Of a stretch of DNA of 64,000 nt, positions 1 through 64,000 are shown one piece after another; the stretch's first letter is position 1, and each line of letters starts with the position of its first letter. Under the pieces are notes generated by a model. That model did not search any database and was not told the origin of the DNA. It saw only the letters and a list, made by a program, of their open reading frames with translations. The translations under genes were made by a program, and so were the position numbers. The stretch comes from an uncultured Actinomycetes bacterium (lineage in GTDB: Bacteria; Actinomycetota; Thermoleophilia; UBA2241), in assembly GCA_963709345.1 (NCBI GenBank), contig CAVPVX010000007.1, positions 32,001-96,000 on the forward strand. Reading direction: 5' to 3'.

Positions 1-865
1 CGACGGTCAGCTCTGGAGCGCGCACGCCCATGCACGGTTGCGCGCGCCCGTAGGCGTCCACGCTCACGCCGTGCCCGGCGCCGCAGGCGAAGAGCACGTC
101 GCCCGGCGGGCCCATGAACTTGCCGCCGAACTCCGCCATGCTCCGCGCGGTACTCCTCCGGCCGGCGGGTCAGCACGGCCAGCACCTGGTCCGGGTCGAG
201 CCGCAGCCGCCGGATCAGCTCGTTCTTCGCCTCGTCGTCGCGCCGGTTGCGCAGGTCGAACGACATCGAGTAGCCGGGCGGCTTGTCCATCCAGGGGATG
301 GTGGCCGCCCAGGCCTCGAACTCCTCCACCTCATCGCGGTTGGGCGGCAGCAGTGCGCGCCTTGAGCACGAAGGGCACGCTGCGGTCGAGCAGCAGGTCC
401 ACCCCGCGGCGGAACTGGGCGAAGGAGCCGGGCACGCGCGTCACCGCCTCGTAGGACTCCGCGCGCATGCCGTACACCGTGACCTCGACGGTCACGAGCG
501 GCGGCACGCGCGCCAGCAGATCGGCCAGCTCCCGGCGTGATCCGCCGCGCGTTGGTGAAGAGCAGCACCTTCAGCCCAAGGCGCCGGGCGTAGAGGTAGA
601 GCTCCTCGAAGTCGGGGCGCAGCAGCGGCTCGCCGCCGGTGTAGCGGACCTGCAGGCAGCCGAGCGCGGCGGCCTCGTCGAGGATGTCCTCGACCTGCGC
701 CGTGGTCAGCTCGCGGGCGCGCGCCTCACGGTCGCCGGCCGGCAGGTTGATGCAGCAGTGGATGCAGTCGTTGTCGCAGCGCTCGGTGAGCTCGATGTCG
801 AGCTGACCGAGGCGCGAGCCGAGCGGCCGTTCGAGGCGCGTGACGCGGCGGACGTAGTCGCTCAT
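1..865 (-). CDS. Radical SAM/SPASM peptide maturase #2 (partial, runs off the left edge; apparent frameshifts)
   Basis: ATG at 865 gives MSDYVRRV...ELTERCDNDCIHCC (CxxxCxxC), YTGGEPLLRPDF and LFTNA. Other frames continue the protein to the SPASM start LFACGAGHGVSVDAYGRAQPC at about 1-110. Confidence 0.9.
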
Positions 866-881
866 CCTCGCGCCGCTCGGG

Positions 882-1061
882 TCAACTCGACGAGCAACTC
901 TGACAGGGGTCGCCCGTGCCCGCGCAGGGGCAGCCGAAGGCGCTCCCCGGGTCGAACGAGGACTGCGGGTTCTTGCAGGTCGTGAGCACCGCCTCCCGCG
1001 GATCGGTGTGAACGAGGATGCTCAACTCGGGCCGCTTCCGCTGCGAACGCTCCTCAGGCAT
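882..1061 (-). CDS. Putative RiPP precursor peptide B (59 aa, Cys-rich C-terminal core)
   Basis: MPEERSQRKRPELSILVHTDPREAVLTTCKNPQSSFDPGSAFGCPCAGTGDPCQSCSSS. RBS GAGGGGGG precedes the ATG at 1061. It overlaps the stop of the upstream rSAM-kinase gene, and its leader aligns with precursor A. Confidence 0.85.
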   Translation of the reverse strand: MPEERSQRKRPELSILVHTDPREAVLTTCKNPQSSFDPGSAFGCPCAGTGDPCQSCSSS

Positions 1062-3179
1062 CGTTCCCCCCTCTTGAGTAGTACCGCTTGTCCACGAGGC
1101 GCTCGATCTCCGGAACGATCGCCCCGCTCCTGTCGAAGCGCATCTCGTAGGCCGGGACTTCGGCGACGAGGCGCTCCACCACGTCGAAGGTCCTGTGCCA
1201 CCACTCGGCGGTGACGAAGGGACGGATGATGCAGGCGAGGATCCGCCCGGCAACATCCTTGCGGTCCTTCAGCGGCACGAGCTCGTTGCGCTCGTCCTGC
1301 CGCAGGAAGACGAGCGCCCGCAGCGGCGCCTGCGACGCCGAGACGAGCGGCACGGTGCCGTGGCTCCACGTACCGTGGATCCAGAAACCGGGGCCGGCGG
1401 CCGGTCCCGCGGCTTGCGACGGCACCGGCGGCGGCCCTTCCGGCCACCGGCGCACGATGTTGCGGTCGTCGCAGAGCACCTCCACGCGCTCACCCAGGCG
1501 CTTCGCGCAGCAGTTCCATGGTCGTGGACTTGCCGGCCTCCGAGTGACCGATGAAGCAGCAGGCCGGCGCCGTCCAGCACGACGGCGCCCGAGTGAAGAA
1601 AGAGCCCGTCACGGTCGGCCAGCACGCGCGCCAGCAGGATCTGGTCGGTCGGGAACATGGTGACCGAGGCCAACCCTCCGCGTGCCCAGGCGTCGGAGCG
1701 CGTGACGTCGTTGTAGATGCGCGCCCGAGTGTGGTCGTCGTTGAACGTCACGACCCGATGCAGGTCGCCGGGCACGCCCTGCCGTCGTCGGCCGGCGAGA
1801 TGCCCAGGTAGACCCACGACGAGGCCTGCCGGTAGATCGGCCCACGGCGGCCGCCGGTACACCTCGCGACCCAGCTCGCGGCCGTCGCAGATCCGGCAGG
1901 CCGAAGTGGTGCCGGAGCCGGATGACGGGCAGGCCGTCGGCGCCGGCGGCCGCGCCGTCCGCATCCGGCGCCTCGAACGCCCGGAACTTCCTGAGAAGGT
2001 GTCCTCGGCGATCGGCCGGTCCGCGTCCACCTGCACCGTCATGCCGCCGATCTGCCAGGTGCGCCGGTGCTCCCGGCGCCAGTCGTCCTTGAAGCGCCGC
2101 GCCTCCTTCGCCACCTCGCACAGATACTCCACCTTCGCGCCGTGCCGGCCGTGCTCCAGGTACCCGTACACGCCGCACCAGCGGCAGTCGTCGCGCAGGT
2201 CGCAGGAGGCGCACCCTTCGAGATACTCGACGCCTCCGCACGCGCGGTCGGCCACAGCCGGGAGCTCCTCCTCCCAGATGCGCTCGAGCGCGCCCGGCGC
2301 GATGCCGCCGGCACCCCGCAGCGAGAAGCGCAGGGCGGGGTCCTTGATGAAGCTGCAGTGCGCGACGCCGCCGTACGGGTCGACGTGAAGGTCGCGGCGG
2401 CCCTCGATGCAGCGCGCGTACACGCGGTCGTCGCCGGCTGCGCCGCGCACCCCGCCGCAGGCGACGTCCGCGGCCGCTCTCGGCCACGCCGCGTCGTCGG
2501 CCGGCACGGGCTCGTCGAGGGCGATCACGTCCGCCGGGTCCAGGCGCTGCCGCGCGATCTCCGCGTTCCGCGCCGCGTCGCCGCAGGCGCTCATGAAGAG
2601 CCACGCCGCGCCGACGCGCCAGTGCGGGCTCAGCGACGCCGCCAGGTCCTTCATCCGCCTCCCACTCGTGCCAGTTGTCGCGCATGGGGATGAGCTGCAC
2701 GGTGAAGCCGGCCCCGGCCTCCGCAGGCGCGCGAACCCCTCCATGGTGGCGTCGAACGACCCGGGCGTCCTGGTGACGTGGTCGTGGACCTCGGCGGTCG
2801 CCCCGTACAGGGCGACCATCTTGTTGCCCTTGCGCGTCAGCAGCTGGGCGATCTGCGGGGTGATCAGCGCGCCGTTGGTGTTGAGCGAGTAGCCGACCGC
2901 CTTGCGCGTGACGTAGTCGAAGAGCTCGGAGAAGTCCTCGCGGAGCATCGGCTCGCCGCCGGAGATGGACCAGCGGCGCGTGCCGAGCGCGCGAGCCTGG
3001 TCGACGACCGCGCGCCACTCGTCGGTGGTCAGCTCGGCGGCGCGCTCGTCCGGCGTGTCCGCGGCCCACAGCCAGCAGTGGCGGCAGCGGTTGGAGCATC
3101 GATACGTGAGGTCGATGGAGGCTTCAAGCGGGAGGCGGGGCGACGCGGCGCAGCTAACTGACCGTCGACGTCGCTGCAC
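1054..3179 (-). CDS. Radical SAM/SPASM maturase #1 fused to a C-terminal HprK-like P-loop kinase domain (several apparent frameshifts; start approximate)
   Basis: DLTYRCSNRCRHCW, ISGGEPMLR, LNTNGAL. SPASM cysteines RCIEG..VDPYG..HC and CASCDLRDDCRWC..YLC. Then LHSGAV, Walker A GHSEAGKST (1523-1549, shifted frame), LCDDRN and GTWSHG. Ends with ORF 1054..1485. Confidence 0.85.
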
Positions 3180-3375
3180 TCGCCACGGTCGACGAGGCCG
3201 TCAGGTTCGGAGCCCAGTCGTGCAGTGCGCGCATGACCGTGGTCGCTGAGGCCGTCACGGCGGCCGGGAACAGCCCCTGTACGCCGGCGGTCTTGCACGC
3301 CGTCAGCACGCACTCCTCCGCACCGGCGCGCTGCAGCACGATCAGCCGTGGCGTCTCCCAGGATCTGGTCTCCAT
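3154..3375 (-). CDS. Putative RiPP precursor peptide A (C-terminus uncertain, possible frameshift)
   Basis: METRSWETPRLIVLQRAGAEECVLTACK... with RBS AAGGGAG. W-x-x-P-x-L leader and E-x-VLT-x-CK motif shared with precursor B. An alternative frame gives CAHCTTGLRT* at 3233-3201. Confidence 0.75.
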   Translation of the reverse strand: METRSWETPRLIVLQRAGAEECVLTACKTAGVQGLFPAAVTASATTVMRALHDWAPNLTASSTVASAATSTVS

Positions 3376-3443
3376 CTACATCTCCCTTGCCGCCTCGCGG
3401 TCGGACGGCCGCCGACCCTGGTGCACAGTCGAGTGCCATGCCG

Positions 3444-3452
3444 AGCATAGCA
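3444..3452 (-). promoter_or_regulatory. Candidate extended -10 promoter for the RiPP operon
   Basis: TGCTATGCT (TGn-TANNNT) about 70 nt upstream of precursor A. Motif match only. Confidence 0.45.
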
Positions 3453-3480
3453 CCGCGAAGCGCCGCCCCCGACGTCGGCT

Positions 3481-3876
3481 TCAGGCGCGTGCGTCTCTCG
3501 TCTGCTCGGGAAACGCCCGCAGGAGCGCCCTGTCGAAGGTGAGCACCTCCGTATCCAGGCGCTCGGCCGCGGCCACGAAGACCGCGTCGTAGACAGCGTG
3601 GTCACAGCGCAGCGCAAGCCCCACCGCGGCCCGCCACAGGTCCTGGGTAGGCAGCACACGCTCGACCAGGGACTCTCCGTGGTCGAGCGCCCCCAGGAAC
3701 TCGGCGGGGCCGACGCTCAGCCTCCTCACCCACTGCCACACCACGTTGCCGTATTCGGCAAAGAAGAGGTCGGGGACGACGATGGAGTCCGCGCTGGAGA
3801 GCGCCTGCCACGCCGGCTCGCGGTGCTCCTTGGCCCCCAGCACGGCGTAGGCGATCACGTTGGTGTCGACGATCAC
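3481..3876 (-). CDS. vapC: PIN-domain toxin (VapC/FitB family)
   Basis: MIVDTNV N-terminus, E..NV, YDAVFVAAA and LTFDRAL. 131 aa, directly downstream of an RHH antitoxin. Confidence 0.92.
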   Translation of the reverse strand: MIVDTNVIAYAVLGAKEHREPAWQALSSADSIVVPDLFFAEYGNVVWQWVRRLSVGPAEFLGALDHGESLVERVLPTQDLWRAAVGLALRCDHAVYDAVFVAAAERLDTEVLTFDRALLRAFPEQTRDARA

Positions 3877-3882
3877 GAGCAG

Positions 3883-4107
3883 TCAGCGCCGGCCCTCGTC
3901 GAGCCAGCCGTCCACGTCGCTCGCCGCTATCTCGGCCTGGTGAGCCCACCGCTCGCGGATCGCCCCGAGGACCTGATGCCGCGTGGGATACCGCGCCGCC
4001 AGGGTCGTGCGCAGTTCCTGCTCGAGAGAACGGCCGTGCGCATCGGCGGACGCCTTGATGCGCGCCAGGAGTTCGTCGGAGAGCCGTCGTATGGTCACGG
4101 AAGCCAT
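3883..4107 (-). CDS. Ribbon-helix-helix antitoxin (FitA/Arc-like)
   Basis: MASVTIRRLSDELLARIKASADAHGRSLEQELR is the typical FitA-like N-terminus. 74 aa. Confidence 0.9.
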   Translation of the reverse strand: MASVTIRRLSDELLARIKASADAHGRSLEQELRTTLAARYPTRHQVLGAIRERWAHQAEIAASDVDGWLDEGRR

Positions 4108-4137
4108 CGCTGATCACCAGAGCCAGACTACCCCTGG

Positions 4138-4167
4138 TGCCAGCATACTGCAAGCATCGTGATTGCA
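4138..4167. promoter_or_regulatory. Candidate antitoxin operator: three TGCnnGCA-like boxes at 11-bp period
   Basis: TGCCAGCA-tac-TGCAAGCA-tcg-TGATTGCA just upstream of the RHH antitoxin, resembling FitA-type TGCTATCA half-sites. Confidence 0.55.
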
Positions 4168-4289
4168 CCCTCAAGCCGGATCGAACAAGGCGCCTGGCCG
4201 CGGCAGGCCGCGCCGTTTTCGATAGTATCTGAGGCGGCCGCGCCGCCCGCAACGCGCGGCCGGCCCGGGGCTCACAGGAGGAGCGGCGG

Positions 4290-6208
4290 TTGGCCGACGC
4301 GCCACGCAGACCCAAGATCGCCGACGCCCTGCGCCTCGCCGACGCCGTGCGCCTCGTCTGGCGCGCGGCGCCCGGCTGGACGGCGCTCAACGCGGTGCTC
4401 GCCGTCCTCCAGGGCATCGTGCCGCTGCTCGCCGTGTACCTGATGAAGCTCATCGTCGACACGGTGACGGCCGGCATCGCCGACGCGGACCACGCCGCCG
4501 CCTTCCGCACCGCCGCCATGTACGTGGCGCTGGCGGCGGCGGTGGGCCTGGCGGCGGCGCTCCTGCGCTCGCTCGCCGCACTCACCTCCGAAGCGCTCGG
4601 TCAGGTCGTCACCGACCACGTGAGCGACCTCATCCACGCGCAGTCCATCGCCGTCGACCTCGAGTACTACGAGGACCCCGCCTACTACAACACGCTGCAG
4701 CGGGCGCAGGACGGAGGCGCTCGTCCCGGCCCACCAAGATCGTGAGACGGACCTGCTCACGACCGGCGCAGAGCGGCATCTCGCTGGTCTCGCGATGGCC
4801 GGCCTCCTCTTCACCCTCCACTGGAGCATGCGGCCGTCATCGTCGTCGTGGCCGGCGATCCCGGGGCCTGGGTGCGCCTGCGCTACTCGCGGCCGGCTGT
4901 ACCACTGGCAGCGCAAGCGCACGCGAGACCGAGCGCCAGGCCTGGTACTTCCACTGGCTGCTCACCGCGCGGTCGCACGCCAAGGAGGTCCGGCTCTTCG
5001 AGCTGGGCGAGCTCTTCCGGCCATCGTTACGCGCGACCTGCGCACCGTGCTCCGCGGCGAGCGCATCGGGATCGCCGCGGCAGCGCGCCCTCGCCGATGT
5101 CGGACGCCGGCGCCGTGGCCGTCGCTCGCCATCTTCGGCACCGTTCGCGTACATCGCCTGGCCGCACGGTTACCGGCAGCGATCACGCTCGGCGATTGGT
5201 CATGTACTACCAGGCCTTCCAGACGCGGCCGAGCAGTCCATGCAGGAGCGTCCTCAGGGCCTCGCCGGGCTGTACGAGGACAACCTCTTCCTCACCTACT
5301 ACCACGAGTTCATGGACCTGGAGCCGCGGGTGCTCGCGCCGAGCGGAGCCGGCGCCCGTGCCCGCGGCCGATGCGCGCAGGCGTACGCTTCGACGCCGTC
5401 GACTTCCGCTACCCGGCCGCCGACCGGACGGCTCTGAGCGGGATCGACCTCACCATCCGCCCCGGCGAGGCGTGCGGCCCTCGTCGGCGACAACGGCTCG
5501 GGCAAGACGACGCTGGTCAAGCTGCTCTGCCGGCTCTACGACCCGTCGGCCGGCAGCGATCACGCTCGACGGCGTCGATCTGCGCGAGCATGGACTGCCG
5601 AGCTGCGCCGCCAGATGAGCGTCATCTTCCAGGACTTCGTCGCAGTACCAGCTGACCGCGCGCGAGAACATCTGGGTCGGCGACGTGGATCTGCACCCGG
5701 ACGAGCCGGCCACTCGGGCGGCGGTGGAGGCCGCCGCCGGACGCCGGCGCAGACCGGCGTCATCGGCGGCCTCCGCGACGGCTACGACACCGCGCTCGGG
5801 CAAGTGGTTCGAGGACGGCGAGGAGCTCAGCATCGGCGAGTGGCAGAAGGTGGCGCTGGCCCGCGCCTTCCTCCGCGACGCGCCGATCCTGGTACTCGAC
5901 GAGCCGACCAGCGCGCTCGACCCCGAGGCCGATGGCAGGTGTTCGAGCACATCCGCCAGCTCGCCCAAGGCCGCGCGGTCGTGCTCATCAGCCACCGATT
6001 CAGCACCGTACGCAGCGCCGACCGCATCACATCCTGGATCGAGGCGGCACGGATCGTCGAGAGCGGCACGCACGAGGAGCTGCTGGCGCTCTCGGGAAGG
6101 TACGCGCAGATGTACGAGGTGCAGGCGCGCGCCTATTCCGTGGAGCCCGGCGCACCCCTGGGAGACGGCGCCGAACCCCTCGCCTCCGGCGGTCCACCCG
6201 CACAGTGA
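4290..6208 (+). CDS. ABC exporter, fused permease/ATPase (many apparent frameshifts)
   Basis: TTG start after AGGAGG. N-terminal TM segments, [17 protein letters not shown], Walker [10 protein letters not shown] (about 5485-5512), [24 protein letters not shown] and ISHRFSTVR are split across frames. Confidence 0.88.
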
Positions 6209-6267
6209 AGCGGCTCACCGCGAGCCGGGCGGCCGAAGGGCCGGGCGCCTGAGGCAGCTCGGTTGCG

Positions 6268-6459
6268 TCAGATCGGCGGCGCGAACGCGACGAAGAACGC
6301 GGCCAGCGCCACCATCAACCCGGTGACGACTGCGGCGGCGAGCGCCGCACCGCCCTCGGCCTTGTCGTCGGGGAGCTCACCGGCGGCCCACAACTCGAGC
6401 GCGGTCGCCTCCACGTACGGATCGCCGGCCTGCAGATGCTCTCTGGTGCCCATGTCCAT
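6268..6459 (-). CDS. Small hypothetical membrane protein (63 aa)
   Basis: RBS GAGGGG, C-terminal hydrophobic helix [25 protein letters not shown]-rich third codon positions. Confidence 0.55.
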
Positions 6460-6667
6460 CCCCTCGGTCGCAGCCGCTTCCGCGGCTCTTTTCCTTCTTG
6501 CCCTCTACTATCGGCGGGCCAAACGGCCGGGAGCACTGGACGAACATCTAGGGAAGCCGCCTCAGGCCGCGCGGGACGGCGGGAGCGCGGGCGGCAGGAC
6601 GGCGAGCAGGGTCGTGAGGCGACTCCGGCGCGTCTCCCGAGAGCCGGGGCGAGTGCGGCCCGTGGCG

Positions 6668-7846
6668 TCAGGCGCCGGCGCGGACGCGAGCGAGAAGCGC
6701 GTCGACGAGCTGCCCCTCGGGCAGTGTCTCGACGCGCTCGCCGTGGTCGAACAGCACGCCCTCCCCGGCCCCGGCGGCGATGCCGTAGTCGGCGTGCCTG
6801 GCCTCTTCGGGGCCGTTGACCCGGCAGCCCATGACGGCCACCGTGATCACCCGGCGGGCCAGCGCCGGCTCGGCGCCGAGCCGGCGCTCGACCTCCTCGG
6901 CGAGGCCGACGATGTCGACCTCGGTGCGCCCGCAGGTGGGGCAGCTGATCACGTCGGGGCCGCGCCGCCGGAGCCCGAGCGCGGCCAGGATCTGCCAGGC
7001 GACCCGGACCTCTTCCACTGGGTCGCCGGTCAGGCTCACGCGGACGGTGTCGCCGATGCCGTCGGCCAGCAGGGCGCCGATGCCGACGGCGCTCTTGATC
7101 GTGCCGCTCCAGACCGTGCCCGCCTCCGTCACACCAACGTGCAGCGGAGCATCGCTGCGGCCGCGCAGGAGCCGGTACGCGGCGATCGTGTCCGGCACCG
7201 ACGACGACTTGACGCTCAGCTTGTACGCCCTGAAGCCCCACTCCTCGAACTGCCCGGCCCAGCGCAATGCCGCTTCGACGAGCGCCCCCGGAGCATCGCC
7301 GGCGGCGCGGTCGCGCAGATCTCGCGGCAGCGACCCGGCGTTGACTCCGATGCGGATCGCAACGGGCACTTCGCGCACGCCGGAGCCGGCCGGCACCGCC
7401 GTCCCGGCGGCGGCGCGAACGATCTCGCGCACGTGCTTCTCCCCCATCGTCCCGGGGTTGATCCGCACCCCGGCGGCCCCGGCGTCGATGGCCGCCAGCG
7501 CCAGCCGCCAGTCGTAGTGGATATCCGCAATGATGGGCACGCGGGGCGCGGCGCGGTCGCCGTCCGCGGCCGCGGCGCGAGCGGTCGCCGGCGCGTCGCC
7601 GGACGGCGCGTCCGTCACGCGGCCGAGCGCCGGAGCCTCGCGCACGAGGTGCGCGAATGCCGGCGCCTCTTCGGCGCTCGGCAGGCTGACGCGGACGATC
7701 TCGCAGCCCGCTGCAGCCAGAGCGCGCACCTGGGCGAGCGTCGCTTCCGCGTCGCCGGTCCTGGTACAGGTCATCGACTGCACGGCGACCGGAGCGCCGC
7801 CGCCGACCGGCACCGGACCGACCATGAGGCGGTGCGCGCTACTCAC
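6668..7846 (-). CDS. ispG: 4-hydroxy-3-methylbut-2-en-1-yl diphosphate synthase
   Basis: VQSMTCT, IADIHYD, RINPG, IRIGVNAGSL, LHVGVTEAG, GIGDTVRVSL, SCPTCGR, VMGCRVNGP. GTG start at 7846. Confidence 0.97.
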   Translation of the reverse strand: MSSAHRLMVGPVPVGGGAPVAVQSMTCTRTGDAEATLAQVRALAAAGCEIVRVSLPSAEEAPAFAHLVREAPALGRVTDAPSGDAPATARAAAADGDRAAPRVPIIADIHYDWRLALAAIDAGAAGVRINPGTMGEKHVREIVRAAAGTAVPAGSGVREVPVAIRIGVNAGSLPRDLRDRAAGDAPGALVEAALRWAGQFEEWGFRAYKLSVKSSSVPDTIAAYRLLRGRSDAPLHVGVTEAGTVWSGTIKSAVGIGALLADGIGDTVRVSLTGDPVEEVRVAWQILAALGLRRRGPDVISCPTCGRTEVDIVGLAEEVERRLGAEPALARRVITVAVMGCRVNGPEEARHADYGIAAGAGEGVLFDHGERVETLPEGQLVDALLARVRAGA

Positions 7847-8888
7847 GCGGGGTCCTGCGCGACGCCGCGGGCTGAGGCTCGCCGGCGTGCATGCGGTACC
7901 ACTCCCACGTCTCCGCCAGTCCCTCGGCGAGCGTCGTGTCGGCGTCCCAGGCCAGCACCCAGCGGCCGCGGCCCACGTCGGCGCACGAGCGCTTGATGTC
8001 GCCCTCGCGGGCGGGCCCGTGCTCCACCGACAGCGAGACGCCGGTCTGCGCTTCGATCTCTCCGACGAGCTGCAGGAGGCTCGTCTCCAGCCCGGAGCCG
8101 ACATTCACGACTGACGAGCCCGTCAGCGGCCGCTGCAGAGCGCGGGCGATCGCCCACGCCACGTCGCCCACGTACACGAAGTCCCGGGTCTGCGCGCCGT
8201 CGCCGAATATGGTGACCCCGGCCCGGGCGGGCGAAGCCCCACCCGGCTCACCGCCACCCACCGCCGACGCGCCCTCGGCGGCGGCGGCGAGAAAGCGGCT
8301 GATCACGCCGGAGTAGGCCGACCCGGGATCCTGCCGCGGGCCGAAAACATTGAAGAAGCGGAGGCAGACGGCGGTGATCTGGTGTGCGTCACCGGCGCTT
8401 ACGCACGCCTCTTCGGCGGCGAGCTTGGCGCCGGCGTACGGGCTGAGCGGTCGTGCCTGCATGGTCTCGGCGACGGGCACCTGCGCCGCGTCGCCGTACA
8501 CCGCGCAACTCGACGCCAGCACGAACCTCGGCACCTCGGCGTCCACGGCCTCACGCAGCGCGTTGACCGCTCCGCCATGCGTCACCGAGTTGCAGCCCAG
8601 AGGATCCTCGAGCGAGAGGGCGACGGAGGGGATCGCCGCCAGGTGGACGACCGCGTCACAACCGGCCACGGCGTCGCGCATGCGCACCTCGTCGCGGACG
8701 TCTCCCTCGATCACCTGCAGGCCGCCGCCGTACTCGGCGGCGAGCCGCCAGGCGTCGTCGAGGTTCTCCTCCCTGCCGGTGCTGAAGTCGTCGAGCACAC
8801 GCACGTCGTCGCCCCCCGTGAGGAGTGCGTCCACCACGTGAGAGCCTATGAACCCGGCGCCGCCGGTGACGAGAGTGATTCCGCCCAT
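7839..8888 (-). CDS. NAD-dependent epimerase/dehydratase (UDP-sugar 4-epimerase-like)
   Basis: VTGGAGFIGSH, SPYAGAK (YxxxK), LRFFNVFGPRQDP, TRDFVYV. Confidence 0.93.
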   Translation of the reverse strand: MGGITLVTGGAGFIGSHVVDALLTGGDDVRVLDDFSTGREENLDDAWRLAAEYGGGLQVIEGDVRDEVRMRDAVAGCDAVVHLAAIPSVALSLEDPLGCNSVTHGGAVNALREAVDAEVPRFVLASSCAVYGDAAQVPVAETMQARPLSPYAGAKLAAEEACVSAGDAHQITAVCLRFFNVFGPRQDPGSAYSGVISRFLAAAAEGASAVGGGEPGGASPARAGVTIFGDGAQTRDFVYVGDVAWAIARALQRPLTGSSVVNVGSGLETSLLQLVGEIEAQTGVSLSVEHGPAREGDIKRSCADVGRGRWVLAWDADTTLAEGLAETWEWYRMHAGEPQPAASRRTPRE

Positions 8889-8968
8889 GCACGCATCTTA
8901 GTCCACGGCGCGCCGCCCTGCCGCCTCACCGGCGCGGGCACCCCGAGCGAGAGGCCCGCTGATCCGGA

Positions 8969-10282
8969 TCAGCCGCCGAAGAGCCGCTTGAAATCGTTGA
9001 ACGTCAGAAAGAGGAACAGCATGACGAGCAGGACGGTGCCGAAGGCGAACAGGCGTTCGAGGATGCGCGCGTCGAGCCGTCGCCCGCGCACCTTCTCGAT
9101 GAGGTTCACGGCGATGTGGCCACCGTCGAACGGCAGGATCGGCAGCAGGTTGATCAGCCCGAGGTTGAAGCTGAGGAAGGCGAGCAGGATCGGGTACCAG
9201 CTCTGCTGCACCGCCTGGCGGCTGACGTCGATGATGCCGACGGGGCCGACCGCTCCGTCCGGCCCGGTGGCGCTGATCCGGCCGCTGAACAGCCAGTAGA
9301 ACCCGGTGAAGGTGCCGACGACGACGTCCTTGAAGCCGATCAGCCCGAGCTTGACGGCCTCGACCGGGCCGGGCCTGTCACGCACCACTCCGGCGCGCAC
9401 CCCAAGGTAGCCGCTGCCGGGCGCGTCGGGGTTGTCGATGAGGCTCACGGAGACTGTGCGCTCGGGCCCGCCGGCCGCGGGCCGGTAGCCGAGTGCGATC
9501 TCCTTGCCCGGGTTGGCGCGGAAGTACGCCGAGGCCTCGTCCCAGGTGCTCCACGTCGCGCCGTCGGCGCCGGTCAGCGTGTCGCCGGCCACAAGGCCGG
9601 CCTCGGCCGCCGGCGCCCCGGGAACGACCTCGTCGAGCGTAAGCGTCGCCGTGGGCAGCCCCTGGATGCCGATGAAGAGGATCATGATCACGGCGGCCGC
9701 GACGAAGTTCATCACCGGGCCGGCCGCGATGGTCACGTTGCGCTTCCATACGGCCTTCTTGTAGTACACGCGGTCGCCGATGTCCTCCGGGACCTCCTCC
9801 TCGGGCATCATGCCGCTGATCTTGCAGAACCCGCCCAAGGGGATGATCCCCACACCGTACTCGGTCTCTCCGCGCGTCCGGCGCAGAGCGGCCGGAGGGA
9901 ACCCGACGTAGAACTTCTCGACGCGCATGCCGAAGGCCTTGGCGGCGATGAAGTGGCCGAACTCGTGCACGGTTATCAGCAGGGCCAGACCGAGGATCGC
10001 GACGACCCAGACCCACTGACCCATGACGAGCGCGACGACGACGGCGCCGCCCAGCAGCAGTGACCACGGGCTCAGGGCCCGCCGCTCCGGGGTGGGCGAC
10101 CTGGTGGAAGCCGGCGAAGTCCCGCCAGACGATCCGGTCGCATCCTCGGACGCCGCGGCGCCGGTGTCGCCGCCCGATGCCCCGGCGCCGGTGTCGCCGC
10201 CCGATGCCCCAGCGCCGGTGTCCCCGCCCGATGCCCCGGCGCCGGTGTCGCCGATCTTGGAGATGTCCTGCTCGTTGCTCAT
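8969..10282 (-). CDS. rseP: RIP metalloprotease RseP (M50) with PDZ domain
   Basis: HEFGH, IPLGGFCKISGM, AGPVMN, NLLPILPFDGGH. Lies between dxr and ispG. Confidence 0.95.
   Translation of the reverse strand: MSNEQDISKIGDTGAGASGGDTGAGASGGDTGAGASGGDTGAAASEDATGSSGGTSPASTRSPTPERRALSPWSLLLGGAVVVALVMGQWVWVVAILGLALLITVHEFGHFIAAKAFGMRVEKFYVGFPPAALRRTRGETEYGVGIIPLGGFCKISGMMPEEEVPEDIGDRVYYKKAVWKRNVTIAAGPVMNFVAAAVIMILFIGIQGLPTATLTLDEVVPGAPAAEAGLVAGDTLTGADGATWSTWDEASAYFRANPGKEIALGYRPAAGGPERTVSVSLIDNPDAPGSGYLGVRAGVVRDRPGPVEAVKLGLIGFKDVVVGTFTGFYWLFSGRISATGPDGAVGPVGIIDVSRQAVQQSWYPILLAFLSFNLGLINLLPILPFDGGHIAVNLIEKVRGRRLDARILERLFAFGTVLLVMLFLFLTFNDFKRLFGG
10158..10253. repeat. 27-bp tandem repeat (about 3.5 copies) encoding GDTGAGASG in the RseP N-terminus
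   Basis: Unit gcgccggtgtcgccgcccgatgccccg repeated directly. Confidence 0.9.
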
Positions 10283-10394
10283 GTCGCTACACGATACCCG
10301 CTGAAGGTTGCGTCTGCATTAACGCACGGTCGTGACGCTCGGTTCGCCGCCCGCACCGGCCGCGCCACGAGGCGCCGTCGGCGAAGCGCGGCGC

Positions 10395-10600
10395 CACCGG
10401 CGACTCTACCTGCGGCACCACTCCCGGCACCACCGGCGACTCCACCTGCGGCACCATTCCCGGCACCACCGGCGACTCTACCTGCGGCACCATTCCCGGC
10501 AGCACCGGCGACTCTGCTGGTGGCACCACTGGCAGCACCACTGGCGGCACCACTGGCGGCACCACTGGCGGCACCACTGGCGGCACCACTGGCGGCACCA
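10395..10600. repeat. Compound tandem repeat: 36-bp unit x about 3.5, then 12-bp unit x about 6-7
   Basis: caccggcgactctacctgcggcaccactcccggcac repeated head to tail, then ggcaccactggc repeats. No spacers. Confidence 0.9.
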
Positions 10601-10766
10601 CGACTCGCACCACCACCGGGACTGCCGACGGTTCGCCTCTTGGCCGCCGGAAGACCGCTCGGCGTGTCGCGCCGCGGGCACGAGGCCACTGCCGTGAAGG
10701 CGCGTGTGATGAAGGCGGGTACGGTGAAGGCCAGCACGGCGCGGCGAGAGGCGGCGCGACGACGGA

Positions 10767-12099
10767 TCAGAGCGGGCCGCCGGCGGCTTCTCGAGCGAAG
10801 CGGCGCGCTTCGGCATCACTCTCGAACACGTCGTCGAGGCTTTCGACCGGCTCGTCGCCCAGCCAGGTGAGGCACTTCTCGACGACTTCGGCGATGGCGA
10901 GAAACGCGAGTCGCCCGGCGAGGAACGCCTCGACCGCGACCTCGTTCGCGGCGTTGAGCACGATCGGCGCCGCGACGGTGCGAGGCCGGCACGGTGTCTC
11001 GATCCCGGGCGCCGCGGAGCCGGATGCGGCCGAGTCTCCACGCGCTTCGCACTCGACGAACGCGGCCTTCTTGCCGGCTTCCTCGGCCAGTTCGAGACAC
11101 CGGAAGGTCGCCGTGTCGGGCCGTTCGAAGGCGATCTGCGTGGCGAAGAGGTCGAGACGGCGCACCTGCGGCAGCAGCGGCCGGTCCGGGTAGCCGAGGG
11201 CGTAGCCGATCGGCGTGCGCATGTCGGGGACGCCGAGGTGCGCGAGGACGGCGCCGTCGGAGAAGCGCGCCATGCTGTGCACCGTGCTCCGCGGATCGAG
11301 CACCACGGTGATGTGCTCGTAGGGCACGCCGAAGAGGTAGTGCGCCTCGATCAGCTCGAGGCCCTTGTTCATGAGCGTCGCAGAGTCGACGCTGATCTTG
11401 GGACCCATGGTCCAGTTGGGATGGGCAAGCGCCTGCTCGGGAGTGACGGCGGCCAGGTCCACGGCCTTGCGGCCGCGGAACGGGCCGCCGGAGCCGGTCA
11501 GCAGCAGTTCCTCGACTGCTGTTCCGGGGTCTGCGCCGGCGGGGGGCGTCGGCGCTCGCGGCGCCTCGGCCCGCGTGGAGGCACTGGAAGATGGCGCTGT
11601 GCTCGCTGTCGACGGGCAGGATCAGCGAGCCGGTACGCCGTGCCGCGTCGAGGACGAAGGGGCCGCCGGCGACCATGCTCTCCTTGTTCGCCAGAGCCAG
11701 CGTGGCGCCGACCTCGAGAGACGCCATCGTGGCGCGCAGACCGGCGGCGCCGACGATGCCGTTGAGCACCATGAGCTCGGCGCCTTCCGCGGCGGCGGTA
11801 GCGGCCGCCGCCGAGATCAGCTCGTACACGCCGGTCTCGCCGGCGTGTACCGTCAGTTCCGGCATGCGCGTGGACGCTTCTGCCGCGGCCCGCGCATCGT
11901 GCAGACAGATGACACGCACCCCGTGCGCGGCCGCCTGTTCGAGCAGGGCGGCCACGCCGCTGCCGGCGGCAAGCCCGACGAGCCGGACGGACGGCACGGC
12001 CGGCAGCACCTCGAGAGCCTGCCGGCCGATCGAGCCGGTGGCGCCCAGTATGAGCAGGTGTCTGGCCGCAGTCTCCGTTATGGCCGCAGTCTCCTTCAT
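10767..12099 (-). CDS. dxr: 1-deoxy-D-xylulose 5-phosphate reductoisomerase (apparent frameshift near 11520-11560)
   Basis: LGATGSIG, LALANKES, PVDSEHSAIFQC in one frame. LLTGSGGPFRG, HPNWTMGPKISVDSATLMNKGLELIEA and LNAANEVAV in the other. Confidence 0.95.
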
Positions 12100-12125
12100 G
12101 GCCGCAAGACTACCACGACCGCCGC

Positions 12126-13958
12126 TCACTGCCGGGGCAGACGGGCGAGCACGTCTTCGATGCGGTCGCCCGCCGGTCGTCGCAGCATCGCGTACCACGG
12201 GCTGACGGCCGTGATCGCGTAGCCGAACCCGCCCGTGGCCTCCAGTTCCGGCCGGCTCACGCCGGCCGTCTCCTCGAGCCGGACGACCACCGACGGCGCC
12301 ACCCGGTGGCGCCGGTAGTAGCTCAGCGTCGACTTCGGGAGCGGCGCCGAGCCATCCGCAAGCATCAGCTGGCAAGTGTTGGCGGCGATGGCGCCGGGCC
12401 AGTACAGGTAGTACCCGGCGCCCCACGGGTAAATGAGCAGTTCGTCGCCGTCGCGAGTCTGCGCCTCCAGATCGGTGGCGAAGCGTGTGAGGTCGTCGTG
12501 CTGCTCATCTGAGACGCCGATGCCCCACCAGGGCCCGGCGCTCACCCGCCGGTCGAGCTCGCTCCAGGCGATCCCTCCATGCTGGAACTGGACCTGGAAG
12601 GCGAGCGTCACGAGCACCACCGCGGCGAGCCCGGCAAAGGCCGGCCACCGGCGGCGGACCGCACCACCGGCGTCGCCCATCGTCTCGAGGCTCCACGCCA
12701 GGAAAAGGCCGCTGGCGAACAGCGCCGGGAAGAGGCCGACGGCAGCGTGCTCGAACCCGTCGGCGCTGGTGTACGCCGTCATCGCCCCCACGACCAGCGC
12801 CGGCGCCCATACCCACAGAAGGACGCGGGCGCCGTCCTCGCGGCGGCTCTCGGCGACGAAGAGGTAGAGATACGGCGCCCCCAGAGCGTAGGCGATCACC
12901 GCGCCGGAGACGCCCAGTCCCGACGTCGTGCCGGTGAGCCAGAGCGCGACGGGCACGCCGAGCAGCGCCCAGCGCGCGGCGTGCGGCCGGCGGCGGTAGA
13001 CGACGTAGACGAGCGCTGCCGCAAGCACCAGATACCACTGCCGGCCGGCGAAGACGAAGAAGTCGGCGGCCACCTGCACGGCCTTCGACGCACCGGCGAG
13101 CTGCCCGAGGTCCCTGGCGGAGCGCAGCGTGTACTCCCAGCTCCGCACGAGGTTCGCGCGCCCCGCGAGCAGCAGCACCCCGGCCGCGACGGGGGCCACG
13201 ACGAGCGTCCCTCCGAGCGCCCAGGCGCTGACCGCACGCCAGGCGCGAGGCCCGGTGGGCGGGCCGTCCGGGTCGGGCGGATGGAGAAAGGCGCCCGCAG
13301 CCACCATCGCGACAGCCCTTCGCCCCACGGAGAAGGCGAGAAAGACGGCCATGAACGGCACGGTGAAGAGGACGGTCGGGTACGCGACACAGGCGAAGCC
13401 GATGGCGGCGCCCGAGGCCAGGGCGTATCGTCTTCGCCCACCGGTCACGTACACCGCGCCGAGCGCCGCTCCCGCCGCGAGCAGACCGGCGCCCAGGGTG
13501 TTGGCCGTGAGTTGCGGCGTCTCGAACAGGATGACGGTGAGGAACGGCGCGGCGACGAGCGCCGCAAGCTCGGGCCGCAGGAGCCGCCGCGCGACCACGA
13601 ACACGGTCACGGCGACGAGCACGGCGAACCCGAGGTAGAGGTGCCGCCCGTAGATCACGAGTCCGGTCGAGTCCCCACCCCCCAGCAGCGCGTAGAGCTT
13701 GAAGAAGGGATACGAGAGCAGGCCGGCGGCCTGAGCGAGGTTCTGCTCGTTCACGAAGGGGCGGTCGCCGAGCGCCCAACGCCACGGCACGAGCACCGAG
13801 AAGCCCTCGTCGACAAGGTCCACCCCGCGCCAGAGCCGCCACCACGTGAAGGCCAGCGCGGCGGCCACGACGCCGCCCGCCGCAAGCGTGAGCCGGCGCC
13901 CACCCCCGGCGCTCACCGGCCGTTCAGCGGGTCCCGGCTCCGCCGTGGTCACCGGCAC
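12126..13958 (-). CDS. Polytopic membrane protein, possible GT-C-type glycosyltransferase
   Basis: 610 aa with many TM segments. N-terminal GVDLVDEGF acidic motif after TM1 and a soluble C-terminal domain. Confidence 0.65.
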   Translation of the reverse strand: MPVTTAEPGPAERPVSAGGGRRLTLAAGGVVAAALAFTWWRLWRGVDLVDEGFSVLVPWRWALGDRPFVNEQNLAQAAGLLSYPFFKLYALLGGGDSTGLVIYGRHLYLGFAVLVAVTVFVVARRLLRPELAALVAAPFLTVILFETPQLTANTLGAGLLAAGAALGAVYVTGGRRRYALASGAAIGFACVAYPTVLFTVPFMAVFLAFSVGRRAVAMVAAGAFLHPPDPDGPPTGPRAWRAVSAWALGGTLVVAPVAAGVLLLAGRANLVRSWEYTLRSARDLGQLAGASKAVQVAADFFVFAGRQWYLVLAAALVYVVYRRRPHAARWALLGVPVALWLTGTTSGLGVSGAVIAYALGAPYLYLFVAESRREDGARVLLWVWAPALVVGAMTAYTSADGFEHAAVGLFPALFASGLFLAWSLETMGDAGGAVRRRWPAFAGLAAVVLVTLAFQVQFQHGGIAWSELDRRVSAGPWWGIGVSDEQHDDLTRFATDLEAQTRDGDELLIYPWGAGYYLYWPGAIAANTCQLMLADGSAPLPKSTLSYYRRHRVAPSVVVRLEETAGVSRPELEATGGFGYAITAVSPWYAMLRRPAGDRIEDVLARLPRQ

Positions 13959-13970
13959 ACCGGGCCGCGC

Positions 13971-14753
13971 TCAGAAGCCCAGAACGGTCGTCAGCACGAA
14001 GTAGGCCGCCACGGACGCCCAGATGAGCGCGTCGAAACGGTCGAGCACGCCGCCGTGCCCGGGGATGCCGCGGCCGGAGTCCTTGATCTGTACGTCGCGC
14101 TTGATGAGGCTCTCGAAGAGGTCCCCAAGAGGACCGGCGACGGCGATCACCGCGCCGAGCAGGAGCGAATCGACGGGGCCGAGCGGCGTGTAGAGGCCGA
14201 TGAAGACGACCAGCAGGACGGTGCTGATGGCGCCGCCGGCGAAGCCCTCCCAGGTCTTCTTGGGAGAGAGGACCGGCGCCATGGGCGTGCTGCCGAAGAA
14301 CCTGCCGGTGAAGTACGCCATGGTGTCTCCGGCCCACGTGCCGAACACGACCGTGAGCACGGCCTCCGTGCCCACGTCGAGCTGCCGCATCATCATCAGC
14401 GCGCTGAAGCCGAGACCGAGGTACAGCAGCCCGAGCAGCGTGACGGCCATGCGCACGGTCACCCCACGCTTGGGCCCGGCCAGCAGGCCGAGCAGCGCCG
14501 TCAGGAGGACCCCGACGCAGACGGCGCCAAAGACCGCGAACGGCGTCATGAACCAGGCGGCGGCGAGCATCAGCGCGAGCGTGATGAACCCGGCAAGCGG
14601 CAGCGGCCGGTACCGCTTGGTGAGCCGGTAGAACTCGCTGAGGCCGAGCAGCGCGAGCGCCAGCATCAGGAAGAAGAAGACCAGACCGCCGTGGACGACC
14701 ACGACGACGGCGACGACGGCGAGGACGACGCCGGTGATGATCCGCGTCGTCAC
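13971..14753 (-). CDS. cdsA: Phosphatidate cytidylyltransferase
   Basis: WAGDTMAYFTG, SPKKTWEG, GDLFESLIKR..IKDSG..PGHGGVLDRFD. GTGA overlap with uppS. Confidence 0.96.
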   Translation of the reverse strand: MTTRIITGVVLAVVAVVVVVHGGLVFFFLMLALALLGLSEFYRLTKRYRPLPLAGFITLALMLAAAWFMTPFAVFGAVCVGVLLTALLGLLAGPKRGVTVRMAVTLLGLLYLGLGFSALMMMRQLDVGTEAVLTVVFGTWAGDTMAYFTGRFFGSTPMAPVLSPKKTWEGFAGGAISTVLLVVFIGLYTPLGPVDSLLLGAVIAVAGPLGDLFESLIKRDVQIKDSGRGIPGHGGVLDRFDALIWASVAAYFVLTTVLGF

Positions 14754-15595
14754 GAGGCGGCCCCGTCGTCGCCCGCGGCGCGGCGCCCGCCGAAGCGGCG
14801 CTGGCGGCCGGCGTAGTCGGCCAGCGCCGCATCCAGGTCGGCCGGCCCGAAGTCGGGCCACAGCCGGTCGCTGAAGTACAGCTCCGAATAGGCGCACTGC
14901 CAGAGCAGGAAGTTGCTGATGCGCAGCTCCCCCGAGGTGCGGATCAGCAGTTCCGGATCGTGCATCTCCGGCGCGTAGAGATGCCGGCGCAGATCCTGCT
15001 CGGTGAACGAGGGAACAGGCGCGCCGCCGGCTTCACCGAGCGCGCCCTCCAAAGCGCCGCCGCAGCCCGCGGCGGCGAACTCGGCCGCCAGCCCTCCGGC
15101 GGCGTCGAGCACCTCTTGCCGGCCGCCGTAGCTGAAGGCGATGTAGAGCGTCATCCTCGTATTGCCCGCGGTGAGCGTCTCGGCCTCCTCGATGCGACGG
15201 ACGAGCTCGGCCGGCGCACCCTCACGACGCCCCACGAAGCGCACGCGGGCGCCGCGCTCGTGCATGTCCGGCACCTGCGAATCTATCATCTCGATGAAGA
15301 GCTGCATCAGCGCCTCGACCTCATCCTTGGGCCGGTTCCAGTTCTCGGTGCTGAACGAGTACACGGTGACCTCGCGGATGCCGAGGTCGAGAGCGTGCTC
15401 CAGCACCCGCCGCAGCGTCTTGGCGCCTGCCCGATGGCCCGCGGCGACCGGCAGTCTCCTGCTCTGCGCCCAGCGCCCGTTCCCGTCCATGATGATGGCC
15501 AGGTACCGGCAGGTGGCCCCGCCGGCCGCAGGCTCCGCGGCGCCGCGCACCCCGCGCAGGCGCCAGCGCGCCAGCCACTGCCGCAACGTCGTCAT
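14750..15595 (-). CDS. uppS: Undecaprenyl/polyprenyl diphosphate synthase
   Basis: IIMDGNGRWA, FSTENWNRP, IRTSGELRISNFLLWQ. Confidence 0.97.
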   Translation of the reverse strand: MTTLRQWLARWRLRGVRGAAEPAAGGATCRYLAIIMDGNGRWAQSRRLPVAAGHRAGAKTLRRVLEHALDLGIREVTVYSFSTENWNRPKDEVEALMQLFIEMIDSQVPDMHERGARVRFVGRREGAPAELVRRIEEAETLTAGNTRMTLYIAFSYGGRQEVLDAAGGLAAEFAAAGCGGALEGALGEAGGAPVPSFTEQDLRRHLYAPEMHDPELLIRTSGELRISNFLLWQCAYSELYFSDRLWPDFGPADLDAALADYAGRQRRFGGRRAAGDDGAAS

Positions 15596-15633
15596 GAGTC
15601 GCTCGATCCCGACCCGGTGCCCGAGGGCGCCGG

Positions 15634-16191
15634 TCAGACCTCGAGGATCTCCGTCTCCTTGTGCTTCAGCAGCTCGTCGATCTCGTGCACGTGGGCGTCC
15701 GTGTGCTTCTGCAGTTCGTGCTCGGCGCGCTTCTCGGCGTCCTCGCCGACCTCGCCCTCGTGGACGAGCTCCTTGAGGTCCTTCATGCAGTCGCGCCGGA
15801 CGTTGCGCACCGCGACGCGCCCGTCCTCGGCGAGCCGGTGCACCAGCTTGACCAGATCCTTGCGACGCTCCTCCGTGAGCGCCGGGATCGGCAGCCGGAT
15901 CAGGACGCCGTCGCTGCTCGGGTTGAGCCCGAGGTCACTCTCCATGATGGCCTTCTCGATGCTCTTCATCGCCGTCTTGTCGAACGGCTGCACGGTGAGC
16001 AGGCGCGACTCGGGCGCGGCGATGTTCGCCATCTGCTTCAGCGGCGTCGACGTCCCGTAGTAGTCGACGTGGATGCGGTCCAGCAACCCCACGCTGGCCC
16101 TCCCGCTGCGAACTGTGTTGAACTCGGTCTTGACGGCCTCGACGGCCTTGTCCATGCGATGCTTGGCGTCAGCGAGCAGCTCTTTCTCCAC
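15634..16191 (-). CDS. frr: Ribosome recycling factor
   Basis: VRSGRAS, VDYYG, PALTEERRKDLVK, RVAVRNVRRD. Confidence 0.98.
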   Translation of the reverse strand: MEKELLADAKHRMDKAVEAVKTEFNTVRSGRASVGLLDRIHVDYYGTSTPLKQMANIAAPESRLLTVQPFDKTAMKSIEKAIMESDLGLNPSSDGVLIRLPIPALTEERRKDLVKLVHRLAEDGRVAVRNVRRDCMKDLKELVHEGEVGEDAEKRAEHELQKHTDAHVHEIDELLKHKETEILEV

Positions 16192-16211
16192 CGGTCCTCC
16201 CTTTGCCGGGG

Positions 16212-16949
16212 TCAGCTCCCGGCGCGCGTGCGCACCACGGTGCCCACACGCTCGCCGGACAACACGCGCACGATGTTGTCGCCGGTCATCTTGAACACGT
16301 GGATCGGCATCTCGTTGTCCATGCAGAGGCTGAGCGCGGTCGTGTCCATGACCTTGAGCCCGCGCTCGATCGCCTGCAGGTGGGTCAGTTCGGGGATGAA
16401 CTCGGCCGACGGATCCTTCTCGGGGTCGGCGCTGTAGACGCCGTCATAGCGACGCTTGGCCATCAGGATGGCCTGCGCCTCGAGCTCGAGAGCACGCAGA
16501 GCGGCGGCGGAGTCGGTGCTGAAGTACGGGTTGCCGGTGCCGGCGGCACAGATGACGACGCGGCCCTTCTCGAGGTGCCGGATCGCGCGCCGCCGGATGT
16601 ACGGCTCGCAGACGGCGCGGATCTCGAAGGCGCTCATCACCCTCGTGTCGACGCCCTCGTCCTCGAGGGCGTCCTGGAGGGCGAGGGCGTTCTGCACGGT
16701 GGCGATCATGCCGATGTAGTCGCCGGTGGCGCGGTCCATGCCGGCGGCGGCGGCGGCCATCCCGCGGAAGATATTGCCGCCGCCTACGACAATGGCGATG
16801 TCGACGTCGAGCGAACGCGCCACCCTGATCGTCCCGGCGATCGACTTCGTCGTCGCCGGGTCGATCGCCCGCTCCTCGCTGCCGAGCGCCTGCCCGCTGA
16901 GCTTGAGCAGGACCCGATCGAAGGTGCGAGTGGGCGGCTCGCCTTCCAC
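16212..16949 (-). CDS. pyrH: UMP kinase
   Basis: RVLLKLSG, VVGGGNIFRG, GTGNPYFSTDSAAALRA, KVMDTTA. Confidence 0.97.
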   Translation of the reverse strand: MEGEPPTRTFDRVLLKLSGQALGSEERAIDPATTKSIAGTIRVARSLDVDIAIVVGGGNIFRGMAAAAAGMDRATGDYIGMIATVQNALALQDALEDEGVDTRVMSAFEIRAVCEPYIRRRAIRHLEKGRVVICAAGTGNPYFSTDSAAALRALELEAQAILMAKRRYDGVYSADPEKDPSAEFIPELTHLQAIERGLKVMDTTALSLCMDNEMPIHVFKMTGDNIVRVLSGERVGTVVRTRAGS

Positions 16950-16954
16950 AGCCG

Positions 16955-17566
16955 TCAGCCTGCCTCGACCGTCTCGCCGAGCTGGAAGCGCACGAACCGC
17001 CTGACCTCGACGTTCTCTCCGATCACGCCGACGAGGTCGGTGCGCACCTGCTCGATCGTCCGGTCGGGATCCTTGACGAAGGCCTGCTCCATGAGACACG
17101 TCTCAGCAAAGAACTTCTCCAGCTTGCCGCTGATGATCTTCCCGACGACGTTCTCCGGCTTGCCCTTGATCTGGTCGGACTCGGCGTAGATGGCCTTCTC
17201 GCGCTCGACCACGTCGGCCGGGACCTCGTCGCGGGTCACCCACAGCGGCGAGGAAGCGGCGACCTGCATGGCGAGGTCGTGCGTGAACTCCTTGAACGGA
17301 TCGCTGCGCGAGACGAAGTCGGTCTCGACGCCGACCTCCACCAGCACGCCGATCTTGCCGCCGGCGTGGATGTACGAGTCGACGGCCCCGTCTTTGGTGG
17401 CCCGGGCGCTCTTCTTCTGCGCGGTCGCGAGACCCTGCTTGCGCAACTCGTCCATCGCCTCATCGAGGTTGCCGGCAGTCGCGCTCAGCGCCTTCTTGCA
17501 ATCCATCATCCCGGCCCCGCTCTTGTCGCGGAGCTCCTTTACCAGTGCAGCGGTGATCTCAGCCAC
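16955..17566 (-). CDS. tsf: Elongation factor Ts (short form)
   Basis: VKELRDKSGAGMMDCKKAL, ETDFV, RRFVRFQLGE. Confidence 0.98.
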   Translation of the reverse strand: MAEITAALVKELRDKSGAGMMDCKKALSATAGNLDEAMDELRKQGLATAQKKSARATKDGAVDSYIHAGGKIGVLVEVGVETDFVSRSDPFKEFTHDLAMQVAASSPLWVTRDEVPADVVEREKAIYAESDQIKGKPENVVGKIISGKLEKFFAETCLMEQAFVKDPDRTIEQVRTDLVGVIGENVEVRRFVRFQLGETVEAG

Positions 17567-17611
17567 AGCACGATCCTTTCGTAGGGTCGGCGTTGTTCGC
17601 AGTCGTGTGGT

Positions 17612-18823
17612 TCAGTCGGCGGGCTTGGCGTCCGCCTCGTCCCCGGCCTTCTCGGCCTTGGGGTCCGCCTGGGGCTCAGCCTTCTTGGCTGCCGGCTTCA
17701 CGGGAGCCTTCTCGGCGGGCTTGTCGGCGGGCTTGGCCTCAGCCTTGGGCGCAGCCTTCTCAACCGGCTTGTCGGCTGGCTTGGCCTCGGCCTTGGGCGC
17801 GGCCTTCTCCGCCGGCTTATCGGCGGGCTTGGCAGCCTTCTCGGCGGGCTTGGCTTCGGCCTTGGGCGCCGGCTTGTGCGCGACGGGCTTGGCGGGCGCC
17901 TTCTCGGTCTCGGGCGCCTTCTTGGCGGGAGCCGGAGCGGCGGGAGCCGCCTTCTCGCCGGCGTCCTTTGCCGGAGCGGCAGCCGCGGCCTTGGCCTTTG
18001 CGGCCTCCTCAGCCTTCGCCTTCTCGGCCTCCTGGGCCGCCAGGCGGGCCGCCTCAGCGGCCGCCTCGGCTGCCTTGCGCTCCTGCTCCGCCTTGCGCTC
18101 GGCCTCAGCCTTCATCTCGGCCTCGGTGAGCAGCTGGCGACCCTGCGCCACGGCATCGGCCATCACGCGCACGATCAGCGAGCAACTGCGGATCGCGTCG
18201 TCGTTGCCGGGGATGATGAAGTCGATCTCGTCCGGGTCGCAGTTCGTGTCGACCAGGCCGATGATCGGGATCTTGAGCTTGCGTGCCTCTTTGACGACGA
18301 TGGCTTCCTTGCGCGGGTCGACCACGAACACGGCGGCCGGAAGGCGCTCCATGCCGCCCACACCGCCGAGGTTCTGCTCGAGTTTGCGCAGGTCGGCTCG
18401 CAACTGCATGGCTTCACGGGTGGGCAGGAGGTCGAGCGACCCGTCCTCCGAGAGGTGGCGCAGCTCGTGCATGCGCTTGATGCGCTTGCTCAACGTGGCG
18501 TAGTTGGTCAGCAGGCCGCCGAGCCAACGGTTGCAGACGTAAGGCATGCCGATGCGCTCGGCCTGCTCCTTGATGGGCTCCTGGCACTGCTTCTTGGTGC
18601 CGACGAAGAGGACGCTGCCGCCGCGCTCGGCGGTCTTCTTGAGGAAGTCGGCGGCCTCGTCGATCAAGACCGTCGTCTTCTGAAGGTCGATGATGTAGAT
18701 GCCACCGCGCTCGCCGAAGATGAACTGCTTCATCTTGGGGTTCCAGCGCCGGGTCTGGTGGCCGAAGTGGACGCCGCTCGTGAGCAGGTCCTTCATGCTC
18801 ACCGTGTGCTCGGGTGCAGGCAC
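17612..18823 (-). CDS. rpsB: 30S ribosomal protein S2 with a long Ala/Lys/Pro/Glu-rich C-terminal tail
   Basis: [50 protein letters not shown] before the GTG at 18823. Confidence 0.98.
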
Positions 18824-18829
18824 GACTGA

Positions 18830-19023
18830 CTCCTTCTGAAACGGTTTCTGGGCGGCGTGGGCCCGGCGCGGGAGCGCCGGCGGCGTACGCCGTCTCTCTG
18901 GTGCCGGCAGACGATCTGTGGAATCGGGCACGGCGGGCGCTCGCAGGCGCCTCCTGCCCGACACCGCCACAGACCTGGAGGTCCGCCGGGTCGGAATGGA
19001 CATAACGGCCGCAAATCATACCA
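18830..19023 (-). promoter_or_regulatory. rpsB promoter (extended -10 TGGTATGAT) and structured 5' leader
   Basis: -10 at 19015-19023. Nested complementary segments CTGTGG/CCACAG and TCGGGCA/TGCCCGA form a long hairpin. rpsB leaders are known S2 autoregulation sites. Confidence 0.55.
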
Positions 19024-19059
19024 GAAGCCGGCCGCCGCGCCCAGCCGACCAGCGCCCCG

Positions 19060-19852
19060 TCAGCCGATGGCCGCCGGCTCGATCTCGTCGCGCAGGCGGC
19101 CCTTGAGCCGCAGGATGGCCTTGGTGTGCAGCTGGGAGACGCGCGACTCGGTGACTCCGAGCACCTCGCCGATCTCGCGCAGCGTCAGGTTCTCGTAGTA
19201 GTAGAGGGCGATGACGATCTTCTCGCGCTTGGGCAGGGCGTCGATCGCGGCGGCGAGACGCCCCTTCATCTCGCTGAGGTCGAGCATCCGTGAGGGATCC
19301 TTGCCCTTCGGATCCTCGATCGTGTCGATAAGCGCCGCCTGATCTCCGTCCGAGCCCGATATCGACCACAGCTCGTCGAGGGCCACGATGCTCGTGTTGG
19401 CGATCTGCGTGAGCGACTGGCGGAACTCGGCGACCGAGATATGCAGTTCTCGCCGCGATCTCGGCGTCGGTGGGGGCGCGCTGCAGACGGTTCTCCAGGG
19501 TGGCGCAGACCTTCTCGATGTCCCGCGCTTTGCTGCGCACCGATCGCGGCACCCAGTCGAGCGAGCGGAGCTCGTCGATGATCGAGCCCTTGATGCGCGA
19601 GATCGCATACGTCTCGAACTTGATCTCGCGCGCCGGGTCGAAGCGCTCGAGGGCGCCGATCAGGCCGAGGAGCCCGTAGCTGATGAGGTCGGACTCCTCG
19701 ATGTGCGAAGGCAGCCCGTTGCTCATGCGCCCCGCGACGTACTTGACGAGCGGCGAGTACGCGAGGATGAGGCGGTCTCGCGCCGCCTTGTCGCCCTGGA
19801 ACTTGTACCGGCTCCAGAGTTCCCTCACCTTGTGCTCGTCGAGTCGCGTCAT
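19060..19852 (-). CDS. whiG: RNA polymerase sigma factor, WhiG/FliA family (apparent frameshift near 19450)
   Basis: [50 protein letters not shown], then [27 protein letters not shown]. Confidence 0.93.
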
Positions 19853-19867
19853 CGTCGCCGGCTGCCC

Positions 19868-20833
19868 TCAGGCTCGCGGATGGTGCAGGTCGTATGTGCG
19901 CCGCAGATGCGCCCCGCTGACGTGCGTGTACACCTGCGTCGTGGACACCGACGCGTGCCCCAGGAGTTCCTGGATCGCGCGCAGGTCGGCGCCTCGCTCG
20001 AGCATATGCGTCGCGTACGCATGCCTCAGCATGTGCGGCGACGCCGCATCGATCCCCGCCCGTCGCCCGTATTTTACTACGAGACGGCGGACGTCTGAGG
20101 TGAGCAGCGCTCGCCCACTGCGCGAGAGCAGCAGCGGAGCCTCGCGCCGGGGAGCGGCGCCGGCCGCGCCGGCGCGCGCCGCGACGCCGCCGTGCGACTG
20201 CGGGCCGCGCGCCTCGAAGGCTCCCCTGCCACGCTCCAGGTATCGCTTCAGCGCCGCCGCGGTCTCTTCCCCCATGGGCACCACGCGTGTCTTGCCGCCC
20301 TTACCGTGCACGATCAGCTGCGCCTCTCCAGGTTTCACGTCGCCGAGGCGAAGGGCGACGACCTCCATGCTTCGCAGGCCACAGCCGTAGAGCAGTTCGA
20401 AGACGAGGCGGTCGCGCAACGCGAAGGGATCGGCGCCACCGGCTGCCGCAAGCAGCGCCTCCACATCGGCAAGGCTCAGGACGCGCGGGAGGCGACGGCG
20501 ACGGCGAGGCCCCGGCAGCGACCGGGTCGGGTCGGCCTCAAGCACGCCGCATTCGGTCAGGTATCGCGTCAGGCCGCGAAGGGTGGACAGCTTGCGCGCC
20601 GTCGTGGCCGGCGCGTACCCGCGACGGCCGAGCTCGGCGCTGAACGCCCGCACCTGACGGCGATCGAGATCATCGACGTTGAGACCGTGCTCGTCCAGCC
20701 ATTCAAGCAGCTGGCGCAGGTCTGACGAATACGAACGCCGCGTAGCGCTTCCAGAGCCCCGGACCTCGAGATCGCGGAGAAACCCCGCACAGCGTCCGCA
20801 CGGGTCCGCGTCCGTCGAACCGCGTCCTGTCAT
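19868..20833 (-). CDS. xerC: Tyrosine recombinase XerC
   Basis: LLYGCGLR, GKGGKTR, PHMLRHAYATHML, QELLGHAS.STTQVYT. Follows dprA. Confidence 0.92.
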   Translation of the reverse strand: MTGRGSTDADPCGRCAGFLRDLEVRGSGSATRRSYSSDLRQLLEWLDEHGLNVDDLDRRQVRAFSAELGRRGYAPATTARKLSTLRGLTRYLTECGVLEADPTRSLPGPRRRRRLPRVLSLADVEALLAAAGGADPFALRDRLVFELLYGCGLRSMEVVALRLGDVKPGEAQLIVHGKGGKTRVVPMGEETAAALKRYLERGRGAFEARGPQSHGGVAARAGAAGAAPRREAPLLLSRSGRALLTSDVRRLVVKYGRRAGIDAASPHMLRHAYATHMLERGADLRAIQELLGHASVSTTQVYTHVSGAHLRRTYDLHHPRA

Positions 20834-20974
20834 CTGATCCTGTCCGGAGCAACGCTCCCGCGGAGCGGGCACTGGGCACCCCCTGAGGCGCCCTAGCTTT
20901 CAACGCCCCGTTTCCTCCTTCCTGCCTCTCCGCACCACACGACGGTGAAACCGTCTCGCTCTCGCGCTCGGCAT

Positions 20975-22237
20975 CTACCGCCGCTGCAACCGATACCGGC
21001 CACCATCCGTGCGCCGCGCCAGCCCCTCGACCTCGAGCTCGCTGGCCGCAGCCGCCGCCTTCGACGCGGGGATACCGCAGCGCCGGGAGACCTCGTCGAC
21101 GGTCATGGCGCCGGTCTCGAGAGCGCGCAGCACTTTGCGCACCGCTCCCTCGCCGTGATCGAGGATGACGGCGTCCTCTGCGAGGAGCGCCGAGGAGCCG
21201 CGGTCGGCGTCCGGACCCGCCGGCGCGCCGGCGGCGATGCCCCGGATCACGTCCGCGGCGCTCTCGCACAGCTTGGCGCCGTCGCGAAGGAAGAGGTGCG
21301 GAGCCGCGCTCAGGCGGTGGCCCGCTTCGCCGGGAACACCGAACACCTCCCGCCCCAGATCCACCGCGAATCCACCGGTGATCCTGGCTCCGCTTCTCTC
21401 CGCGCCCTCGACAACCACGACGCCGCGAGCGAGTGCGGCCATCACGCGATTGCGCGCCGGGAAGCGCCAGCGGCGCGCACGCACGCCCCACGTGAACTCC
21501 GAGACGACCAGACCTCTCGCTGCGACCTGGGCGTGGAGTCGCGTGTTCTGCCGGGGGTACGCCACGTCGGCCCCGCATCCCAGCACGGCCACGGTCGCCG
21601 GCCGGTCGCTTCCACCGGGGGCCTCGAGAGCGGCGGACTGGGCCACCGCGTCGATTCCGAAGGCGAGACCGCTGACGACGATGAGCCCCGCGACCGTGAG
21701 GTCGCGCCCGAGCATGCGCGCCATGTCCTCGCCGTACGGCGACGGCGCGCGCGTGCCGACGACGGCGATGGACGGCACGAGAGCAAGCGCCGCGAGCCGC
21801 GCCTCGACCAACTCGCGCGACGGTCCTCGCACGAACAGGCACAGCGGCGGGTCGGGGAGCTTGCGGAGCTGAGCCGGGTACAGCGGGTCGCACCAGGCGA
21901 TCACGGAGTCCCCCGCCGGCCGTCGCCGCGCCGCCAGTGCGCACGCCTCCGGCCCGGCCGCGAGAGTCTCGGCGAAGCGCCGGGCGTCGGAGGCTTCGTC
22001 GGCGATGGGACCCGTAGAGGACCGCCCCCCGCTCTTGGACGCTCGCCCGGAAGCGCCGGCGCCCCGGGCACGCCGGGTCGCGTGGCGCACGATGTCCTGC
22101 GGGGGGTGGCCGAGGATCTCCCCCACCGAGCCGAACCGTTCCACCAGTCTCATGATGAAGCCCTGCCGCCACGAGGCGAGGGTCCCGAGCCACACACAGA
22201 GCGCGTCGGTCGAGACCCCGTCTGCGTCAGCGCGCAC
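20975..22237 (-). CDS. dprA: DNA-processing protein DprA
   Basis: DPPLCLF, IAVVGTR, VVSGLAFGID, FPARNRV, VVEGAERSG, C-terminal winged helix. Confidence 0.95.
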   Translation of the reverse strand: MRADADGVSTDALCVWLGTLASWRQGFIMRLVERFGSVGEILGHPPQDIVRHATRRARGAGASGRASKSGGRSSTGPIADEASDARRFAETLAAGPEACALAARRRPAGDSVIAWCDPLYPAQLRKLPDPPLCLFVRGPSRELVEARLAALALVPSIAVVGTRAPSPYGEDMARMLGRDLTVAGLIVVSGLAFGIDAVAQSAALEAPGGSDRPATVAVLGCGADVAYPRQNTRLHAQVAARGLVVSEFTWGVRARRWRFPARNRVMAALARGVVVVEGAERSGARITGGFAVDLGREVFGVPGEAGHRLSAAPHLFLRDGAKLCESAADVIRGIAAGAPAGPDADRGSSALLAEDAVILDHGEGAVRKVLRALETGAMTVDEVSRRCGIPASKAAAAASELEVEGLARRTDGGRYRLQRR

Positions 22238-23762
22238 GCCGGTCCCTCGCACGGTACGTGAGACTCTCGGAGAGGTGCTCGACGGCGATCGTCTCAGCGC
22301 CGGCAAGATCGGCGATGGTGCGCGCCACCTTGATCACGCGCTCGCAGGCGCGGGCGCTGAGCCGCAGGCCCTCGTACGCCCGGTCGAGCAGTGCGACCGC
22401 ATCCCGGTCGAGTGGGCAGAAGCGGCGCACGTCCCGGGGCGACATGTGCGCGTTGGCGTACACGCCGCTGCCGGCGAGTCGAGCGACCTGCCGCTCCCTG
22501 GCGGCGACCACGCGTTCCCGGACTGCCACCGACGATTCCGCGCCGCCCGCGAAGCGCCGGTCTCTCGGGGACACCCTCGGCACGTCCAGCCGAAGGTCGA
22601 TCCGGTCCAGCAGCGGTCCGCTGAGCCGGGCGCCGTACTGGCGCAGCCGATGCGCCGGGCAGACGCACTGGCGCTGATTGTCGCCGAGGTACCCGCAGGG
22701 GCACGGATTCATCGCCGCCACGAGCATGAGGCGCGCCGGGAAGGTGACCGACGCCAGGCGGCGGCTGATGGTGATCTCGCCGTCCTCGAGCGGCTGCCTC
22801 AGGGCCTCCAGCGCCGACAAGCGGTACTCCGGGAACTCGTCGAGGAAGAGGACGCCGAGATGGGCGAGGCTCACTTCACCCGGGCGCGGCGAGCCGCCGC
22901 CGCCCACCAGGCCCGGCGACGAGATCGTGTGGTGCGGGGCCCGGAAGGGCCGCCGGGCGACCAGGGGGCGCCCTTCCGGCAGCAGGCCCGCGACACTGTG
23001 GACCCTCGTGATCTCGATCGCCTCACCCGGCGTGAGTGGCGGCATGATGCCGGGGATGCGACGCGCGAGCATCGTCTTGCCGGCCCCGGGCGGGCCGGTC
23101 ATGAGCACGTTGTGCGAGCCGGCGACGGCCACCTCCATGGCCCGCCTGGCCTCCTGCTGGCCGGCGACATCCGCGAGGTCGGTGGTGACGTCCGGCGAAG
23201 CGGCCAGCAGGCTCCGCAGGTCGGCCGGCGGGGCGGCTGCGCCGCCGCCGGCCTCGAGATGCTCGACGGCCTCCTTGAGAGAACGCGCCGGGTAGACCTC
23301 GAGACCTGGGACGAGCGTCGCCTCGGCAGCGCTGGGCGCCGGCAGCACGACACCCCGGACGCTGCGGGCACGGAGGCTCTGCGCCAGCGCCAGCGTCCCG
23401 GCCACCGGACGCAGCGTGCCGTCGAGACCCAGCTCACCGAGCGCCGCCAGAGGACCGCGCCCATCGCACCCGTCGCGCACCTGACCGGTGGCGAGCAGGA
23501 AGGCGAGAGCGATGGGCAGATCGAACGACGGGCCCTCCTTGCGGAGGTCCGCGGGCGCGAGGTTCACGGTGATTCTCCGAGAGGGAAACGCGAACTCCGA
23601 GTTGACGATCGCCGCCCGCACACGCTCGCGGCTCTCCTGGACGGCGGCGTCGGGGAGTCCGACGATGCTGAACGCCGGCGCGGCGGCGACGATGTCGGCC
23701 TCGACCTCGACCGGGTGTCCCTGAAGGCCGTTCAGAGCCTCACTGGCGATACGTGCGAGCAT
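22227..23762 (-). CDS. comM: YifB/ComM Mg-chelatase-like AAA+ ATPase
   Basis: IVGLPDAAVQESRERV, NLAPADLRKEG, GPPGAGKTMLA, PFRAPHH, GVLFLDEFPE, AMNPCPCG. Confidence 0.96.
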   Translation of the reverse strand: MLARIASEALNGLQGHPVEVEADIVAAAPAFSIVGLPDAAVQESRERVRAAIVNSEFAFPSRRITVNLAPADLRKEGPSFDLPIALAFLLATGQVRDGCDGRGPLAALGELGLDGTLRPVAGTLALAQSLRARSVRGVVLPAPSAAEATLVPGLEVYPARSLKEAVEHLEAGGGAAAPPADLRSLLAASPDVTTDLADVAGQQEARRAMEVAVAGSHNVLMTGPPGAGKTMLARRIPGIMPPLTPGEAIEITRVHSVAGLLPEGRPLVARRPFRAPHHTISSPGLVGGGGSPRPGEVSLAHLGVLFLDEFPEYRLSALEALRQPLEDGEITISRRLASVTFPARLMLVAAMNPCPCGYLGDNQRQCVCPAHRLRQYGARLSGPLLDRIDLRLDVPRVSPRDRRFAGGAESSVAVRERVVAARERQVARLAGSGVYANAHMSPRDVRRFCPLDRDAVALLDRAYEGLRLSARACERVIKVARTIADLAGAETIAVEHLSESLTYRARDRRAR

Positions 23763-23782
23763 CGGCGCCCCCCTCCTCCAGA

Positions 23783-24157
23783 TCATCCATCCGAGGTGAA
23801 CGCGCCGGGCAGGTGGCGAACGCTCGCGGGTCGGCTCGAGGCGTCGACGGCGATGACATCGAAGCGAACGTCGTCGACACCGCGCAGCGCCCACGGGCGT
23901 ACGCCCAGCCACAGTTCGGCGAGCCGGGCCACCTGGCGCCGCTTGCGCGCGTCCACGCCGTCTTCCGGGGCGCCGAAGGTGGTCGTCCGCCGCGCCTTCA
24001 CCTCGACGAAGGCCAGCACGCCGGCGCGGCGCACGATGAGGTCGAGCTCCCCGCGGCCGACGCGCACGTTGCGGCCGAGGACGCACCACCCTCTGGCGAT
24101 GAGATACCGCGAGGCGGCCTCTTCGGCCGCACGACCCAGCTGTTGCCGTTCGTTCAT
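23783..24157 (-). CDS. yraN: YraN family endonuclease-like protein (UPF0102)
   Basis: LGRAAEEAA, GELDLI, FVEVKAR, RFDVIAV. Confidence 0.93.
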   Translation of the reverse strand: MNERQQLGRAAEEAASRYLIARGWCVLGRNVRVGRGELDLIVRRAGVLAFVEVKARRTTTFGAPEDGVDARKRRQVARLAELWLGVRPWALRGVDDVRFDVIAVDASSRPASVRHLPGAFTSDG

Positions 24158-24246
24158 GGGAGTCAGCGTAGCGGCCGCAGAGCACGCGTCATACGGTGCC
24201 GATCGCCCCGCTGGGGTGACGTTGGCCAAAGTCGAGCGGGCCGCCG

Positions 24247-24972
24247 TCAGGTATGCCGGAGCGCCTCCGGGGTGAGCTTCAGGCCGAGCTGCTCGTACGC
24301 CACGCTGTTGAAGGACATCCGGTGAAGCTCACAGACGCCGTGCGCGGCGATGGCGTCCCGGTGCGCGGCGGTGGCGTACCCGACGTGGCGGTCGAAGCCG
24401 TACTCCGGAAAACGGTCGTGCAGGGTGTGCATCAGGCGGTCGCGCGTCACTTTGGCGATGATCGAGGCGGCGGCGATGGCCGCGGAACGGTGATCGCCGC
24501 CCACGACGGCCCGGTGAGCCCGGCCACACCCCGGGAGCGCGAACCCGTCGACGAGCGTCACCCGCGGAGGCGGATCGAGACGCTCAACCGCCGCCGCCAG
24601 AGCCCCCAGGTTGCAGTTGTGCAGACCGTCGCGGTCGATGGTGCCCGCGGAGCAGGCGACGACGACGACTTGGCGGGCACGCGCGAGGATCTCCGTGTAC
24701 AGGGACGCGCGCCGGGAGGCGCTGAGCCGCTTCGAGTCGTCGAGTGCGGCGAGAGCCTCGAAGCCCGCGGCGCCGAGCGCCGCATAGTCAAGGCAGACGG
24801 CCGAGGCAACGAGAGGGCCGGCGAGACAACCGCGGCCGGCCTCGTCGGCGCCGGCGACGGCCGCGTCCCCGGCGCCGGCAGCCGCGATGTCGAAGGCGAA
24901 GCGCTCGTTCACGACCGCGGGGGCACGGCTACGCGCCCGCGCGAGCGACCTGACGGCCCGCGCGCGCCTCAC
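24247..24972 (-). CDS. rnhB: Ribonuclease HII (start may be 24912)
   Basis: GADEAGRGCLAGP, DDSKRL, IAAASIIAKVTRD, HRMSF. Confidence 0.96.
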   Translation of the reverse strand: MRRARAVRSLARARSRAPAVVNERFAFDIAAAGAGDAAVAGADEAGRGCLAGPLVASAVCLDYAALGAAGFEALAALDDSKRLSASRRASLYTEILARARQVVVVACSAGTIDRDGLHNCNLGALAAAVERLDPPPRVTLVDGFALPGCGRAHRAVVGGDHRSAAIAAASIIAKVTRDRLMHTLHDRFPEYGFDRHVGYATAAHRDAIAAHGVCELHRMSFNSVAYEQLGLKLTPEALRHT

Positions 24973-24987
24973 TGCCTCTTTCCGGCA

Positions 24988-25590
24988 TCACTCGGCGCCG
25001 CCGATGCGCCCCGGCGGCCAGTACAGGGCGAAGGCGTGCCCGACCAGCTGGTCTCGTGTGACCGGACCGAACTCCCGGCTGTCGCCGCTGTCGACACGGT
25101 TGTCGCCCATCATGAAGTAGCTGTCGGGCGGCACGGTGTACGGCTCCTGCAGCGACCAGGGCAGCCCGTTGTCGAACGGCTCGGTGGGTACGGCCTCGCC
25201 GTCGACCACGCGCACGTACGGCTCGTCGATGCGACTGCCGTTCACGTACACGTCGCCCTCGCTCAGCGTGATCGTGTCGCCGGGCACACCGACGATGCGC
25301 TTGATGAGCACGGGTCCCGGGAACGGGGGGTGAAAGACGACGATGTCGGAGCGTTTCGGCTCGGACACGCGCCAGGACACGCGATCGACGAGCACGCGAT
25401 CGCCGATGAGCAGCGTGTCCTCCATGGACTCCGATGGAATGCGGTACGGCTTGACCAGGAATGCCTGGATGAGCAGCGCCACCGCGACGGCGACGACCGC
25501 GAGGACGGCGTACTCGAGGAGGGTGCGGCCTGTGGAAGTCCTCTTGCCGCGCTTGCCGGCAGAATCGCCGCCGCTCGATGGTGTGCTCAT
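24988..25590 (-). CDS. lepB: Signal peptidase I (copy 2)
   Basis: IPSESMEDTL, LIKRIVG, MGDNRVDSGDSR. Confidence 0.95.
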   Translation of the reverse strand: MSTPSSGGDSAGKRGKRTSTGRTLLEYAVLAVVAVAVALLIQAFLVKPYRIPSESMEDTLLIGDRVLVDRVSWRVSEPKRSDIVVFHPPFPGPVLIKRIVGVPGDTITLSEGDVYVNGSRIDEPYVRVVDGEAVPTEPFDNGLPWSLQEPYTVPPDSYFMMGDNRVDSGDSREFGPVTRDQLVGHAFALYWPPGRIGGAE

Positions 25591-25618
25591 CGCCCTCCAG
25601 GTTCGTTGCGGGAGTCTA

Positions 25619-26185
25619 TCAAAGCGTGCGCAGGCGCGAGAACGGCCAATAGGTGGCGAACCCCTCGCCGATGATCGCGCTGCGCGGCACGGTGCCCCAG
25701 ACGCGGCTGTCGTCGCTGTCCATGCGGTTGTCGCCCATGACGAAGAAGGTGTCCCGCGGTACGCGGAAGGAATCCGCCAGAGACCACGGATCATGCAGCG
25801 TGCTGCCGGCGACCGAGCCCGCCGCCGTCGTAGGGTCGCGGCGGTCACCGGTGCGATGGACGAAGGGCTCGGCGGCGGCGCGGCCGTTCACGTACAGGCG
25901 CCCGTTGCGGATCTCGAGCTCATCGCCGGGCACGCCGACCACCCGCTTGATGAAGACCAGGCTGGGATCCTCGGGATACCGGAACACGATCACGTCGCCG
26001 CGCCCCGGCTCGCGCACATGGTAGACGATCCGGTTCACCAGGACCCGGTCGCCCGGGCGGAGCGTGTCGAGCATCGACTCCGAGGGGATGCGATACGGCT
26101 TGACCAGCCACGCCTGCACCGCCAGAGCCACGAGCACCGCCAGAACGGCGATGACGACGTACTCGAGGACGGTGGCGCGCTTCAC
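25619..26185 (-). CDS. lepB: Signal peptidase I (copy 1)
   Basis: IPSESMLDTL, FIKRVVG, MGDNRMDSDDSR. Confidence 0.95.
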   Translation of the reverse strand: MKRATVLEYVVIAVLAVLVALAVQAWLVKPYRIPSESMLDTLRPGDRVLVNRIVYHVREPGRGDVIVFRYPEDPSLVFIKRVVGVPGDELEIRNGRLYVNGRAAAEPFVHRTGDRRDPTTAAGSVAGSTLHDPWSLADSFRVPRDTFFVMGDNRMDSDDSRVWGTVPRSAIIGEGFATYWPFSRLRTL

Positions 26186-26213
26186 GGTGGAGCCGGCACG
26201 CGCCGCGGGCTGA

Positions 26214-26558
26214 CTAGCGCTGCTTCTCGCGGACCCGCGCCTGCTTGCCGACCTTCTGGCGCAAGTAGTACAGCTTGGCACGGCGCACGTCACCGATGGC
26301 CGTGACCTCGATGTGGTCGATCTTGGGCGAGTGCACGGGGAACGTGCGCTCGACACCGACGCCGAAGGACTGCTTGCGGACGGTGAACGTCTCGCGCACA
26401 CCCTCGCCCTGGCGCTTGATCACGATGCCCTGGAATACCTGGATGCGGTGGCGTGTGCCTTCGACGACCTTGAAGTGGACCTTCACGGTGTCGCCGGCCT
26501 TGAACTGCGGGATGTCGTCGCGAAGCTGCTCGCGCTCGATGTTCTCGATGATGTTCAC
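26214..26558 (-). CDS. rplS: 50S ribosomal protein L19
   Basis: [37 protein letters not shown]. Confidence 0.99.
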
Positions 26559-26655
26559 GGACCCTCGTCTTTCGTCAGAAAAGCGGCGGCTAGTCTAGCA
26601 GTGCGGGGCGATACGCGCAAAACCCGCGTGCGGCGCGGAGCCACAAGAGGGCATC

Positions 26656-27315
26656 TTACCGCTTTCGGACCTGCTCTGCCCGCCAGCCGGCGATCGCGGC
26701 GTGGTGCCCGCTGCGCAGCACCTCGGGCACTTCCCACCCGCGGAACTCGGCCGGACGCGTGTAGTGCGGGTACTCGGCGCCGCCCTCGAGGTCCGGAGCA
26801 TGCGACTCGCTGACGATGCTCTCGGGATTGCTGATCGCCCCCGGCAGCTTGCGCGTCACCGCGTCGAGGACGGCCATCGCCGCGATCTCGCCACCGGAGA
26901 GCACGTACGGGCCGATGGAGAGACGGTCCGTCACAAGGTGGGTGACGCGCTCGTCGATGCCCTCGTAGCGGCCGCAGAGCAACACGAGGTCGCCGCCGGC
27001 CAGCTCCTTGGCCAGGGTATCGTCGAGCTGGCGGCCCTTCGGGGTGAGCTCCACGACGCGGCGCCCGTCCTTGACGTCCTCGGCGACGCCGCCGAACACC
27101 GCTTCGAGGGCGGCGCAGACGACATCGATGCGGAGCACCATGCCGGCGCCCCCGCCGTAGGGCGTGTCGTCGACCTGCAGATGGCTCAGCGGTGTGTGAT
27201 CACGGTAGTTGGTGACCACGACCTCGTGTCCCAGGTCGGCCGCCGCCCGCAGGTGGACCTGGGCGAGGTACCACTCGAAGGCCTGGGGAAGCAGCGTGAA
27301 GACGTCGACGCGCAT
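26656..27315 (-). CDS. trmD: tRNA (guanine-37-N1)-methyltransferase
   Basis: VDDTPYGGGAGMV, CGRYEGIDER, YVLSGGE, EYPHYTRP. Confidence 0.98.
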   Translation of the reverse strand: MRVDVFTLLPQAFEWYLAQVHLRAAADLGHEVVVTNYRDHTPLSHLQVDDTPYGGGAGMVLRIDVVCAALEAVFGGVAEDVKDGRRVVELTPKGRQLDDTLAKELAGGDLVLLCGRYEGIDERVTHLVTDRLSIGPYVLSGGEIAAMAVLDAVTRKLPGAISNPESIVSESHAPDLEGGAEYPHYTRPAEFRGWEVPEVLRSGHHAAIAGWRAEQVRKR

Positions 27316-27318
27316 GGG

Positions 27319-27840
27319 TCAGGCCTCCTCCTCCGGCTCGTCCAGCAGACCGTCGACGACGCGTACGTCCCCGTGGTCGTCCAGGCTGACGATCTCGTCG
27401 ACCAGCGGCAGAAGGACCTCACCGCCGTCCGGCGCCCTCACCACCAGGATCTCGTGCGCGGGCGCCTCCAGCACGTCGGCGACTTCGCCGATGAGCCGGC
27501 CGGAGGCCGTCCGCGCCGCACGGCCGAGCAGGTCGCCCACACGGTAGTGCGGCTGCTCGTCCAGGTCGTCCCCGGACGCCAGCAGTTCCATGCCCTGGAG
27601 GGCGATCGCTTGCTCACGGGTCGCGGCGAGGTCGAGACGCACGAGAGGGCGCCGGTCGGTCCCGCCCACGCGCGTCAGCGCGCAGGGCCGGGGTTCACCG
27701 GCGCCCTCCGGAGCCACAAAGAAGCGCGCGCCCAGCCGCAGTCGCTCGAAGCCGCCGGGCGAGAGGTTGAGATACATCTCGCCGCACAGACCGTGCACCT
27801 TGCCGAGGACACCACACGTCCACAGGCTCGGCGAAGTCAT
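27319..27840 (-). CDS. rimM: Ribosome maturation factor RimM
   Basis: GVLGKVHGLCGE and a PRC barrel (GEVADVLEAPAHEILVV). Conserved position. Confidence 0.9.
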   Translation of the reverse strand: MTSPSLWTCGVLGKVHGLCGEMYLNLSPGGFERLRLGARFFVAPEGAGEPRPCALTRVGGTDRRPLVRLDLAATREQAIALQGMELLASGDDLDEQPHYRVGDLLGRAARTASGRLIGEVADVLEAPAHEILVVRAPDGGEVLLPLVDEIVSLDDHGDVRVVDGLLDEPEEEA

Positions 27841-27894
27841 GCCTCAGCGAGCGGTGTCACTCCGTCGCACCGCACGATGCCCCGCCCGAGGCGG

Positions 27895-28128
27895 TCAATC
27901 CACGATCTCCACGATGGCGCGTTTGCCGTCGCGGACGGCCGACGCCTTCACGATCGTGCGCAGAGCGCGAGCGATGCGACCCTGCTTGCCGATCACCTTG
28001 CCCACATCGTCCTTCGCCACTGAGAGCTCCAACACGACGGTGGTGTCGGTTTCCGTAGCCTCCACGTGGACCTCGTCTGGGCTGTCGACCAGCGACTTCG
28101 CCAGATACTCGAGCAGGTCCTTCAACAT
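27895..28128 (-). CDS. khpA: KH-domain RNA-binding protein KhpA
   Basis: DVGKVIGKQGRIARALRT, between rpsP and rimM. Confidence 0.95.
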   Translation of the reverse strand: MLKDLLEYLAKSLVDSPDEVHVEATETDTTVVLELSVAKDDVGKVIGKQGRIARALRTIVKASAVRDGKRAIVEIVD

Positions 28129-28164
28129 CCCACTACCCCCTCCGTCGTCTCCGAGGAGACCTGC

Positions 28165-28410
28165 CTACTTCTCGATGCCCTTGATCGCGAACAGTCGCTT
28201 GACCGTCCGCGAGGGCTGCGCGCCCTCGCCGAGCCACTTCTTCGCCTTCTCGGCGTCGACCTCGATGAACGAGGGCTCGGTGCGCGGGTTGTACTGACCG
28301 ATGGTCTCGATCGCACGGCCGTCACGACGCTCGCGGGAATCCACGACGACGATACGGTAGATCGGGTTCTTCGTGCTCCCTACCCGGGTCAATCTGATAC
28401 GCACTGCCAA
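28165..28410 (-). CDS. rpsP: 30S ribosomal protein S16
   Basis: [34 protein letters not shown]. Confidence 0.98.
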
Positions 28411-28515
28411 CTGGTGTCACCCCCTCAGGGTAGTAGAACGGCGCGCTGCGACCGAGAGGTCGCAGCGGTGTGTGAACCTTACGCGACCCGGCTTCGGGCC
28501 GCAAGAACGTGTAGT

Positions 28516-29844
28516 CTACCCGCTCATGCCGGGCAGGCGAAACCCCTTGACCCGGCCGCTCGAGAACATCTTGAGCATCTTCTGCATCTCACGGTACTGC
28601 TTCAGAAGATTGTTGACGTCTTGCACGGTCGTGCCGCTGCCGGCCGAGATGCGGCGCCGGCGGCTCCCGTCGATGATGTCCGGGTGGCGCCGCTCCTGCC
28701 GTGTCATGCTGAAGACCATCGCCTCGATGCGGTCCAGTTGCTTGTCGTCGACCTGTACGTTCTTGAGGTCCTTCATGCCGGGCACGCCGGGGAGCAGCCC
28801 CAGGATGCTTGAGAGCGAGCCCATCTTGCGAACCTGCTTGAGCTGATCGAGGAAGTCCTCGAAGGTGAACTCGGCGCGGCGGAGCTTCGCCTCCATCTCG
28901 GCCGCCTGCTTCTCGTCGAGCGACTCTTCAGCCTTCTCGATCAGGCTGAGGACGTCGCCCATGCCGAGGATGCGGCCCGCCATGCGGTCCGGGTGGAAGA
29001 CGTCGAAGTCGTCGAGCTTCTCCCCCGTGCTGGCGAACTTGACCGGCTTACCGGTGACGGCGCGCACGCTGAGCGCGGCGCCCCCGCGAGCGTCGCCGTC
29101 GAGCTTGGTGAGCACGACCCCGTCGAGGTCGACGTGGCCCTTGAAGGCGTCGGCGGCGTTCACAGCGTCCTGGCCGGTCATGGCGTCGACGACGAGCAGA
29201 ACGTTGTGCGGCTTCACCGCGTCACGGATGTTGACGAGCTCGGCCATGAGCTCCTCGTCGACGTGGAGCCGGCCGGCGGTGTCGACGATGGCGACGTCGC
29301 CGTGCTTGCGCGCGTAGGCGACGCCGTCTCGCGCGATGTCGACCGGGTCGAGGTGGGCGCCGGGCGCGTAGACGGGTACGCCCACACGCTCACCGAGCGT
29401 CTGCAACTGGTCGATGGCCGCCGGGCGGTAGACGTCGGCGGCCACAAGGACCGGCGACTTGCCGTCCTTCTTGAGCAGCTTGGCGAGCTTGGCACAGGTC
29501 GTGGTCTTACCGGAGCCCTGCAGGCCGGCCATCAGGATGACGGTGGGGGGATGGCCGCTGAACGCGAGCCTCGAGTCGCCGCTTCCCATGAGCGCGACGA
29601 GCTCCTCATTCACGATCTTCACGACCTGCTGCGCCGGCGTGAGGCTCTCCATGACCTCGGCGCCGAGCGCGCGCTCCTTGACGTTGCCGACGAACTCGCG
29701 CACCACCTTGAAATTGACGTCGGCCTCCAGCAGCGCCAGCCGGATCTCGCGCATCGCCGCGTCGACGTCCTCGGCGGTGAGCTTGCCGTGGCCTCTCAAG
29801 CTTTGCATGACCCCCTGGAGGCGGTCGGTGAGCGCGTCGAACAT
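28516..29844 (-). CDS. ffh: Signal recognition particle protein
   Basis: ALLEADVN, GLQGSGKTT, DTAGR, TKLDGDARGG and an M domain. Confidence 0.98.
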   Translation of the reverse strand: MFDALTDRLQGVMQSLRGHGKLTAEDVDAAMREIRLALLEADVNFKVVREFVGNVKERALGAEVMESLTPAQQVVKIVNEELVALMGSGDSRLAFSGHPPTVILMAGLQGSGKTTTCAKLAKLLKKDGKSPVLVAADVYRPAAIDQLQTLGERVGVPVYAPGAHLDPVDIARDGVAYARKHGDVAIVDTAGRLHVDEELMAELVNIRDAVKPHNVLLVVDAMTGQDAVNAADAFKGHVDLDGVVLTKLDGDARGGAALSVRAVTGKPVKFASTGEKLDDFDVFHPDRMAGRILGMGDVLSLIEKAEESLDEKQAAEMEAKLRRAEFTFEDFLDQLKQVRKMGSLSSILGLLPGVPGMKDLKNVQVDDKQLDRIEAMVFSMTRQERRHPDIIDGSRRRRISAGSGTTVQDVNNLLKQYREMQKMLKMFSSGRVKGFRLPGMSG

Positions 29845-29989
29845 GCGTGATCCTCGGTCGGTGCGCGGAGCGCCAATCGTAGCACGCGCCAGAGGCGTCC
29901 ACCCGCCGGCGGCGCGCAGCGCCTTCCTCGTCCGCACACTATGGCGGTCGTACTTTTGCCATTAAGACTACGACCAGCAGGATGCTGCG

Positions 29990-30218
29990 CTGCGCATCAC
30001 CAGCAAAGGCCAGGCCACCATGCCGCAGGACATCCGCGAGCGCTACGGGCTGTTGCCGCACACCGAGATGGAGTTCGCCGTCGACAACGGTGTCGTCGTT
30101 CTGCGCAAAGCGGAGGGAGGAAACCGACGGGCGCAAGAATGGGCACGGCGCTGTCGGGGCAGCCTCAGGCCGGGATGAGCACCGACGAGCTCATGCGGCT
30201 CACGCGTGGTGACGATCG
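29990..30218 (+). pseudogene. Degraded AbrB/MazE-family antitoxin
   Basis: (CTG)RITSKGQATMPQDIRERYGLLPHTEMEF...G* then a frameshift into MSTDELMRLTRG. Start codon appears to be CTG rather than ATG. Confidence 0.75.
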
Positions 30219-30410
30219 ATGCCGCCGAGAGTGCTGGTCGACACGAATGTCCTCGTCGACCTCCTCACCGACGATCACGATTGGGCGGATTTGGTCGACG
30301 GACGCCTTCTGCACCCCCAAGCGGCGGTCACCGGCATGCCGCTGCTCACTCGCGACGGCACGCGCTACCGCACCTGGTTCCCCACCGTGAAGCTGATCGC
30401 CCCAGAGGTG
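30219..30410 (+). pseudogene. Internally deleted PIN/VapC toxin remnant
   Basis: VLVDTNVLVDLLTDDHDWAD joined almost directly to AAVTGMPLLTRD..RYRTWFPTVKLIAP. The central part of the PIN domain is absent and there is no stop at the expected end. Confidence 0.75.
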
Positions 30411-30458
30411 CAGACCATCCGGTCGCCACGAAGTGGGCTGGCCGCACACGAACGGCTC

Positions 30459-31223
30459 TCACGACTCGCCTTCACCGACGCTTGCTCGATTGATCACGTT
30501 GGCCAGGTATCCGGCCCCGAAGCCGTTGTCGATATTGACGACGGACACGCCGGGGCTGCAGGAGTTGAGCATCGAGAGCAGCGCGGCCACGCCGCCGAAG
30601 CTCGCGCCGTAGCCGATGCTCGTCGGCACGGCGATCACCGGGGAGGCCACGAGCCCGCCGATGACGCTCGCCAGCGCGCCCTCCATGCCGGCGACGGCGA
30701 CGACGCAGTTGGCCTCGCGCAGCGCCTCCGTGTGGCCGAGCAACCGATGGATCCCGGCGACCCCGACGTCGTAGACACGCTCCACAAGACTCCCCGAGCA
30801 CTCGGCCGTGAGAGCCGCTTCTTCGGCGACAGGGATATCCGACGTACCCGCGGTGCACACGCAGACGAGACCCAGCGGCGTGACCGGTCCGGGGTTCACG
30901 ATCGCCAGACCGACGTCACGATGCATCTCCACCGGCACGCTCCGCTGCAGCTCGTCCAGGACCTCGGGCGAAGCCCGGGTGGCGAGGACGTTGAAGTGAC
31001 CGTGTGCGACCATGCGGCGGCTGATCTCGACGACCTGCGCGGCCGTCTTGCCGGCGCAGAAGACGGCCTCGCCATACCCTCTCCGCAGCTCGCGATGATG
31101 GTCGAGGTGGGCGAAGCCCAGATCCTCATACGGCAGATCGGACAGTCGCGCGACGGCGTCGTCGACCCCGGCGCTCCCGTCGCGGACCTTCTCGAGCAGA
31201 TCGCGCAGATCCCGTTCGTTCAT
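30459..31223 (-). CDS. larB: Nickel-pincer cofactor biosynthesis protein LarB (PurE-like)
   Basis: DLGFAHLDHHR, AGTSDIPVAEEA, DVGVAGIHRL, AGMEGALAS, VPTSIGYG, VVNIDNGFGA. Confidence 0.94.
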   Translation of the reverse strand: MNERDLRDLLEKVRDGSAGVDDAVARLSDLPYEDLGFAHLDHHRELRRGYGEAVFCAGKTAAQVVEISRRMVAHGHFNVLATRASPEVLDELQRSVPVEMHRDVGLAIVNPGPVTPLGLVCVCTAGTSDIPVAEEAALTAECSGSLVERVYDVGVAGIHRLLGHTEALREANCVVAVAGMEGALASVIGGLVASPVIAVPTSIGYGASFGGVAALLSMLNSCSPGVSVVNIDNGFGAGYLANVINRASVGEGES

Positions 31224-31253
31224 GGCGCCGTCTCCCCACGTCGATGGACCCGA

Positions 31254-32264
31254 CTACTCCTCCTCGCCATCCCCGCCGAAAATGGCGCGAGCGAAGACGT
31301 CGGGCTCGAACGGCCGCAGATCCTCGAGCCGTTCGCCGATCCCGATGAGCTTGATCGGGATCCCGAGCGTCTCGTGGATGGCGACCACGATGCCACCCTT
31401 GGCCGTGCCGTCGAGTTTCGTCAGCACGACGCCGCTGACGTCCACGACCTGGCCGAACTCCTGCGCCTGGCGCAGGCCGTTCTGACCCGTGGTCGCGTCG
31501 AGCACGAGGAGGGTCTCGTGCGGGGCGCCGGGCAGCTGTTTCTCGATGACCCGGCGCACCTTCTCAAGCTCGCGCATCAGGTTGACCTGGGTGTGCAGCC
31601 GGCCCGCGGTGTCGATGAGCACGACGTCGGCGCCGCGAGAGCGGGCGGCGGCGACCCCGTCGTAGACGACGGCCGCCGGGTCGCCGCCCTCGGCCTGCTT
31701 CACGATCTCGCAGCCGACGCGCTTCGCCCACTCACTCAGCTGCTCCACGGCGGCGGCGCGAAAGGTGTCGCCGGCGACCATGAGCGGTGTCTTCCCCATC
31801 TCCTTGAGCCGCCAGGCGATCTTGCCGATGGTCGTGGTCTTGCCGGTGCCGTTGACGCCGACCATCAGGATCACGGTCGGCTGCTCGGAAACGTCGATGC
31901 GCCGGCGCTCAGGGTCGTCGGGCCTCATGACCTCGGCGACCACGTCCGCCAGTTCGTTCTGGAACGGCTCGCGCGCTTCGATCTTCTTGGCTGTGCAGCG
32001 GCGCTCCAGCTCATCCACGATCCTGATGGTGCCGTCGACGCCGACGTCGGCGGCGATCAGCAGCTCCTCCACCTGCTCGTACAGCCGCCGGTCGACGCCC
32101 ACGTAGACGGCGCTCTTGAGCCCGCCGACGACAGCGCCACGGGCCTTGCCGAGGTTGCGGCGCAGGCGGCCGAAGAGGCCCCTGCGCTCCGCCGCTTCTT
32201 CTTCCAGGACGGCCGCCGGCACATCGGTCTCGGCGATGCCCTTGAACAGTTCGTGCCACTCCAC
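31254..32264 (-). CDS. ftsY: SRP receptor FtsY
   Basis: GVNGTGKTTT, DTFRAAA, DTAGRLH, TKLDGTAKGG. Confidence 0.98.
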   Translation of the reverse strand: MEWHELFKGIAETDVPAAVLEEEAAERRGLFGRLRRNLGKARGAVVGGLKSAVYVGVDRRLYEQVEELLIAADVGVDGTIRIVDELERRCTAKKIEAREPFQNELADVVAEVMRPDDPERRRIDVSEQPTVILMVGVNGTGKTTTIGKIAWRLKEMGKTPLMVAGDTFRAAAVEQLSEWAKRVGCEIVKQAEGGDPAAVVYDGVAAARSRGADVVLIDTAGRLHTQVNLMRELEKVRRVIEKQLPGAPHETLLVLDATTGQNGLRQAQEFGQVVDVSGVVLTKLDGTAKGGIVVAIHETLGIPIKLIGIGERLEDLRPFEPDVFARAIFGGDGEEE

Positions 32265-32312
32265 CTGAGTCAGACTCCCGTCCGCGGGCGCCGCAGACCG
32301 CCGCCCGTCGCT

Positions 32313-35300
32313 TCACTGTGCCGGCGCGACCGGCCTCGTCCGCTTCTGCGCGCGCTCCTCGCGCTCGATCTCTTCCTCAGCCATGCGCGCGCTCACGACC
32401 TGCGATGCCCCGTCCGCGCCCATGGTGACGCCGTACAGCACGTCGGCGGCCTCCATGGTCCGCTTCTGGTGCGTGATGATCACGAACTGCGTGCGCTCGC
32501 GGTAGTCGCGCAGCAGCTTCACCAGCCTGCCGATGTTGACGTCGTCCAGCGCCGCCTCGATCTCGTCGAGCACGTAGAAGGGGCACGGCCGCGCGAGAAC
32601 GAGCGCCATCAGGAAGGCGATCGCCACCAGGGCACGCTCGCCGCCGGACAGCAACTGAAGCCGCTTCCCCAGCTTCTTGGCCGGCTTGACCTCGACGGCG
32701 ACGCCACCCTGAGGGTGCTCCTCGTCCGGCTCGACGAGCTTGAGCGCGCCCCGTCCGCCCGGGAACAGCAGCGCCACCATGTGCTCGAACTGCTCCTGCA
32801 CGGCAGCGAAGGTCGCGGCGAACTCGGCGTCGACCTGCGCCGTGAGCTCCTTGATCAGTGATCCCAGGTCATCGATGGACTTCTCGAGGTCGCGCCTCTG
32901 CTCACGCAGAAAGCCGGCGCGCTCCGCCAACTCCGCACACTCGGCCTCGGCAAGGGGGTTCACGGGCCCGATGCGCTCCCTGCGCCTGGCGACGCGGTCG
33001 CGGCGTTCGCGCAGCGCCGCTTCCTCGGCCGCGTCGGCCGGGGGCGCGAATCCCGCCTGATCGAGCTTCTCGCTGATCGCTTCCAGCTCGGCGGCCAGCT
33101 CACCGCGGCGATCCTCCAGGCGGGCAAGGGCCACTTGTACCGTCGTCCTCCGCTCCCCCACGCCCTCGAGCTCCCGGCGCAGCCCGGCTTCGGACTCCGC
33201 GAGGCGGCGCAGTTCACCGCGGTCGAGGCCGGCTTCGTCGTCGTCGCCCGTGTCGAGCTGGGCGATGATCCGGGTCGAGTGGGCGCGCAGCGCCGCGGTA
33301 CGCGACTCGAGCGTCGCGCACGCGGTACGGACGTCGGGCAGCTCCGCCAGCCGCCTCTCCAGCTCGGAGAGCCGCTCCCGGTCCGCGGCGGCGCGACGGC
33401 GCGACGCCTCGCGCTGCTCCGCGGCGCGCGTGGCCGCGGCACGACGCTCGTCGAGCTCGACGCGCCGGCGCGTGACCGCCGCCAGTGAGTCGGCGTGCGC
33501 CGACTCGGCGTCGCGCAGCAGCGCCTCGGCCTCATCCGCCCGCGGCCGCTCGCGTTCCAGCGCGACGAGCGCAGCGGCAGCCGCGCCATCGGCTTCTTCC
33601 TTGCCCGCCAGAGCCTCCGCCGACTCAGCCGCCATGCCTTCCGCCGCCCGCCGGTCGCGCTGCATGACGTCGTCAAGGTCGCGCTGCCGAGCCCGGACCT
33701 GCTTGAGGTCGCGTTCGGCGGTCTCGGCCGCGATGCGCATCTCCCGCTCGGCGGCCTCCGCCTCTTCGGCGGAGGTGCGCGTCGAAGCGGCGCGCAGGCG
33801 ACATACGGCGAGGGCTGCCTCGTCGCGAGCCTCCCTCGCGGAAACGGAGGCGAGCTTCTCCGTCAGCCGCTCAAGCGTGGCGCGACGCTCCAGAAGAAGA
33901 GCCGCCGGCACCCCGCTGGCGAGCCCCATCTGACCGCCCAGCGGCCTGTAGAACTCGCCCTCCCGGGTCACCGCCAGCCCCGCGAAGCCCTCAGGCACGG
34001 CGCGCAGGTCGTCGACGATCACCACGTCGGCCAGAGCACCCTCGAGCTCGTCGTGGTCGCCAAAACCGACCTTGTCGGTCAGCGGCGCGGCGCCGGGGAA
34101 CGCGACCGCCGGTCGCCGGCGCCCCGGCACCACCAGCCGGGCCAGGCCGACGCCGGCGCGCTTGAGCGCCTCGAGCAGCGACCAATGGTCCACCCCTTCC
34201 GGGACCGCCAGCGCACCGGAGAGCTGGGCGAGAGCGGCCGCCAGCGCCCGCTCGTAGCCGGCTTCGCAGGTGACGCTCGCCGCGAGCGACACCGCTCCGG
34301 GGTACTCGTCGGCGATCTCGAGGACGTCGCCCCCGACGTCCTGGAGCTCGCGCAGAGCGGCGTTCAGGTGGTCCACCTCGGATTCGAGCGCGCGGCGTTC
34401 ACCGAGAGAGGAACGGTGCGCGTCCTCCGCGTCGCTCACCTCCCGGGCCGCATCCGCCGCCGCACCGGCCGCCGCCGCTGCCTCCGCGGCCGCCTCGCGC
34501 AGAGCCTCGCGCGCCGCAGCCTCGGCCTCGTGGGCGACGTGCTCCTGCACACCCTTCCCCGCCTCCTCAGCGGCAAGGGCGTCGTACTGGGCCGTGAGGC
34601 GCTTCTCTTCGCCCGCCAGCGCCTCCCGGCGCCGCTCCAGCCGCGCCGACATCGCAAGCGCGCCCTCCCGCTCCACGGTCAGATGGTCAAGAGCGGCCCG
34701 GCGAACGCTCAGCGCCTCGCGAGCGCTGCCCAGCCCACCGGTCGCCAGAGCGTGCGCCGCTTCGGCCGCTTCCAGCTCGGCAACGAGTCGCCGCTCCTCG
34801 TCCGGCCAGGTCTCGTCTTCGGGCCGCTCGGGCCGCCCGGCGAGTTCCGCGACGAGCCTCTCGCGCTCAGCCGCCGAGGCTCGCTCCACTTCGTCGAGGA
34901 GGTGCAGGCGCTGTTCCGCCAGGCGCCTGCCGCCCTCCAGCCGCCCGTCGAGGACGCGGGCACGAAGCAGACGACGCGACCGACGCTCGCGCTCGGCGAC
35001 GCGGCGGGCGAAGTCGTCCTCCTCGGCAGCGCGAGCGTCGGTGAGGCGGGTGATGCCCGCCTCCGCCCGTTCCCGCTCGGCGTCGGCGGCGGCCAGCTCC
35101 GCGCGCCGCGCGACCAGCTCCGCGTCGACGGCCTCGACCTCGCCGGTCAGCAGCCGTCCGCCGACCTCCGCCATCTCGCGCTCAGCCGTGCGCAGTTGCT
35201 CTGCGGCGCTGGCCTGACGGCGCAAAGGGGTGAGCTGCGACCCGACCTCGCGCTCGAGAAGCAGCGCACGCTCCAGATTGCGACCGACCTCGCGCAGCTT

Positions 35301-35837
35301 GAGGGCGGCGCGTTCACGACGCCGCTTGTACGCCCCGAGGCCTGCGGCTTCCTCGATCTGGCTGCGCCTATCCTCGGGCTTGCCTGCGAGGAACGATTCG
35401 ACCTTGCCTTGGCCGATGATCGAGTGCAGCTCTTTGCCGAAACCGACCTGCGCCATGAGCTCCACGACGTCGGTCAACCGGCACGACGACTGGTTGATCT
35501 GATACCGGGAGGAGCCGTCGCGCATGACGCGCCGGCTGATGCTCACCTCCGGGGTCGGCAGCGGCAGCCCTCCGTCGGCGTTGTCGAAGGTCAGCTCGAC
35601 CTCGGCCGACCCGCTCGCGCGCCGCCCGTCGCTGCCTGCGAAGATGACGTCCTGCATCGACGAACCGCGTACCGTGCTCGGGCTCTGCTCCCCCAGGGCC
35701 CAGATCACCGCGTCCGCGAGATTGCTCTTGCCGCTCCCGTTGGGTCCGATGACGACGCCGACGCCGGGCTCGAAGAGGAGCTCGGTCTGGCGCGGGAACG
35801 ACTTGAACCCCTTGAGGCGGAGTGCCTTGAGGTACAC
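32313..35837 (-). CDS. smc: Chromosome segregation protein SMC
   Basis: GFKSF, GPNGSGKSN, long coiled coils with a hinge, LSGGE, LDEIEAALD, ITHQK. Confidence 0.98.
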   Translation of the reverse strand: MYLKALRLKGFKSFPRQTELLFEPGVGVVIGPNGSGKSNLADAVIWALGEQSPSTVRGSSMQDVIFAGSDGRRASGSAEVELTFDNADGGLPLPTPEVSISRRVMRDGSSRYQINQSSCRLTDVVELMAQVGFGKELHSIIGQGKVESFLAGKPEDRRSQIEEAAGLGAYKRRRERAALKLREVGRNLERALLLEREVGSQLTPLRRQASAAEQLRTAEREMAEVGGRLLTGEVEAVDAELVARRAELAAADAERERAEAGITRLTDARAAEEDDFARRVAERERRSRRLLRARVLDGRLEGGRRLAEQRLHLLDEVERASAAERERLVAELAGRPERPEDETWPDEERRLVAELEAAEAAHALATGGLGSAREALSVRRAALDHLTVEREGALAMSARLERRREALAGEEKRLTAQYDALAAEEAGKGVQEHVAHEAEAAAREALREAAAEAAAAAGAAADAAREVSDAEDAHRSSLGERRALESEVDHLNAALRELQDVGGDVLEIADEYPGAVSLAASVTCEAGYERALAAALAQLSGALAVPEGVDHWSLLEALKRAGVGLARLVVPGRRRPAVAFPGAAPLTDKVGFGDHDELEGALADVVIVDDLRAVPEGFAGLAVTREGEFYRPLGGQMGLASGVPAALLLERRATLERLTEKLASVSAREARDEAALAVCRLRAASTRTSAEEAEAAEREMRIAAETAERDLKQVRARQRDLDDVMQRDRRAAEGMAAESAEALAGKEEADGAAAAALVALERERPRADEAEALLRDAESAHADSLAAVTRRRVELDERRAAATRAAEQREASRRRAAADRERLSELERRLAELPDVRTACATLESRTAALRAHSTRIIAQLDTGDDDEAGLDRGELRRLAESEAGLRRELEGVGERRTTVQVALARLEDRRGELAAELEAISEKLDQAGFAPPADAAEEAALRERRDRVARRRERIGPVNPLAEAECAELAERAGFLREQRRDLEKSIDDLGSLIKELTAQVDAEFAATFAAVQEQFEHMVALLFPGGRGALKLVEPDEEHPQGGVAVEVKPAKKLGKRLQLLSGGERALVAIAFLMALVLARPCPFYVLDEIEAALDDVNIGRLVKLLRDYRERTQFVIITHQKRTMEAADVLYGVTMGADGASQVVSARMAEEEIEREERAQKRTRPVAPAQ

Positions 35838-35839
35838 GC

Positions 35840-36694
35840 TCAGCCGGCCTTCGCGGCCGCGGCGGACGTGTCCGCCGGGTTCTTGCCGGCCGGCGCGCCC
35901 GGGGATGCTGCGGAGGCCTCGGGTGCGGCGGCGCCTTCCGGCGCCTCGCCGGCCACGGCGTCCGCCGGAGCCGGCCGCGCGCGCCGGCCGCGCAGGCGCG
36001 CTCGGCGAGACTTGCGACGGGCCTGCCTCTGAAGCTCATGGAGGGCTTCAGAGGCCGCCTCCTGCTCTGCGCGCTTCTTGCTGGTGCCGAAGCCGTGCCC
36101 GAGCGTCTCGCCGTCGACGACGGCCTCGATCTCGAACTCACGGTCGTGCGCCGGGCCGCTGTAGCCGAGCACGCGGTAGCCGACCGATCGGCCGCCGCGC
36201 GCGAGATGCTCCTGCAGTTCCGTCTTGTGATCGATGTAGCTGCTCTCCGCGTAGAGGATGTGCTCTTCAAAGACCTCGATGACGGCGGGGCGCACGGCCT
36301 CGTAGCCGAAGGTGACGTAGACGGCGCCGATGAGGGCCTCGGTGAGGTCCGCGAGAACGTTCTGGTTGGTCTGCAACTGCGACGCGTCGCCGGCCTCCGC
36401 CGACGAACCGGCGTACTGCTTGAGCAGCTTGCCGAGACCGAGCTTCGACGCCACCCTGGCGCAGGTCGCCCGGCTCACGACGTACGCGCGCAGACGCGCG
36501 AGGTGTCCCTCGGCGAAGCCGGGAAAGCGGCGGTACAACTCGGTCGTGATGCACAGACTGAGCACGCTGTCGCCGAGGAACTCGAGTCGCTCGTACGACT
36601 GCGCCCGGTCGGCCGCCCACGAGGTGTGCGTGAACACCTGGCGCATGCTGGCCGGGTCGAGCTGTTCGGCGAGCGTGAGGAGTCGGTTGGTCAC
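35840..36694 (-). CDS. rnc: Ribonuclease III
   Basis: ERLEFLGDSVL, EALIGAVY, and a dsRBD (KTELQE..SKKRAEQEAA). Confidence 0.97.
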   Translation of the reverse strand: MTNRLLTLAEQLDPASMRQVFTHTSWAADRAQSYERLEFLGDSVLSLCITTELYRRFPGFAEGHLARLRAYVVSRATCARVASKLGLGKLLKQYAGSSAEAGDASQLQTNQNVLADLTEALIGAVYVTFGYEAVRPAVIEVFEEHILYAESSYIDHKTELQEHLARGGRSVGYRVLGYSGPAHDREFEIEAVVDGETLGHGFGTSKKRAEQEAASEALHELQRQARRKSRRARLRGRRARPAPADAVAGEAPEGAAAPEASAASPGAPAGKNPADTSAAAAKAG

Positions 36695-36770
36695 AGTCTC
36701 ACACGGCGACGAGGGGACGCCTCCCGGCTGCAGGAGACACCCCCTCGTCACCCCCTGCGGGATCGCCTGG

Positions 36771-37016
36771 CTAGGCGTCGACCCGCGTCATGACGAAGTC
36801 GACCGCGTCGCCGACCGTCTTGATCTGTGCGGCTTCTTCGTCGCTGATCTTGATGCCGAACTTCTCTTCCATGGTCATCACGAGCTCGACCAGGTCGAGC
36901 GAGTCCGTCTCGAGGTCTTCCTGGAAGCGGGCCTCCAGGGTCACTTTGTCGTCGTCGACGCTGAGCGTCTCGACGAGGATCCCCTTGACGTGCTCGAACA
37001 CCTCTTCACGGGTCAT
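36771..37016 (-). CDS. acpP: Acyl carrier protein
   Basis: DLETDSLDLVELVM, KTVGDAV. RBS GGAGG. Confidence 0.97.
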   Translation of the reverse strand: MTREEVFEHVKGILVETLSVDDDKVTLEARFQEDLETDSLDLVELVMTMEEKFGIKISDEEAAQIKTVGDAVDFVMTRVDA

Positions 37017-37047
37017 CTGGCGAACCTCCGGGCGAGTTTGCGTGAGT

Positions 37048-38121
37048 CTACACCGAGCCGCCCTGCGTCCCAAGCTCACGCGAGATGGTCGGAAGGAGGT
37101 CGCTGACGGCGCCGCGCCGGGCCATGCGCACCGCCTGGGCGATGCCGCGGGCGCGGGAGTTGCCGTGGGCGATCACGACCGGCGCCTTCATGCCCACGAG
37201 CAGGGCGCCCCCGAACTCCTCCGGATCCAGCGCGTCCTTGAGGACCATGAGGTCATGACGCAGGAGCAGCCCGCCCAGCTTCGTCGCGAGGTTCAGATCG
37301 ATGGTCGCGCGCAGCGCCCCCAGGATGGCCTTCGCGGAGCCTTCGATCGTCTTGAGCGCCACGTTCCCGGTGAAGCCGTCGGTGACGACGACGTCAACAG
37401 TGCGGTTCATGATGTCGCGGCCCTCGATGTTGCCGGAGAACCTGATGCGCTCGTCGCCGGCGATAAGCCGATGGGCCTCGATGACGTCGGGAGTGCCCTT
37501 GCTCGGCTCCTCGCCGATGCTGAGGAGGCCGATGTCAGGATCGGAGATGCCCATCACCTCGCGGGCGAACGCCTGCCCCATCACCGCGAACTGACGCAGG
37601 TGTTCCGGGCGGACCTCCGCGTTGGCGCCGACGTCGAGGAAGGCGATCGGCGACGGCATGGCCGGCATGATGGTGCAGATGGCCGGCCGCTGCACGCCGG
37701 GGATCCGGCGGATGTAGAGGACGCTGCCGGCAACGACGGCTCCGGTGTTCCCGGCGCTCACGAAGGAGTCGGCCTCCCCGTCGTGCACCAGCTTGAGCCC
37801 TACGACGATGCTCGAGCCCGTCTTTGCCCGGGCAGCCGGCGCCGGCTCCTCGTCGTAGCCGATGACGTCGGGCGCGTGCACGATGGACACATGCTCACAG
37901 CCCTGTGGAAGGAGCGGGCGGACGCGCGCCTCGTCGCCGGTGAACACGATGTGCAACTGGGGGCCGGCGGCCTGAAGAGCGCCGCGGACGATCTCGTCCG
38001 GCGCGTTGTCGCCACCGGCCGCGTCGACGACCACCCTGATCACGCGGTCGTCGGTGAGAGCGCTCCAGGCCGCGGTGACGGAGTGTGGCGACGTGTACCC
38101 GCGACTTGCCGACCCGCTCAT
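37048..38121 (-). CDS. plsX: Phosphate acyltransferase PlsX (start 38121 or 38043)
   Basis: DAAGGDNAP, SAGNTGA, LDVGANA, IGEEPSKG, GNIEG, DGFTGNVALK, IAHGNS. Confidence 0.96.
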   Translation of the reverse strand: MSGSASRGYTSPHSVTAAWSALTDDRVIRVVVDAAGGDNAPDEIVRGALQAAGPQLHIVFTGDEARVRPLLPQGCEHVSIVHAPDVIGYDEEPAPAARAKTGSSIVVGLKLVHDGEADSFVSAGNTGAVVAGSVLYIRRIPGVQRPAICTIMPAMPSPIAFLDVGANAEVRPEHLRQFAVMGQAFAREVMGISDPDIGLLSIGEEPSKGTPDVIEAHRLIAGDERIRFSGNIEGRDIMNRTVDVVVTDGFTGNVALKTIEGSAKAILGALRATIDLNLATKLGGLLLRHDLMVLKDALDPEEFGGALLVGMKAPVVIAHGNSRARGIAQAVRMARRGAVSDLLPTISRELGTQGGSV

Positions 38122-39200
38122 ACCCGCAGGTCGTCCACCAGGCGATCGACGTCGACGGACGCGTCGATGAGTTCCGCGACAAGGTCGATCTTGGCGCGCT
38201 CCTTGACGCGGAGCCGGCCGAACAGACGCCGCAGGCCGTCGGCGGCGGCCACGGTGTCGGTCTCGACCGACACCAGCGCGACGCCGCGCTCCTCGGCGCG
38301 CCCGAGCACGGCCGGGCTGGGCACGTAGTTCCCCGTGAGAACGACGGCGACAGTCGGCGTCTCGAGGGCGGCGAGGATGATCTCCGATCTGTCGCCGCCG
38401 ACGATCACGACCTTGTTCGGCGTAAGCTGGAAGTAGCGCAGCGCATGCTCCGGGCTCATCGCGCCGATCATGTACGTCTCGACGAGACGCTCGTTGTAGC
38501 GTTCGCCGCAGATGAAGGTGCCGTCCAGGGCATCGACGATCTCGCCGACCGACACCGCGGAAAGCACGCTGCTCGAGGCGATCGCGCCGTAGCTTTCTAC
38601 GTCGTTCTTGGCGAGAAAGCGCGTGTACTCGTCCTTGACGAGCGGGAGACGCGACTCCGGCACCATGTTGAAGAGGACGCCGAGGAGGTGCTCCTTGAGG
38701 GCGTCCTTGACGTAGATGATGTCGTCGAGCAGACGGGCGCCGGCGAACTTGGCCACCAGCAGCGTGCCCAGGTCCAATTCCGCCACGACCTCGGCGCCGC
38801 TGGTGCGCAGAAAGCGGCCCTGCCAGATCTCGCCGAGGCCCTCGCAGACCATGATGTCCTTGCCGGCGATGAGGCGCCCGTAGGCGGCGGTGACGCGGTT
38901 CATCGCGTCGACCTCCGACCCGGCGAGCACGTCGTGAAGGGCGTCTTCGTCCAGAACGACCGGACAGATGTCCGTGAGCTCGTCCTCGAGGCCCAGCAAG
39001 CCGGCGACGAACTCGGCGTCCTCGTCAACGAGCACGCTGCTGGTCCGTGAGGGCAGCGTGCCGACAGGCTTGAAGTAGCCGGCCTTCAGCCCACGGTTGC
39101 GCAGCGCGAGGCAGAGGCCGACGGCGATCGTCGTCTTGCCTCCGCCACCCTGGGTGGAGGCGATGTACAGAGACCTGAGCACCACACCCCCCGGCGTCAC
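38118..39200 (-). CDS. Phosphotransacetylase N-terminal-like protein (BioD-like P-loop plus DRTGG domain, no catalytic PTA domain)
   Basis: GGGGKTT, GYFKPVG, IGAMSPE, VGGDRSEI, VLTGN. 360 aa. Confidence 0.88.
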   Translation of the reverse strand: MTPGGVVLRSLYIASTQGGGGKTTIAVGLCLALRNRGLKAGYFKPVGTLPSRTSSVLVDEDAEFVAGLLGLEDELTDICPVVLDEDALHDVLAGSEVDAMNRVTAAYGRLIAGKDIMVCEGLGEIWQGRFLRTSGAEVVAELDLGTLLVAKFAGARLLDDIIYVKDALKEHLLGVLFNMVPESRLPLVKDEYTRFLAKNDVESYGAIASSSVLSAVSVGEIVDALDGTFICGERYNERLVETYMIGAMSPEHALRYFQLTPNKVVIVGGDRSEIILAALETPTVAVVLTGNYVPSPAVLGRAEERGVALVSVETDTVAAADGLRRLFGRLRVKERAKIDLVAELIDASVDVDRLVDDLRV

Positions 39201-39383
39201 TCAGTCAGATTCGAGGACGATGACCTCGCGGCCCTTGTACGTGCCGCACTTCGTGCAGGCGCGATGCGGGAGCTTCGGGCTCTTGCACTGCGGGCACACG
39301 CTGGCCGTGTCGACGGTGAGCTTCTGCTGCGAACGGCGCTGGTCGCGACGCCGCTGCGATGTCTTCTTCTTGGGTACGGGCAT
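39201..39383 (-). CDS. rpmF: 50S ribosomal protein L32 (Zn-binding form)
   Basis: MPVPKKKTS, CPQC..PHRACTKCGTYKG. Confidence 0.98.
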   Translation of the reverse strand: MPVPKKKTSQRRRDQRRSQQKLTVDTASVCPQCKSPKLPHRACTKCGTYKGREVIVLESD

Positions 39384-39435
39384 GGACCTTCTCCTCGGCT
39401 CAATCAGACACGGAACTGTACCACACGGCGAACGC

Positions 39436-39903
39436 TCACGCCTCCTCGTGCCGGTGCTCCGGATCGGCGTTGAGGTCGGCGCCGCAGACCGGGCACAGGC
39501 CCCGGCAGTCGTCGCGACAGAGGATGCGGGACGGCAACGCCTCGGCGATCACGTCGCGTACCCAGCTCTCCAGGTCCACCTGATGGGCGACGACGTACCC
39601 CTCGTCCTCTTCGCCCTCTCCCTCCGACTCCCCGTGGCGCACGTACTCCACCCCGTGGGCGCTCACGGGCAGTTCCGCGTCGGCGAGACAACGCTGACAC
39701 GCCCCCCCCACGACGGTGTCGACGTCGAGAGTCAGGGTGAGATTGTCACCGACACGCGCCGCCGTGACCACAGCATCCACCACGCCGTCCTCCACCTCGT
39801 ACTCGAGACCACCGAACACGAACGGGGTGACGGCTACCGGCAGGCTGCGCCAAGTCTCACTGGCCTTGCCGAAGCGCAGCGAATGAAGGTCGAAGCGGCG
39901 CAC
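39436..39903 (-). CDS. yceD: YceD/DUF177 family protein
   Basis: CQRCL, LCRDDCRGLCPVCGADLN. Upstream of rpmF. Confidence 0.93.
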   Translation of the reverse strand: MRRFDLHSLRFGKASETWRSLPVAVTPFVFGGLEYEVEDGVVDAVVTAARVGDNLTLTLDVDTVVGGACQRCLADAELPVSAHGVEYVRHGESEGEGEEDEGYVVAHQVDLESWVRDVIAEALPSRILCRDDCRGLCPVCGADLNADPEHRHEEA

Positions 39904-39936
39904 GAGACTACCTGTCGCGGTGACGCTGCGACGCGC

Positions 39937-40404
39937 TCAGGGCTGCAGGGCGTCGTCCGCAGGGCGGCCCTGCAGACGTTCCCGGCCGCGACGCACCGCC
40001 GCGATGAACTTGTCGAGGTTCATCTCGAGGTTGCCGAGCACTTCGTCGGCGTAGTCCTCGGCGCCCAGACGAACCTCGCGTTCACGATCGCGAGCCTCTT
40101 CCATGATCTGCTGGGCGTTCGTTTCGGCCAGCCTGACGATCTCCGTCTCTGTCGCGAGCCGGTCGGCGCGCTCCTGGGCCTCCGCGAGAACCCTGTCGGC
40201 CTCTTGCTTGGCCTCGGAGAGCATCTCCTGCCGCTCCTTCACGATCCAGCGCGCCTGCTTGATCTCCTCGGGGATCGTCGACCGCATCTGGTCGAGGAGG
40301 TCGTAGATCTCCTCGCGGTCGATCATGACACTGTCCGTCAGCGGGACGGAACGTGCGTTGTGGATGATGTCATCCATCTTGTCGATAAGGACCAGAACGT
40401 CCAT
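39937..40404 (-). CDS. Coiled-coil protein, SepIVA-like
   Basis: ARSVPL, IPEEIKQARWIVKER, GAEDYADEVL. Conserved slot between coaD and yceD. Confidence 0.8.
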   Translation of the reverse strand: MDVLVLIDKMDDIIHNARSVPLTDSVMIDREEIYDLLDQMRSTIPEEIKQARWIVKERQEMLSEAKQEADRVLAEAQERADRLATETEIVRLAETNAQQIMEEARDREREVRLGAEDYADEVLGNLEMNLDKFIAAVRRGRERLQGRPADDALQP

Positions 40405-40428
40405 GGTCAGCGACCCTCCTTGGGTGGC

Positions 40429-40926
40429 CTAGCTGCGCGGCGGATAGAGTTCCGCCAGGCGGCGGGCGACGGCCGGAGGCACCAGATCGGTAACTGAACC
40501 TCCGAACGCGGCGATCTCTCTGACCCCGCTGGAACTGAGGAAGCTGTGCTCCGGCGAGGCCATCATGAAGACAGTTTCTATGTCGGGCGCCAACTTCCTA
40601 TTGAGCTGCGCCATCGCGAACTCGTACTCGAAGTCGGAGATGGCGCGCAGACCTTTGAGGATGACGTGCGCTTCCCACCTGCGGGCGAACTCGACGACGA
40701 GCTCGTTGAAGCGGTCGACGACGATCGTCTCGCGGCCTGCGAGAGCTTCACGCAGAAACGCCTCGCGCTCATCCGGGGTGAAGAGCGGCGACTTGCGTTG
40801 CGGCACCTCGATCAGCCCGACGACCACACGGCCGAACTTGCAGGCACCGCGCTGGATGATGTCGAGGTGGCCCACCGTGACCGGATCGAAGGTGCCCGGG
40901 CAGATGGCGGTCACGTTGCGCGGCAT
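40429..40926 (-). CDS. coaD: Phosphopantetheine adenylyltransferase
   Basis: PGTFDPVTVGHLDII, KGLRAISDFEYE, SSSGVRE. Confidence 0.98.
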   Translation of the reverse strand: MPRNVTAICPGTFDPVTVGHLDIIQRGACKFGRVVVGLIEVPQRKSPLFTPDEREAFLREALAGRETIVVDRFNELVVEFARRWEAHVILKGLRAISDFEYEFAMAQLNRKLAPDIETVFMMASPEHSFLSSSGVREIAAFGGSVTDLVPPAVARRLAELYPPRS

Positions 40927-40941
40927 CGGCGGTCCTTCTCT

Positions 40942-41670
40942 TCAGCTCGGTGGTCGGTCATCGTCTGCGTCCACTCCTTCTGCGTGCCGCGGGCGGCCCG
41001 TCGCGACGAACGTGACGCGTGTGTCCCCGTACCGCTTCTCCCGGACCACAGGCCAGGGCAATCCCGCCGGAGTGAGCGCACCGGACTCCACGACGAGTAC
41101 GGCACCCGGTGCGAGCACTGGCCCGAGAAGTCCTACGAGGTCGGGCCGGACCTGCTCGTACCGATCGTACGGCGGGTCCGCAAACACCAGAGTATACCGC
41201 GCGGCGCGGCGGGCGTCAGCCGCAAGAGCCCGCCGGACGTCCGCCGCCAGCACCACCGCGCGAGCCGACGCCGGCTCCGGCACGATGATTCCTGTACCGG
41301 CGCCGGCCGGCGCCTCGGTCGCCGCGGCACCGGGGCGCACCACCCGGACGCCGACACGCGCCAGATTCTCGCGGAGGGCGCGCAGCGCCGCGGGCGCCGA
41401 CTCGACGAACGTGCAGCTGGCGGCGCCTCGTGACAGCGCCTCGATCCCGAGGGCGCCGCTCCCCGCGAAGAGGTCGAGCACGGCGTGCCCGGCCAGCGGC
41501 TCGGCGAAAGCGCTCGCCTCGCGGGCTGCAGCCGCAGCGGCAGCCGCCTCCGGGAGCGCCAGCAGAACCCCGAACATGGCCTCGCGGACCTTGTCCGAGG
41601 TCGGCCGGGTGGCGTGCCCCGCGGGCGCTCGGAGCCGCCGCCCTCGCCACACTCCTCCGACGATCCTCAC
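40942..41670 (-). CDS. rsmD: 16S rRNA m2G966 methyltransferase
   Basis: RIVGG, RPTSDKVREA, LDLFAGSGALGIEALSRGA, FADPPY, KRYGDT. Confidence 0.95.
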   Translation of the reverse strand: MRIVGGVWRGRRLRAPAGHATRPTSDKVREAMFGVLLALPEAAAAAAAAREASAFAEPLAGHAVLDLFAGSGALGIEALSRGAASCTFVESAPAALRALRENLARVGVRVVRPGAAATEAPAGAGTGIIVPEPASARAVVLAADVRRALAADARRAARYTLVFADPPYDRYEQVRPDLVGLLGPVLAPGAVLVVESGALTPAGLPWPVVREKRYGDTRVTFVATGRPRHAEGVDADDDRPPS

Positions 41671-41793
41671 CCTCTGATCTCCGGGAAGCCGCGGTGCCGC
41701 GTCCACAGGTGACGTTCACATGGGCAACGCTCGACAGCCCGCGCCGCGGCGCCGTTTGCCCCATGCCGCCTGGGTGGAGCCACGAAACTCAGC

Positions 41794-41934
41794 ATGACAC
41801 ACCGCAAAGCAGAGACACTCGCGATCCTCCTCGCCGTCGGCCTGAGCCTGCCGCTCGGGGCGTACGGCGCCACCACACGCGGGTTCTCGTGGCGCTGGTT
41901 CCTCGCCGTCGCCCAGACGGAGTCCGCCGACTGA
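41794..41934 (+). CDS. Small hydrophobic ORF (46 aa), not in the ORF track
   Basis: MTHRKAETLAILLAVGLSLPLGAYGATTRGFSWRWFLAVAQTESAD. Strong GC3 bias, fits the rsmD-pdp gap. Confidence 0.45.
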   Translation: MTHRKAETLAILLAVGLSLPLGAYGATTRGFSWRWFLAVAQTESAD

Positions 41935-41937
41935 CGT

Positions 41938-43230
41938 TCACTCCTCGCGACCGAGGACGATCGGCCGCACCTCTGGGGCCTCATCGCCGATCGTGAACGC
42001 CGTCTCCAGCACCGCGCCGGCCTCGCCCCTCCTGTCCGGATCACGCGAGCAGACCGTGGCGAGAGGCTCGCCGGCGCTCACCGCGTCGCCCACCAAGCGC
42101 TCGAGGACCACGCCGGCGGCGGCGTCGACGGAGTCGTCAACCGTGCGGCGCCCCGCTCCAGCCACCTGGGCGGCGCGCCCGACCGCGAGAGCGTCCACAG
42201 CCGTCACGTAGCCGGCCCGAGCAGCGATCGTCTCGTGACCGGCGAGACGGTGGAACTCGCCGGGGCGCCAGTCGCCACCCTGCACGTAGCACCAGCGCTC
42301 GAAGTGTTCGGCGGCGCGCCCGTCGTCGAGCGCCGCCTCCGCCCGTCTCGCGGCCTCGTCACGCGTCAGGCCCAGGTCGGACAGCGGGAGCAACTCGGCG
42401 GCGAGCGCGATCGTCACCTCACGCACGTCGGCGGGCCCGCCGCCCCCGAGCACCTGCCACGCCTCTTCCACCTCGAGCCGGTTGCCGACGGCGCGGCCGA
42501 GGGGCGCCTCCATGGCAGTGAACAGACAGGTCGTCGGCCGATCGTACGCTTCGCCGATGAGCCGGCACAGGCGCCCGAGCTCTCGCGCACGCTCGAGATC
42601 GGGCATGAAGGCGCCGGCACCCACCTTGAGATCCAGGACAACGGCAGACGTCCCGCTAGCCACCTTCTTCGCCATGATGCTGGCCGCGATCAGGCCGTCG
42701 CACTCCACCGTCCCGGTGACGTCCCGCAGCGCGTAGAGCAGGCGGTCGGCGGGCACCACGCGCTCGCTCTGGCTCACCACCGCAACGCCGATGCGCTCGA
42801 GCTGCCGCACGAAGTCGCCCTGCGGCAGGCGCACGCGAAACCCGGGGATCGACTCGAGCTTGTCCAGCGTCCCGCCTGTGTGCCCGAGACCCCGCCCGGA
42901 CATCTTGCCGAAGACCGCGCCGCACGCGGCGACCAGGGGCGCGAGCACGAGCGTCACCTTGTCGCCCACGCCGCCGCTCGAGTGCTTGTCGAGCACCGGA
43001 CGCCGCAGCACACGCAGATCGAGCGTCTTGCCGCTGTCGACCAGGGCACGCGCGAGCGAGACGGTCTCGGAGTCGCTCAGGCCGCGCAGCACCATGGCCA
43101 TGAGCAGGGCGCTCGCTTGGTACGAAGGGACGGCGCCGCTGACCACCCCATCGACGAAGGCACGCACGCGGGCCTCGTCGAGCTCGCGTCCGTCCCGCTT
43201 CCAGGCGATCACGTCGTGTACGAATTCCAT
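41938..43230 (-). CDS. pdp: Pyrimidine-nucleoside/thymidine phosphorylase
   Basis: DKHSSGGVGDK, KMSGRGLGHTGGTLDKLESIPG, LYALRDVT, SIMAKK. Confidence 0.96.
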   Translation of the reverse strand: MEFVHDVIAWKRDGRELDEARVRAFVDGVVSGAVPSYQASALLMAMVLRGLSDSETVSLARALVDSGKTLDLRVLRRPVLDKHSSGGVGDKVTLVLAPLVAACGAVFGKMSGRGLGHTGGTLDKLESIPGFRVRLPQGDFVRQLERIGVAVVSQSERVVPADRLLYALRDVTGTVECDGLIAASIMAKKVASGTSAVVLDLKVGAGAFMPDLERARELGRLCRLIGEAYDRPTTCLFTAMEAPLGRAVGNRLEVEEAWQVLGGGGPADVREVTIALAAELLPLSDLGLTRDEAARRAEAALDDGRAAEHFERWCYVQGGDWRPGEFHRLAGHETIAARAGYVTAVDALAVGRAAQVAGAGRRTVDDSVDAAAGVVLERLVGDAVSAGEPLATVCSRDPDRRGEAGAVLETAFTIGDEAPEVRPIVLGREE

Positions 43231-43248
43231 GTCGTCCTCCGCCCCCGC

Positions 43249-44034
43249 CTACGCCAGTTCCGGCCAGCGCCCGCCCACGGCGGCCACGAGGCCCGTCGCC
43301 AGCAGACCTGCGAGCCGGCCGCCGGCCGCGAGAACGTCGTCGTGCGAACCCACCGCCGCCGCCTCGTTGGCGACCAGCGCCAGAAGACAGCACTCTACGC
43401 CCGTGGCCGTGGCGGCGCGAGCCTCCGCCGCGGCCGACATGCCGACCACGTCGCCGTACCGTGAGAGCCACTCCGCCTCGGCCGGCGTCTCGAACTGCGG
43501 CCCGGAGACGGCCACGTACACCCCCGCGCCCGGCGCCGCGCCGGCGCCGAGCGCGCCGGCGACACGAGCGCACGCCTGACGGGAGCAGACGGGCAGACGG
43601 GGTGGGGCATCCGCCTCGGGCGCACGCTGCAGGTCCACGACCGCCGCGCACGCGACGATGACGCCCGGCGGCGCGTGCGGGCCCAGGCCGCCGCACGAGT
43701 TCGTCAGCACGAGGCGGCCCACCCCCGCGGCTGCCAGGCCGCGGACGGGCGCCTCCAGTTCGGCGTCGGACCAGCCCTCGTACAGATGCGGGCGCCCGCA
43801 GGCCAGCGCCAGGCGCAGTTCCGCGCCGTCGGAGCGGGTCCCGCGAACCAGTCGCAGAACGTTCAGGTGGCCCGGCACGGCGGTGCACGGCCACCCCAGC
43901 TCCTCGTAGTCGATCTCCGCCTCGAGCGAGGAGCCGGCCGGTGGCGCCGCAAGCCCGGAGCCGAACACGACGGCCGCGTGCGGCCGAAAGGCGGCCACGC
44001 GGCGGAGACCGGACGGGAGCGGCACGTCCTTCAC
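43249..44034 (-). CDS. punA: Purine-nucleoside phosphorylase (PNP1 type, divergent)
   Basis: FGSGL, VPGH, GRPHLYEG, LTNSCGG, GPQFETPAE, VVGMS. Confidence 0.88.
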   Translation of the reverse strand: MKDVPLPSGLRRVAAFRPHAAVVFGSGLAAPPAGSSLEAEIDYEELGWPCTAVPGHLNVLRLVRGTRSDGAELRLALACGRPHLYEGWSDAELEAPVRGLAAAGVGRLVLTNSCGGLGPHAPPGVIVACAAVVDLQRAPEADAPPRLPVCSRQACARVAGALGAGAAPGAGVYVAVSGPQFETPAEAEWLSRYGDVVGMSAAAEARAATATGVECCLLALVANEAAAVGSHDDVLAAGGRLAGLLATGLVAAVGGRWPELA

Positions 44035-45164
44035 TCGATCGCCCGCCCCGCCAGAGGCGGCCCCTCGCCGGTCAGACGCGCGAACGCCGTGGCGCCGACG
44101 TCCTCCTGGGCGCCGTCGTAGCGGCCCGGGGTGAGCCCCAGCGCGAGCAGCGGTGAGTACTCGCGGGAGTGGTCGGTGCCCTCCGACGTGGGGTCCACAC
44201 CGTGATCGGCACAGAGGATCATGACGTCGCCGGGCGCGAGCAGGGCCTCCCACGCCGGCAGTGCCGCGTCCACGGCGGCGAGACCTGAGGCGAAGCCGTC
44301 GACGTCGTTGCGGTGACCCCACACCGAGTCGAAGTCGACGAGGTTGGCGAACAACAGCCCCCCCTCCATCTCGCGGAGGTGCCGGCTGCACGCGGCGATG
44401 CCCGTGGTGTTGTCGGTGGTGTGGTCGTCGACGTCCACACCGCGCTGCACGAAGATCTCGCCGATCTTGCCGACGCCGATCACGGGAACGCCGCGGTCCT
44501 GCAGAAGGTCCAGATAGGTGGGGCCGGGCGGCGCCAGCGAGAAGTCCCGCCGCCGAGGCGTACGCGCGTAGTGCCCCGTCTCGCCGTCAAAAGGACGGGC
44601 GATGACGCGCCCTACCGCGTGCTCTCCGCAAAGGATCTCACGCGCCGCCGCGCACCACTCGTAGAGCCGCTCGACCGGCACGACGTCTTCGTGGCAGGCG
44701 ATCTGGAAGACGGAGTCCGCCGAGGTATAGACGATCGGCCGTCCGCTGGCCACGTGCTCGTCGCCGAGCTCCTCGAGGATGCCCGTGCCGGAGGCCGGCC
44801 GGTTGCAGAGCACGCGCCGGCCGACCACCTCCTCGAAGGGCCGGATGACCGCCTCGGGAAAGCCGTCCGGATACGTCGGGAAGGGCCGCTCGAGCACGAC
44901 GCCCATCATCTCCCAGTGGCCGGTGGTCGTGTCCTTGCCGGCCCCACGCTCAAGCAGGCGGCCGTAGGTCGCCTCCGGCCGCGGTGCGTCCATCGGCAGG
45001 CCGACGACCTCACCGAGCCCGAGCCCCGCAAGGTTCGGGAGCGGGACGCCGGTGCGCCCGATCACGTGCCCGAGCGTGTCGGAGCCCTCGTCACCGTAAG
45101 CGCCGGCATCCGGCAGTGCCCCCGCGCCACACCCGTCCAGCACGCACACGAACACCGTCGTCAT
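44031..45164 (-). CDS. deoB: Phosphopentomutase
   Basis: LDGCGAG, GKDTTTGHWE, YTSADSVFQIA, RVIARPF, NLVDFD..GHRND, ADHG.DP. Confidence 0.97.
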   Translation of the reverse strand: MTTVFVCVLDGCGAGALPDAGAYGDEGSDTLGHVIGRTGVPLPNLAGLGLGEVVGLPMDAPRPEATYGRLLERGAGKDTTTGHWEMMGVVLERPFPTYPDGFPEAVIRPFEEVVGRRVLCNRPASGTGILEELGDEHVASGRPIVYTSADSVFQIACHEDVVPVERLYEWCAAAREILCGEHAVGRVIARPFDGETGHYARTPRRRDFSLAPPGPTYLDLLQDRGVPVIGVGKIGEIFVQRGVDVDDHTTDNTTGIAACSRHLREMEGGLLFANLVDFDSVWGHRNDVDGFASGLAAVDAALPAWEALLAPGDVMILCADHGVDPTSEGTDHSREYSPLLALGLTPGRYDGAQEDVGATAFARLTGEGPPLAGRAIE

Positions 45165-46120
45165 GTCTCCTCCTCCCCAACGGGCCCCGGCGGTTTCCGC
45201 CGCGCCCGCGGGTGCGTCTCCAGAAAGACCTCTCGCAGGTGTTCGACGGTCACATGCGTGTAGAGCTGCGTGGTGGCCACGTTCGCGTGACCGAGCATCT
45301 CCTGCACGCTGCGCAGGTCGGCTCCGGCCGCCAGCAGATGCGTCGCGAACGAGTGCCTGAACGTGTGCGCGCTGGCGGCGCCGAGCAGGTCGGCGCGCGC
45401 GAGTACGCCGCGCAGGATGTAGTCGAACCCCTGCCGCGTCAGGGGGCCGCCGCGGGAATTCAGGATCAGCTCCGGACGGCGCCTGCCGTGGAGAAGAGCC
45501 CGCCGGCCATCGCTCACATACCGCTGCACCGCGCACTCCGCCGCCGCACCCATCGGTACCACGCGCTCCTTGTCACCCTTGCCGACGCAGCGTACCAGCC
45601 CGCCTTCGACGTCCACGTCGCCCTCGCGCAGGCCGAGCAACTCACTCACGCGCAGGCCGCAGCCGTAGAGCAACTCCAGGGCCGCAAGATCTCGCTGCCC
45701 GAGCGGGCCGGCCCGCACGACCGACTCCAGCACCGTCTCGACTTCTTCGACCGAGAGGACGCGCGGCAGGTCCCGCGGTCTCTTCGGCGTGCGCAGACGC
45801 GCCGCCGGATCGTCGTCGCGCACCCCTTCGCGGACGAGGTAGGCGAAGAAGACCCGCAGGCCGGCCGTGCGCCGGGCCACGCTCGCCGACGCGCCGTCGC
45901 CCCCGGGCCCGGCGAAGTAGGCGCGCACCTCGGCCTCGGTCACCGCCCCCGGAGCGGCTCCCTCCGGCCCGAGAAAGGCCGCGAAGCGGGCGAGGTCGCG
46001 CCCGTAGGCGGCAACGGTGTTCGGGCTGAGGCCGCGCTCGTAGCGCACGTAGTCCAGAAAGCCCTGCACGAGAGGGTCGACCGCCGTAGCCGGCGGCCGA
46101 CCCTCTGCCCCACGCGCCAT
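45161..46120 (-). CDS. xerD: Tyrosine recombinase XerD
   Basis: ERGLSPNTVAAYGRDL, LLYGCGLRVSEL, GKGDKERVVP, HTFRHSFATHLL, QEMLGHA..TTQLYT. Confidence 0.95.
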   Translation of the reverse strand: MARGAEGRPPATAVDPLVQGFLDYVRYERGLSPNTVAAYGRDLARFAAFLGPEGAAPGAVTEAEVRAYFAGPGGDGASASVARRTAGLRVFFAYLVREGVRDDDPAARLRTPKRPRDLPRVLSVEEVETVLESVVRAGPLGQRDLAALELLYGCGLRVSELLGLREGDVDVEGGLVRCVGKGDKERVVPMGAAAECAVQRYVSDGRRALLHGRRRPELILNSRGGPLTRQGFDYILRGVLARADLLGAASAHTFRHSFATHLLAAGADLRSVQEMLGHANVATTQLYTHVTVEHLREVFLETHPRARRKPPGPVGEEET

Positions 46121-46139
46121 GCCGCGCCGCCCGCGGCCG

Positions 46140-49105
<2,966 letters not shown>

Positions 49106-49140
49106 TCGGGCGGAGGCGCCGCAAGGCGCGGAGCGGCGGC

Positions 49141-50790
49141 TCAGGCGGCTCCGGCCGCCTTCGCCAGGAGGCTCTCGGCGTGGCTGCGTGCCGCCGTGTC
49201 GTCGGGGGCCGCGCCGAGCATGCGGCAGAGCTCGGCGAGGCGCTCGTCGCCATCGACCCGGCGCACGACGGTGACCGTCGTTCCCGCTCCGGGGTCGCTC
49301 TCCTTGACGATGGCGAACTGGCGCTCGGCGAAGGCGGCCACCTGTGGCAGGTGCGTGATGCAGAGCACCTGGCGGCGCGCCGCCAGACGCAGCAGGCGCT
49401 CGCCGAGGGCCGCCGCCGTGACGCCGCCGATACCGGTGTCTACCTCGTCGAAGATCAGCGTCTCGACGTCGTCCCCGAGCGTCACGATCCCACGGATGGC
49501 CAGCATCACGCGTGACAGCTCCCCACCGGACGCCGTCTCGCGGAGCGGGCGGGCCGGTACTCCTGGGTTGGCGCCGAAGATGAACTCGACCTCGTCGGCG
49601 CCGTGCGCGCCCAGAGCATCCCATCCCGACCCGCGCGGCGTCACGGCGATGCTGAAGACCGCGTGAGGCATGGCGAGGCGCCGCAACTCCTCCTGGATAC
49701 GCTCCGCAACGAGCGGCGCGAGCCGCCTGCGCTCGGTGCTCAGCGCCTCTGCGGCGCCCACAGCCTCGTCCTGCGCCGCCGCGACCGCAGCCACGAGCGC
49801 GTCCTCGTCGGCGGCGAACTCCTCGAGGGCCGCCAGACGCGCCCGCGCCGTCTCGAGAAAGGCAAGCACCTCGTCGGCCGAGCCCCCGTACTTGCGCATC
49901 AGCGCTTTGAGGCTGTCGTACCGAAGCTCCAGCGCGTCGCGATGCGCGGCGTCGACGTCCAGACCGTCCAGATAGTCACGCAACGCCGCCGCCAGGTCGT
50001 CGAGTTCGACGGTGAGTGCTCCCAGGCGCTGCGCCAGCGGCTCCACGCTCTCGTCGAGCAGAGCGGCCTCGGCGACCAGACGCTGCGCCACGCGCACGCC
50101 GTCCAGCGCGGCCCCCTCGGTCTCTCCGGCAAGGAGAGCGAGCGCGCCGCCGGTGCGCTCCAGCAACTTGCCCGCGTGGCGAGCGCGCTCCCGCTCGTGC
50201 CCGAGGCGCTCGTCCTCGCCGGGCTCCACCTCGGCCGCTTCGATCTCGCCCACCTGGTACCGCAGCATGTCGATCTCGCGCTCGCGGTCCCGGCCGGCTC
50301 CGCGCAACTCGTCGAGTTCGCGCGTGAGCGCCCGAGCGCGCGCAAACGTCGTCGCAAAGGTGGCCTGAAGCGGCTCCACCGTGGCTGCCGCCGCAGCGTC
50401 GAGCAGGTCCAGTTGCCGCTCGAGTTGCAGCAGACGCGTATGCTCGAGCTGTCCGTAGAAGGCGAGGCGCCGCCGCAGGGCGTCTTCGACGGCGGCGGCG
50501 GAGCTCAGCAGCCCGTCCATGCGTGCCCGTGAGCGCCCGCCGCGCGGGAGCTCACGCGCCACGGCCAGGGTCTCGTCGTCGCTCTCGAAGAGGGCCTGCA
50601 CGAGCGCCCGCTTCGCGCCGGGCCGCACCAGTTCGTCGCCGCCCTTCTGGCCCATGAGCAGGCCGATGGCCTGCGCGAGCAGGCTCTTGCCGGCGCCGGT
50701 CTCGCCGGTGATGACGTTGAGGCCCGGCGAGAACTCCAGCCGCGCCCCGGCGATGAGCACCAGGTCGTCGATGCTGAGCTCAGCGAGCAT
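49141..50790 (-). CDS. recN: DNA repair protein RecN
   Basis: ITGETGAGKS, ASGGELSRVML, IFDEVDTGIGG, CITHLPQVAA. Confidence 0.98.
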   Translation of the reverse strand: MLAELSIDDLVLIAGARLEFSPGLNVITGETGAGKSLLAQAIGLLMGQKGGDELVRPGAKRALVQALFESDDETLAVARELPRGGRSRARMDGLLSSAAAVEDALRRRLAFYGQLEHTRLLQLERQLDLLDAAAAATVEPLQATFATTFARARALTRELDELRGAGRDREREIDMLRYQVGEIEAAEVEPGEDERLGHERERARHAGKLLERTGGALALLAGETEGAALDGVRVAQRLVAEAALLDESVEPLAQRLGALTVELDDLAAALRDYLDGLDVDAAHRDALELRYDSLKALMRKYGGSADEVLAFLETARARLAALEEFAADEDALVAAVAAAQDEAVGAAEALSTERRRLAPLVAERIQEELRRLAMPHAVFSIAVTPRGSGWDALGAHGADEVEFIFGANPGVPARPLRETASGGELSRVMLAIRGIVTLGDDVETLIFDEVDTGIGGVTAAALGERLLRLAARRQVLCITHLPQVAAFAERQFAIVKESDPGAGTTVTVVRRVDGDERLAELCRMLGAAPDDTAARSHAESLLAKAAGAA

Positions 50791-51649
50791 CGCGGCGGTC
50801 GAAGAGCTTCTCCTCGACGTTCTGGTAGAACGACCCCTCGCTCTGCATCAGCAGCCGCGCGACCTGCGGGCCCGCGGCGATGCGGACCTCGTCACCGCAG
50901 CACATCCGGCCGACGATCTCGCCGTCCACGACCACCTCGGCCTCCTGCAACGGCGAGACGTTGCGCGCGCTGATCACGTGGTCGGGGCGCAGCACGACGG
51001 GGCGAAAGCCCAGCGAGTGCGGGGCGATGAAGTTGAGCACGAGCACGTCGGCGTTCCACTCGACGATGGGGCCGCCGCACGACAGGTTGTAGGCGGTGGA
51101 CCCCGTCGGCGAGGCGATGATGAGACCGTCACAGAACATGCTCCCCACGGTGACGCCGGCGACCTCATACTCCAACTGCAGCACGTGGCGAGGCGCGACC
51201 CGGCTGAGGATGACGTCGTTCACGGCGCTGAAGCGCTCGCCGTTCAGGTGGACGTCGACGGTCAGCAGCTCGATGACGCGGTAGTCGCCACCCAGGATCG
51301 CCTCCAGCCCGGCCATCCACCCCTCGCGGGGCAACGAAGCGAGAAAGCCTACGTTCCCGTAGTTGACGCCCAAGGTGGGTACGACACTGCCGAGCAGCCG
51401 GCCGAGGCTCCGCAGGATGGTCCCGTCGCCGCCGAAGACGAGGCACAGGTCGGCGGTCCGCAGGCCGGCCTCGTCGACGAGCGCGTAGCCCAGTTCGCCC
51501 GCGCCTCGGTGCTTGGCGGCTTCGTCGGCAGGGATCAGCAGCTCGATGCCGAGAGGGCCGGCGGCCGCGGCCAGATCCGCAAGGGCAGCCGCCGTGGCGT
51601 CGGCGAACACGTGCGTGAGCACGGCGACCCGCCGCAGCGGCTCAGCCAT
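50780..51649 (-). CDS. nadK: NAD kinase
   Basis: GGDGTIL, GNVGFL, AVND, DGLIIASPTGSTAYNLSCGGP. Confidence 0.97.
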   Translation of the reverse strand: MAEPLRRVAVLTHVFADATAAALADLAAAAGPLGIELLIPADEAAKHRGAGELGYALVDEAGLRTADLCLVFGGDGTILRSLGRLLGSVVPTLGVNYGNVGFLASLPREGWMAGLEAILGGDYRVIELLTVDVHLNGERFSAVNDVILSRVAPRHVLQLEYEVAGVTVGSMFCDGLIIASPTGSTAYNLSCGGPIVEWNADVLVLNFIAPHSLGFRPVVLRPDHVISARNVSPLQEAEVVVDGEIVGRMCCGDEVRIAAGPQVARLLMQSEGSFYQNVEEKLFDRRDAR

Positions 51650-52439
51650 GAGCCGTCTCGACGGCGTGGCGGACCAGATCCGGCGCGGGCGCGGAAGCCT
51701 GCCGGCCGGCCTCCGCGTCGATGAAGAGGATGAAGTACTCCACGTTGCCCTTCGGTCCGGGATGCCCAGAGTCGCAGACACCCAGTACGGTCGCCCCGCG
51801 GCTCTCGAGCCAGCCGGCGACCTTCTCGAGGACGTCGCGGTGGACGGCGGCGTCTCGGACCACCCCGCCCTTACCGACGCGCTCCCGCCCCGCCTCGAAC
51901 TGCGGCTTCACGAGCACGAGGCCGCGATAGCCTCTGCGCAGGCATTCTAGCACCGGGTCCAGCGCGAGCGTCAGAGAGATGAACGACAGGTCCGCGGTGA
52001 CGAACGAGGGCGCGAACGGGAGACGTTCCGCCGTGAGCTCCCTCGCGTTCGTGCGCTCGAGGACGGTGACGCGCGAATCCTCGCGCAGGCGCCAGTCGAG
52101 CTGCCCGTACCCGACGTCGACGGCCACGACGCGCGCCGCCCCGCCCTGCAGCAGGCGGTCGACGAAGCCACCGGTGGAGCTTCCGAGGTCGACGACGTCC
52201 TCGCCCGAGACTTCGACGTCAAGAGCAGCCATGGCGTGGTCGAGCTTGTCGCCGCCGCGCGAGACGAAGCGTCGCCGCGCGGCCACGGCGACGGCGGCCG
52301 CCGCATCCACGGGAGCGCCCGGCTTGTCCACCAGGCGCCCGTCCACCGTGACCTCACCCGCCATGACCGCGGCCCGCGCCTGCGTGCGCGACTCGAAGAA
52401 GCCGCGGGAAACGAGCACGACGTCGAGGCGCTCGCGCAC
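51642..52439 (-). CDS. tlyA: TlyA family rRNA methyltransferase
   Basis: S4 domain, FVSRGGDKL, DLGSSTGGF, DLSFISL, KPQFE, GPKGNVEY. Confidence 0.97.
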   Translation of the reverse strand: MRERLDVVLVSRGFFESRTQARAAVMAGEVTVDGRLVDKPGAPVDAAAAVAVAARRRFVSRGGDKLDHAMAALDVEVSGEDVVDLGSSTGGFVDRLLQGGAARVVAVDVGYGQLDWRLREDSRVTVLERTNARELTAERLPFAPSFVTADLSFISLTLALDPVLECLRRGYRGLVLVKPQFEAGRERVGKGGVVRDAAVHRDVLEKVAGWLESRGATVLGVCDSGHPGPKGNVEYFILFIDAEAGRQASAPAPDLVRHAVETAHG

Positions 52440-52447
52440 CCGCGTCC

Positions 52448-54331
52448 CTACCTGACGCGCGTCAGGGACGGGCTGCCGGCGCAGGCGGCGAGGGCGACGG
52501 CTTCCGCCGTCACGCCGAGGTCGGTGAGCACCCGGGTGCGCTCGCCATGCGGGACGAAGACGTCGGGCAGCCCGACGCGGACCACGTCGGCGGACGACCC
52601 GACCACTTCGAGGACCGCGCTGCCGAAGCCGCCGGTGAGCACGTTCTCCTCGATGGTGACGAGACGCCGGTGGGTGTTCGCCAATTCCTTCACGAGATCG
52701 GCGTCGAGCGGCTTGACGAAGCGCGCGTCCACGACGGTCGGCGAGTGTCCCTCCGCTTCGAGCAGCGCGGCGGCATCACGAGCGATGCCGACGCCGGTCC
52801 CGATGCCGATGAGCGCGACGTCCCGACCCTGCTGCAGCACCACGCCGCGCCCCACCTCGACCGGCTCCGGGACCTCGGCCGGGACGAACGGCGCGGCGAG
52901 GCCGCGCGGGTAGCGAAGCGCGGCCGGGCCGTCGAGCGTGAGTGCCGTGGCGAGCATGCGCTGCAGTTCATCCTGGCTCGACGGCGCCATCACCGTCATG
53001 CCGGGGATGATCCGCAGGAAAGAGAGGTCGAAGGCGCCGTGGTGCGTCGGGCCGTCGTCGCCGACCAGCCCGGCACGGTCGACTGCGAAGACCACCGGCA
53101 GTGCCTGCAGGCCGATGTCCTGGACGAGCATGTCGAAGGTCCGCTGCAAGAAGGTCGAGTAGAGCGCGACCACCGGGCGCATACCCCCGATGGCCAGGCC
53201 GGCCGCGAACACGGCGGCGTGCTCTTCGGCGATGCCGACGTCGTAGAAGCGGTCGGGGAACCGCCGTTCGAAGCCCTCGAGTCCGGTTCCCTGCGTCATG
53301 GCGGCGGTGATCGCGACGATGCGCTCGTCGCGCTCGGCCAGGCGCACCAGCGCCTCACCGAACGCGTCGGTGTAGGTGCTGCCGGCGGCCGCCGCCTTCC
53401 GCACGCCGTTGCCGAGGTCGAAGGGTCCGGTCCCATGGAAGGTGTCCGGGTGCGCCTCCGCCGGCTCGTAGCCCTTGCCCTTGACCGTCTTGACGTGGAC
53501 GACCACGGGGCGGCGCGTGTCTATCGCCTGACGGATGCTCTCACGCAGTGCGTGCATGTCGTGGCCGTCGACGACGCCGATGTAGGCGAAGCCAAGCTCC
53601 TCGAACAGCATTCCGGGCACGAGCAGCGCCTTCATCGACTCCTTGACGTCCTTGCCGAGCCGGTAGGCCTGCTGTCCGATCGCCGGGATCCTGGCGACAC
53701 CGCGCTCAATGTCCTCCCGGAGCCGCGTCAGCGTCGGATCGAGCCGGATGCGGTTCAGGTAGAGCTGCAGCGCGCCGACGTTGGCGCGGATCGACATCTC
53801 GTTGTCGTTGATCACGACGACCAGTGGCGTGCGCAGGTGGCCGGCCTGGTTCAGCGCTTCGAAGGCGACCCCTCCGGTGAGCGCGCCGTCCCCGAGCACA
53901 CAGACCACGCTGCCGGCGCCCTCGCGCGCCAGGCGCTCCGCCTCGACCAGACCGAGGCCGTAGCTGATGGAGGTCGAGGCGTGGCCGGTGCCGATCACGT
54001 CGTGAGGCGACTCGGTCCGGCACGGGAAGCCGGAGAGACCGCCGTACTGGCGCATGGTCCCAAAGCGCTCGCGACGACCGGTGAGCAGCTTGTGCGCATA
54101 GCACTGGTGGCCCACGTCCCAGACTATCTTGTCGCGCGGGCTCTGGAGGATGCTGTGCAGGGCGACGGTCAGCTCGACCGTGCCGAGACTGGCGGCAAGG
54201 TGCCCCCCGGTCTCGCTCACGCAGGAGAGGATGGCCTCGCGGACCTCGTCGGCGAGCAGCGTCAGCTCACGCTCGGAATACTGCTGGAGGTCGGCGGGGT
54301 CGGAGATCTTGTCCAGATACCGCATCGTCAC
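52448..54331 (-). CDS. dxs: 1-deoxy-D-xylulose-5-phosphate synthase
   Basis: GGHLAASLG, WDVGHQ, GHASTSIS, GDGALTGG..EALN, DVGIAEEHA, DGPTHHG. Confidence 0.99.
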   Translation of the reverse strand: MTMRYLDKISDPADLQQYSERELTLLADEVREAILSCVSETGGHLAASLGTVELTVALHSILQSPRDKIVWDVGHQCYAHKLLTGRRERFGTMRQYGGLSGFPCRTESPHDVIGTGHASTSISYGLGLVEAERLAREGAGSVVCVLGDGALTGGVAFEALNQAGHLRTPLVVVINDNEMSIRANVGALQLYLNRIRLDPTLTRLREDIERGVARIPAIGQQAYRLGKDVKESMKALLVPGMLFEELGFAYIGVVDGHDMHALRESIRQAIDTRRPVVVHVKTVKGKGYEPAEAHPDTFHGTGPFDLGNGVRKAAAAGSTYTDAFGEALVRLAERDERIVAITAAMTQGTGLEGFERRFPDRFYDVGIAEEHAAVFAAGLAIGGMRPVVALYSTFLQRTFDMLVQDIGLQALPVVFAVDRAGLVGDDGPTHHGAFDLSFLRIIPGMTVMAPSSQDELQRMLATALTLDGPAALRYPRGLAAPFVPAEVPEPVEVGRGVVLQQGRDVALIGIGTGVGIARDAAALLEAEGHSPTVVDARFVKPLDADLVKELANTHRRLVTIEENVLTGGFGSAVLEVVGSSADVVRVGLPDVFVPHGERTRVLTDLGVTAEAVALAACAGSPSLTRVR

Positions 54332-54374
54332 CGGAGTATAGCACCGGCATCTCGTGGACCGACCGGCAGGGGGG

Positions 54375-55253
54375 TCAGCACCGCCGCTGGTGGATGTACG
54401 CGGTCACGGCGAACAGGTCGGGCGCGCGGTCGGGGAGCTCCCGCAGCAGATCACGCGCCCGCGCTTCAGCCTGGTCGGCCAACTCGGCCGCGCGCTCCAT
54501 GCCGAACCACGAGACGTACGTCGCCTTGTCCTGGGCACGGTCCTTGCCGACGCTCTTGCCGAGCTCCGCAGCCGCGCCGGTCTCGTCAAGGATGTCGTCG
54601 ACGATCTGGAACAGCAGGCCGAGTTCGGCGGCGTAGGCGCGATACGGCGTCACATCGTCCGCGCCGGTGAGCAGGGCCCCGCAGACGACCGCAGCCTCTA
54701 TCAGCCGTCCCGTCTTGAGCGCATGCAGGGTGCGCAGGTCGTCGTCGCCCGCGGCCGCCCCGGCCACGTCCATGTACTGCCCGCCGACCATGCCCTGCAC
54801 GCCGGTGGCTCGGGAGATCTCGGCGGCCGCGGCGAGCACCCGTTCCGGCTCGCCGTGCTGGCCCGTCAGCAGCAGACGGAAGGCCTCGGCGAAGAGCCCG
54901 TCGCCGGCAAGGATGGCGATGTCCTCGCCGTAGGCGACGTGGCACGTCGGGCGGCCGCGCCGTAACGTATCGTCGTCGATGGCCGGCAGATCGTCGTGGA
55001 TCAGGGAGTACGTGTGGATGAGCTCGAAGGCGCAGGCCGCGGGCAGGACCGAACGCGGGTCGGCGCCGCGGCTGCGAGCCGTCGCCAGCGTGAGGACCGG
55101 GCGGATGCGCTTGCCGCCGGCGAGAAGCGAATAGCGCATCGCCTCGGCGAGCGTGGCGGCGCGTGGGTCGGCGCCGAAGTCGAGCCGCCGAAGATGCGTC
55201 TCGACGAGCTCGAGCAGATCGGCGGGGTAGCCGGCCGCCGGGTCGCCGTTCAC
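54375..55253 (-). CDS. ispA: Polyprenyl (farnesyl/geranyl) diphosphate synthase
   Basis: GGKRIRP, SLIHDDLPAIDDD..RRGRPT, FQIVDDILD, GKSVGKD. Confidence 0.96.
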   Translation of the reverse strand: MNGDPAAGYPADLLELVETHLRRLDFGADPRAATLAEAMRYSLLAGGKRIRPVLTLATARSRGADPRSVLPAACAFELIHTYSLIHDDLPAIDDDTLRRGRPTCHVAYGEDIAILAGDGLFAEAFRLLLTGQHGEPERVLAAAAEISRATGVQGMVGGQYMDVAGAAAGDDDLRTLHALKTGRLIEAAVVCGALLTGADDVTPYRAYAAELGLLFQIVDDILDETGAAAELGKSVGKDRAQDKATYVSWFGMERAAELADQAEARARDLLRELPDRAPDLFAVTAYIHQRRC

Positions 55254-55263
55254 GGCCGCCGCC

Positions 55264-55476
55264 TCACCCCGCGACGCGGCCCAGGCGTTCGAGCAGCCGG
55301 CCGGCCTCTTCGACCTGCTCGGTCGCCCGCTCGAGAAGGCTCATCTCGACCTCCGGGGACGATGCCGCTGCGAGGCGCGGCTCGAGCTCCTCGAGCTGGC
55401 GCAGGGTCTCACGCAGTCGCGCCAGCGCCTCCGCCCTCGACCTCGCGGTCGCCTTGTCAGTCGTTGCGTCCGCCAT
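55264..55476 (-). CDS. Small helical protein, XseB-like by position
   Basis: 70 aa of amphipathic helices (AEALARLRETLRQLEE...) directly upstream of ispA. RBS GAGGG. Confidence 0.55.
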   Translation of the reverse strand: MADATTDKATARSRAEALARLRETLRQLEELEPRLAAASSPEVEMSLLERATEQVEEAGRLLERLGRVAG

Positions 55477-55888
55477 CGTCACCCTCCCGGTCGCGCAACA
55501 CGCCTCCGAGGATCCCATTGACGAGCACCCCGGCTTCATCCGTCGAGTACCGTTTCGCGAGCCGCACCGCCTCGTCGATCGCGACTTCCGGAGGCGTTGC
55601 CTCCGTCTCGATCTCCCAGAGCGCCAGGCGCAGGATGCTCCGCTCGAGCGGGGCGATGCGCTGCACCGCCCAGCTCGTCGAGTGCGCCTCGAGCTCGGCG
55701 TCAAGGTCGTCGATCCGGTCGAGCACCCCGCGTACGGCGGTCACCGTGAACTCGTCGGGCGCGTACCCCTCGCGCAGACGCTGCCCCTTGACGAGGTCGC
55801 TCATCGGCAGATCCGTGACCTCGCGCTGGTACAGCAGGAAGAGAGCGTCCCGGCGCGCCTGCTTGCGGCTGGGTGGCGCCGCCGTCAC
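55457..55888 (-). CDS. nusB: Transcription antitermination factor NusB
   Basis: RKQARRDALFLLYQ, ERSILRLA, VAIDEAVRLAKRY, VNGILG. Confidence 0.96.
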   Translation of the reverse strand: MTAAPPSRKQARRDALFLLYQREVTDLPMSDLVKGQRLREGYAPDEFTVTAVRGVLDRIDDLDAELEAHSTSWAVQRIAPLERSILRLALWEIETEATPPEVAIDEAVRLAKRYSTDEAGVLVNGILGGVLRDREGDDGGRND

Positions 55889-55910
55889 CGCTCCGCGACC
55901 CGGGTCGTCC

Positions 55911-57752
55911 TCACGCGGCCTCGATGGCGAAGAGCGGCTGGCCGTACTGCACCGTCTCACCGTCGGTCACGAGGATCTCGCGCACCACGCCGCCGACGTC
56001 GGCGGTCAGCTCGTTCATCATCTTCATCATCTCGAGGATGCACAGCGTCTGCCCGGCCTCCACCGAGTCACCGACCTCCACGAACACGGGAGCCTGCGGC
56101 GACGGCGACCGGTAGAAGGTCGCCACCCACTTCGAGCGCACCACATGGAACCCATTGGACCCGTCGTCGGCGGCGACCGCCGGAGCCGCGGCCGCGGGCT
56201 GCGGCGCCTGCGGCGCCGCCGGCGCGGCCGCTTCGGCGCCCGCCTTTCGCACCGTGATCTTGAGGTCGCCTTCTTCGATCACGACCTCGTCGACCTCGCT
56301 CTCCTCGATCATGCCGAGGATGTCCTTGACGCGGTCGGCGCTCTGCTCCAGCAGCGCCGCCCCCGGCTGCGAGGCCAGGTAGTGATCGTGCACGCCGAAC
56401 ACATCCGACTCAGGACCGACGTGGTGCCGCTCGAGGTAGGTGCGCGCCGTCTGCGGGAAGAGCGCGTAGCTCAGCAGGTCCTCCTCGGAGCGCGCCAGCG
56501 CGCCGACCTCCTCGCGGTAGTCCTCGAGCGTCTCATCGATCAAGTCCGCGGGGCGCACGCCGATGGGCTCCTCACCCTCGAGCACACGTGCCAGGACCTC
56601 CAGGGAGACTGGCCCCGGCGCGGCGCCGTACATGCCGCGCAAGTACTGCTTCATCTCGTCGGGGACGATGTGCCAGCGACGACCGGAGAGCACGTTGAGG
56701 ACGGCCTGGGTGCCCACGATCTGGCTCATCGGCGTGACCAGCGGCGGGAAGCCGACCTCGGCGCGGACGATCGGGATCTCCACGAGCACCTCAGGCAGGC
56801 GGTCGAGAGCGTCCTGCTCCTTGAGCTGGCTCTCGAGGTTGCTGATCATACCGCCGGGTACCTGGTGCGAATAGACCTGCATGTGCGTCAGCGACGTGAC
56901 GCCACGATCCCAGCCGCCGTCCTGCCGCACCGTCTCGAAGTACTTCGCCATCTCGAAGAGCTTCTCGAGATCGAGACCGCTGTCATACGGCGTACCGATG
57001 AGCGCAGTCACGACCATCTCGGTGGCCGGCTGCGAGTTGCCGAACGCCAGGGGTACGGTCGCCGTGTCGATGACGTCGACCCCGGCCTCCACGGCCTTCA
57101 GGTACGTCATCGGAGCCAGCCCGCCGATGTAGTGGCAGTGCAACTGGATGGGGACCTTGAGCTCCGCCTTGAGGCGGCCGACGAGCTGCTCGGCATAGAA
57201 CGGCGAGAGCAGCGCCGCCATGTCCTTGATGCAGATGGAGTCGGCGCCCATGTCGACGAGCTGGTGGGCGACGTCGACGTAGTGGTCGAGCGAGTGCACC
57301 GGCGAGATCGTGTAGACGACGGCGCCCTGGAAGTGCTTCCCGGTCTCTTTGATCGCGGCCGCGGCCGTCTCGAAGTTGCGGATGTCGTTGAGAGCGTCGA
57401 AGACACGGAAGATGTCCATGCCGTTCTCCGCCGCCTTGTAGACGAAGCGCCGCACGATGTCGTCGCCGTAGTGGCGATAGCCCACGACGTTCTGACCGCG
57501 CAGCAGCATCTGCAGCGGGGTGCGCACCACGTGCTTCTTGATGAGCCGCAGGCGCTCCCAGGGATCCTCGTCGAGGAACCGCAGCGAGGCGTCAAAGGTG
57601 GCTCCGCCCCAGCATTCGAGCGAGTTGAAGCCGATCTCGTCCATGAGCTCGAGGATCGGGAGCATCTCGTGGGTGCGCATACGCGTCGCCCACAGCGACT
57701 GGTGGCCATCGCGCAACGTGGTGTCGGTGACTCTTACCGGACGGGCTCGCAT
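55911..57752 (-). CDS. Pyruvate carboxylase subunit B/OadA-type carboxyltransferase fused to an AccB-type biotin carrier
   Basis: DTTLRDGHQSL, ECWGGATFD, QMLLRGQN, IKDMA, HQVPGGM, PPLVTPMSQIVG. C-terminal TFYRSPSP..FVEVGD..LEMMKMMNE. Confidence 0.93.
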   Translation of the reverse strand: MRARPVRVTDTTLRDGHQSLWATRMRTHEMLPILELMDEIGFNSLECWGGATFDASLRFLDEDPWERLRLIKKHVVRTPLQMLLRGQNVVGYRHYGDDIVRRFVYKAAENGMDIFRVFDALNDIRNFETAAAAIKETGKHFQGAVVYTISPVHSLDHYVDVAHQLVDMGADSICIKDMAALLSPFYAEQLVGRLKAELKVPIQLHCHYIGGLAPMTYLKAVEAGVDVIDTATVPLAFGNSQPATEMVVTALIGTPYDSGLDLEKLFEMAKYFETVRQDGGWDRGVTSLTHMQVYSHQVPGGMISNLESQLKEQDALDRLPEVLVEIPIVRAEVGFPPLVTPMSQIVGTQAVLNVLSGRRWHIVPDEMKQYLRGMYGAAPGPVSLEVLARVLEGEEPIGVRPADLIDETLEDYREEVGALARSEEDLLSYALFPQTARTYLERHHVGPESDVFGVHDHYLASQPGAALLEQSADRVKDILGMIEESEVDEVVIEEGDLKITVRKAGAEAAAPAAPQAPQPAAAAPAVAADDGSNGFHVVRSKWVATFYRSPSPQAPVFVEVGDSVEAGQTLCILEMMKMMNELTADVGGVVREILVTDGETVQYGQPLFAIEAA

Positions 57753-57774
57753 GAGGGTCTCCTGTTCCCGGCGC

Positions 57775-58341
57775 TCAGGCGCGGCCGAGATACTCGCCGG
57801 AACGGGTGTCGACCTTGACGCGCTCGCCCTCCTCGATGAACAGGGGGACGTGAACGGTCGCCCCCGATTCGAGCGTGGCGGGCTTGGTCGCGCCCTGGGC
57901 GGTGTTGCCCTGGACTCCCGGATCCGACTTCGTGATCAGCAACTCGACGAAGTTGGGGGCGGCGACCTCGAATGGCTCGCCGTTCAGGTACATCAGCTCG
58001 ACCTCCATGTTCTCGACGACCCAGGTGAGGGCGGCCTCGGCCATGGCCGGCGTCACCGACACCTGCTCGAAGGACTCGTTGTCCATGACGACGACCTCGT
58101 CCTCGGTCGCGTACAGAAAGGCCATCTTGCGCGACTCCGTGCGCATGCGGGCGAACTTCTCGCCGGCGCGGAACGTCTTGTCGAGCACCGCGCCGGTGGC
58201 GATGTTGCGTACCTTGGTGCGCACGAACGCGCCACCCTTGCCGGGCTTCACGTGCTGGAAATCCACGATCGTGAACGGCTGGCCCTCGATCTCGATGGCC
58301 ATACCGGTCTTGAAATGGTTGGTCGATACGACGTCTGCCAT
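57775..58341 (-). CDS. efp: Elongation factor P
   Basis: QHVKPGKGGAFVRTK, KPATLESG, VPLFIEEG. Confidence 0.99.
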   Translation of the reverse strand: MADVVSTNHFKTGMAIEIEGQPFTIVDFQHVKPGKGGAFVRTKVRNIATGAVLDKTFRAGEKFARMRTESRKMAFLYATEDEVVVMDNESFEQVSVTPAMAEAALTWVVENMEVELMYLNGEPFEVAAPNFVELLITKSDPGVQGNTAQGATKPATLESGATVHVPLFIEEGERVKVDTRSGEYLGRA

Positions 58342-58504
58342 GTGGGCCTACTCAGGGGTCGCGGGGACTGGCGTTCACAAGTGAAGGGTCATGATACCGC
58401 AAGCCCGGCCGCCTGTGCAGCGATCGGCGGGCATCCCGGGCGGCGGTAGGATCCGTTTCTCGTCGCCACTACGCCTCCCGTCGGCGCGCCACGCGGCGAC
58501 GCCT

Positions 58505-59581
58505 TCACGCGACTACCAGCAGGTCCTTCGGAGTGGTCGTCAGACTTTCGCAGCCGTTCGCCGTGACCAGGACGGTATCCTCGATGCGCACGCCGGCGAC
58601 GCCCTCGAGGTAGATTCCGGGCTCGACGGTGCAGACCATGCCCGCTTCGAGGCGGTCACCGCGAGTGCGGCCGAGGCCCGGAGCTTCATGGACGGCCAGC
58701 CCGACGCCGTGCCCCGTGCCGTGACCGAATCCCTCGCCGTAGCCGGCGTCGTCGATGACGGCGCGAGCCGCGGCATCGACGTCGCGGCGGCCGTGTGCGC
58801 CGTCACGGACGGCGGCCAGCCCTGCGAGTTGAGCCTCGAGCACAACGTCGTAGACGCGGCGCAACTCCGCGGCCGGCTCCCCCGTCGCGTACGTGCGCGT
58901 GATGTCGCTGCAGTACCCCGCGACGCGCGCGCCTGTGTCGACGACGACGAGCTCTCCCGCCGCGATGACTCTCTCGCCGGGCAGCGCGTGCGCCTGGGCG
59001 CCGTGAGCGCCGGCGGCGACGATCGCGGGGAACGCCTCGCCCTCCGCGCCGAGGCGGTGGTACTCGGCCTGAAGATCCCACGCCACGTCGCGCTCGCACC
59101 GCCCGACCAGACCGCGGCCGATCACCGCGGCGAGCGCCTCGTCGGTGACGGCGGCGGCCCGGCGCAGGGCCGCGACCTCCGTCGCGTCCTTCACGGCGCG
59201 AAGCCGCGAGACGCGGGCGCCCACGTCGCGAAGACCGCCGCGGTGTACGCGCCGCACGCGCCGGTAGCCGGCGTGACTGATGTCGTCGCCCTGGTAGCCC
59301 AGCCGGGCGGCGGGCCCAAGGGCCTCAGCCGCCCGCGCACTGTGCGCCAACAGATCACCGCCCGTCACCTCGCTCAGCGAGAACTCCGCGACCTCCTCGC
59401 GCACCTGCTCCCAGAAGCGTGAGTCTGTGCAGATGAAGGCCGCCTCGGCGCCCACGACGAGCGTCGCGTCCTCACCGCGGAAGCCGGAGAGATAGCGCAC
59501 GTCCACGGGGTCGGTCACGAGGATCCCGTCGAGCCCGAGGTCCTTGACGACATCGCGGCAGCGGCGGAGTCGGGAGGTCAC
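58505..59581 (-). CDS. Xaa-Pro aminopeptidase/dipeptidase (M24)
   Basis: YCSDITRT, HGTGHGVGLAVHEAP, TVEPGIY, GVRIED. Confidence 0.95.
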   Translation of the reverse strand: MTSRLRRCRDVVKDLGLDGILVTDPVDVRYLSGFRGEDATLVVGAEAAFICTDSRFWEQVREEVAEFSLSEVTGGDLLAHSARAAEALGPAARLGYQGDDISHAGYRRVRRVHRGGLRDVGARVSRLRAVKDATEVAALRRAAAVTDEALAAVIGRGLVGRCERDVAWDLQAEYHRLGAEGEAFPAIVAAGAHGAQAHALPGERVIAAGELVVVDTGARVAGYCSDITRTYATGEPAAELRRVYDVVLEAQLAGLAAVRDGAHGRRDVDAAARAVIDDAGYGEGFGHGTGHGVGLAVHEAPGLGRTRGDRLEAGMVCTVEPGIYLEGVAGVRIEDTVLVTANGCESLTTTPKDLLVVA

Positions 59582-60045
59582 GGGCGCTCTCCCTTATGCA
59601 CGAGTGCCGCCAGCGCCGCTACGGCCTCGGCGTAGCCCCGCGGCCCCTTGCCGGAGACACGCACGTCGACCACGTCGGCGATCACCGAGACCCGCCTCCA
59701 GGGCTCCCGTCGCTCGACGTCCGACAGGTGCACCTCGGCGATGGGCGCGTCGACCAGTTCGAGCGCGTCCCGAAGCGCGTAGCTGTAGTGCGTCCAGGCC
59801 CCGGGGTTCACGATCACGGCCCCGGCGCCCTCACAGGAGAGCTGATGGAGCTTCTCCACCAGATCGCCCTCGTGGTTCGTCTGATAGGAGTGGACGACGA
59901 AACCCCGCTCCTCGCCGCACTCCCTCACGTAGTCTTCCAGCTCGGGAAGCGTCAGCGTCCCGTACACGTCGGGGTCCCTCTGCCCGAGCATGTCGAGGTT
60001 GACGCCGTGCAGCACCCACAACGTCTTCAGCGTCGCGTCAGCCAT
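59578..60045 (-). CDS. aroQ: Type II 3-dehydroquinate dehydratase
   Basis: HGVNLDMLGQRDP..YG, QTNHEG, NPGAWTHYSYALRDA, EVHLS. Confidence 0.96.
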   Translation of the reverse strand: MADATLKTLWVLHGVNLDMLGQRDPDVYGTLTLPELEDYVRECGEERGFVVHSYQTNHEGDLVEKLHQLSCEGAGAVIVNPGAWTHYSYALRDALELVDAPIAEVHLSDVERREPWRRVSVIADVVDVRVSGKGPRGYAEAVAALAALVHKGERP

Positions 60046-61112
60046 TCCACCGCCTCCAACTGGAGTTCGCTCGGCACGCGCGCGCCGACCAGCGGCGCGC
60101 CCACAGCCCGGAGAAGCACGAATCCCACGCCCTCGGGGCCGGCCTTCTTGTCGCGCGACACGAGGTCGCACACGTCCGCGGGCGCCACGCCGGTGAGACG
60201 CCGCGGCAACCCCAGGCCGTCGAGCATCGCCTGCGCCGCCTCATCGTCGGCGGCGCTCAGCCCGCACAGCCGGCGCGAGAGCCACAGCGCGGCGCGAAGC
60301 CCGAGCGCCACGGCCTCGCCGTGCGTCCAGCGCGAGAACTCCGTGGCCGCCTCGATCGCATGCCCTATCGTATGACCGAGGTTGAGCTGCGCCCTCAGCC
60401 CCGCCTCGCGCTCGTCCAGCTTGACCACGCCCGCCTTGAAGGCGATCGAGCCGGCGACCAGTTCCTGCGTGACGGCCTCGGCACGGAGGTCGTCGTGGGC
60501 CAGACGAACGACCCGCCGAAACACGTCGCCGCCGGCGAGAAGCCCGTGCTTGGCCACCTCGGCGGCGCCGCTGCGCAACTCGCGGAGCGGCAGCGTCGCC
60601 AGCGTCCCCAGATCGGCGACCACGAGATGCGGCTGGTAGAACGACCCCACGTAGTTCTTGCCGACGCGGAAGTCGACCGCGACCTTGCCGCCGACCGAGG
60701 CGTCCACCTGCGAGAGCAGGGTGGTCGGCGCCTGGACGAAGCCGACGCCGCGCTGATAGGTGGCCGCCACGAAGCCGGTGAGGTCGCCCATGACGCCGCC
60801 ACCGAGAGCGAGGAGCGTGTCGCCCCTCGTCACGCCGCGGTCGTAGAGCACCCCGTAGAGTTCCTCGGCACGGCGAAGGCTCTTCTCGCCTTCGCCCGCG
60901 GGCAGGACCACGTGCGAGACGGGAATGTCGGCAGCGCGCAGAGAGGCACGCACGTCCTCAATGTACAGCGGCGCCACGTGCTCGTCGCAACAGACGACCA
61001 CCTGCCCGCTTCCGCGTTCGCGCCGCACGAGTCGGCCGACCTCGTCCAGCACGCCGCGTCCGACGACGATCGGATACGTGCGGGAGGGGGCTTGCACCGT
61101 GAGGCGTTTCAC
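60027..61112 (-). CDS. aroB: 3-dehydroquinate synthase
   Basis: GEGEK, GGGVMGDLTGF, PTTLLSQVDASVGGK, LNLGHTIGHAIE, DKK. Confidence 0.97.
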   Translation of the reverse strand: MKRLTVQAPSRTYPIVVGRGVLDEVGRLVRRERGSGQVVVCCDEHVAPLYIEDVRASLRAADIPVSHVVLPAGEGEKSLRRAEELYGVLYDRGVTRGDTLLALGGGVMGDLTGFVAATYQRGVGFVQAPTTLLSQVDASVGGKVAVDFRVGKNYVGSFYQPHLVVADLGTLATLPLRELRSGAAEVAKHGLLAGGDVFRRVVRLAHDDLRAEAVTQELVAGSIAFKAGVVKLDEREAGLRAQLNLGHTIGHAIEAATEFSRWTHGEAVALGLRAALWLSRRLCGLSAADDEAAQAMLDGLGLPRRLTGVAPADVCDLVSRDKKAGPEGVGFVLLRAVGAPLVGARVPSELQLEAVEWLTRR

Positions 61113-61699
61113 GCGGGGTCTCCCGGATTCTCAGCGTCTGCCGTGCCGGGCGAGTCGCCCGACCGCAGCGCTGTGACGATCTCGGTTGCCAGCGCCTTGG
61201 GGTCCTTGCTGCCGTCGTTCTCCACCACCAGCGTCGCGACATCCCGGTACAGCGGGGTCCGGGACTCCAGCAGTCTCGAGAATCCCTCCTCGTCGCGCGC
61301 CAGCGGGCGCCTGCCGAGGCCGGACGCGCGCACGCGCTCCCAGAGCACCGGCGGCGACGCCGTCAGCCAGACGACGTGCGGAAGGCGACGGACGGCCTCG
61401 CGAACCTCCCGGCTCAGCACGGCGCCGCCGCCCAGCGAGAGGACCGTGGGCACCGCGAGAGCGCGGGCGGCCGCGGCGGCCGCGACGTCACGCTCGGTGG
61501 CGCGGAACGCGGACTCGCCGCGGCGCGCGAAGAGCTCGTCTATGGGCCCTTCGATGCGGGTCACGAGGTCGTCGCTGTCGGTGAAGGGCAAGCCGAGAAC
61601 GTCTGCGAGCGCTCGGCCCACGGCGCTCTTGCCGGCGCCCATGAACCCCACCACAGCGACCGCGCCCTGCGACTCCGACCGAACCACCGCCGTGCTCAC
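61109..61699 (-). CDS. aroK: Shikimate kinase
   Basis: GFMGAGKS, GESAFR, SLGGGAV, RPL, R.PLY. Confidence 0.96.
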   Translation of the reverse strand: MSTAVVRSESQGAVAVVGFMGAGKSAVGRALADVLGLPFTDSDDLVTRIEGPIDELFARRGESAFRATERDVAAAAAARALAVPTVLSLGGGAVLSREVREAVRRLPHVVWLTASPPVLWERVRASGLGRRPLARDEEGFSRLLESRTPLYRDVATLVVENDGSKDPKALATEIVTALRSGDSPGTADAENPGDPA

Positions 61700-62901
61700 C
61701 TCTCCCGGACGCGCCGGCGAAAGGCCTTCGCCGCCGCCGCGAACTCCGTCACCGTCGCGCCGCCGAACCGCTCGAGAGCGGCGTCGGCCAGAGCGAGCGC
61801 CACGACCGCCTCGAGCACCACCCCGGCAGCGGGCACGGCGCAGACATCCGACCGCTCGAACCGCGACTCGACCTCCCGATGCGAGCCGAGCTCCACGCTA
61901 GCCAGAGGCTCGCGCAGCGTGGCGATCGGCTTCATCGCGACCCGCAGGACGATCGGCTCGCCGGTCGAGATGCCGCCTTCGACGCCTCCGGCGTTGTTGC
62001 TGCGGCGCGCGAAACCTCGTTCCGAGTCGTAGCCGAGGGGATCGTGCACCCGGCTGCCCGGCAGCTCGGCTGTGGCAAAGCCGAGGCCGAACTCCACGCC
62101 CTTCATCGCCGGCACCGTCATCGCCGCGGCCGCCAGACGCGCCTGAAGGCGCCGGTCGCCCTGCACGTACGTGCCGACGCCGGGCGGATAGCCGAACGCC
62201 AGGATCTCGATGACGCCTCCCAACGTGTCGCCCCGCGCGCCGGCGGCGTCGATGGCCGCGCACATGCGCCGTCCCGATTCGCGGTCGAGGCAGCGCACGG
62301 GGTCGGCCTCGACCGTCGCAACGTCGCCCAGCGTCATCGACGCCGTACTGCGCTCGCCTCCCAGGGCGACCACGTGGCTGACCACAGTGCAGCCGACTCC
62401 GGCGAGGAGCAGCTTGGCGACGGCGCCGCAGGCGACCTTCATCGCCGTCTCGCGCGCGCTCGCGCGCTCGATGACGTCACGGATGTCGGAAAGGTCGTAC
62501 AGAAGCGCCCCGCCGAGATCGGCGTGCCCCGGTCTCGGCACCAGCACCGGCGCATCCGTCCCGGAGCCCAGAGACGGCGCCCCGCCCGGCTCGAGCGCCG
62601 CGCCGGCCTCGGGAGGCGCCTCGACCGCCATGGTGGCGCCCCAGTTGGCGGCATCACGATTCGTGATGCACAGCGCGACCGGCGCGCCCGTCGTGGCGCC
62701 GTGGCGGACGCCGCCGAGGATCTTCACGGCGTCCTTCTCTATCTCCTGGCGGCCGCCGCGGCCGTAGCCGCCCTGCCGCCGCGCAAGATCCGCGTCGATG
62801 TCCGCCGCGGCAAGAGCCAGGCCTGCCGGGCATCCCTCGAGGATGCCGGTCAAGCATTCGCCGTGCGATTCACCGGCCGTGAGATATCTGAGACGGCTCA
62901 T
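61696..62901 (-). CDS. aroC: Chorismate synthase
   Basis: TAGESHG, RRQGGYGRGGR, PRPGHAD, ERASARET, NNAGGVEGGIS, MKPIAT, ERSDVC. Confidence 0.98.
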   Translation of the reverse strand: MSRLRYLTAGESHGECLTGILEGCPAGLALAAADIDADLARRQGGYGRGGRQEIEKDAVKILGGVRHGATTGAPVALCITNRDAANWGATMAVEAPPEAGAALEPGGAPSLGSGTDAPVLVPRPGHADLGGALLYDLSDIRDVIERASARETAMKVACGAVAKLLLAGVGCTVVSHVVALGGERSTASMTLGDVATVEADPVRCLDRESGRRMCAAIDAAGARGDTLGGVIEILAFGYPPGVGTYVQGDRRLQARLAAAAMTVPAMKGVEFGLGFATAELPGSRVHDPLGYDSERGFARRSNNAGGVEGGISTGEPIVLRVAMKPIATLREPLASVELGSHREVESRFERSDVCAVPAAGVVLEAVVALALADAALERFGGATVTEFAAAAKAFRRRVRER

Positions 62902-63015
62902 GCTCCCTACCTTATCCGCGCCGCGAGCGCCGGCACAAGGCGCGAGGGCGCCGGCACAACGAACGACGGGGCGGCCTGCGGCCGCCCCGTCGCGAGAATC
63001 GCTTGCCTGACCGGC

Positions 63016-63813
63016 CTACTTGATGACCACCTGACCGGCGCGCAACGTGAGCGTCTGGTCGCCGTGCCTGATGGTGACGGTCTGCGCGCTGACGTCGATG
63101 GCGAGGATCTCGATCTCTCCCCACGCCGTGCTGAAGACGTCGCCGACCTTCTTGTCGGTGTAGGTCTTGCCGTCCACCTCGAAGGTGGCCAGTGCCGTGC
63201 CGTTCTGGCTGCTCACGCTGAGCACGGTGATGGAGTGGCCACCGCTGCCACCGCCGCCGGACGCACCGATGGACGTGACCGCCAGCGTGTACATGTCGCC
63301 GTTCTCCAGCGTGACCTGGACAGACTCGCCGAGGTTGACCTTGACCGAGCCGTCACCGTTCTCGAGGGCGCCGTCGATCACCGAGAAGGTGACGTCGCCG
63401 GACGTGACGCTCGAGATCGTGAATGCAGCCGCAGATCCGCCCGGGACCTTGTCGCCCTGCGTCACGTTGTACGTCGTGCCGTCGACCTTGACCTTGGCCG
63501 AGAGATCGCTCTTCGGTGCTGCCGTACTCGTGGGGCTCGGCGTCGGCTGGGACGGCGTCCCGAACGGAATGAACGGGTCCTTGCTCGTGAACTTGTCGAG
63601 CAGCGGCTCCTCCTTGGCGGGATCCGCCGGAGCCAGCCCGGCAGCCTCGCCGTCGTCGGCGTAGATGCTCTGCACGGAAGCGTCCGCGGCGCCGCCCACC
63701 GTGCCGCCGGCGACGCTGTCGCTGCTCTGCGCAAGCGCGACGGCGAGAGCGAGCGCCGCCCCGACGATGAGCGCGATGATGACGTACGTGACGACGCGCC
63801 GGTTGCTGCTCAC
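63016..63813 (-). CDS. Membrane-anchored exported protein, probably type IV pilus associated (PilP-like)
   Basis: N-terminal TM helix, KDPF motif, repeated beta domains (VDGTTY, VDGKTY). GTGA overlap with the pilO-like gene. Confidence 0.65.
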   Translation of the reverse strand: MSSNRRVVTYVIIALIVGAALALAVALAQSSDSVAGGTVGGAADASVQSIYADDGEAAGLAPADPAKEEPLLDKFTSKDPFIPFGTPSQPTPSPTSTAAPKSDLSAKVKVDGTTYNVTQGDKVPGGSAAAFTISSVTSGDVTFSVIDGALENGDGSVKVNLGESVQVTLENGDMYTLAVTSIGASGGGGSGGHSITVLSVSSQNGTALATFEVDGKTYTDKKVGDVFSTAWGEIEILAIDVSAQTVTIRHGDQTLTLRAGQVVIK

Positions 63814-64000
63814 TGCGCACCTCCCTCCGCCGGTGCGGCTGCCGCTTGCGCCGAGCCGCCCCAGAGATACGCGTTGAGCGCCAGGGACACCGTGAGCGGC
63901 GGAGACCCGCCCGTGGTCGACTCGGTGGTCGCGGCGGTCGCGTTCATCTGTGTCACCTGCAACAGGCGCCCGGTGACGCGGAAACTGGCGTTGCGGAAGG
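63810..64000 (-). CDS. C-terminus of a probable PilO-like pilus assembly protein (partial)
   Basis: Open frame ...FRVTGRLLQVTQM...LTVSLALNAYLWG...AQ*. RLL.V and L.AY resemble PilO, and pil genes commonly precede aroC. Confidence 0.55.
   Translation of the reverse strand, partial: FRNASFRVTGRLLQVTQMNATAATTESTTGGSPPLTVSLALNAYLWGGSAQAAAAPAEGGAQ

What the first reader, a model, noticed from the sequence alone, without database searches (positions are those of the whole stretch)
1..6208. Apparent uncharacterised RiPP cluster: two precursor/rSAM pairs, a kinase fusion and an ABC exporter
Seen: on the minus strand the order is precursor A, rSAM/SPASM-kinase fusion, precursor B, second rSAM/SPASM, tightly packed or overlapping, with a divergent ABC exporter. 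Known: SPASM radical SAM enzymes next to short Cys-containing peptides make thioether or C-C crosslinks (sactipeptides, ranthipeptides). Two SPASM enzymes plus an HprK-like protein recalls the bioinformatically defined SynChlorMet cassette, whose product I do not know to be characterised. Inference: this is a crosslinked and possibly phosphorylated peptide pathway in a little-studied actinobacterial class. I cannot confirm novelty without a search. PqqD/RRE and peptidase genes are not visible and may lie beyond the left edge.
Basis: partly seen in the sequence, partly recalled or inferred. Interest (0 to 1): 0.9.

Follow-up and report, generated by a model that had tools for sequence, protein, structure and literature searches.

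The report
Radical-SAM peptide cluster with kinase fusion
This is a real gene cluster for small cysteine-containing peptides that are chemically cross-linked, probably phosphorylated and exported; it belongs to a very widespread but experimentally unstudied family, and this copy is riddled with what are most likely sequencing errors.

Summary
The cluster runs on beyond the left edge. There lie the predicted PqqD-type leader-binding protein, a signal-peptidase-like/GNAT fusion and a third radical SAM/SPASM gene. Two VapBC toxin-antitoxin pairs are inserted.

Nearly every cluster gene is broken by single-base indels. Relatives and public metagenome contigs lack these indels, and the substitutions look selected, so they are probably assembly errors.

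The kinase-like domain has an HprK/PEPCK fold and falls in Pfam's ScmC family. All parts score below the NCBIfam SynChlorMet cut-offs.

The same cassette was found in 523 places in a collection of 185,579 species genomes, bacterial and archaeal. Its precursors form an uncatalogued family:
- a WxxPxL leader;
- an invariant Cys-Lys;
- mostly three core cysteines;
- a last Cys six residues before a C-terminal Ser (108 of 116 peptides end in Ser).

Likely mechanism: leader binding, Cys cross-links, Ser phosphorylation, leader removal, export.

I found no paper on it. Earlier follow-ups in this scan met the same family in other genomes.

The parts
1..865 (-). rSAM2: second radical SAM/SPASM maturase, 5' two thirds. 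The gene continues to about window -283 (C7:31717).
   Evidence: Pfam Radical_SAM 52.5 bits on ORF 215-865. CX3CX2C at residue 30. The unbroken G004 orthologue (394 aa) aligns in four segments, 73-93% identical, in frames -3/-1/-2/-3. Single extra bases lie near 536, 359 and 146 relative to G004. Contigs of runs X1-X4 leave one base out at 146; X2-X4 at 531; X2 and X3 at 359.
882..1061 (-). Precursor B, 59 codons plus stop. It has a PxL...EAVLxxCK leader without the usual Trp. The core has four Cys and ends CQSCSSS.
   Evidence: ORF; coordinates. It matches the family pattern: a Cys six residues before the C-terminal Ser. The G004 orthologue sits in the same place between the fusion and rSAM2.
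1054..2033 (-). ScmC/HprK-like P-loop domain, the C-terminal half of the fusion. It is broken into at least three frames. The Walker A motif GHSEAGKSTT lies in ORF 1490-1612.
   Evidence: tblastn of the G004 fusion and of the G006 stand-alone protein. The family alignment has invariant G-x4-GK-T, DDR and His columns. The AlphaFold model of the G006 orthologue has pLDDT 92.7. HprK/P chains align at Z 10.3-11.0, rmsd about 3 A over 121-126 residues; PEPCK at Z 11.2-11.8. NCBIfam ScmC matches 43 of 43 members, all under the cut-off.
2034..3179 (-). rSAM1: radical SAM/SPASM half of the fusion protein. The start is uncertain (GTG at 3179 or a little downstream). Two compensating frame changes lie inside it.
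   Evidence: Pfam Radical_SAM 64.7 bits. CX3CX2C at residue 28, and CX2CX5CX2C followed by a Cys 19 residues on. The alternative frame carries the conserved AGAGFTVQLIPMRDNWHEW stretch, which stands in a rSAM1 fragment of same-genus G011.
3154..3375 (-). Precursor A. The leader is intact (W-E-T-P-R-L ... E-E-C-V-L-T-A-C-K). The core as it stands has no Cys and is probably frameshifted.
   Evidence: ORF. The G004 orthologue has three core Cys and ends CSSIGAS. In the window the neighbouring frame reads ...E-C-S-D-V-D-G-Q beside the S-stop of the open frame.
3481..3876 (-). VapC-type PIN toxin, intact. It is an insertion, not part of the pathway.
   Evidence: Pfam PIN 49.3 bits. Absent at this place in G004. 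Contigs of X3 and X4 skip 3461 to 4208.
3883..4107 (-). VapB/FitA-like ribbon-helix-helix antitoxin, intact.
   Evidence: Pfam FitA-like_RHH 48.7 bits. NCBIfam VapB 23.2 bits, under the cut-off.
4290..6208 (+). MsbA-like ABC exporter (permease plus ATPase), broken by many single-base indels.
   Evidence: The fragments hit MsbA, HlyB and CydC models. The unbroken G006 orthologue (636 aa) scores MsbA 266 bits, under the cut-off. Indels relative to G004 lie at 4272-4768 and relative to run contigs at 5235-5596. An ABC gene was found in 29 of 80 related loci.

Best explanation
This is one copy of a widespread, experimentally unstudied RiPP cassette of the ScmC (SynChlorMet-like) type. The steps below are marked as shown or inferred.

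(1) Two short genes encode precursors. Each has a leader carrying the [W]xxPxL motif and an invariant ...EExVLxxCK junction. Each has a Ser/Gly-rich core, in the wider family mostly with three Cys, a Cys six residues before the end and a C-terminal Ser. This is shown for the family. In the window it is shown for precursor B and for the leader of precursor A.

(2) The PqqD-type protein just left of the window binds the WxxPxL leader and presents it to the enzymes. This is inferred from the solved lasso and LPP complexes between the leader-binding protein (RRE) and the leader. A complex prediction gave weak support.

(3) Three radical SAM/SPASM enzymes (rSAM1, rSAM2, rSAM3) each install one cross-link from a core Cys, most likely thioethers as in sacti- and ranthipeptides. 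This is inferred. The number of core Cys tends to follow the number of rSAM genes.

(4) The HprK/PEPCK-fold domain fused to rSAM1 uses ATP to phosphorylate a Ser of the precursor, most likely the near-invariant C-terminal Ser. This is inferred from the paeninodin-type kinases; the LPP kinase instead uses core Ser3.

(5) The archaeal-type signal-peptidase-like enzyme cuts off the leader. Its fused GNAT domain may acetylate the new N-terminus. This is inferred from LppS and from the fusion.

(6) The MsbA-like ABC exporter secretes the product (inferred).

The frameshifts in this copy are most likely consensus errors of the assembly (about 0.8), so the organism probably has a working cluster.
For: Architecture and orthologues.

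Cassette conservation:
- 523 tblastn-confirmed places among 591 pattern matches in the species-genome collection.
- In the 80 best loci: kinase-like domain 80, rSAM 73, PqqD 60, S24-like peptidase 47, ABC 29, PF14907 26. Many of these loci are cut short by contig ends.
- The fusion form is present in 60 of 80 loci.
- 962 clusters at E<=1e-30 among 1.84 billion representative proteins.

Precursors, 116 complete candidates in 65 of 84 loci searched:
- the last residue is Ser in 108, Thr in 6 and other in 2;
- the core has three Cys in 84 and two in 25;
- the last Cys lies exactly six residues from the end in 102 of 114.

Leader logo: W 0.90, P 0.92 and L 0.93 in WxxPxL register; E 0.99, L 1.0, C 1.0, K 0.97 at the junction.

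Cys number against rSAM number (39 well-flanked loci):
- with three rSAM genes, 52 of 68 precursors have three core Cys;
- with one or two rSAM genes, 5 of 6 have two.

All three own rSAMs keep CX3CX2C and the seven-Cys SPASM pattern.

Kinase-like domain:
- model pLDDT 92.7;
- HprK/P at Z 10.3-11.0 and PEPCK at Z 11.2-11.8;
- Walker A, DDR and His columns are invariant;
- ScmC matched by 43 of 43 members, HprK_rel_B by 34 and HPr(Ser) kinase by 15, all under their cut-offs.

Literature:
- HprK homologues phosphorylate the C-terminal Ser of lasso precursors (PMC8498205, passages read).

Complex of PqqD with the leader: weak support.
- Score 0.46 against a best control of 0.01.
- The mark was reached by 116 of 157 solved complexes and 2 of 215 mismatched pairs. 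At 0.60 or under it was reached by only 18 of those 157, and by both mismatches that passed.
- The runs agree in at least 95% of contacts; partner pLDDT is at least 51.
- Like complexes are solved, so the pass may come from memory.

Frameshifts are private to this assembly:
- G004 lacks them.
- Contigs of four runs from four studies leave out one base at 146; X2-X4 at 531; X2 and X3 at 359. X2 and X4 add one base at 1990.
- Mismatches to G004 sit at codon position 3 (17-18%) far more than at positions 1 and 2 (4-7%). There were no stops in 10 of the 11 listed HSPs.
- The genome has many other stretches without long ORFs.
Against: No chemistry is shown. The cross-link type, the phosphorylated residue and the cleavage site are all inferred.

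- The one characterised kinase that works with a signal-peptidase-like leader peptidase, LppK, phosphorylates core Ser3 and not a C-terminal Ser, and it does not accept Thr. Here 6 of 116 precursors end in Thr.
- The kinase-like domain is below every curated cut-off: ScmC 31-39 bits against 125 on the three orthologues scored singly; Pfam Hpr_kinase_C under its cut-off of 33.3, 11.7 bits for the first member.
- The whole two-domain protein resembles PEPCK as well as it resembles HprK, so a non-protein substrate is not excluded.
- Pfam SPASM is just under its threshold (20.7 against 21.5).
- Precursor B lacks the leader Trp. The core of precursor A has no Cys as assembled.
- No PF14907 nucleotidyltransferase lies near the cluster in this genome.
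- The Cys-to-rSAM trend rests on few loci with one or two rSAMs, and related loci are not independent.
- The two VapBC pairs are intact while their neighbours are broken, which would also fit real decay of the cluster.
- The contigs laid come from relatives (mostly 88-95% alike), not demonstrably from this strain.
Confidence: 0.6

Rival explanations
1. The cluster in this organism is a genuine pseudogene graveyard. The indels are real, two toxin-antitoxin pairs have moved in, and no peptide is made here.
For: - There are at least 20 frame-breaking indels in about 7 kb.
- The region is among the lowest 3% of 1528 six-kb windows for long-ORF cover.
- The two VapBC pairs inside it are intact.
- Only 7 of 24 other same-genus genomes have the kinase-like gene, so loss is common.
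Against: - The indels are nearly all single bases, often insertions outside homopolymers.
- Seventeen other 6-kb windows of this genome have no long ORF at all, and contig-wide cover is only 0.46-0.66. That points to assembly quality.
- There are no stop codons inside the frame-consistent segments, and substitutions concentrate at third codon positions.
- Contigs from four studies lack the extra bases.
Confidence: 0.2
2. The kinase-like domain phosphorylates the C-terminal Ser only as a leaving group. Phosphate is then eliminated, and the Cys six residues upstream adds to the resulting dehydroalanine. This would give a C-terminal lanthionine-type ring made without any lanthipeptide synthetase, while the rSAM enzymes make the other links.
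For: - The spacing is fixed: the last Cys lies exactly six residues before the end in 102 of 114 precursors, and the end is Ser or Thr in 114 of 116.
- The kinase domain is fused to a cross-linking enzyme in 60 of 80 loci.
- From general knowledge (recalled): class II to IV lanthipeptide synthetases work by phosphorylation followed by elimination.
Against: - No lyase or cyclase domain was seen in the cassette with the queries used.
- A C-terminal residue with a free carboxylate is a poor substrate for elimination (recalled chemistry).
- Characterised RiPP HprK homologues leave the phosphate on.
Confidence: 0.12
3. The cassette makes a peptide-derived redox cofactor or metal-binding peptide (as for PQQ or mycofactocin) rather than a secreted cross-linked peptide.
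For: The best NCBIfam matches of the rSAMs include the mycofactocin maturase, PqqE and the heme-pathway enzymes AhbD and NirJ. The peptides carry four conserved Cys, counting the one at the junction.
Against: - All those matches are far below their cut-offs (80-130 bits against 265-650).
- An exporter is part of the cassette.
- Loci carry up to 11 diversified precursors, as in L043. That is typical of secreted peptides and not of a cofactor.
Confidence: 0.05
4. It is simply a member of the already catalogued SynChlorMet cassette (ScmC, ScmD, ScmE, ScmF).
For: ScmC, ScmD, ScmE and ScmF are among the top NCBIfam matches of the corresponding proteins. Pfam 38.1 puts the domain in PF27840 ScmC. 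The taxa also fit: Syntrophobacterales, Chlorobiaceae and methanogens.
Against: - All four equivalog models fail by a wide margin: ScmC 31-39 against 125, ScmD 34.7 against 100, ScmE and ScmF about 49-100 against 400.
- The same holds for the copies from Chlorobiaceae, Syntrophobacterales and Methanotrichaceae.
- The usual form here has three rSAM genes and a fusion, not two rSAM genes and a free ScmC.
Confidence: 0.15

Closest known systems
SynChlorMet (SCM) cassette: NCBIfam TIGR04249 ScmC, TIGR04248 ScmD, TIGR04250 ScmE, TIGR04251 ScmF; Pfam 38.1 PF27840 ScmC
   Same: Both combine an HprK-like ScmC protein, a PqqD-type protein and PqqE-like radical SAM/SPASM enzymes. They occur in the same kinds of organisms. 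ScmC is the best NCBIfam match of the kinase-like domain in 43 of 43 family members.
   Different: All four equivalog cut-offs are missed by a factor of three to five. The common form here has three rSAM genes, one of them fused to the ScmC-like domain, plus a signal-peptidase-like leader peptidase (often with GNAT), an ABC exporter and an identifiable precursor family. My recollection, from no call, is that the SCM entry names no precursor.
Linear polyphosphorylated peptides (LPP: LppA, K, B, S, D, N) of Bacillota, Popov et al. 2026, PMC13381572
   Same: Both have an archaeal-type signal-peptidase-like leader peptidase, a discrete PqqD-type leader-binding protein, an HprK-like kinase, an MsbA-like exporter and, in 26 of 80 related loci, a PF14907 nucleotidyltransferase. 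The leader carries a [Y/W]xxPx[L/V/I] motif.
   Different: LPP has no radical SAM enzyme (0 mentions in the main text), and its product stays linear. Its kinase acts on core Ser3. Its leader is YxxPxVLxHQ. Its cores are not Cys-rich and have variable C-termini.
Phosphorylated lasso peptides (paeninodin, pseudomycoidin)
   Same: An HprK homologue phosphorylates the C-terminal Ser of the linear precursor, and a nucleotidyltransferase can decorate the phosphate. The leader has WxxP and there is a discrete leader-binding protein (PMC8498205; PMC13381572).
   Different: The lasso clusters carry a lasso cyclase and a B2 cysteine protease, which do not appear among the ORFs and family matches of this cluster. 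Here ring formation, if any, would be by radical SAM/SPASM enzymes on Cys.
Sactipeptide and ranthipeptide maturases (AlbA, SkfB, StsB, PapB, CteB type)
   Same: Both involve radical SAM/SPASM enzymes beside short Cys-containing precursors and depend on a leader-binding protein. SkfB and PqqE are among the only four solved structures matched by sequence.
   Different: No equivalog model is reached (for example StsB 54-95 bits against 625, and PapB 52-53 against 340). Here there are three paralogous enzymes per cassette, a kinase fusion and a C-terminal Cys-x5-Ser rule.

Membership tests
SynChlorMet cassette (NCBIfam equivalogs) | ScmC: TIGR04249 at or above 125 bits | tested here: not met
   The intact orthologues G006, G018 and G004 score 31.4, 38.6 and 19.6 bits. 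All 43 members of alignment A2 match, best E 1.3e-13, and none reaches the cut-off. The window's own fragments give no hit.
SynChlorMet cassette (NCBIfam equivalogs) | ScmD (TIGR04248, 100 bits) and ScmE/ScmF (TIGR04250 and TIGR04251, 400 bits) | tested here: not met
   The genome's own PqqD scores 34.7 bits. The rSAMs score 49-100 bits, including the copies from Chlorobiaceae, Syntrophobacterales and Methanotrichaceae.
Pfam PF27840 ScmC (Pfam 38.1) | Match to the domain model | tested here: inconclusive
   The model is not in the local Pfam copy. Precomputed labels put PF27840 on all 120 listed homologues of the L029 fusion. The Atlas names PF27840 ScmC on clusters that match the same-genus G006 protein. 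The window's own broken copy could not be scored.
Radical SAM/SPASM peptide maturases | CX3CX2C cluster motif plus the seven-Cys SPASM pattern | tested here: met
   All three own genes carry CX3CX2C, CX(n)GX4C and CX2CX5CX2C followed by a Cys 19 residues later. Pfam Radical_SAM scores 52-65 bits. Pfam SPASM is just under its threshold, 20.7 against 21.5.
Radical SAM/SPASM peptide maturases | Adjacent precursor peptides and a PqqD-type leader-binding protein | tested here: met
   There are two precursors in the window. PqqD (Pfam 66.1 bits) lies 328 bases left of the edge. Precursors were found in 65 of 84 loci searched.
HprK/P-like P-loop kinases | Fold of the HprK/P catalytic domain | tested here: met
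   VIA-align gives 1jb1, 1ko7, 1knx and 3tqf at Z 10.3-11.0, rmsd 2.8-3.3 A over 121-126 residues, well above the next unrelated P-loop rows at Z 5.9 or less. Foldseek gives 1kkl_C at E 9.5e-06. The model is of the G006 orthologue.
HprK/P-like P-loop kinases | Walker A motif and the acidic DD pair after it | tested here: met
   G168, A172, G173, K174, T176, D194, D195, R196, H153, H214 and G215 are invariant in 43 sequences. The window keeps GHSEAGKSTT (ORF 1490-1612) and CDDRNIV (ORF 1054-1485).
HprK/P-like P-loop kinases | Pfam Hpr_kinase_C at or above 33.3 bits | tested here: not met
   25 of 43 members match at E<=1, best 6.3e-05, all under the gathering score.
HprK/P-like P-loop kinases | Transfer of phosphate to a peptide Ser | not testable with these tools
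   This needs an assay.
LPP / paeninodin-type processing module | [Y/W]xxPx[L/V/I] leader motif | tested here: met
   In 116 precursors W is 0.90, P 0.92 and L 0.93 in that register. Precursor A of the window reads W-E-T-P-R-L. Precursor B has PxL but no W.
LPP / paeninodin-type processing module | Archaeal-type signal peptidase I-like leader peptidase | tested here: inconclusive
   Pfam Peptidase_S24 scores 29.9 bits, above its cut-off of 23.3. NCBIfam sigpep_I_arch scores 25.3 bits (own genome) and 42.7 bits (L029), under its cut-off of 51.85. No direct comparison with LppS was made.
LPP / paeninodin-type processing module | PF14907 nucleotidyltransferase in the cluster | tested here: not met
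   The only match in this genome scores 24.7 bits (cut-off 31.2) and lies 212 kb away. The gene is present in G006 (122 bits) and in 26 of 80 related loci.
Sactipeptides / ranthipeptides | Cys sulfur to carbon thioether in the product | not testable with these tools
   This needs mass spectrometry or NMR.
Sactipeptides / ranthipeptides | Match to a characterised maturase model (AlbA, SkfB, StsB, PapB) | tested here: not met
   The best scores are StsB 94.6 against 625, PapB 52.9 against 340, AlbA 65.7 against 850 and SkfB 46.9 against 300.

The most novel reading that the evidence does not exclude
The cassette defines a new RiPP class, common in anaerobic bacteria and methanogenic archaea. Three paralogous radical SAM/SPASM enzymes each tie one cysteine of a short core. 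A kinase domain welded to one of them modifies the invariant C-terminal serine. The fixed Cys-x5-Ser-COOH spacing would mean that the radical enzyme and the kinase work on the same C-terminal ring. That could be a phospho-serine-capped macrocycle, or a ring closed through the activated serine. Neither chemistry has been described for radical SAM peptides.
Probability: 0.35. Interest if true: 0.85.

Novelty: new variant of a known kind. Interest (0 to 1): 0.62.

Why it matters
If the reading holds, hundreds of uncultured species from many phyla, archaea included, share a peptide pathway whose product nobody has seen. The pathway joins two toolkits so far known separately: radical SAM cross-linking, and the kinase / signal-peptidase / leader-binding module of lasso and LPP peptides.

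The precursor rules found here make it directly testable by co-expression and mass spectrometry. They are a WxxPxL leader, a Cys-Lys junction, three core Cys, and a Cys six residues before a terminal Ser. The fusion of a radical enzyme with a kinase is a ready-made clue to the order and coupling of the steps.

For this window itself the practical message is more modest. It is one, badly assembled, member of that family.

Tried and rejected
- Family scans of the window's own fragments of the kinase-like domain and of both precursors gave nothing. Unbroken orthologues had to be used instead.
- A profile search of the kinase-like family against solved structures was dominated by Walker A matches to ABC transporters. 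HprK appeared only at E 0.004, so the fold search was needed.
- Sequence searches of rSAM2 and rSAM3 against solved structures gave only distant generic hits: BlsE, SkfB and PqqE at 32-42 bits. They give no clue to the cross-link type.
- PF27840 could not be searched in the local Pfam copy.
- No public run holds this stretch well. The best share of sampled words was 0.10, so the reads laid are relatives' contigs. They cannot settle whether this strain's indels are real. I draw no habitat from these small shares.
- Literature searches with no relevant result:
  - 'SynChlorMet';
  - 'HPr kinase' + 'radical SAM' + 'RiPP' + 'SPASM';
  - 'ScmC' + 'radical SAM';
  - 'three radical SAM' + 'RiPP';
  - 'RiPP' + 'radical SAM' + 'SPASM' + 'Methanothrix';
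  - 'C-terminal serine' + 'radical SAM' + 'thioether' + 'precursor peptide' + 'kinase';
  - 'HprK' + 'SPASM'.
  - 'radical SAM' + 'HPr kinase' + 'precursor peptide' found one paper (PMC4289311), which only mentions an HPr kinase in lasso clusters.
  The library lacks most subscription journals, so absence from print is not proven.
- A look-up of earlier scan notes by the G006 protein sequence found nothing.
- I considered a strict one-enzyme-per-Cys rule. The counts support only a tendency.

Full report
**What is in the sequence**

The window is G000:C7:32001-96000, so 32 kb of contig lie to its left. On the minus strand the ORF list and tblastn with unbroken orthologues give this order:
- precursor A (3154-3375);
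- a radical SAM/SPASM enzyme whose C-terminal half is a P-loop, kinase-like domain (about 3179 down to 1054);
- precursor B (882-1061);
- a second radical SAM/SPASM gene (865 down to about -283).

The packing is tight. The fusion's stop overlaps precursor B's start, and 16 bases separate precursor B from the next ATG. On the plus strand an MsbA-like ABC exporter runs from 4290 to 6208.

**What lies beyond the edge**

I fetched C7:18001-38000 as L006 (window position = L006 position - 14000). Continuing leftwards on the same strand are:
- a PqqD protein (L006 13367-13672; Pfam PqqD 66.1 bits);
- a fusion of an S24/S26-like peptidase with a GNAT acetyltransferase (12263-13237; Peptidase_S24 29.9 bits, Acetyltransf_1 49.3 bits);
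- a VapB/VapC pair (11519-12190);
- a third radical SAM/SPASM gene (10257-11467, one frame change).

A second, intact VapBC pair (window 3481-4107) separates precursor A from the exporter. It is an insertion. The same-genus relative G004 has the exporter directly beside precursor A, and contigs of two public runs join 3461 to 4208.

**The frameshifts**

rSAM2 changes frame three times. The fusion carries at least six single-base indels in its distal 1.4 kb and two more in its proximal half. The exporter has many, and the core of precursor A has lost its cysteines.

Several results suggest these are errors of the assembly rather than decay:
- They are mostly single inserted bases outside homopolymers.
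- The genome as a whole has poor long-ORF cover, 0.46-0.66 per contig. Seventeen of 1528 six-kb windows have none, and this region ranks about 40th lowest.
- Mismatches to G004 fall at third codon positions (17-18%) far more than at first or second positions (4-7%). Ten of the 11 listed HSPs contain no stop.
- Contigs from four runs of four studies leave out one base at 146, and three of them (X2-X4) at 531. Two of them (X2, X3) leave one out at 359, and two (X2, X4) add one at 1990. These are the frame-change sites.

Two caveats apply. Those contigs come from relatives (best share of sampled words 0.10), not provably from this strain. The intact toxin-antitoxin genes amid broken neighbours would also fit real decay. 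I put artefact at about 0.8.

**The kinase-like domain**

In G004 and G018 the SPASM end and the P-loop domain lie in one open frame. In G006 and G029 the domain is a free protein of 309-331 residues.

- An alignment of 43 family members has invariant His, G-x4-GK-T and DDR columns.
- AlphaFold gave a confident model of the G006 protein (pLDDT 92.7, pTM 0.89).
- VIA-align placed four HprK/P structures at Z 10.3-11.0 (rmsd about 3 A over 121-126 residues, covering model residues 147-308). Two PEPCK structures came at Z 11.2-11.8 over the whole two-domain model. The next P-loop proteins scored Z 5.9 or lower. Foldseek agrees.
- By sequence, NCBIfam ScmC is matched by 43 of 43 members, HprK_rel_B by 34 and true HPr(Ser) kinase by 15, all below their cut-offs. 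Pfam Hpr_kinase_C is matched by 25 of 43, also below cut-off.
- Pfam 38.1 has a family PF27840 named ScmC. It is precomputed on all 120 listed homologues of a fusion protein and named by the Atlas on clusters matching the G006 protein. I could not run that model myself.

**How widespread the cassette is**

Patterns from the domain alignment matched 591 places in the collection of one genome for each of 185,579 species, and 523 were confirmed by tblastn. The 80 best come from Thermoleophilia, other Actinomycetota, Planctomycetota, Chlorobiaceae, Geobacter, Syntrophobacterales, Desulfomonile, Acidobacteriota, Chloroflexota, Omnitrophota, WOR-3, Synergistota and the archaea Methanothrix, Methanoregula and Methanolinea.

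With phmmer against all ORFs of these loci I found:
- the kinase-like domain in 80;
- at least one further rSAM in 73;
- PqqD in 60;
- the S24-like peptidase in 47 (GNAT as the best label in 14 more ORFs);
- an ABC exporter in 29;
- a PF14907 nucleotidyltransferase in 26.

Many loci are short contigs, so these are lower bounds. The usual order is rSAM1-kinase fusion, rSAM2, precursor(s), PqqD, peptidase(-GNAT), rSAM3, ABC, PF14907. The fusion form is present in 60 of 80 loci.

Against 1.84 billion representative proteins, the domain profile finds 962 clusters at E<=1e-30 and 7,939 at E<=1e-10. Both free forms (about 300 aa) and fused forms (about 650 aa) occur. Within the window's own genus the gene is patchy, in 7 of 24 other genomes.

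None of the proteins from Chlorobiaceae, Syntrophobacterales or Methanotrichaceae loci reaches an NCBIfam cut-off either.

**The precursor family**

A pattern search of all six frames found 116 complete precursors in 65 of 84 loci searched. Some loci hold up to eleven.

- Leader. It reads K-K-x-W-x-x-P-x-L-x-V-L-x-R-x-x-P-E-E-x-V-L-x-x-C-K. W is at 0.90, P at 0.92 and L at 0.93, in the WxxPxL register. The junction is E 0.99, L 1.0, C 1.0, K 0.97.
- Core. Its median length is 32 residues and it is rich in Ser and Gly. It has three Cys in 84 peptides and two in 25.
- C-terminus. The last Cys lies exactly six residues from the end in 102 of 114. The last residue is Ser in 108, Thr in 6 and something else in 2.

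Precursor B of the window obeys the rule, ending C-Q-S-C-S-S-S, and carries an extra Cys. The G004 orthologue of precursor A obeys it too. In the window's precursor A, the neighbouring frame holds a Cys in the right neighbourhood of the S-stop.

Neither Pfam nor NCBIfam matched a G006 member of the family (L018:12077-12256) or the window's two precursor ORFs.

**Known relatives of the parts**

WxxPxL is the motif that discrete PqqD-type recognition elements of lasso peptides bind. Bacillota lasso leaders use W, and the related LPP family uses Y (PMC13381572; outline, sections 6 and 7 and a term search read).

That paper characterises a module made of an archaeal-type signal-peptidase-like leader peptidase (LppS), a recognition element (LppB), an HprK-like kinase (LppK), an NTP transferase (LppN) and an MsbA-like pump (LppD). 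LppK puts up to four phosphates on core Ser3, and LppS cuts the leader. Radical SAM enzymes are not mentioned in its main text. Its supplementary data were not opened.

In paeninodin-type lasso clusters the HprK homologue phosphorylates the C-terminal Ser of the linear precursor. In pseudomycoidin a nucleotidyltransferase adds hexoses to that phosphate (PMC8498205, passages read).

The present cassette therefore looks like that processing and tailoring module joined to three radical SAM/SPASM core-modifying enzymes.

**Mechanism, with what is shown and what is inferred**

Shown:
- the gene set, its conservation and the precursor rules;
- the intact cluster-binding motifs of all three rSAMs, namely CX3CX2C plus the seven-Cys SPASM pattern;
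- the HprK/PEPCK fold and the conserved catalytic-type residues of the fused domain.

Inferred:
- PqqD binds the WxxPxL leader. The complex prediction gave only weak support: score 0.46 against a best control of 0.01. The mark was reached by 116 of 157 solved complexes and 2 of 215 mismatches. At 0.60 or under it was reached by only 18 of the 157, and by both mismatches that passed. The runs agree in at least 95% of contacts, and partner pLDDT is at least 51. Like complexes are solved, so this may be recall.
- Each rSAM makes one Cys-based cross-link. In well-flanked loci with three rSAM genes, 52 of 68 precursors have three core Cys. With one or two rSAM genes, 5 of 6 have two. This is a tendency from related, non-independent loci.
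- The kinase-like domain phosphorylates the terminal Ser.
- The peptidase removes the leader, and its GNAT partner may acetylate the new end.
- The ABC pump exports the product.

The fixed Cys-x5-Ser spacing and the physical fusion suggest that rSAM1 and the kinase domain act on the same C-terminal segment.

**Comparison and novelty**

The relation is real at domain-family level. All four NCBIfam equivalog cut-offs are missed, and the usual architecture differs: three rSAMs, a fusion, a peptidase and an exporter. I therefore do not file it as a member.

It works partly like LPP and paeninodin pathways and partly like sacti- and ranthipeptide pathways, without meeting the membership tests of either. 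Seven full-text searches for the combination found nothing, and an eighth found only one paper on lasso clusters. The library misses most subscription journals.

Earlier follow-ups of this scan described the same family in other genomes (e1-3653201, e1-1080753) and called a divergent relative SCM-type (e1-751501). Two others pointed me to the LPP paper. I rechecked their main claims here.

This window adds one more member, from what is probably a Thermoleophilia genome to judge by the titles of the nearest records. It has two toxin-antitoxin insertions and poor consensus quality.

**Verdict**

The system is a new variant of known kinds of peptide pathway: widespread, uncharacterised and readily testable. 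This copy is not the one to test.

Noticed in passing
window 3481-4107; L006 11519-12190 (window -2481 to -1810); L006 9106-9840 (window -4894 to -4160): Three PIN-type toxin-antitoxin units lie in or beside the cluster. Two are VapBC pairs inserted between cluster genes, both intact. The third is a single 244-residue ORF that joins a ribbon-helix-helix part to a PIN domain. A similar RHH-PIN arrangement lies near the cassette in same-genus G011 (L022, about 10173-11179).
   Followed up: partly
whole genome G000: Long-ORF cover is only 0.46-0.66 per contig, and 17 of 1528 six-kb windows have no long high-GC3 ORF at all. Frameshift-dense stretches are therefore a general feature of this assembly, and other findings in this genome may be affected.
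   Followed up: partly
L006 3894-7092 (window -10106 to -6908), plus strand: A large secreted protein is read in two overlapping frames (758 and 449 residues), so it is probably frameshifted too. It is followed by a 193-residue membrane protein and a NapH/MauN-like 4Fe-4S protein (Fer4_5, Fer4). I did not identify the first gene with a family search.
   Followed up: no
window 6668-10282, minus strand: Intact housekeeping genes follow the exporter. By their translations they look like IspG, an NAD-dependent epimerase and the RseP site-2 protease; none was run through a family search. The epimerase and RseP neighbours recur in G001 (L017), where dxr and rseP flank the exporter. The cassette therefore sits at a conserved chromosomal spot in the genus.
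   Followed up: partly
L055:13307-13477 (Methanotrichaceae locus): One precursor paralogue has an in-frame stop exactly where the family has the conserved acidic pair of the leader (...REST*ERVL...). Four other complete precursors in that locus are open. It may be a dead paralogue or a sequencing error.
   Followed up: no
alignment A4, precursor cores: Besides the Cys pattern, many cores carry a Gly-Pro pair about ten residues after the Cys-Lys junction. The first core Cys follows six to seven residues later. This may be a further recognition or turn element.
   Followed up: no
L023 6050-8483 (G029, another family of the same class): This is a minimal form of the system: one rSAM/SPASM gene, one precursor ending in Ser and one free kinase-like gene in a row. 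No PqqD, peptidase or exporter shows in the high-GC3 ORF list of that locus.
   Followed up: partly

Follow-up and report, generated by a model that had tools for sequence, protein, structure and literature searches.

The window, a stretch of 64,000 nucleotides of contig CAVPVX010000007.1 (assembly GCA_963709345.1, uncultured Actinomycetes bacterium), carries near its left end a gene in which a radical SAM/SPASM maturase is joined to a domain resembling HPr kinase. The operon around it comprises two precursors, two further radical SAM/SPASM genes (rSAM2 and rSAM3), PqqD, a peptidase-GNAT fusion and an ABC exporter. Features are given below by window position and strand.

1..865, minus: rSAM2, second radical SAM/SPASM gene; runs left of the window to contig position ~31711; breaks at 532, 357 and 146.
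882..1061, minus: precursor B, 59 aa; leader ..RKRPELSILVHTDPREAVLTTCK, core with four further Cys, end CQSCSSS.
1054..3179, minus: fusion gene, rSAM1 (radical SAM/SPASM maturase) plus ScmC-family domain with predicted HPr-kinase/PEPCK fold; ~708 codons, eight frame breaks.
1054..2069, minus: ScmC-family domain (Pfam 38.1 PF27840); beta-rich N-terminal half and P-loop half, predicted HPr-kinase/PEPCK fold.
1357..1374, minus: GTWSHG, a landmark kept in the window.
1465..1470, minus: Asp-Asp pair (LCDDRN); putative counterpart, judged by motif, of the metal-binding DD of the HprK family.
1523..1549, minus: Walker A P-loop GHSEAGKST, Lys at 1531.
1595, minus: conserved His of the kinase-like part, mapped by frameshift-aware alignment to a homolog.
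2040..2131, minus: junction of SPASM and kinase-like parts, last SPASM helix to first strand, ..EYLCEVAKEARRFKDDWRREHRRTWQIGGM..; one frame, no indel.
2118..2413, minus: SPASM region with seven Cys; codons start at 2411, 2357, 2213, 2204, 2186, 2177 and 2120.
3074..3098, minus: CxxxCxxC, motif of the radical SAM [4Fe-4S] cluster; Cys codons 3098/3086/3077 (C29/C33/C36 of homolog P0002).
3201..3375, minus: precursor A; leader METRSWETPRLIVLQRAGAEECVLTACK intact, core frame-broken and its reading uncertain.
4290..6326, plus: divergent ABC exporter (membrane and ATPase parts); frame-broken, the end given being that of the last open frame.

The fusion gene is read on the minus strand from a GTG start codon at 3179. 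The sequence-only reading had the SPASM end running in frame into the kinase part and put the whole at about 700 aa; both statements are borne out, as the SPASM end ...YLCEVAKEARRFKDDWRREHRRTWQIGGMTVQVDADRPIAEDTF is a single translation in this frame, uninterrupted across the junction, and the length fits 708 codons. Third-position GC is 0.87-1.00 in this frame (90-nt windows, starts from 3150 down to 2070), except for two windows at ~2745-2700 (0.77-0.83), where two frame breaks fall; the GTG-3179 frame therefore continues through the junction, and related contigs covering 1992-2300 show no indel there relative to the window. An internal Met (ATG 2043-2041) lies in an ATGA whose TGA is in the +1 frame. 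Stand-alone homologs begin upstream of this Met (M..RYYQIAGITVQVESD in locus L005), so it is not a start codon, and in the stand-alone proteins YYQIAG is the homolog of the TWQIGG that precedes it in the window.

The radical SAM half is recognized by PF04055 in the window's own frame (1269-3179; 64.7 bits, cut-off 29.5), and the Cys of its CxxxCxxC motif are at least 90% conserved in the homolog alignment (A3). Next comes the pattern of seven Cys for a pair of auxiliary Fe-S clusters (C..G....C, then CxxCxxxxxCxxC, then C); C260, G273, C278, C326, C329, C335, C338 and C357 (P0002 numbering) are invariant in 90 sequences, and the window keeps every one of the seven Cys. PF13186 (SPASM), a short model that often scores low, gives 16.8 bits on the ortholog at locus L002 (cut-off 21.5). 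The motifs of the kinase-like half, stitched together in the sequence-only reading, are all present, though spread over three different frames.

Relative to the intact homolog P0005 (556/676 aligned residues identical), frameshift-aware alignment needs eight frame changes in the fusion gene, at ~2723, 2655, 1991, 1887, 1838, 1780, 1559 and 1501, with zero between 2655 and 1991. The same eight are returned with P0002 as reference, plus a ninth at 3144, which was not counted: it sits in the poorly conserved first residues and adds one stop to the path. The breaks are insertions and deletions outside homopolymers, and local error in the assembly consensus is their most likely source. Contigs from two public runs (0.05 of the window's words), which come from relatives mostly less than 95% alike, have an indel in the correcting direction at five of the eight sites; they testify to intact frames in relatives, not to the frames of this organism. 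Elsewhere in the same assembly rpoB and rpoC are unbroken, and 254 of the 567 putative frame breaks of the genome are concentrated in 28 of 306 ten-kb bins; with rpoB and rpoC intact and the breaks in an error-dense island, assembly error is likelier than decay. Hot bins make up 6 of the 21 terminal (contig-end) bins versus 22 of the 285 others, a clustering that marks assembly quality rather than selection. GC content was rejected as the cause of the hot bins (0.694 hot, 0.695 cold).

That the window's copy is instead a decaying pseudogene cluster, its breaks being real mutations in the organism, is judged unlikely. Decay would fit the crowding of eight breaks into 2.1 kb, with another three in rSAM2, beside unbroken rpoB, rpoC, PqqD and peptidase genes, and also the mixture of insertions and deletions with none in homopolymers; but the corrected frame is free of stops against P0005, GC3 stays at 0.9-1.0, identity to orthologs is 82-90% with all catalytic residues kept, and breaks bunch genome-wide in few bins and at contig ends. 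The window's copy, frame-broken and in an error-dense assembly stretch, is a poor exemplar of its family.

Better exemplars are plentiful. Two other genomes of the genus hold unbroken frames of the same architecture (L002, 486 aa, with a masked N run upstream; L004, 400 aa, ending at a contig edge), and 34 of 54 loci from public genomes are fused, among them two complete isolate genomes, Methanocella sp. MCL-LM and Desulfosediminicola flagellatus. All 120 of the 120 homologs listed cover at least 90% of the junction-spanning query and carry the precomputed label PF27840; PF04055 is also present in 110 of these 120. Database searches returned 1354 proteins at E <=1e-5 and 2127 cluster representatives at E <=1e-3, from many anaerobic bacterial phyla and methanogens. 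The claim of a fusion is thus upheld: full-length homologs, checked for a stop and restart between the SPASM and kinase parts, read through the same junction. An artefact, in which an indel error shortly before 2043 merged two genes with an ATGA stop/start overlap, is so improbable that it can be set aside. The ATGA at the internal Met (TGA in the +1 frame) and the error-prone assembly around the gene speak for it, but read-through in the 34 public loci and the 120 homologs listed, the homology of TWQIGG to YYQIAG, the related contigs without indel over 1992-2300 and a structured junction in the predicted model all speak against it. Judged from these comparisons, the window's two-part enzyme, a radical SAM/SPASM maturase with an HPr-kinase-like ATP-binding unit, is genuine.

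Profile matches of the protein to solved-structure sequences comprised only radical SAM enzymes and, via the P-loop, ABC transporters, the best being SkfB (6efn, E 2.6e-11); HprK/P was absent among them, so a fold search was needed. The domain of the L002 ortholog was modelled with pLDDT 92.4 and full-length P0002 with pLDDT 90.4 and pTM 0.87. In the P0002 model a helix (354-374) leads directly into a strand (375-380), block pLDDT at least 92, and the fusion is rigid and linker-free. The best fold matches of the radical SAM half were SkfB, SuiB, CteB and PqqE. The P-loop half of the ScmC-family domain matched HprK/P (1ko7, 1jb1, 1knx and 3tqf; Z 10.1-10.6, rmsd 3.0-3.7 over 125-130 residues) and the two halves of this domain together matched PEPCK 1ii2 (Z 11.3, 254 residues; Foldseek E 8.7e-8), the next unrelated fold reaching Z <=5.9; identity over aligned parts was 14-21%, and 20-21% with the best HprK/P chains. 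His530, the P-loop (G, S, G, K, S, T) and His622 are kept in 90 of 90 aligned homologs, and the acidic pair is D or E at both positions in the same 90. The domain is accordingly predicted by these models to have the HPr-kinase/PEPCK fold; the HPr kinase/PEPCK-like signature proposed earlier for it (His, P-loop, acidic pair) is confirmed by conservation and by Z scores of 10.1-11.3, and structure prediction gave that fold with a structured junction (pLDDT 90.4-92.4).

Family models place the domain at a distance from named kinases. The best NCBIfam match is TIGR04249 (ScmC), below cut-off (19.7-42.7 bits against 125 at L002, L005, L022 and L046) and without a match on the window's 143-aa piece; TIGR00679 (11.7-23.1 bits against 240) and PF07475 (11.7-29.6 against 33.3) also stayed below their cut-offs, and the window's own kinase-like pieces gained no significant Pfam or NCBIfam name. 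With HprK/P and ATP-dependent PEPCK the domain has the predicted fold, Walker A and the acidic pair in common; unlike HprK/P, it has no HPr-related context, and its N-terminal half is different.

For the N-terminal half, the best NCBIfam match is the mycofactocin maturase, an enzyme that acts on a C-terminal residue. SkfB, CteB, SuiB, PqqE and MftC share with the fusion enzyme the CxxxCxxC motif and a seven-Cys SPASM region, and would share with it the dependence on a PqqD-type RRE. None of these matches extends over the kinase-like half, and none therefore displays a C-terminal domain of that kind here.

The two precursors flank the fusion gene. The ATG of precursor B (1061-1059) overlaps its end by 8 nt and is preceded by a ribosome-binding site (GAGGGGGG). 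The as-read frame of precursor A extends to 3154, and a second frame (..GCSRPP, a stop, RPQRPRSCAHCTTGLRT and a further stop) would end ~22 nt before the start of the fusion gene. A precursor-family HMM recognizes precursor B (E = 1e-9) and the leader of precursor A (E = 8e-10). The family motifs are a WxxPxL leader and PEExVLxxCK; the leader of precursor A has WETPRL, and precursor B has KRPEL, without W. In total 55 small frames in 45 loci are found by this HMM. Against curated families (E up to 10), ten precursors gave no match to the ScmA-type TIGR04252, and only lasso leader models below threshold, NF033534 (E 0.03) and NF033524 (E 0.27).

The SSS end of precursor B had been put forward as a plausible phospho-acceptor, and the terminal Ser is no accident: 47 of 52 unique precursors end in Ser, versus 10.4% of all 12,107 small frames that these loci contain. 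It is the sole near-invariant residue outside leader and Cys, in cores that are rich in Ser/Thr; in 29 of the 47 the last Cys lies 6 residues before it. The five other ends are T, C, Q, P and G, two of them belonging to frames that are broken or incomplete. In L065 (Desulfosediminicola flagellatus IMCC35005) the last residue of the precursor is Cys; a dead kinase was rejected as the cause, the P-loop there being intact and the acidic pair ED. Three or more Cys after the CK motif are found in 28 of 32 precursors of fused loci versus 3 of 10 of stand-alone loci, the relatives counted not being independent. The rSAM1 class itself goes with the kinase: it is a fusion in 34 of 34 fused loci, and outside them it was met once next to a kinase gene (L059), as a cut second copy in L020 and as a weak match in L051. 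The terminal Ser could alternatively serve a radical SAM enzyme, the protease or the exporter.

Of the neighbours, rSAM2 is identical to its intact ortholog (L002:2302-3438) at 334 of 371 residues, and the PqqD and peptidase genes are unbroken. The exporter is recognized by ABC_tran on 5685-6326 (34.5 bits, cut-off 25) and by ABC_membrane on 4290-4745 only at E = 0.048, and it switches frame at ~4884, 5386, 5471, 5640 and 5930. The peptidase of the window's operon is a signal-peptidase-I-like protease fused to a GNAT acetyltransferase; archaeal-type signal peptidase I was the best NCBIfam match in five of six peptidases tested, and in the window's fusion it was the best peptidase match, ranked below GNAT models. 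Polysaccharide genes lie near 7 of 14 loci and an NTP_transf_5 gene in 4 of 14; no NTP_transf_5 gene passed the cut-off in this genome, no lyase-like domain was found among 94 neighbouring proteins scanned, and the loci read showed neither a lasso cyclase nor a B2 protease.

These parts recur in described systems. Phosphorylation is rare in peptide natural products, and to our knowledge lasso and LPP clusters of Bacillota are the only reported sources of HprK-type RiPP kinases. The precedent to which the sequence-only reading appealed, stand-alone HprK-like kinases acting on a C-terminal Ser in paeninodin-type clusters, is found in PMC6993621: on lasso precursors the HprK-family enzymes PadeK and PsmK place a phosphate at the C-terminal Ser, on its side chain, and PsmK D158A D159A is inactive. 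According to PMC6993621 and PMC13381572, the PadeK and PsmK clusters have in common with the window system an HPr-kinase-type P-loop enzyme, a discrete PqqD/RRE, a WxxP leader, an ABC exporter and, in some relatives, NTP_transf_5; substrates ending in Ser and the essential Asp-Asp also have their like in the window family. An RRE and a [Y/W]xxP precursor are present in the radical-SAM-fusion family (PqqD gene at L011:11367-11672, 66.1 bits; W5, P8 and L10 at least 90% conserved in 44 precursors). Unlike PadeK/PsmK, compared here by description, the window domain forms one protein with a radical SAM/SPASM enzyme, its cores are Cys-rich, and its range extends beyond Bacillota.

LPP clusters (LppK, LppB, LppS, LppN, LppD; Popov et al. 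[quoted passage not shown] Toolkit, leader motif and polysaccharide setting (7/14 loci, above) are common to the window family. In contrast to that family, LPPs as described in the text of that paper have a YxxP leader, neither Cys-rich core nor radical SAM enzyme, and a kinase, LppK, that acts on Ser3.

The SynChlorMet cassette (ScmC, ScmD, ScmE, ScmF; TIGR04249, TIGR04248, TIGR04250, TIGR04251) is built from the same parts, namely a domain of ScmC type, a relative of PqqD and a pair of radical SAM/SPASM proteins, and is mirrored by the stand-alone-kinase loci (kinase, rSAM2, rSAM3, PqqD); the window system differs in the third radical SAM enzyme, which is fused to ScmC. The equivalog cut-offs of ScmD, ScmE and ScmF (100, 400 and 400 bits) were missed, with 30.9-34.7 bits for PqqD and 47-97 for radical SAM proteins. 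As all four NCBIfam SCM cut-offs are widely missed, the window family is a sister system and not the SCM cassette.

We consider it probable, though well short of certain, that the fusion is a bifunctional RiPP maturase, in which the radical SAM enzymes cross-link Cys, the kinase-like domain phosphorylates the terminal Ser, and the breaks in the window are assembly errors. The fusion, the fold, the conservation of the motifs, the Ser-terminated precursor family and the neighbourhood are the observed part of this reading; that the domain is an active kinase we infer, along with its target residue, the nature of the cross-links and the sequence of steps. The N-terminal half is a radical SAM/SPASM enzyme predicted to carry three Fe-S clusters, and the C-terminal half a ScmC-family domain whose ATP-site signature is complete, with His, Walker A and the acidic pair. 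The WxxPxL leader would be bound by PqqD; each radical SAM/SPASM enzyme would then form one Cys-derived core cross-link, the extra Cys next to the C-terminus being handled by the fused rSAM1; the kinase-like domain would use ATP to place phosphate on the side chain of the C-terminal Ser, as PadeK/PsmK do; and finally the leader may be cut off by the protease and the product leave via the ABC pump.

A rival with a minor share of our confidence is that the ScmC domain binds ATP and peptide without phosphorylating the terminal Ser: it might act on other core Ser/Thr or as an ATP-dependent clamp for the C-terminal part, the Ser being kept for a cross-link or as a signal to protease or exporter. 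LppK, according to PMC13381572, phosphorylates Ser3 of the core and not the C-terminus, so the phosphorylation site is not fixed by family. The Ser/Thr-rich cores, the distance of the last Cys from the C-terminus (6 residues in 29/47) and the position of the domain under the cut-offs of all HprK models also agree with this rival, and rSAM1, nearly always fused to the ScmC domain, fits a substrate-holding role. However, a domain that served only as a scaffold would not usually keep a full catalytic signature in 90/90 homologs, no residue outside leader and Cys other than the terminal Ser is near-invariant, and PadeK/PsmK are a direct precedent (PMC6993621).

Less probable still is that the terminal Ser is phosphorylated as a passing activation step only: the phospho-Ser would then undergo elimination or displacement, and a ring at the C-terminus would be closed by the Cys that lies six residues upstream, kinase and fused radical SAM enzyme working on the same residues. 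Lanthipeptide synthetases of classes III and IV carry out an elimination after phosphorylating Ser or Thr; the fixed Cys-to-Ser spacing, the co-occurrence of rSAM1 with the extra Cys near the C-terminus and the linker-free rigid fusion of the model would suit such a course. Against it, no lyase-like domain was found in the 94 neighbouring proteins, NTP_transf_5, which acts after phosphorylation in paeninodin-type systems, is present in 4/14 loci, and the phosphate of paeninodin-type peptides is retained, even extended or glycosylated (PMC6993621).

On the preferred reading, a bifunctional maturase, the toolkit of kinase, recognition protein, signal-peptidase-like protease and exporter is here joined with two or three radical SAM/SPASM cross-linkers, and the comparative data yield a hypothesis that is both sharp and cheap: phosphate would go to the terminal Ser, and each core Cys would have one radical SAM enzyme. 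Intact clusters are available in two cultured organisms. The novelty claimed in the sequence-only reading was overstated, as the architecture is abundant in databases and has a Pfam family; the family is catalogued there but uncharacterised. A search of open-access papers and bioRxiv found neither a radical SAM-HPr-kinase fusion nor mention of SynChlorMet.

As a speculation to which we give little credence, the family could form an undescribed RiPP class, from Thermoleophilia to methanogenic archaea, in which kinase and radical SAM enzyme are welded to act on the same C-terminal stretch, phospho-Ser being joined to the Cys six residues upstream, by the fused radical SAM enzyme or by elimination, to give a ring.

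The fusion of a radical SAM/SPASM enzyme with a kinase-like domain, proposed in the sequence-only reading, is confirmed for the window. The minus-strand frame from GTG 3179 is translated into the radical SAM enzyme (DLTYRCSNRCRHCW...) and reaches the SPASM end (...YLCEVAKEARRFKDDWRREHRRTWQIGGMTVQVDADRPIAEDTF) without any stop. Third-position GC is 0.87–1.00 for window starts from 3150 down to 2070, with a dip to 0.77–0.83 around 2745–2700 that coincides with two frame breaks; one coding frame spans the junction, and repeated frame switching is seen below 2025. The motifs stitched together earlier (LHSGAVVLDG, FIGHSEAGKSTT, VLCDDRN, and GTWSHG) are all present in the translations, but are distributed across three frames. 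Eight frame changes (at approximately 2723, 2655, 1991, 1887, 1838, 1780, 1559, and 1501; five with an extra base, three lacking one, and all outside homopolymers) are required in a frameshift-aware alignment with the intact homolog P0005; the corrected path is stop-free, with 556 of 676 aligned residues identical. Alignment to a second homolog, P0002, reproduces these eight and adds a questionable ninth (3144) within the unconserved N-terminal residues. All landmark residues are retained: three radical SAM cysteines, seven SPASM cysteines, the histidine, Walker A, Asp-Asp, and GTWSHG.

The gene lies in a peptide cluster that continues left of the window on contig C7, into locus L011; features are given from upstream to downstream of the fusion gene.

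Genes around the radical SAM/SPASM–kinase-like fusion gene
Upstream: ABC exporter, divergent, broken
Window 3481-4107 (-): VapBC pair between precursor A and the ABC exporter (PIN domain, 3481-3876; FitA-like RHH antitoxin, 3883-4107)
Upstream: precursor A, leader intact, core frame-broken
Window 1054-3179 (-): fusion gene
882-1061, downstream: precursor B
865 to beyond the left window edge, downstream: rSAM2, second radical SAM/SPASM class
L011, downstream: PqqD gene
L011:10263-11237 (C7 30263-31237) (-), downstream: Peptidase_S24-type protease fused to GNAT
L011:9519-10190 (C7 29519-30190) (-): VapBC pair, flanked by the genes for the peptidase and the third radical SAM enzyme
L011, downstream: third radical SAM/SPASM gene

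Two VapBC-type toxin–antitoxin pairs thus lie within the cluster, and a NAD-dependent epimerase-type frame is found near it (window 7839-8888, -).

The frame breaks of the window are probably assembly errors; real decay of the genes is the less likely reading. The assembly is not poor throughout, since rpoB (1253 aa) and rpoC (1552 aa) each occupy one uninterrupted open frame. Across all 11 contigs, a codon-usage Viterbi scan gave 567 putative breaks, strongly clustered (254 in 28 of 306 ten-kb bins); hot bins comprise 6 of 21 terminal bins and, by subtraction, 22 of 285 others, and hot bins have the same GC content as cold ones. The surroundings of the fusion gene form one such island, with 13 breaks in its bin; other examples are C7:0-10 kb, C7:470-480 kb, C11:220-230 kb, and C2:170-180 kb. 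Within the cluster, the adjoining rSAM2 has three frame breaks and the ABC and third radical SAM genes are also broken; the peptidase gene and the short PqqD gene are free of breaks. At five of eight sites, contigs of relatives carry an indel in the correcting direction relative to the window; no reads of the source sample itself turned up in public runs. A gene in one of these break-dense islands needs support from reads before it is labelled a pseudogene.

The domain was present in nine of 41 genomes searched, the window's own counted. In one genome of the same genus (L002) it shares an unbroken frame of 486 aa with the SPASM end (89% identity to the window, 408/457), and in another (L004) one of 400 aa, ended by the contig edge. 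In three further members of the genus the domain occurs as a stand-alone protein of approximately 308 aa (N-terminus M..RYYQIAGITVQVESD); these proteins begin upstream of the position of the window's internal Met, so that the TWQIGG before it is part of the domain. A stop/start overlap hidden at this Met (sequence ATGA) was a fair worry, and is ruled out by the relatives. No indel separates related contigs of a public run from the window at 1992-2300. The L002 frame as database query matched 1354 proteins at E ≤1e-5 among 8000 scored; in all 120 matches listed at least 90% of this junction-spanning query was covered and PF27840 assigned, with PF04055 additionally on 110. Single open frames of at least 620 aa with an N-terminal CxxxCxxC occur in 34 of 54 public-genome loci, among them those of the complete Methanocella sp. 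MCL-LM and Desulfosediminicola flagellatus genomes. Homolog searches thus bear out the fusion, as does structure prediction: in the P0002 model (pLDDT 90.4, pTM 0.87) the last SPASM helix (354-374) runs directly into the first strand (375-380) in a block with pLDDT of at least 92.

Solved structures closest to the radical SAM half are SkfB, BlsE, and PqqE by sequence, and SkfB, SuiB, BlsE, CteB, and PqqE by fold. The window's own kinase-like pieces, the only ScmC-type domain in its genome, received no name from the Pfam and NCBIfam family libraries. Intact homologs best match NCBIfam ScmC (E 1.2e-7 to 4.3e-11; 19.7–42.7 bits against a cut-off of 125), followed by HprK-related kinase B and HprK/P, each under its cut-off; the precomputed PF27840 label is 'ScmC' (Pfam 38.1). 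The L002 domain model (352 aa, 90-row alignment; pLDDT 92.4, pTM 0.90) has ATP-dependent PEPCK as top Foldseek match (E 8.7e-8), and an independent fold search gave PEPCK 1ii2 (Z 11.3, 254 residues) and HprK/P 1ko7, 1jb1, 1knx, and 3tqf (Z 10.1–10.6, rmsd 3.0–3.7, 125–130 residues of the P-loop half), after which Z falls to 5.9. The His, the P-loop G-S-G-K-S-T, and a second His are invariant in 90 aligned sequences, and the acidic pair is D or E in all. Given these fold matches and the conserved site, 'HprK-like P-loop kinase domain', as first read, is a fair description of fold and site; HprK/P family membership is not established. In L060 (a Desulfobulbaceae MAG) and L065 (D. flagellatus), an outlying branch of the domain tree, ED replaces DD.

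A precursor HMM built from small frames adjoining fusion and kinase-like genes found 55 frames in 45 loci (52 unique sequences), with the common pattern W-x-x-P-x-L-x-V-L-x-R-x-x-P-E-E-x-V-L-x-x-C-K and, after it, a variable region containing two to four Cys. A C-terminal Ser is present in 47 of the 52, against 10.4% of the 12,107 frames that these loci contain in total; the binomial p is very small but overstated, the precursor sequences being related. The remaining five end in T, C, Q, P (frame-broken assembly), and G (fragment). The last Cys precedes the terminal Ser by six residues in 29 of 47, by seven in nine, and by eight in five. At least three Cys follow the CK motif in 28 of 32 readable precursors of fused loci versus 3 of 10 from stand-alone loci; these counts, across related loci with phylogeny uncontrolled, fit one radical SAM enzyme per Cys. 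No curated family was matched by the precursors, and the leader gave sub-threshold matches to lasso leader models only. The D. flagellatus precursor (L065:2101-2271, +) has the terminal Cys, and there and in L060 CS replaces CK.

Radical SAM genes, classed by BLAST against three reference classes, separated cleanly. In each of the 34 fused loci the partner of the kinase-like domain belongs to the first class, rSAM1; apart from this, rSAM1 is found once as a separate gene directly before the kinase gene (L059), with a cut second copy in L020 and a weak match in L051. Of the 20 stand-alone loci, 16 have rSAM2 after the kinase-like gene; most fused loci also contain rSAM2, and rSAM3 is placed further along. 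Stand-alone loci thereby mirror the parts list of SynChlorMet (ScmC, PqqD, two radical SAM/SPASM proteins), although every NCBIfam cut-off of that system is missed. In L021 (an Acidobacteriota MAG) an IS element with a DDE_Tnp_1 transposase (6937-8151, -) lies between the fusion gene and rSAM2.

Neighbors were scanned in 14 fused loci (158 frames, of which the 94 nearest the center were taken and 64 distal, short, or overlapping ones dropped): PqqD was found in six, Peptidase_S24, NTP_transf_5, and an ABC exporter in four each, methyltransferase in three, and polysaccharide-related genes in seven. NTP_transf_5 gave nothing over cut-off in the window's genome. Archaeal-type signal peptidase I was the top NCBIfam match in five of six peptidases tested; for the sixth, the cluster's own protease–GNAT fusion, it ranked first among peptidase models, under the GNAT models. 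Its scores were 25–45 bits (cut-off 51.85). The protease–GNAT fusion hints that the core may be acetylated at its N-terminus once the leader is gone; elsewhere the protease is stand-alone or has other extensions. The clusters commonly lie among polysaccharide genes (Wzy, Poly_export, exosortase with PEP-CTERM, MurJ, UDP-glucose dehydrogenase, epimerase, Wzz), as in the flanks of L021, L025, L029, L044, L053, L061 (Methanocella sp. MCL-LM), and L065.

According to PMC6993621, the HprK-family kinases PsmK and PadeK phosphorylate the C-terminal Ser side chain of pseudomycoidin and paeninodin, an Asp-Asp mutant of PsmK lacks activity, and a hexose is attached to the phosphate by the NTP transferase PsmN. 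Popov et al. 2026 (PMC13381572) describe LPP clusters with a discrete RRE, an NTP transferase, an MsbA-like exporter, and LppK, an HprK-like kinase polyphosphorylating Ser3; a leader motif [Y/W]xxPx[L/V/I], in the WxxP form in paeninodin-like peptides; confinement of both families to Bacillota; and co-location of LPP and paeninodin clusters with capsular polysaccharide loci. Compared with these clusters, the fusion family shares the whole toolkit and its polysaccharide genes match the capsule link; it adds radical SAM/SPASM enzymes and Cys-rich cores, and spans far more taxa. Its best description is a radical SAM version of the phosphorylated peptides of paeninodin/LPP type, with the SynChlorMet cassette as a sister system; the window's gene is a frame-broken member of this abundant, catalogued family. 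The earlier interpretation as a bifunctional maturase is supported as far as computation goes, and the favored hypothesis, held with moderate confidence, is that the domain would act as a kinase on the terminal Ser. No paper on a radical SAM–HprK/ScmC fusion was found among the open-access papers and preprints searched.

Fused and stand-alone forms are intermixed in a quick tree of 49 domains, which has at least 12 changes (six of them forced by well-supported branches) and leaves out five distant rows, two partial ones, and one containing a stop. A 50%-identity library gave 2127 matching representatives at E ≤1e-3 (129 at E ≤1e-30), the best 150 of the 2127 being proteins of approximately 300 aa mixed with approximately 20 of 570–680 aa. 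In L060 the ABC exporter is followed by a second HprK-type protein (10988-11893, +; Hpr_kinase_C, E 6e-7), which stands alone and is additional to the fused enzyme. Near-identical kinase-like domains (branch lengths 0.08–0.2) stand under different phylum labels, Aminicenantes versus Eubacteriales, in L033/L034 and L049/L052/L057, a sign either of recent transfer or of faulty binning or labels in the MAG records.
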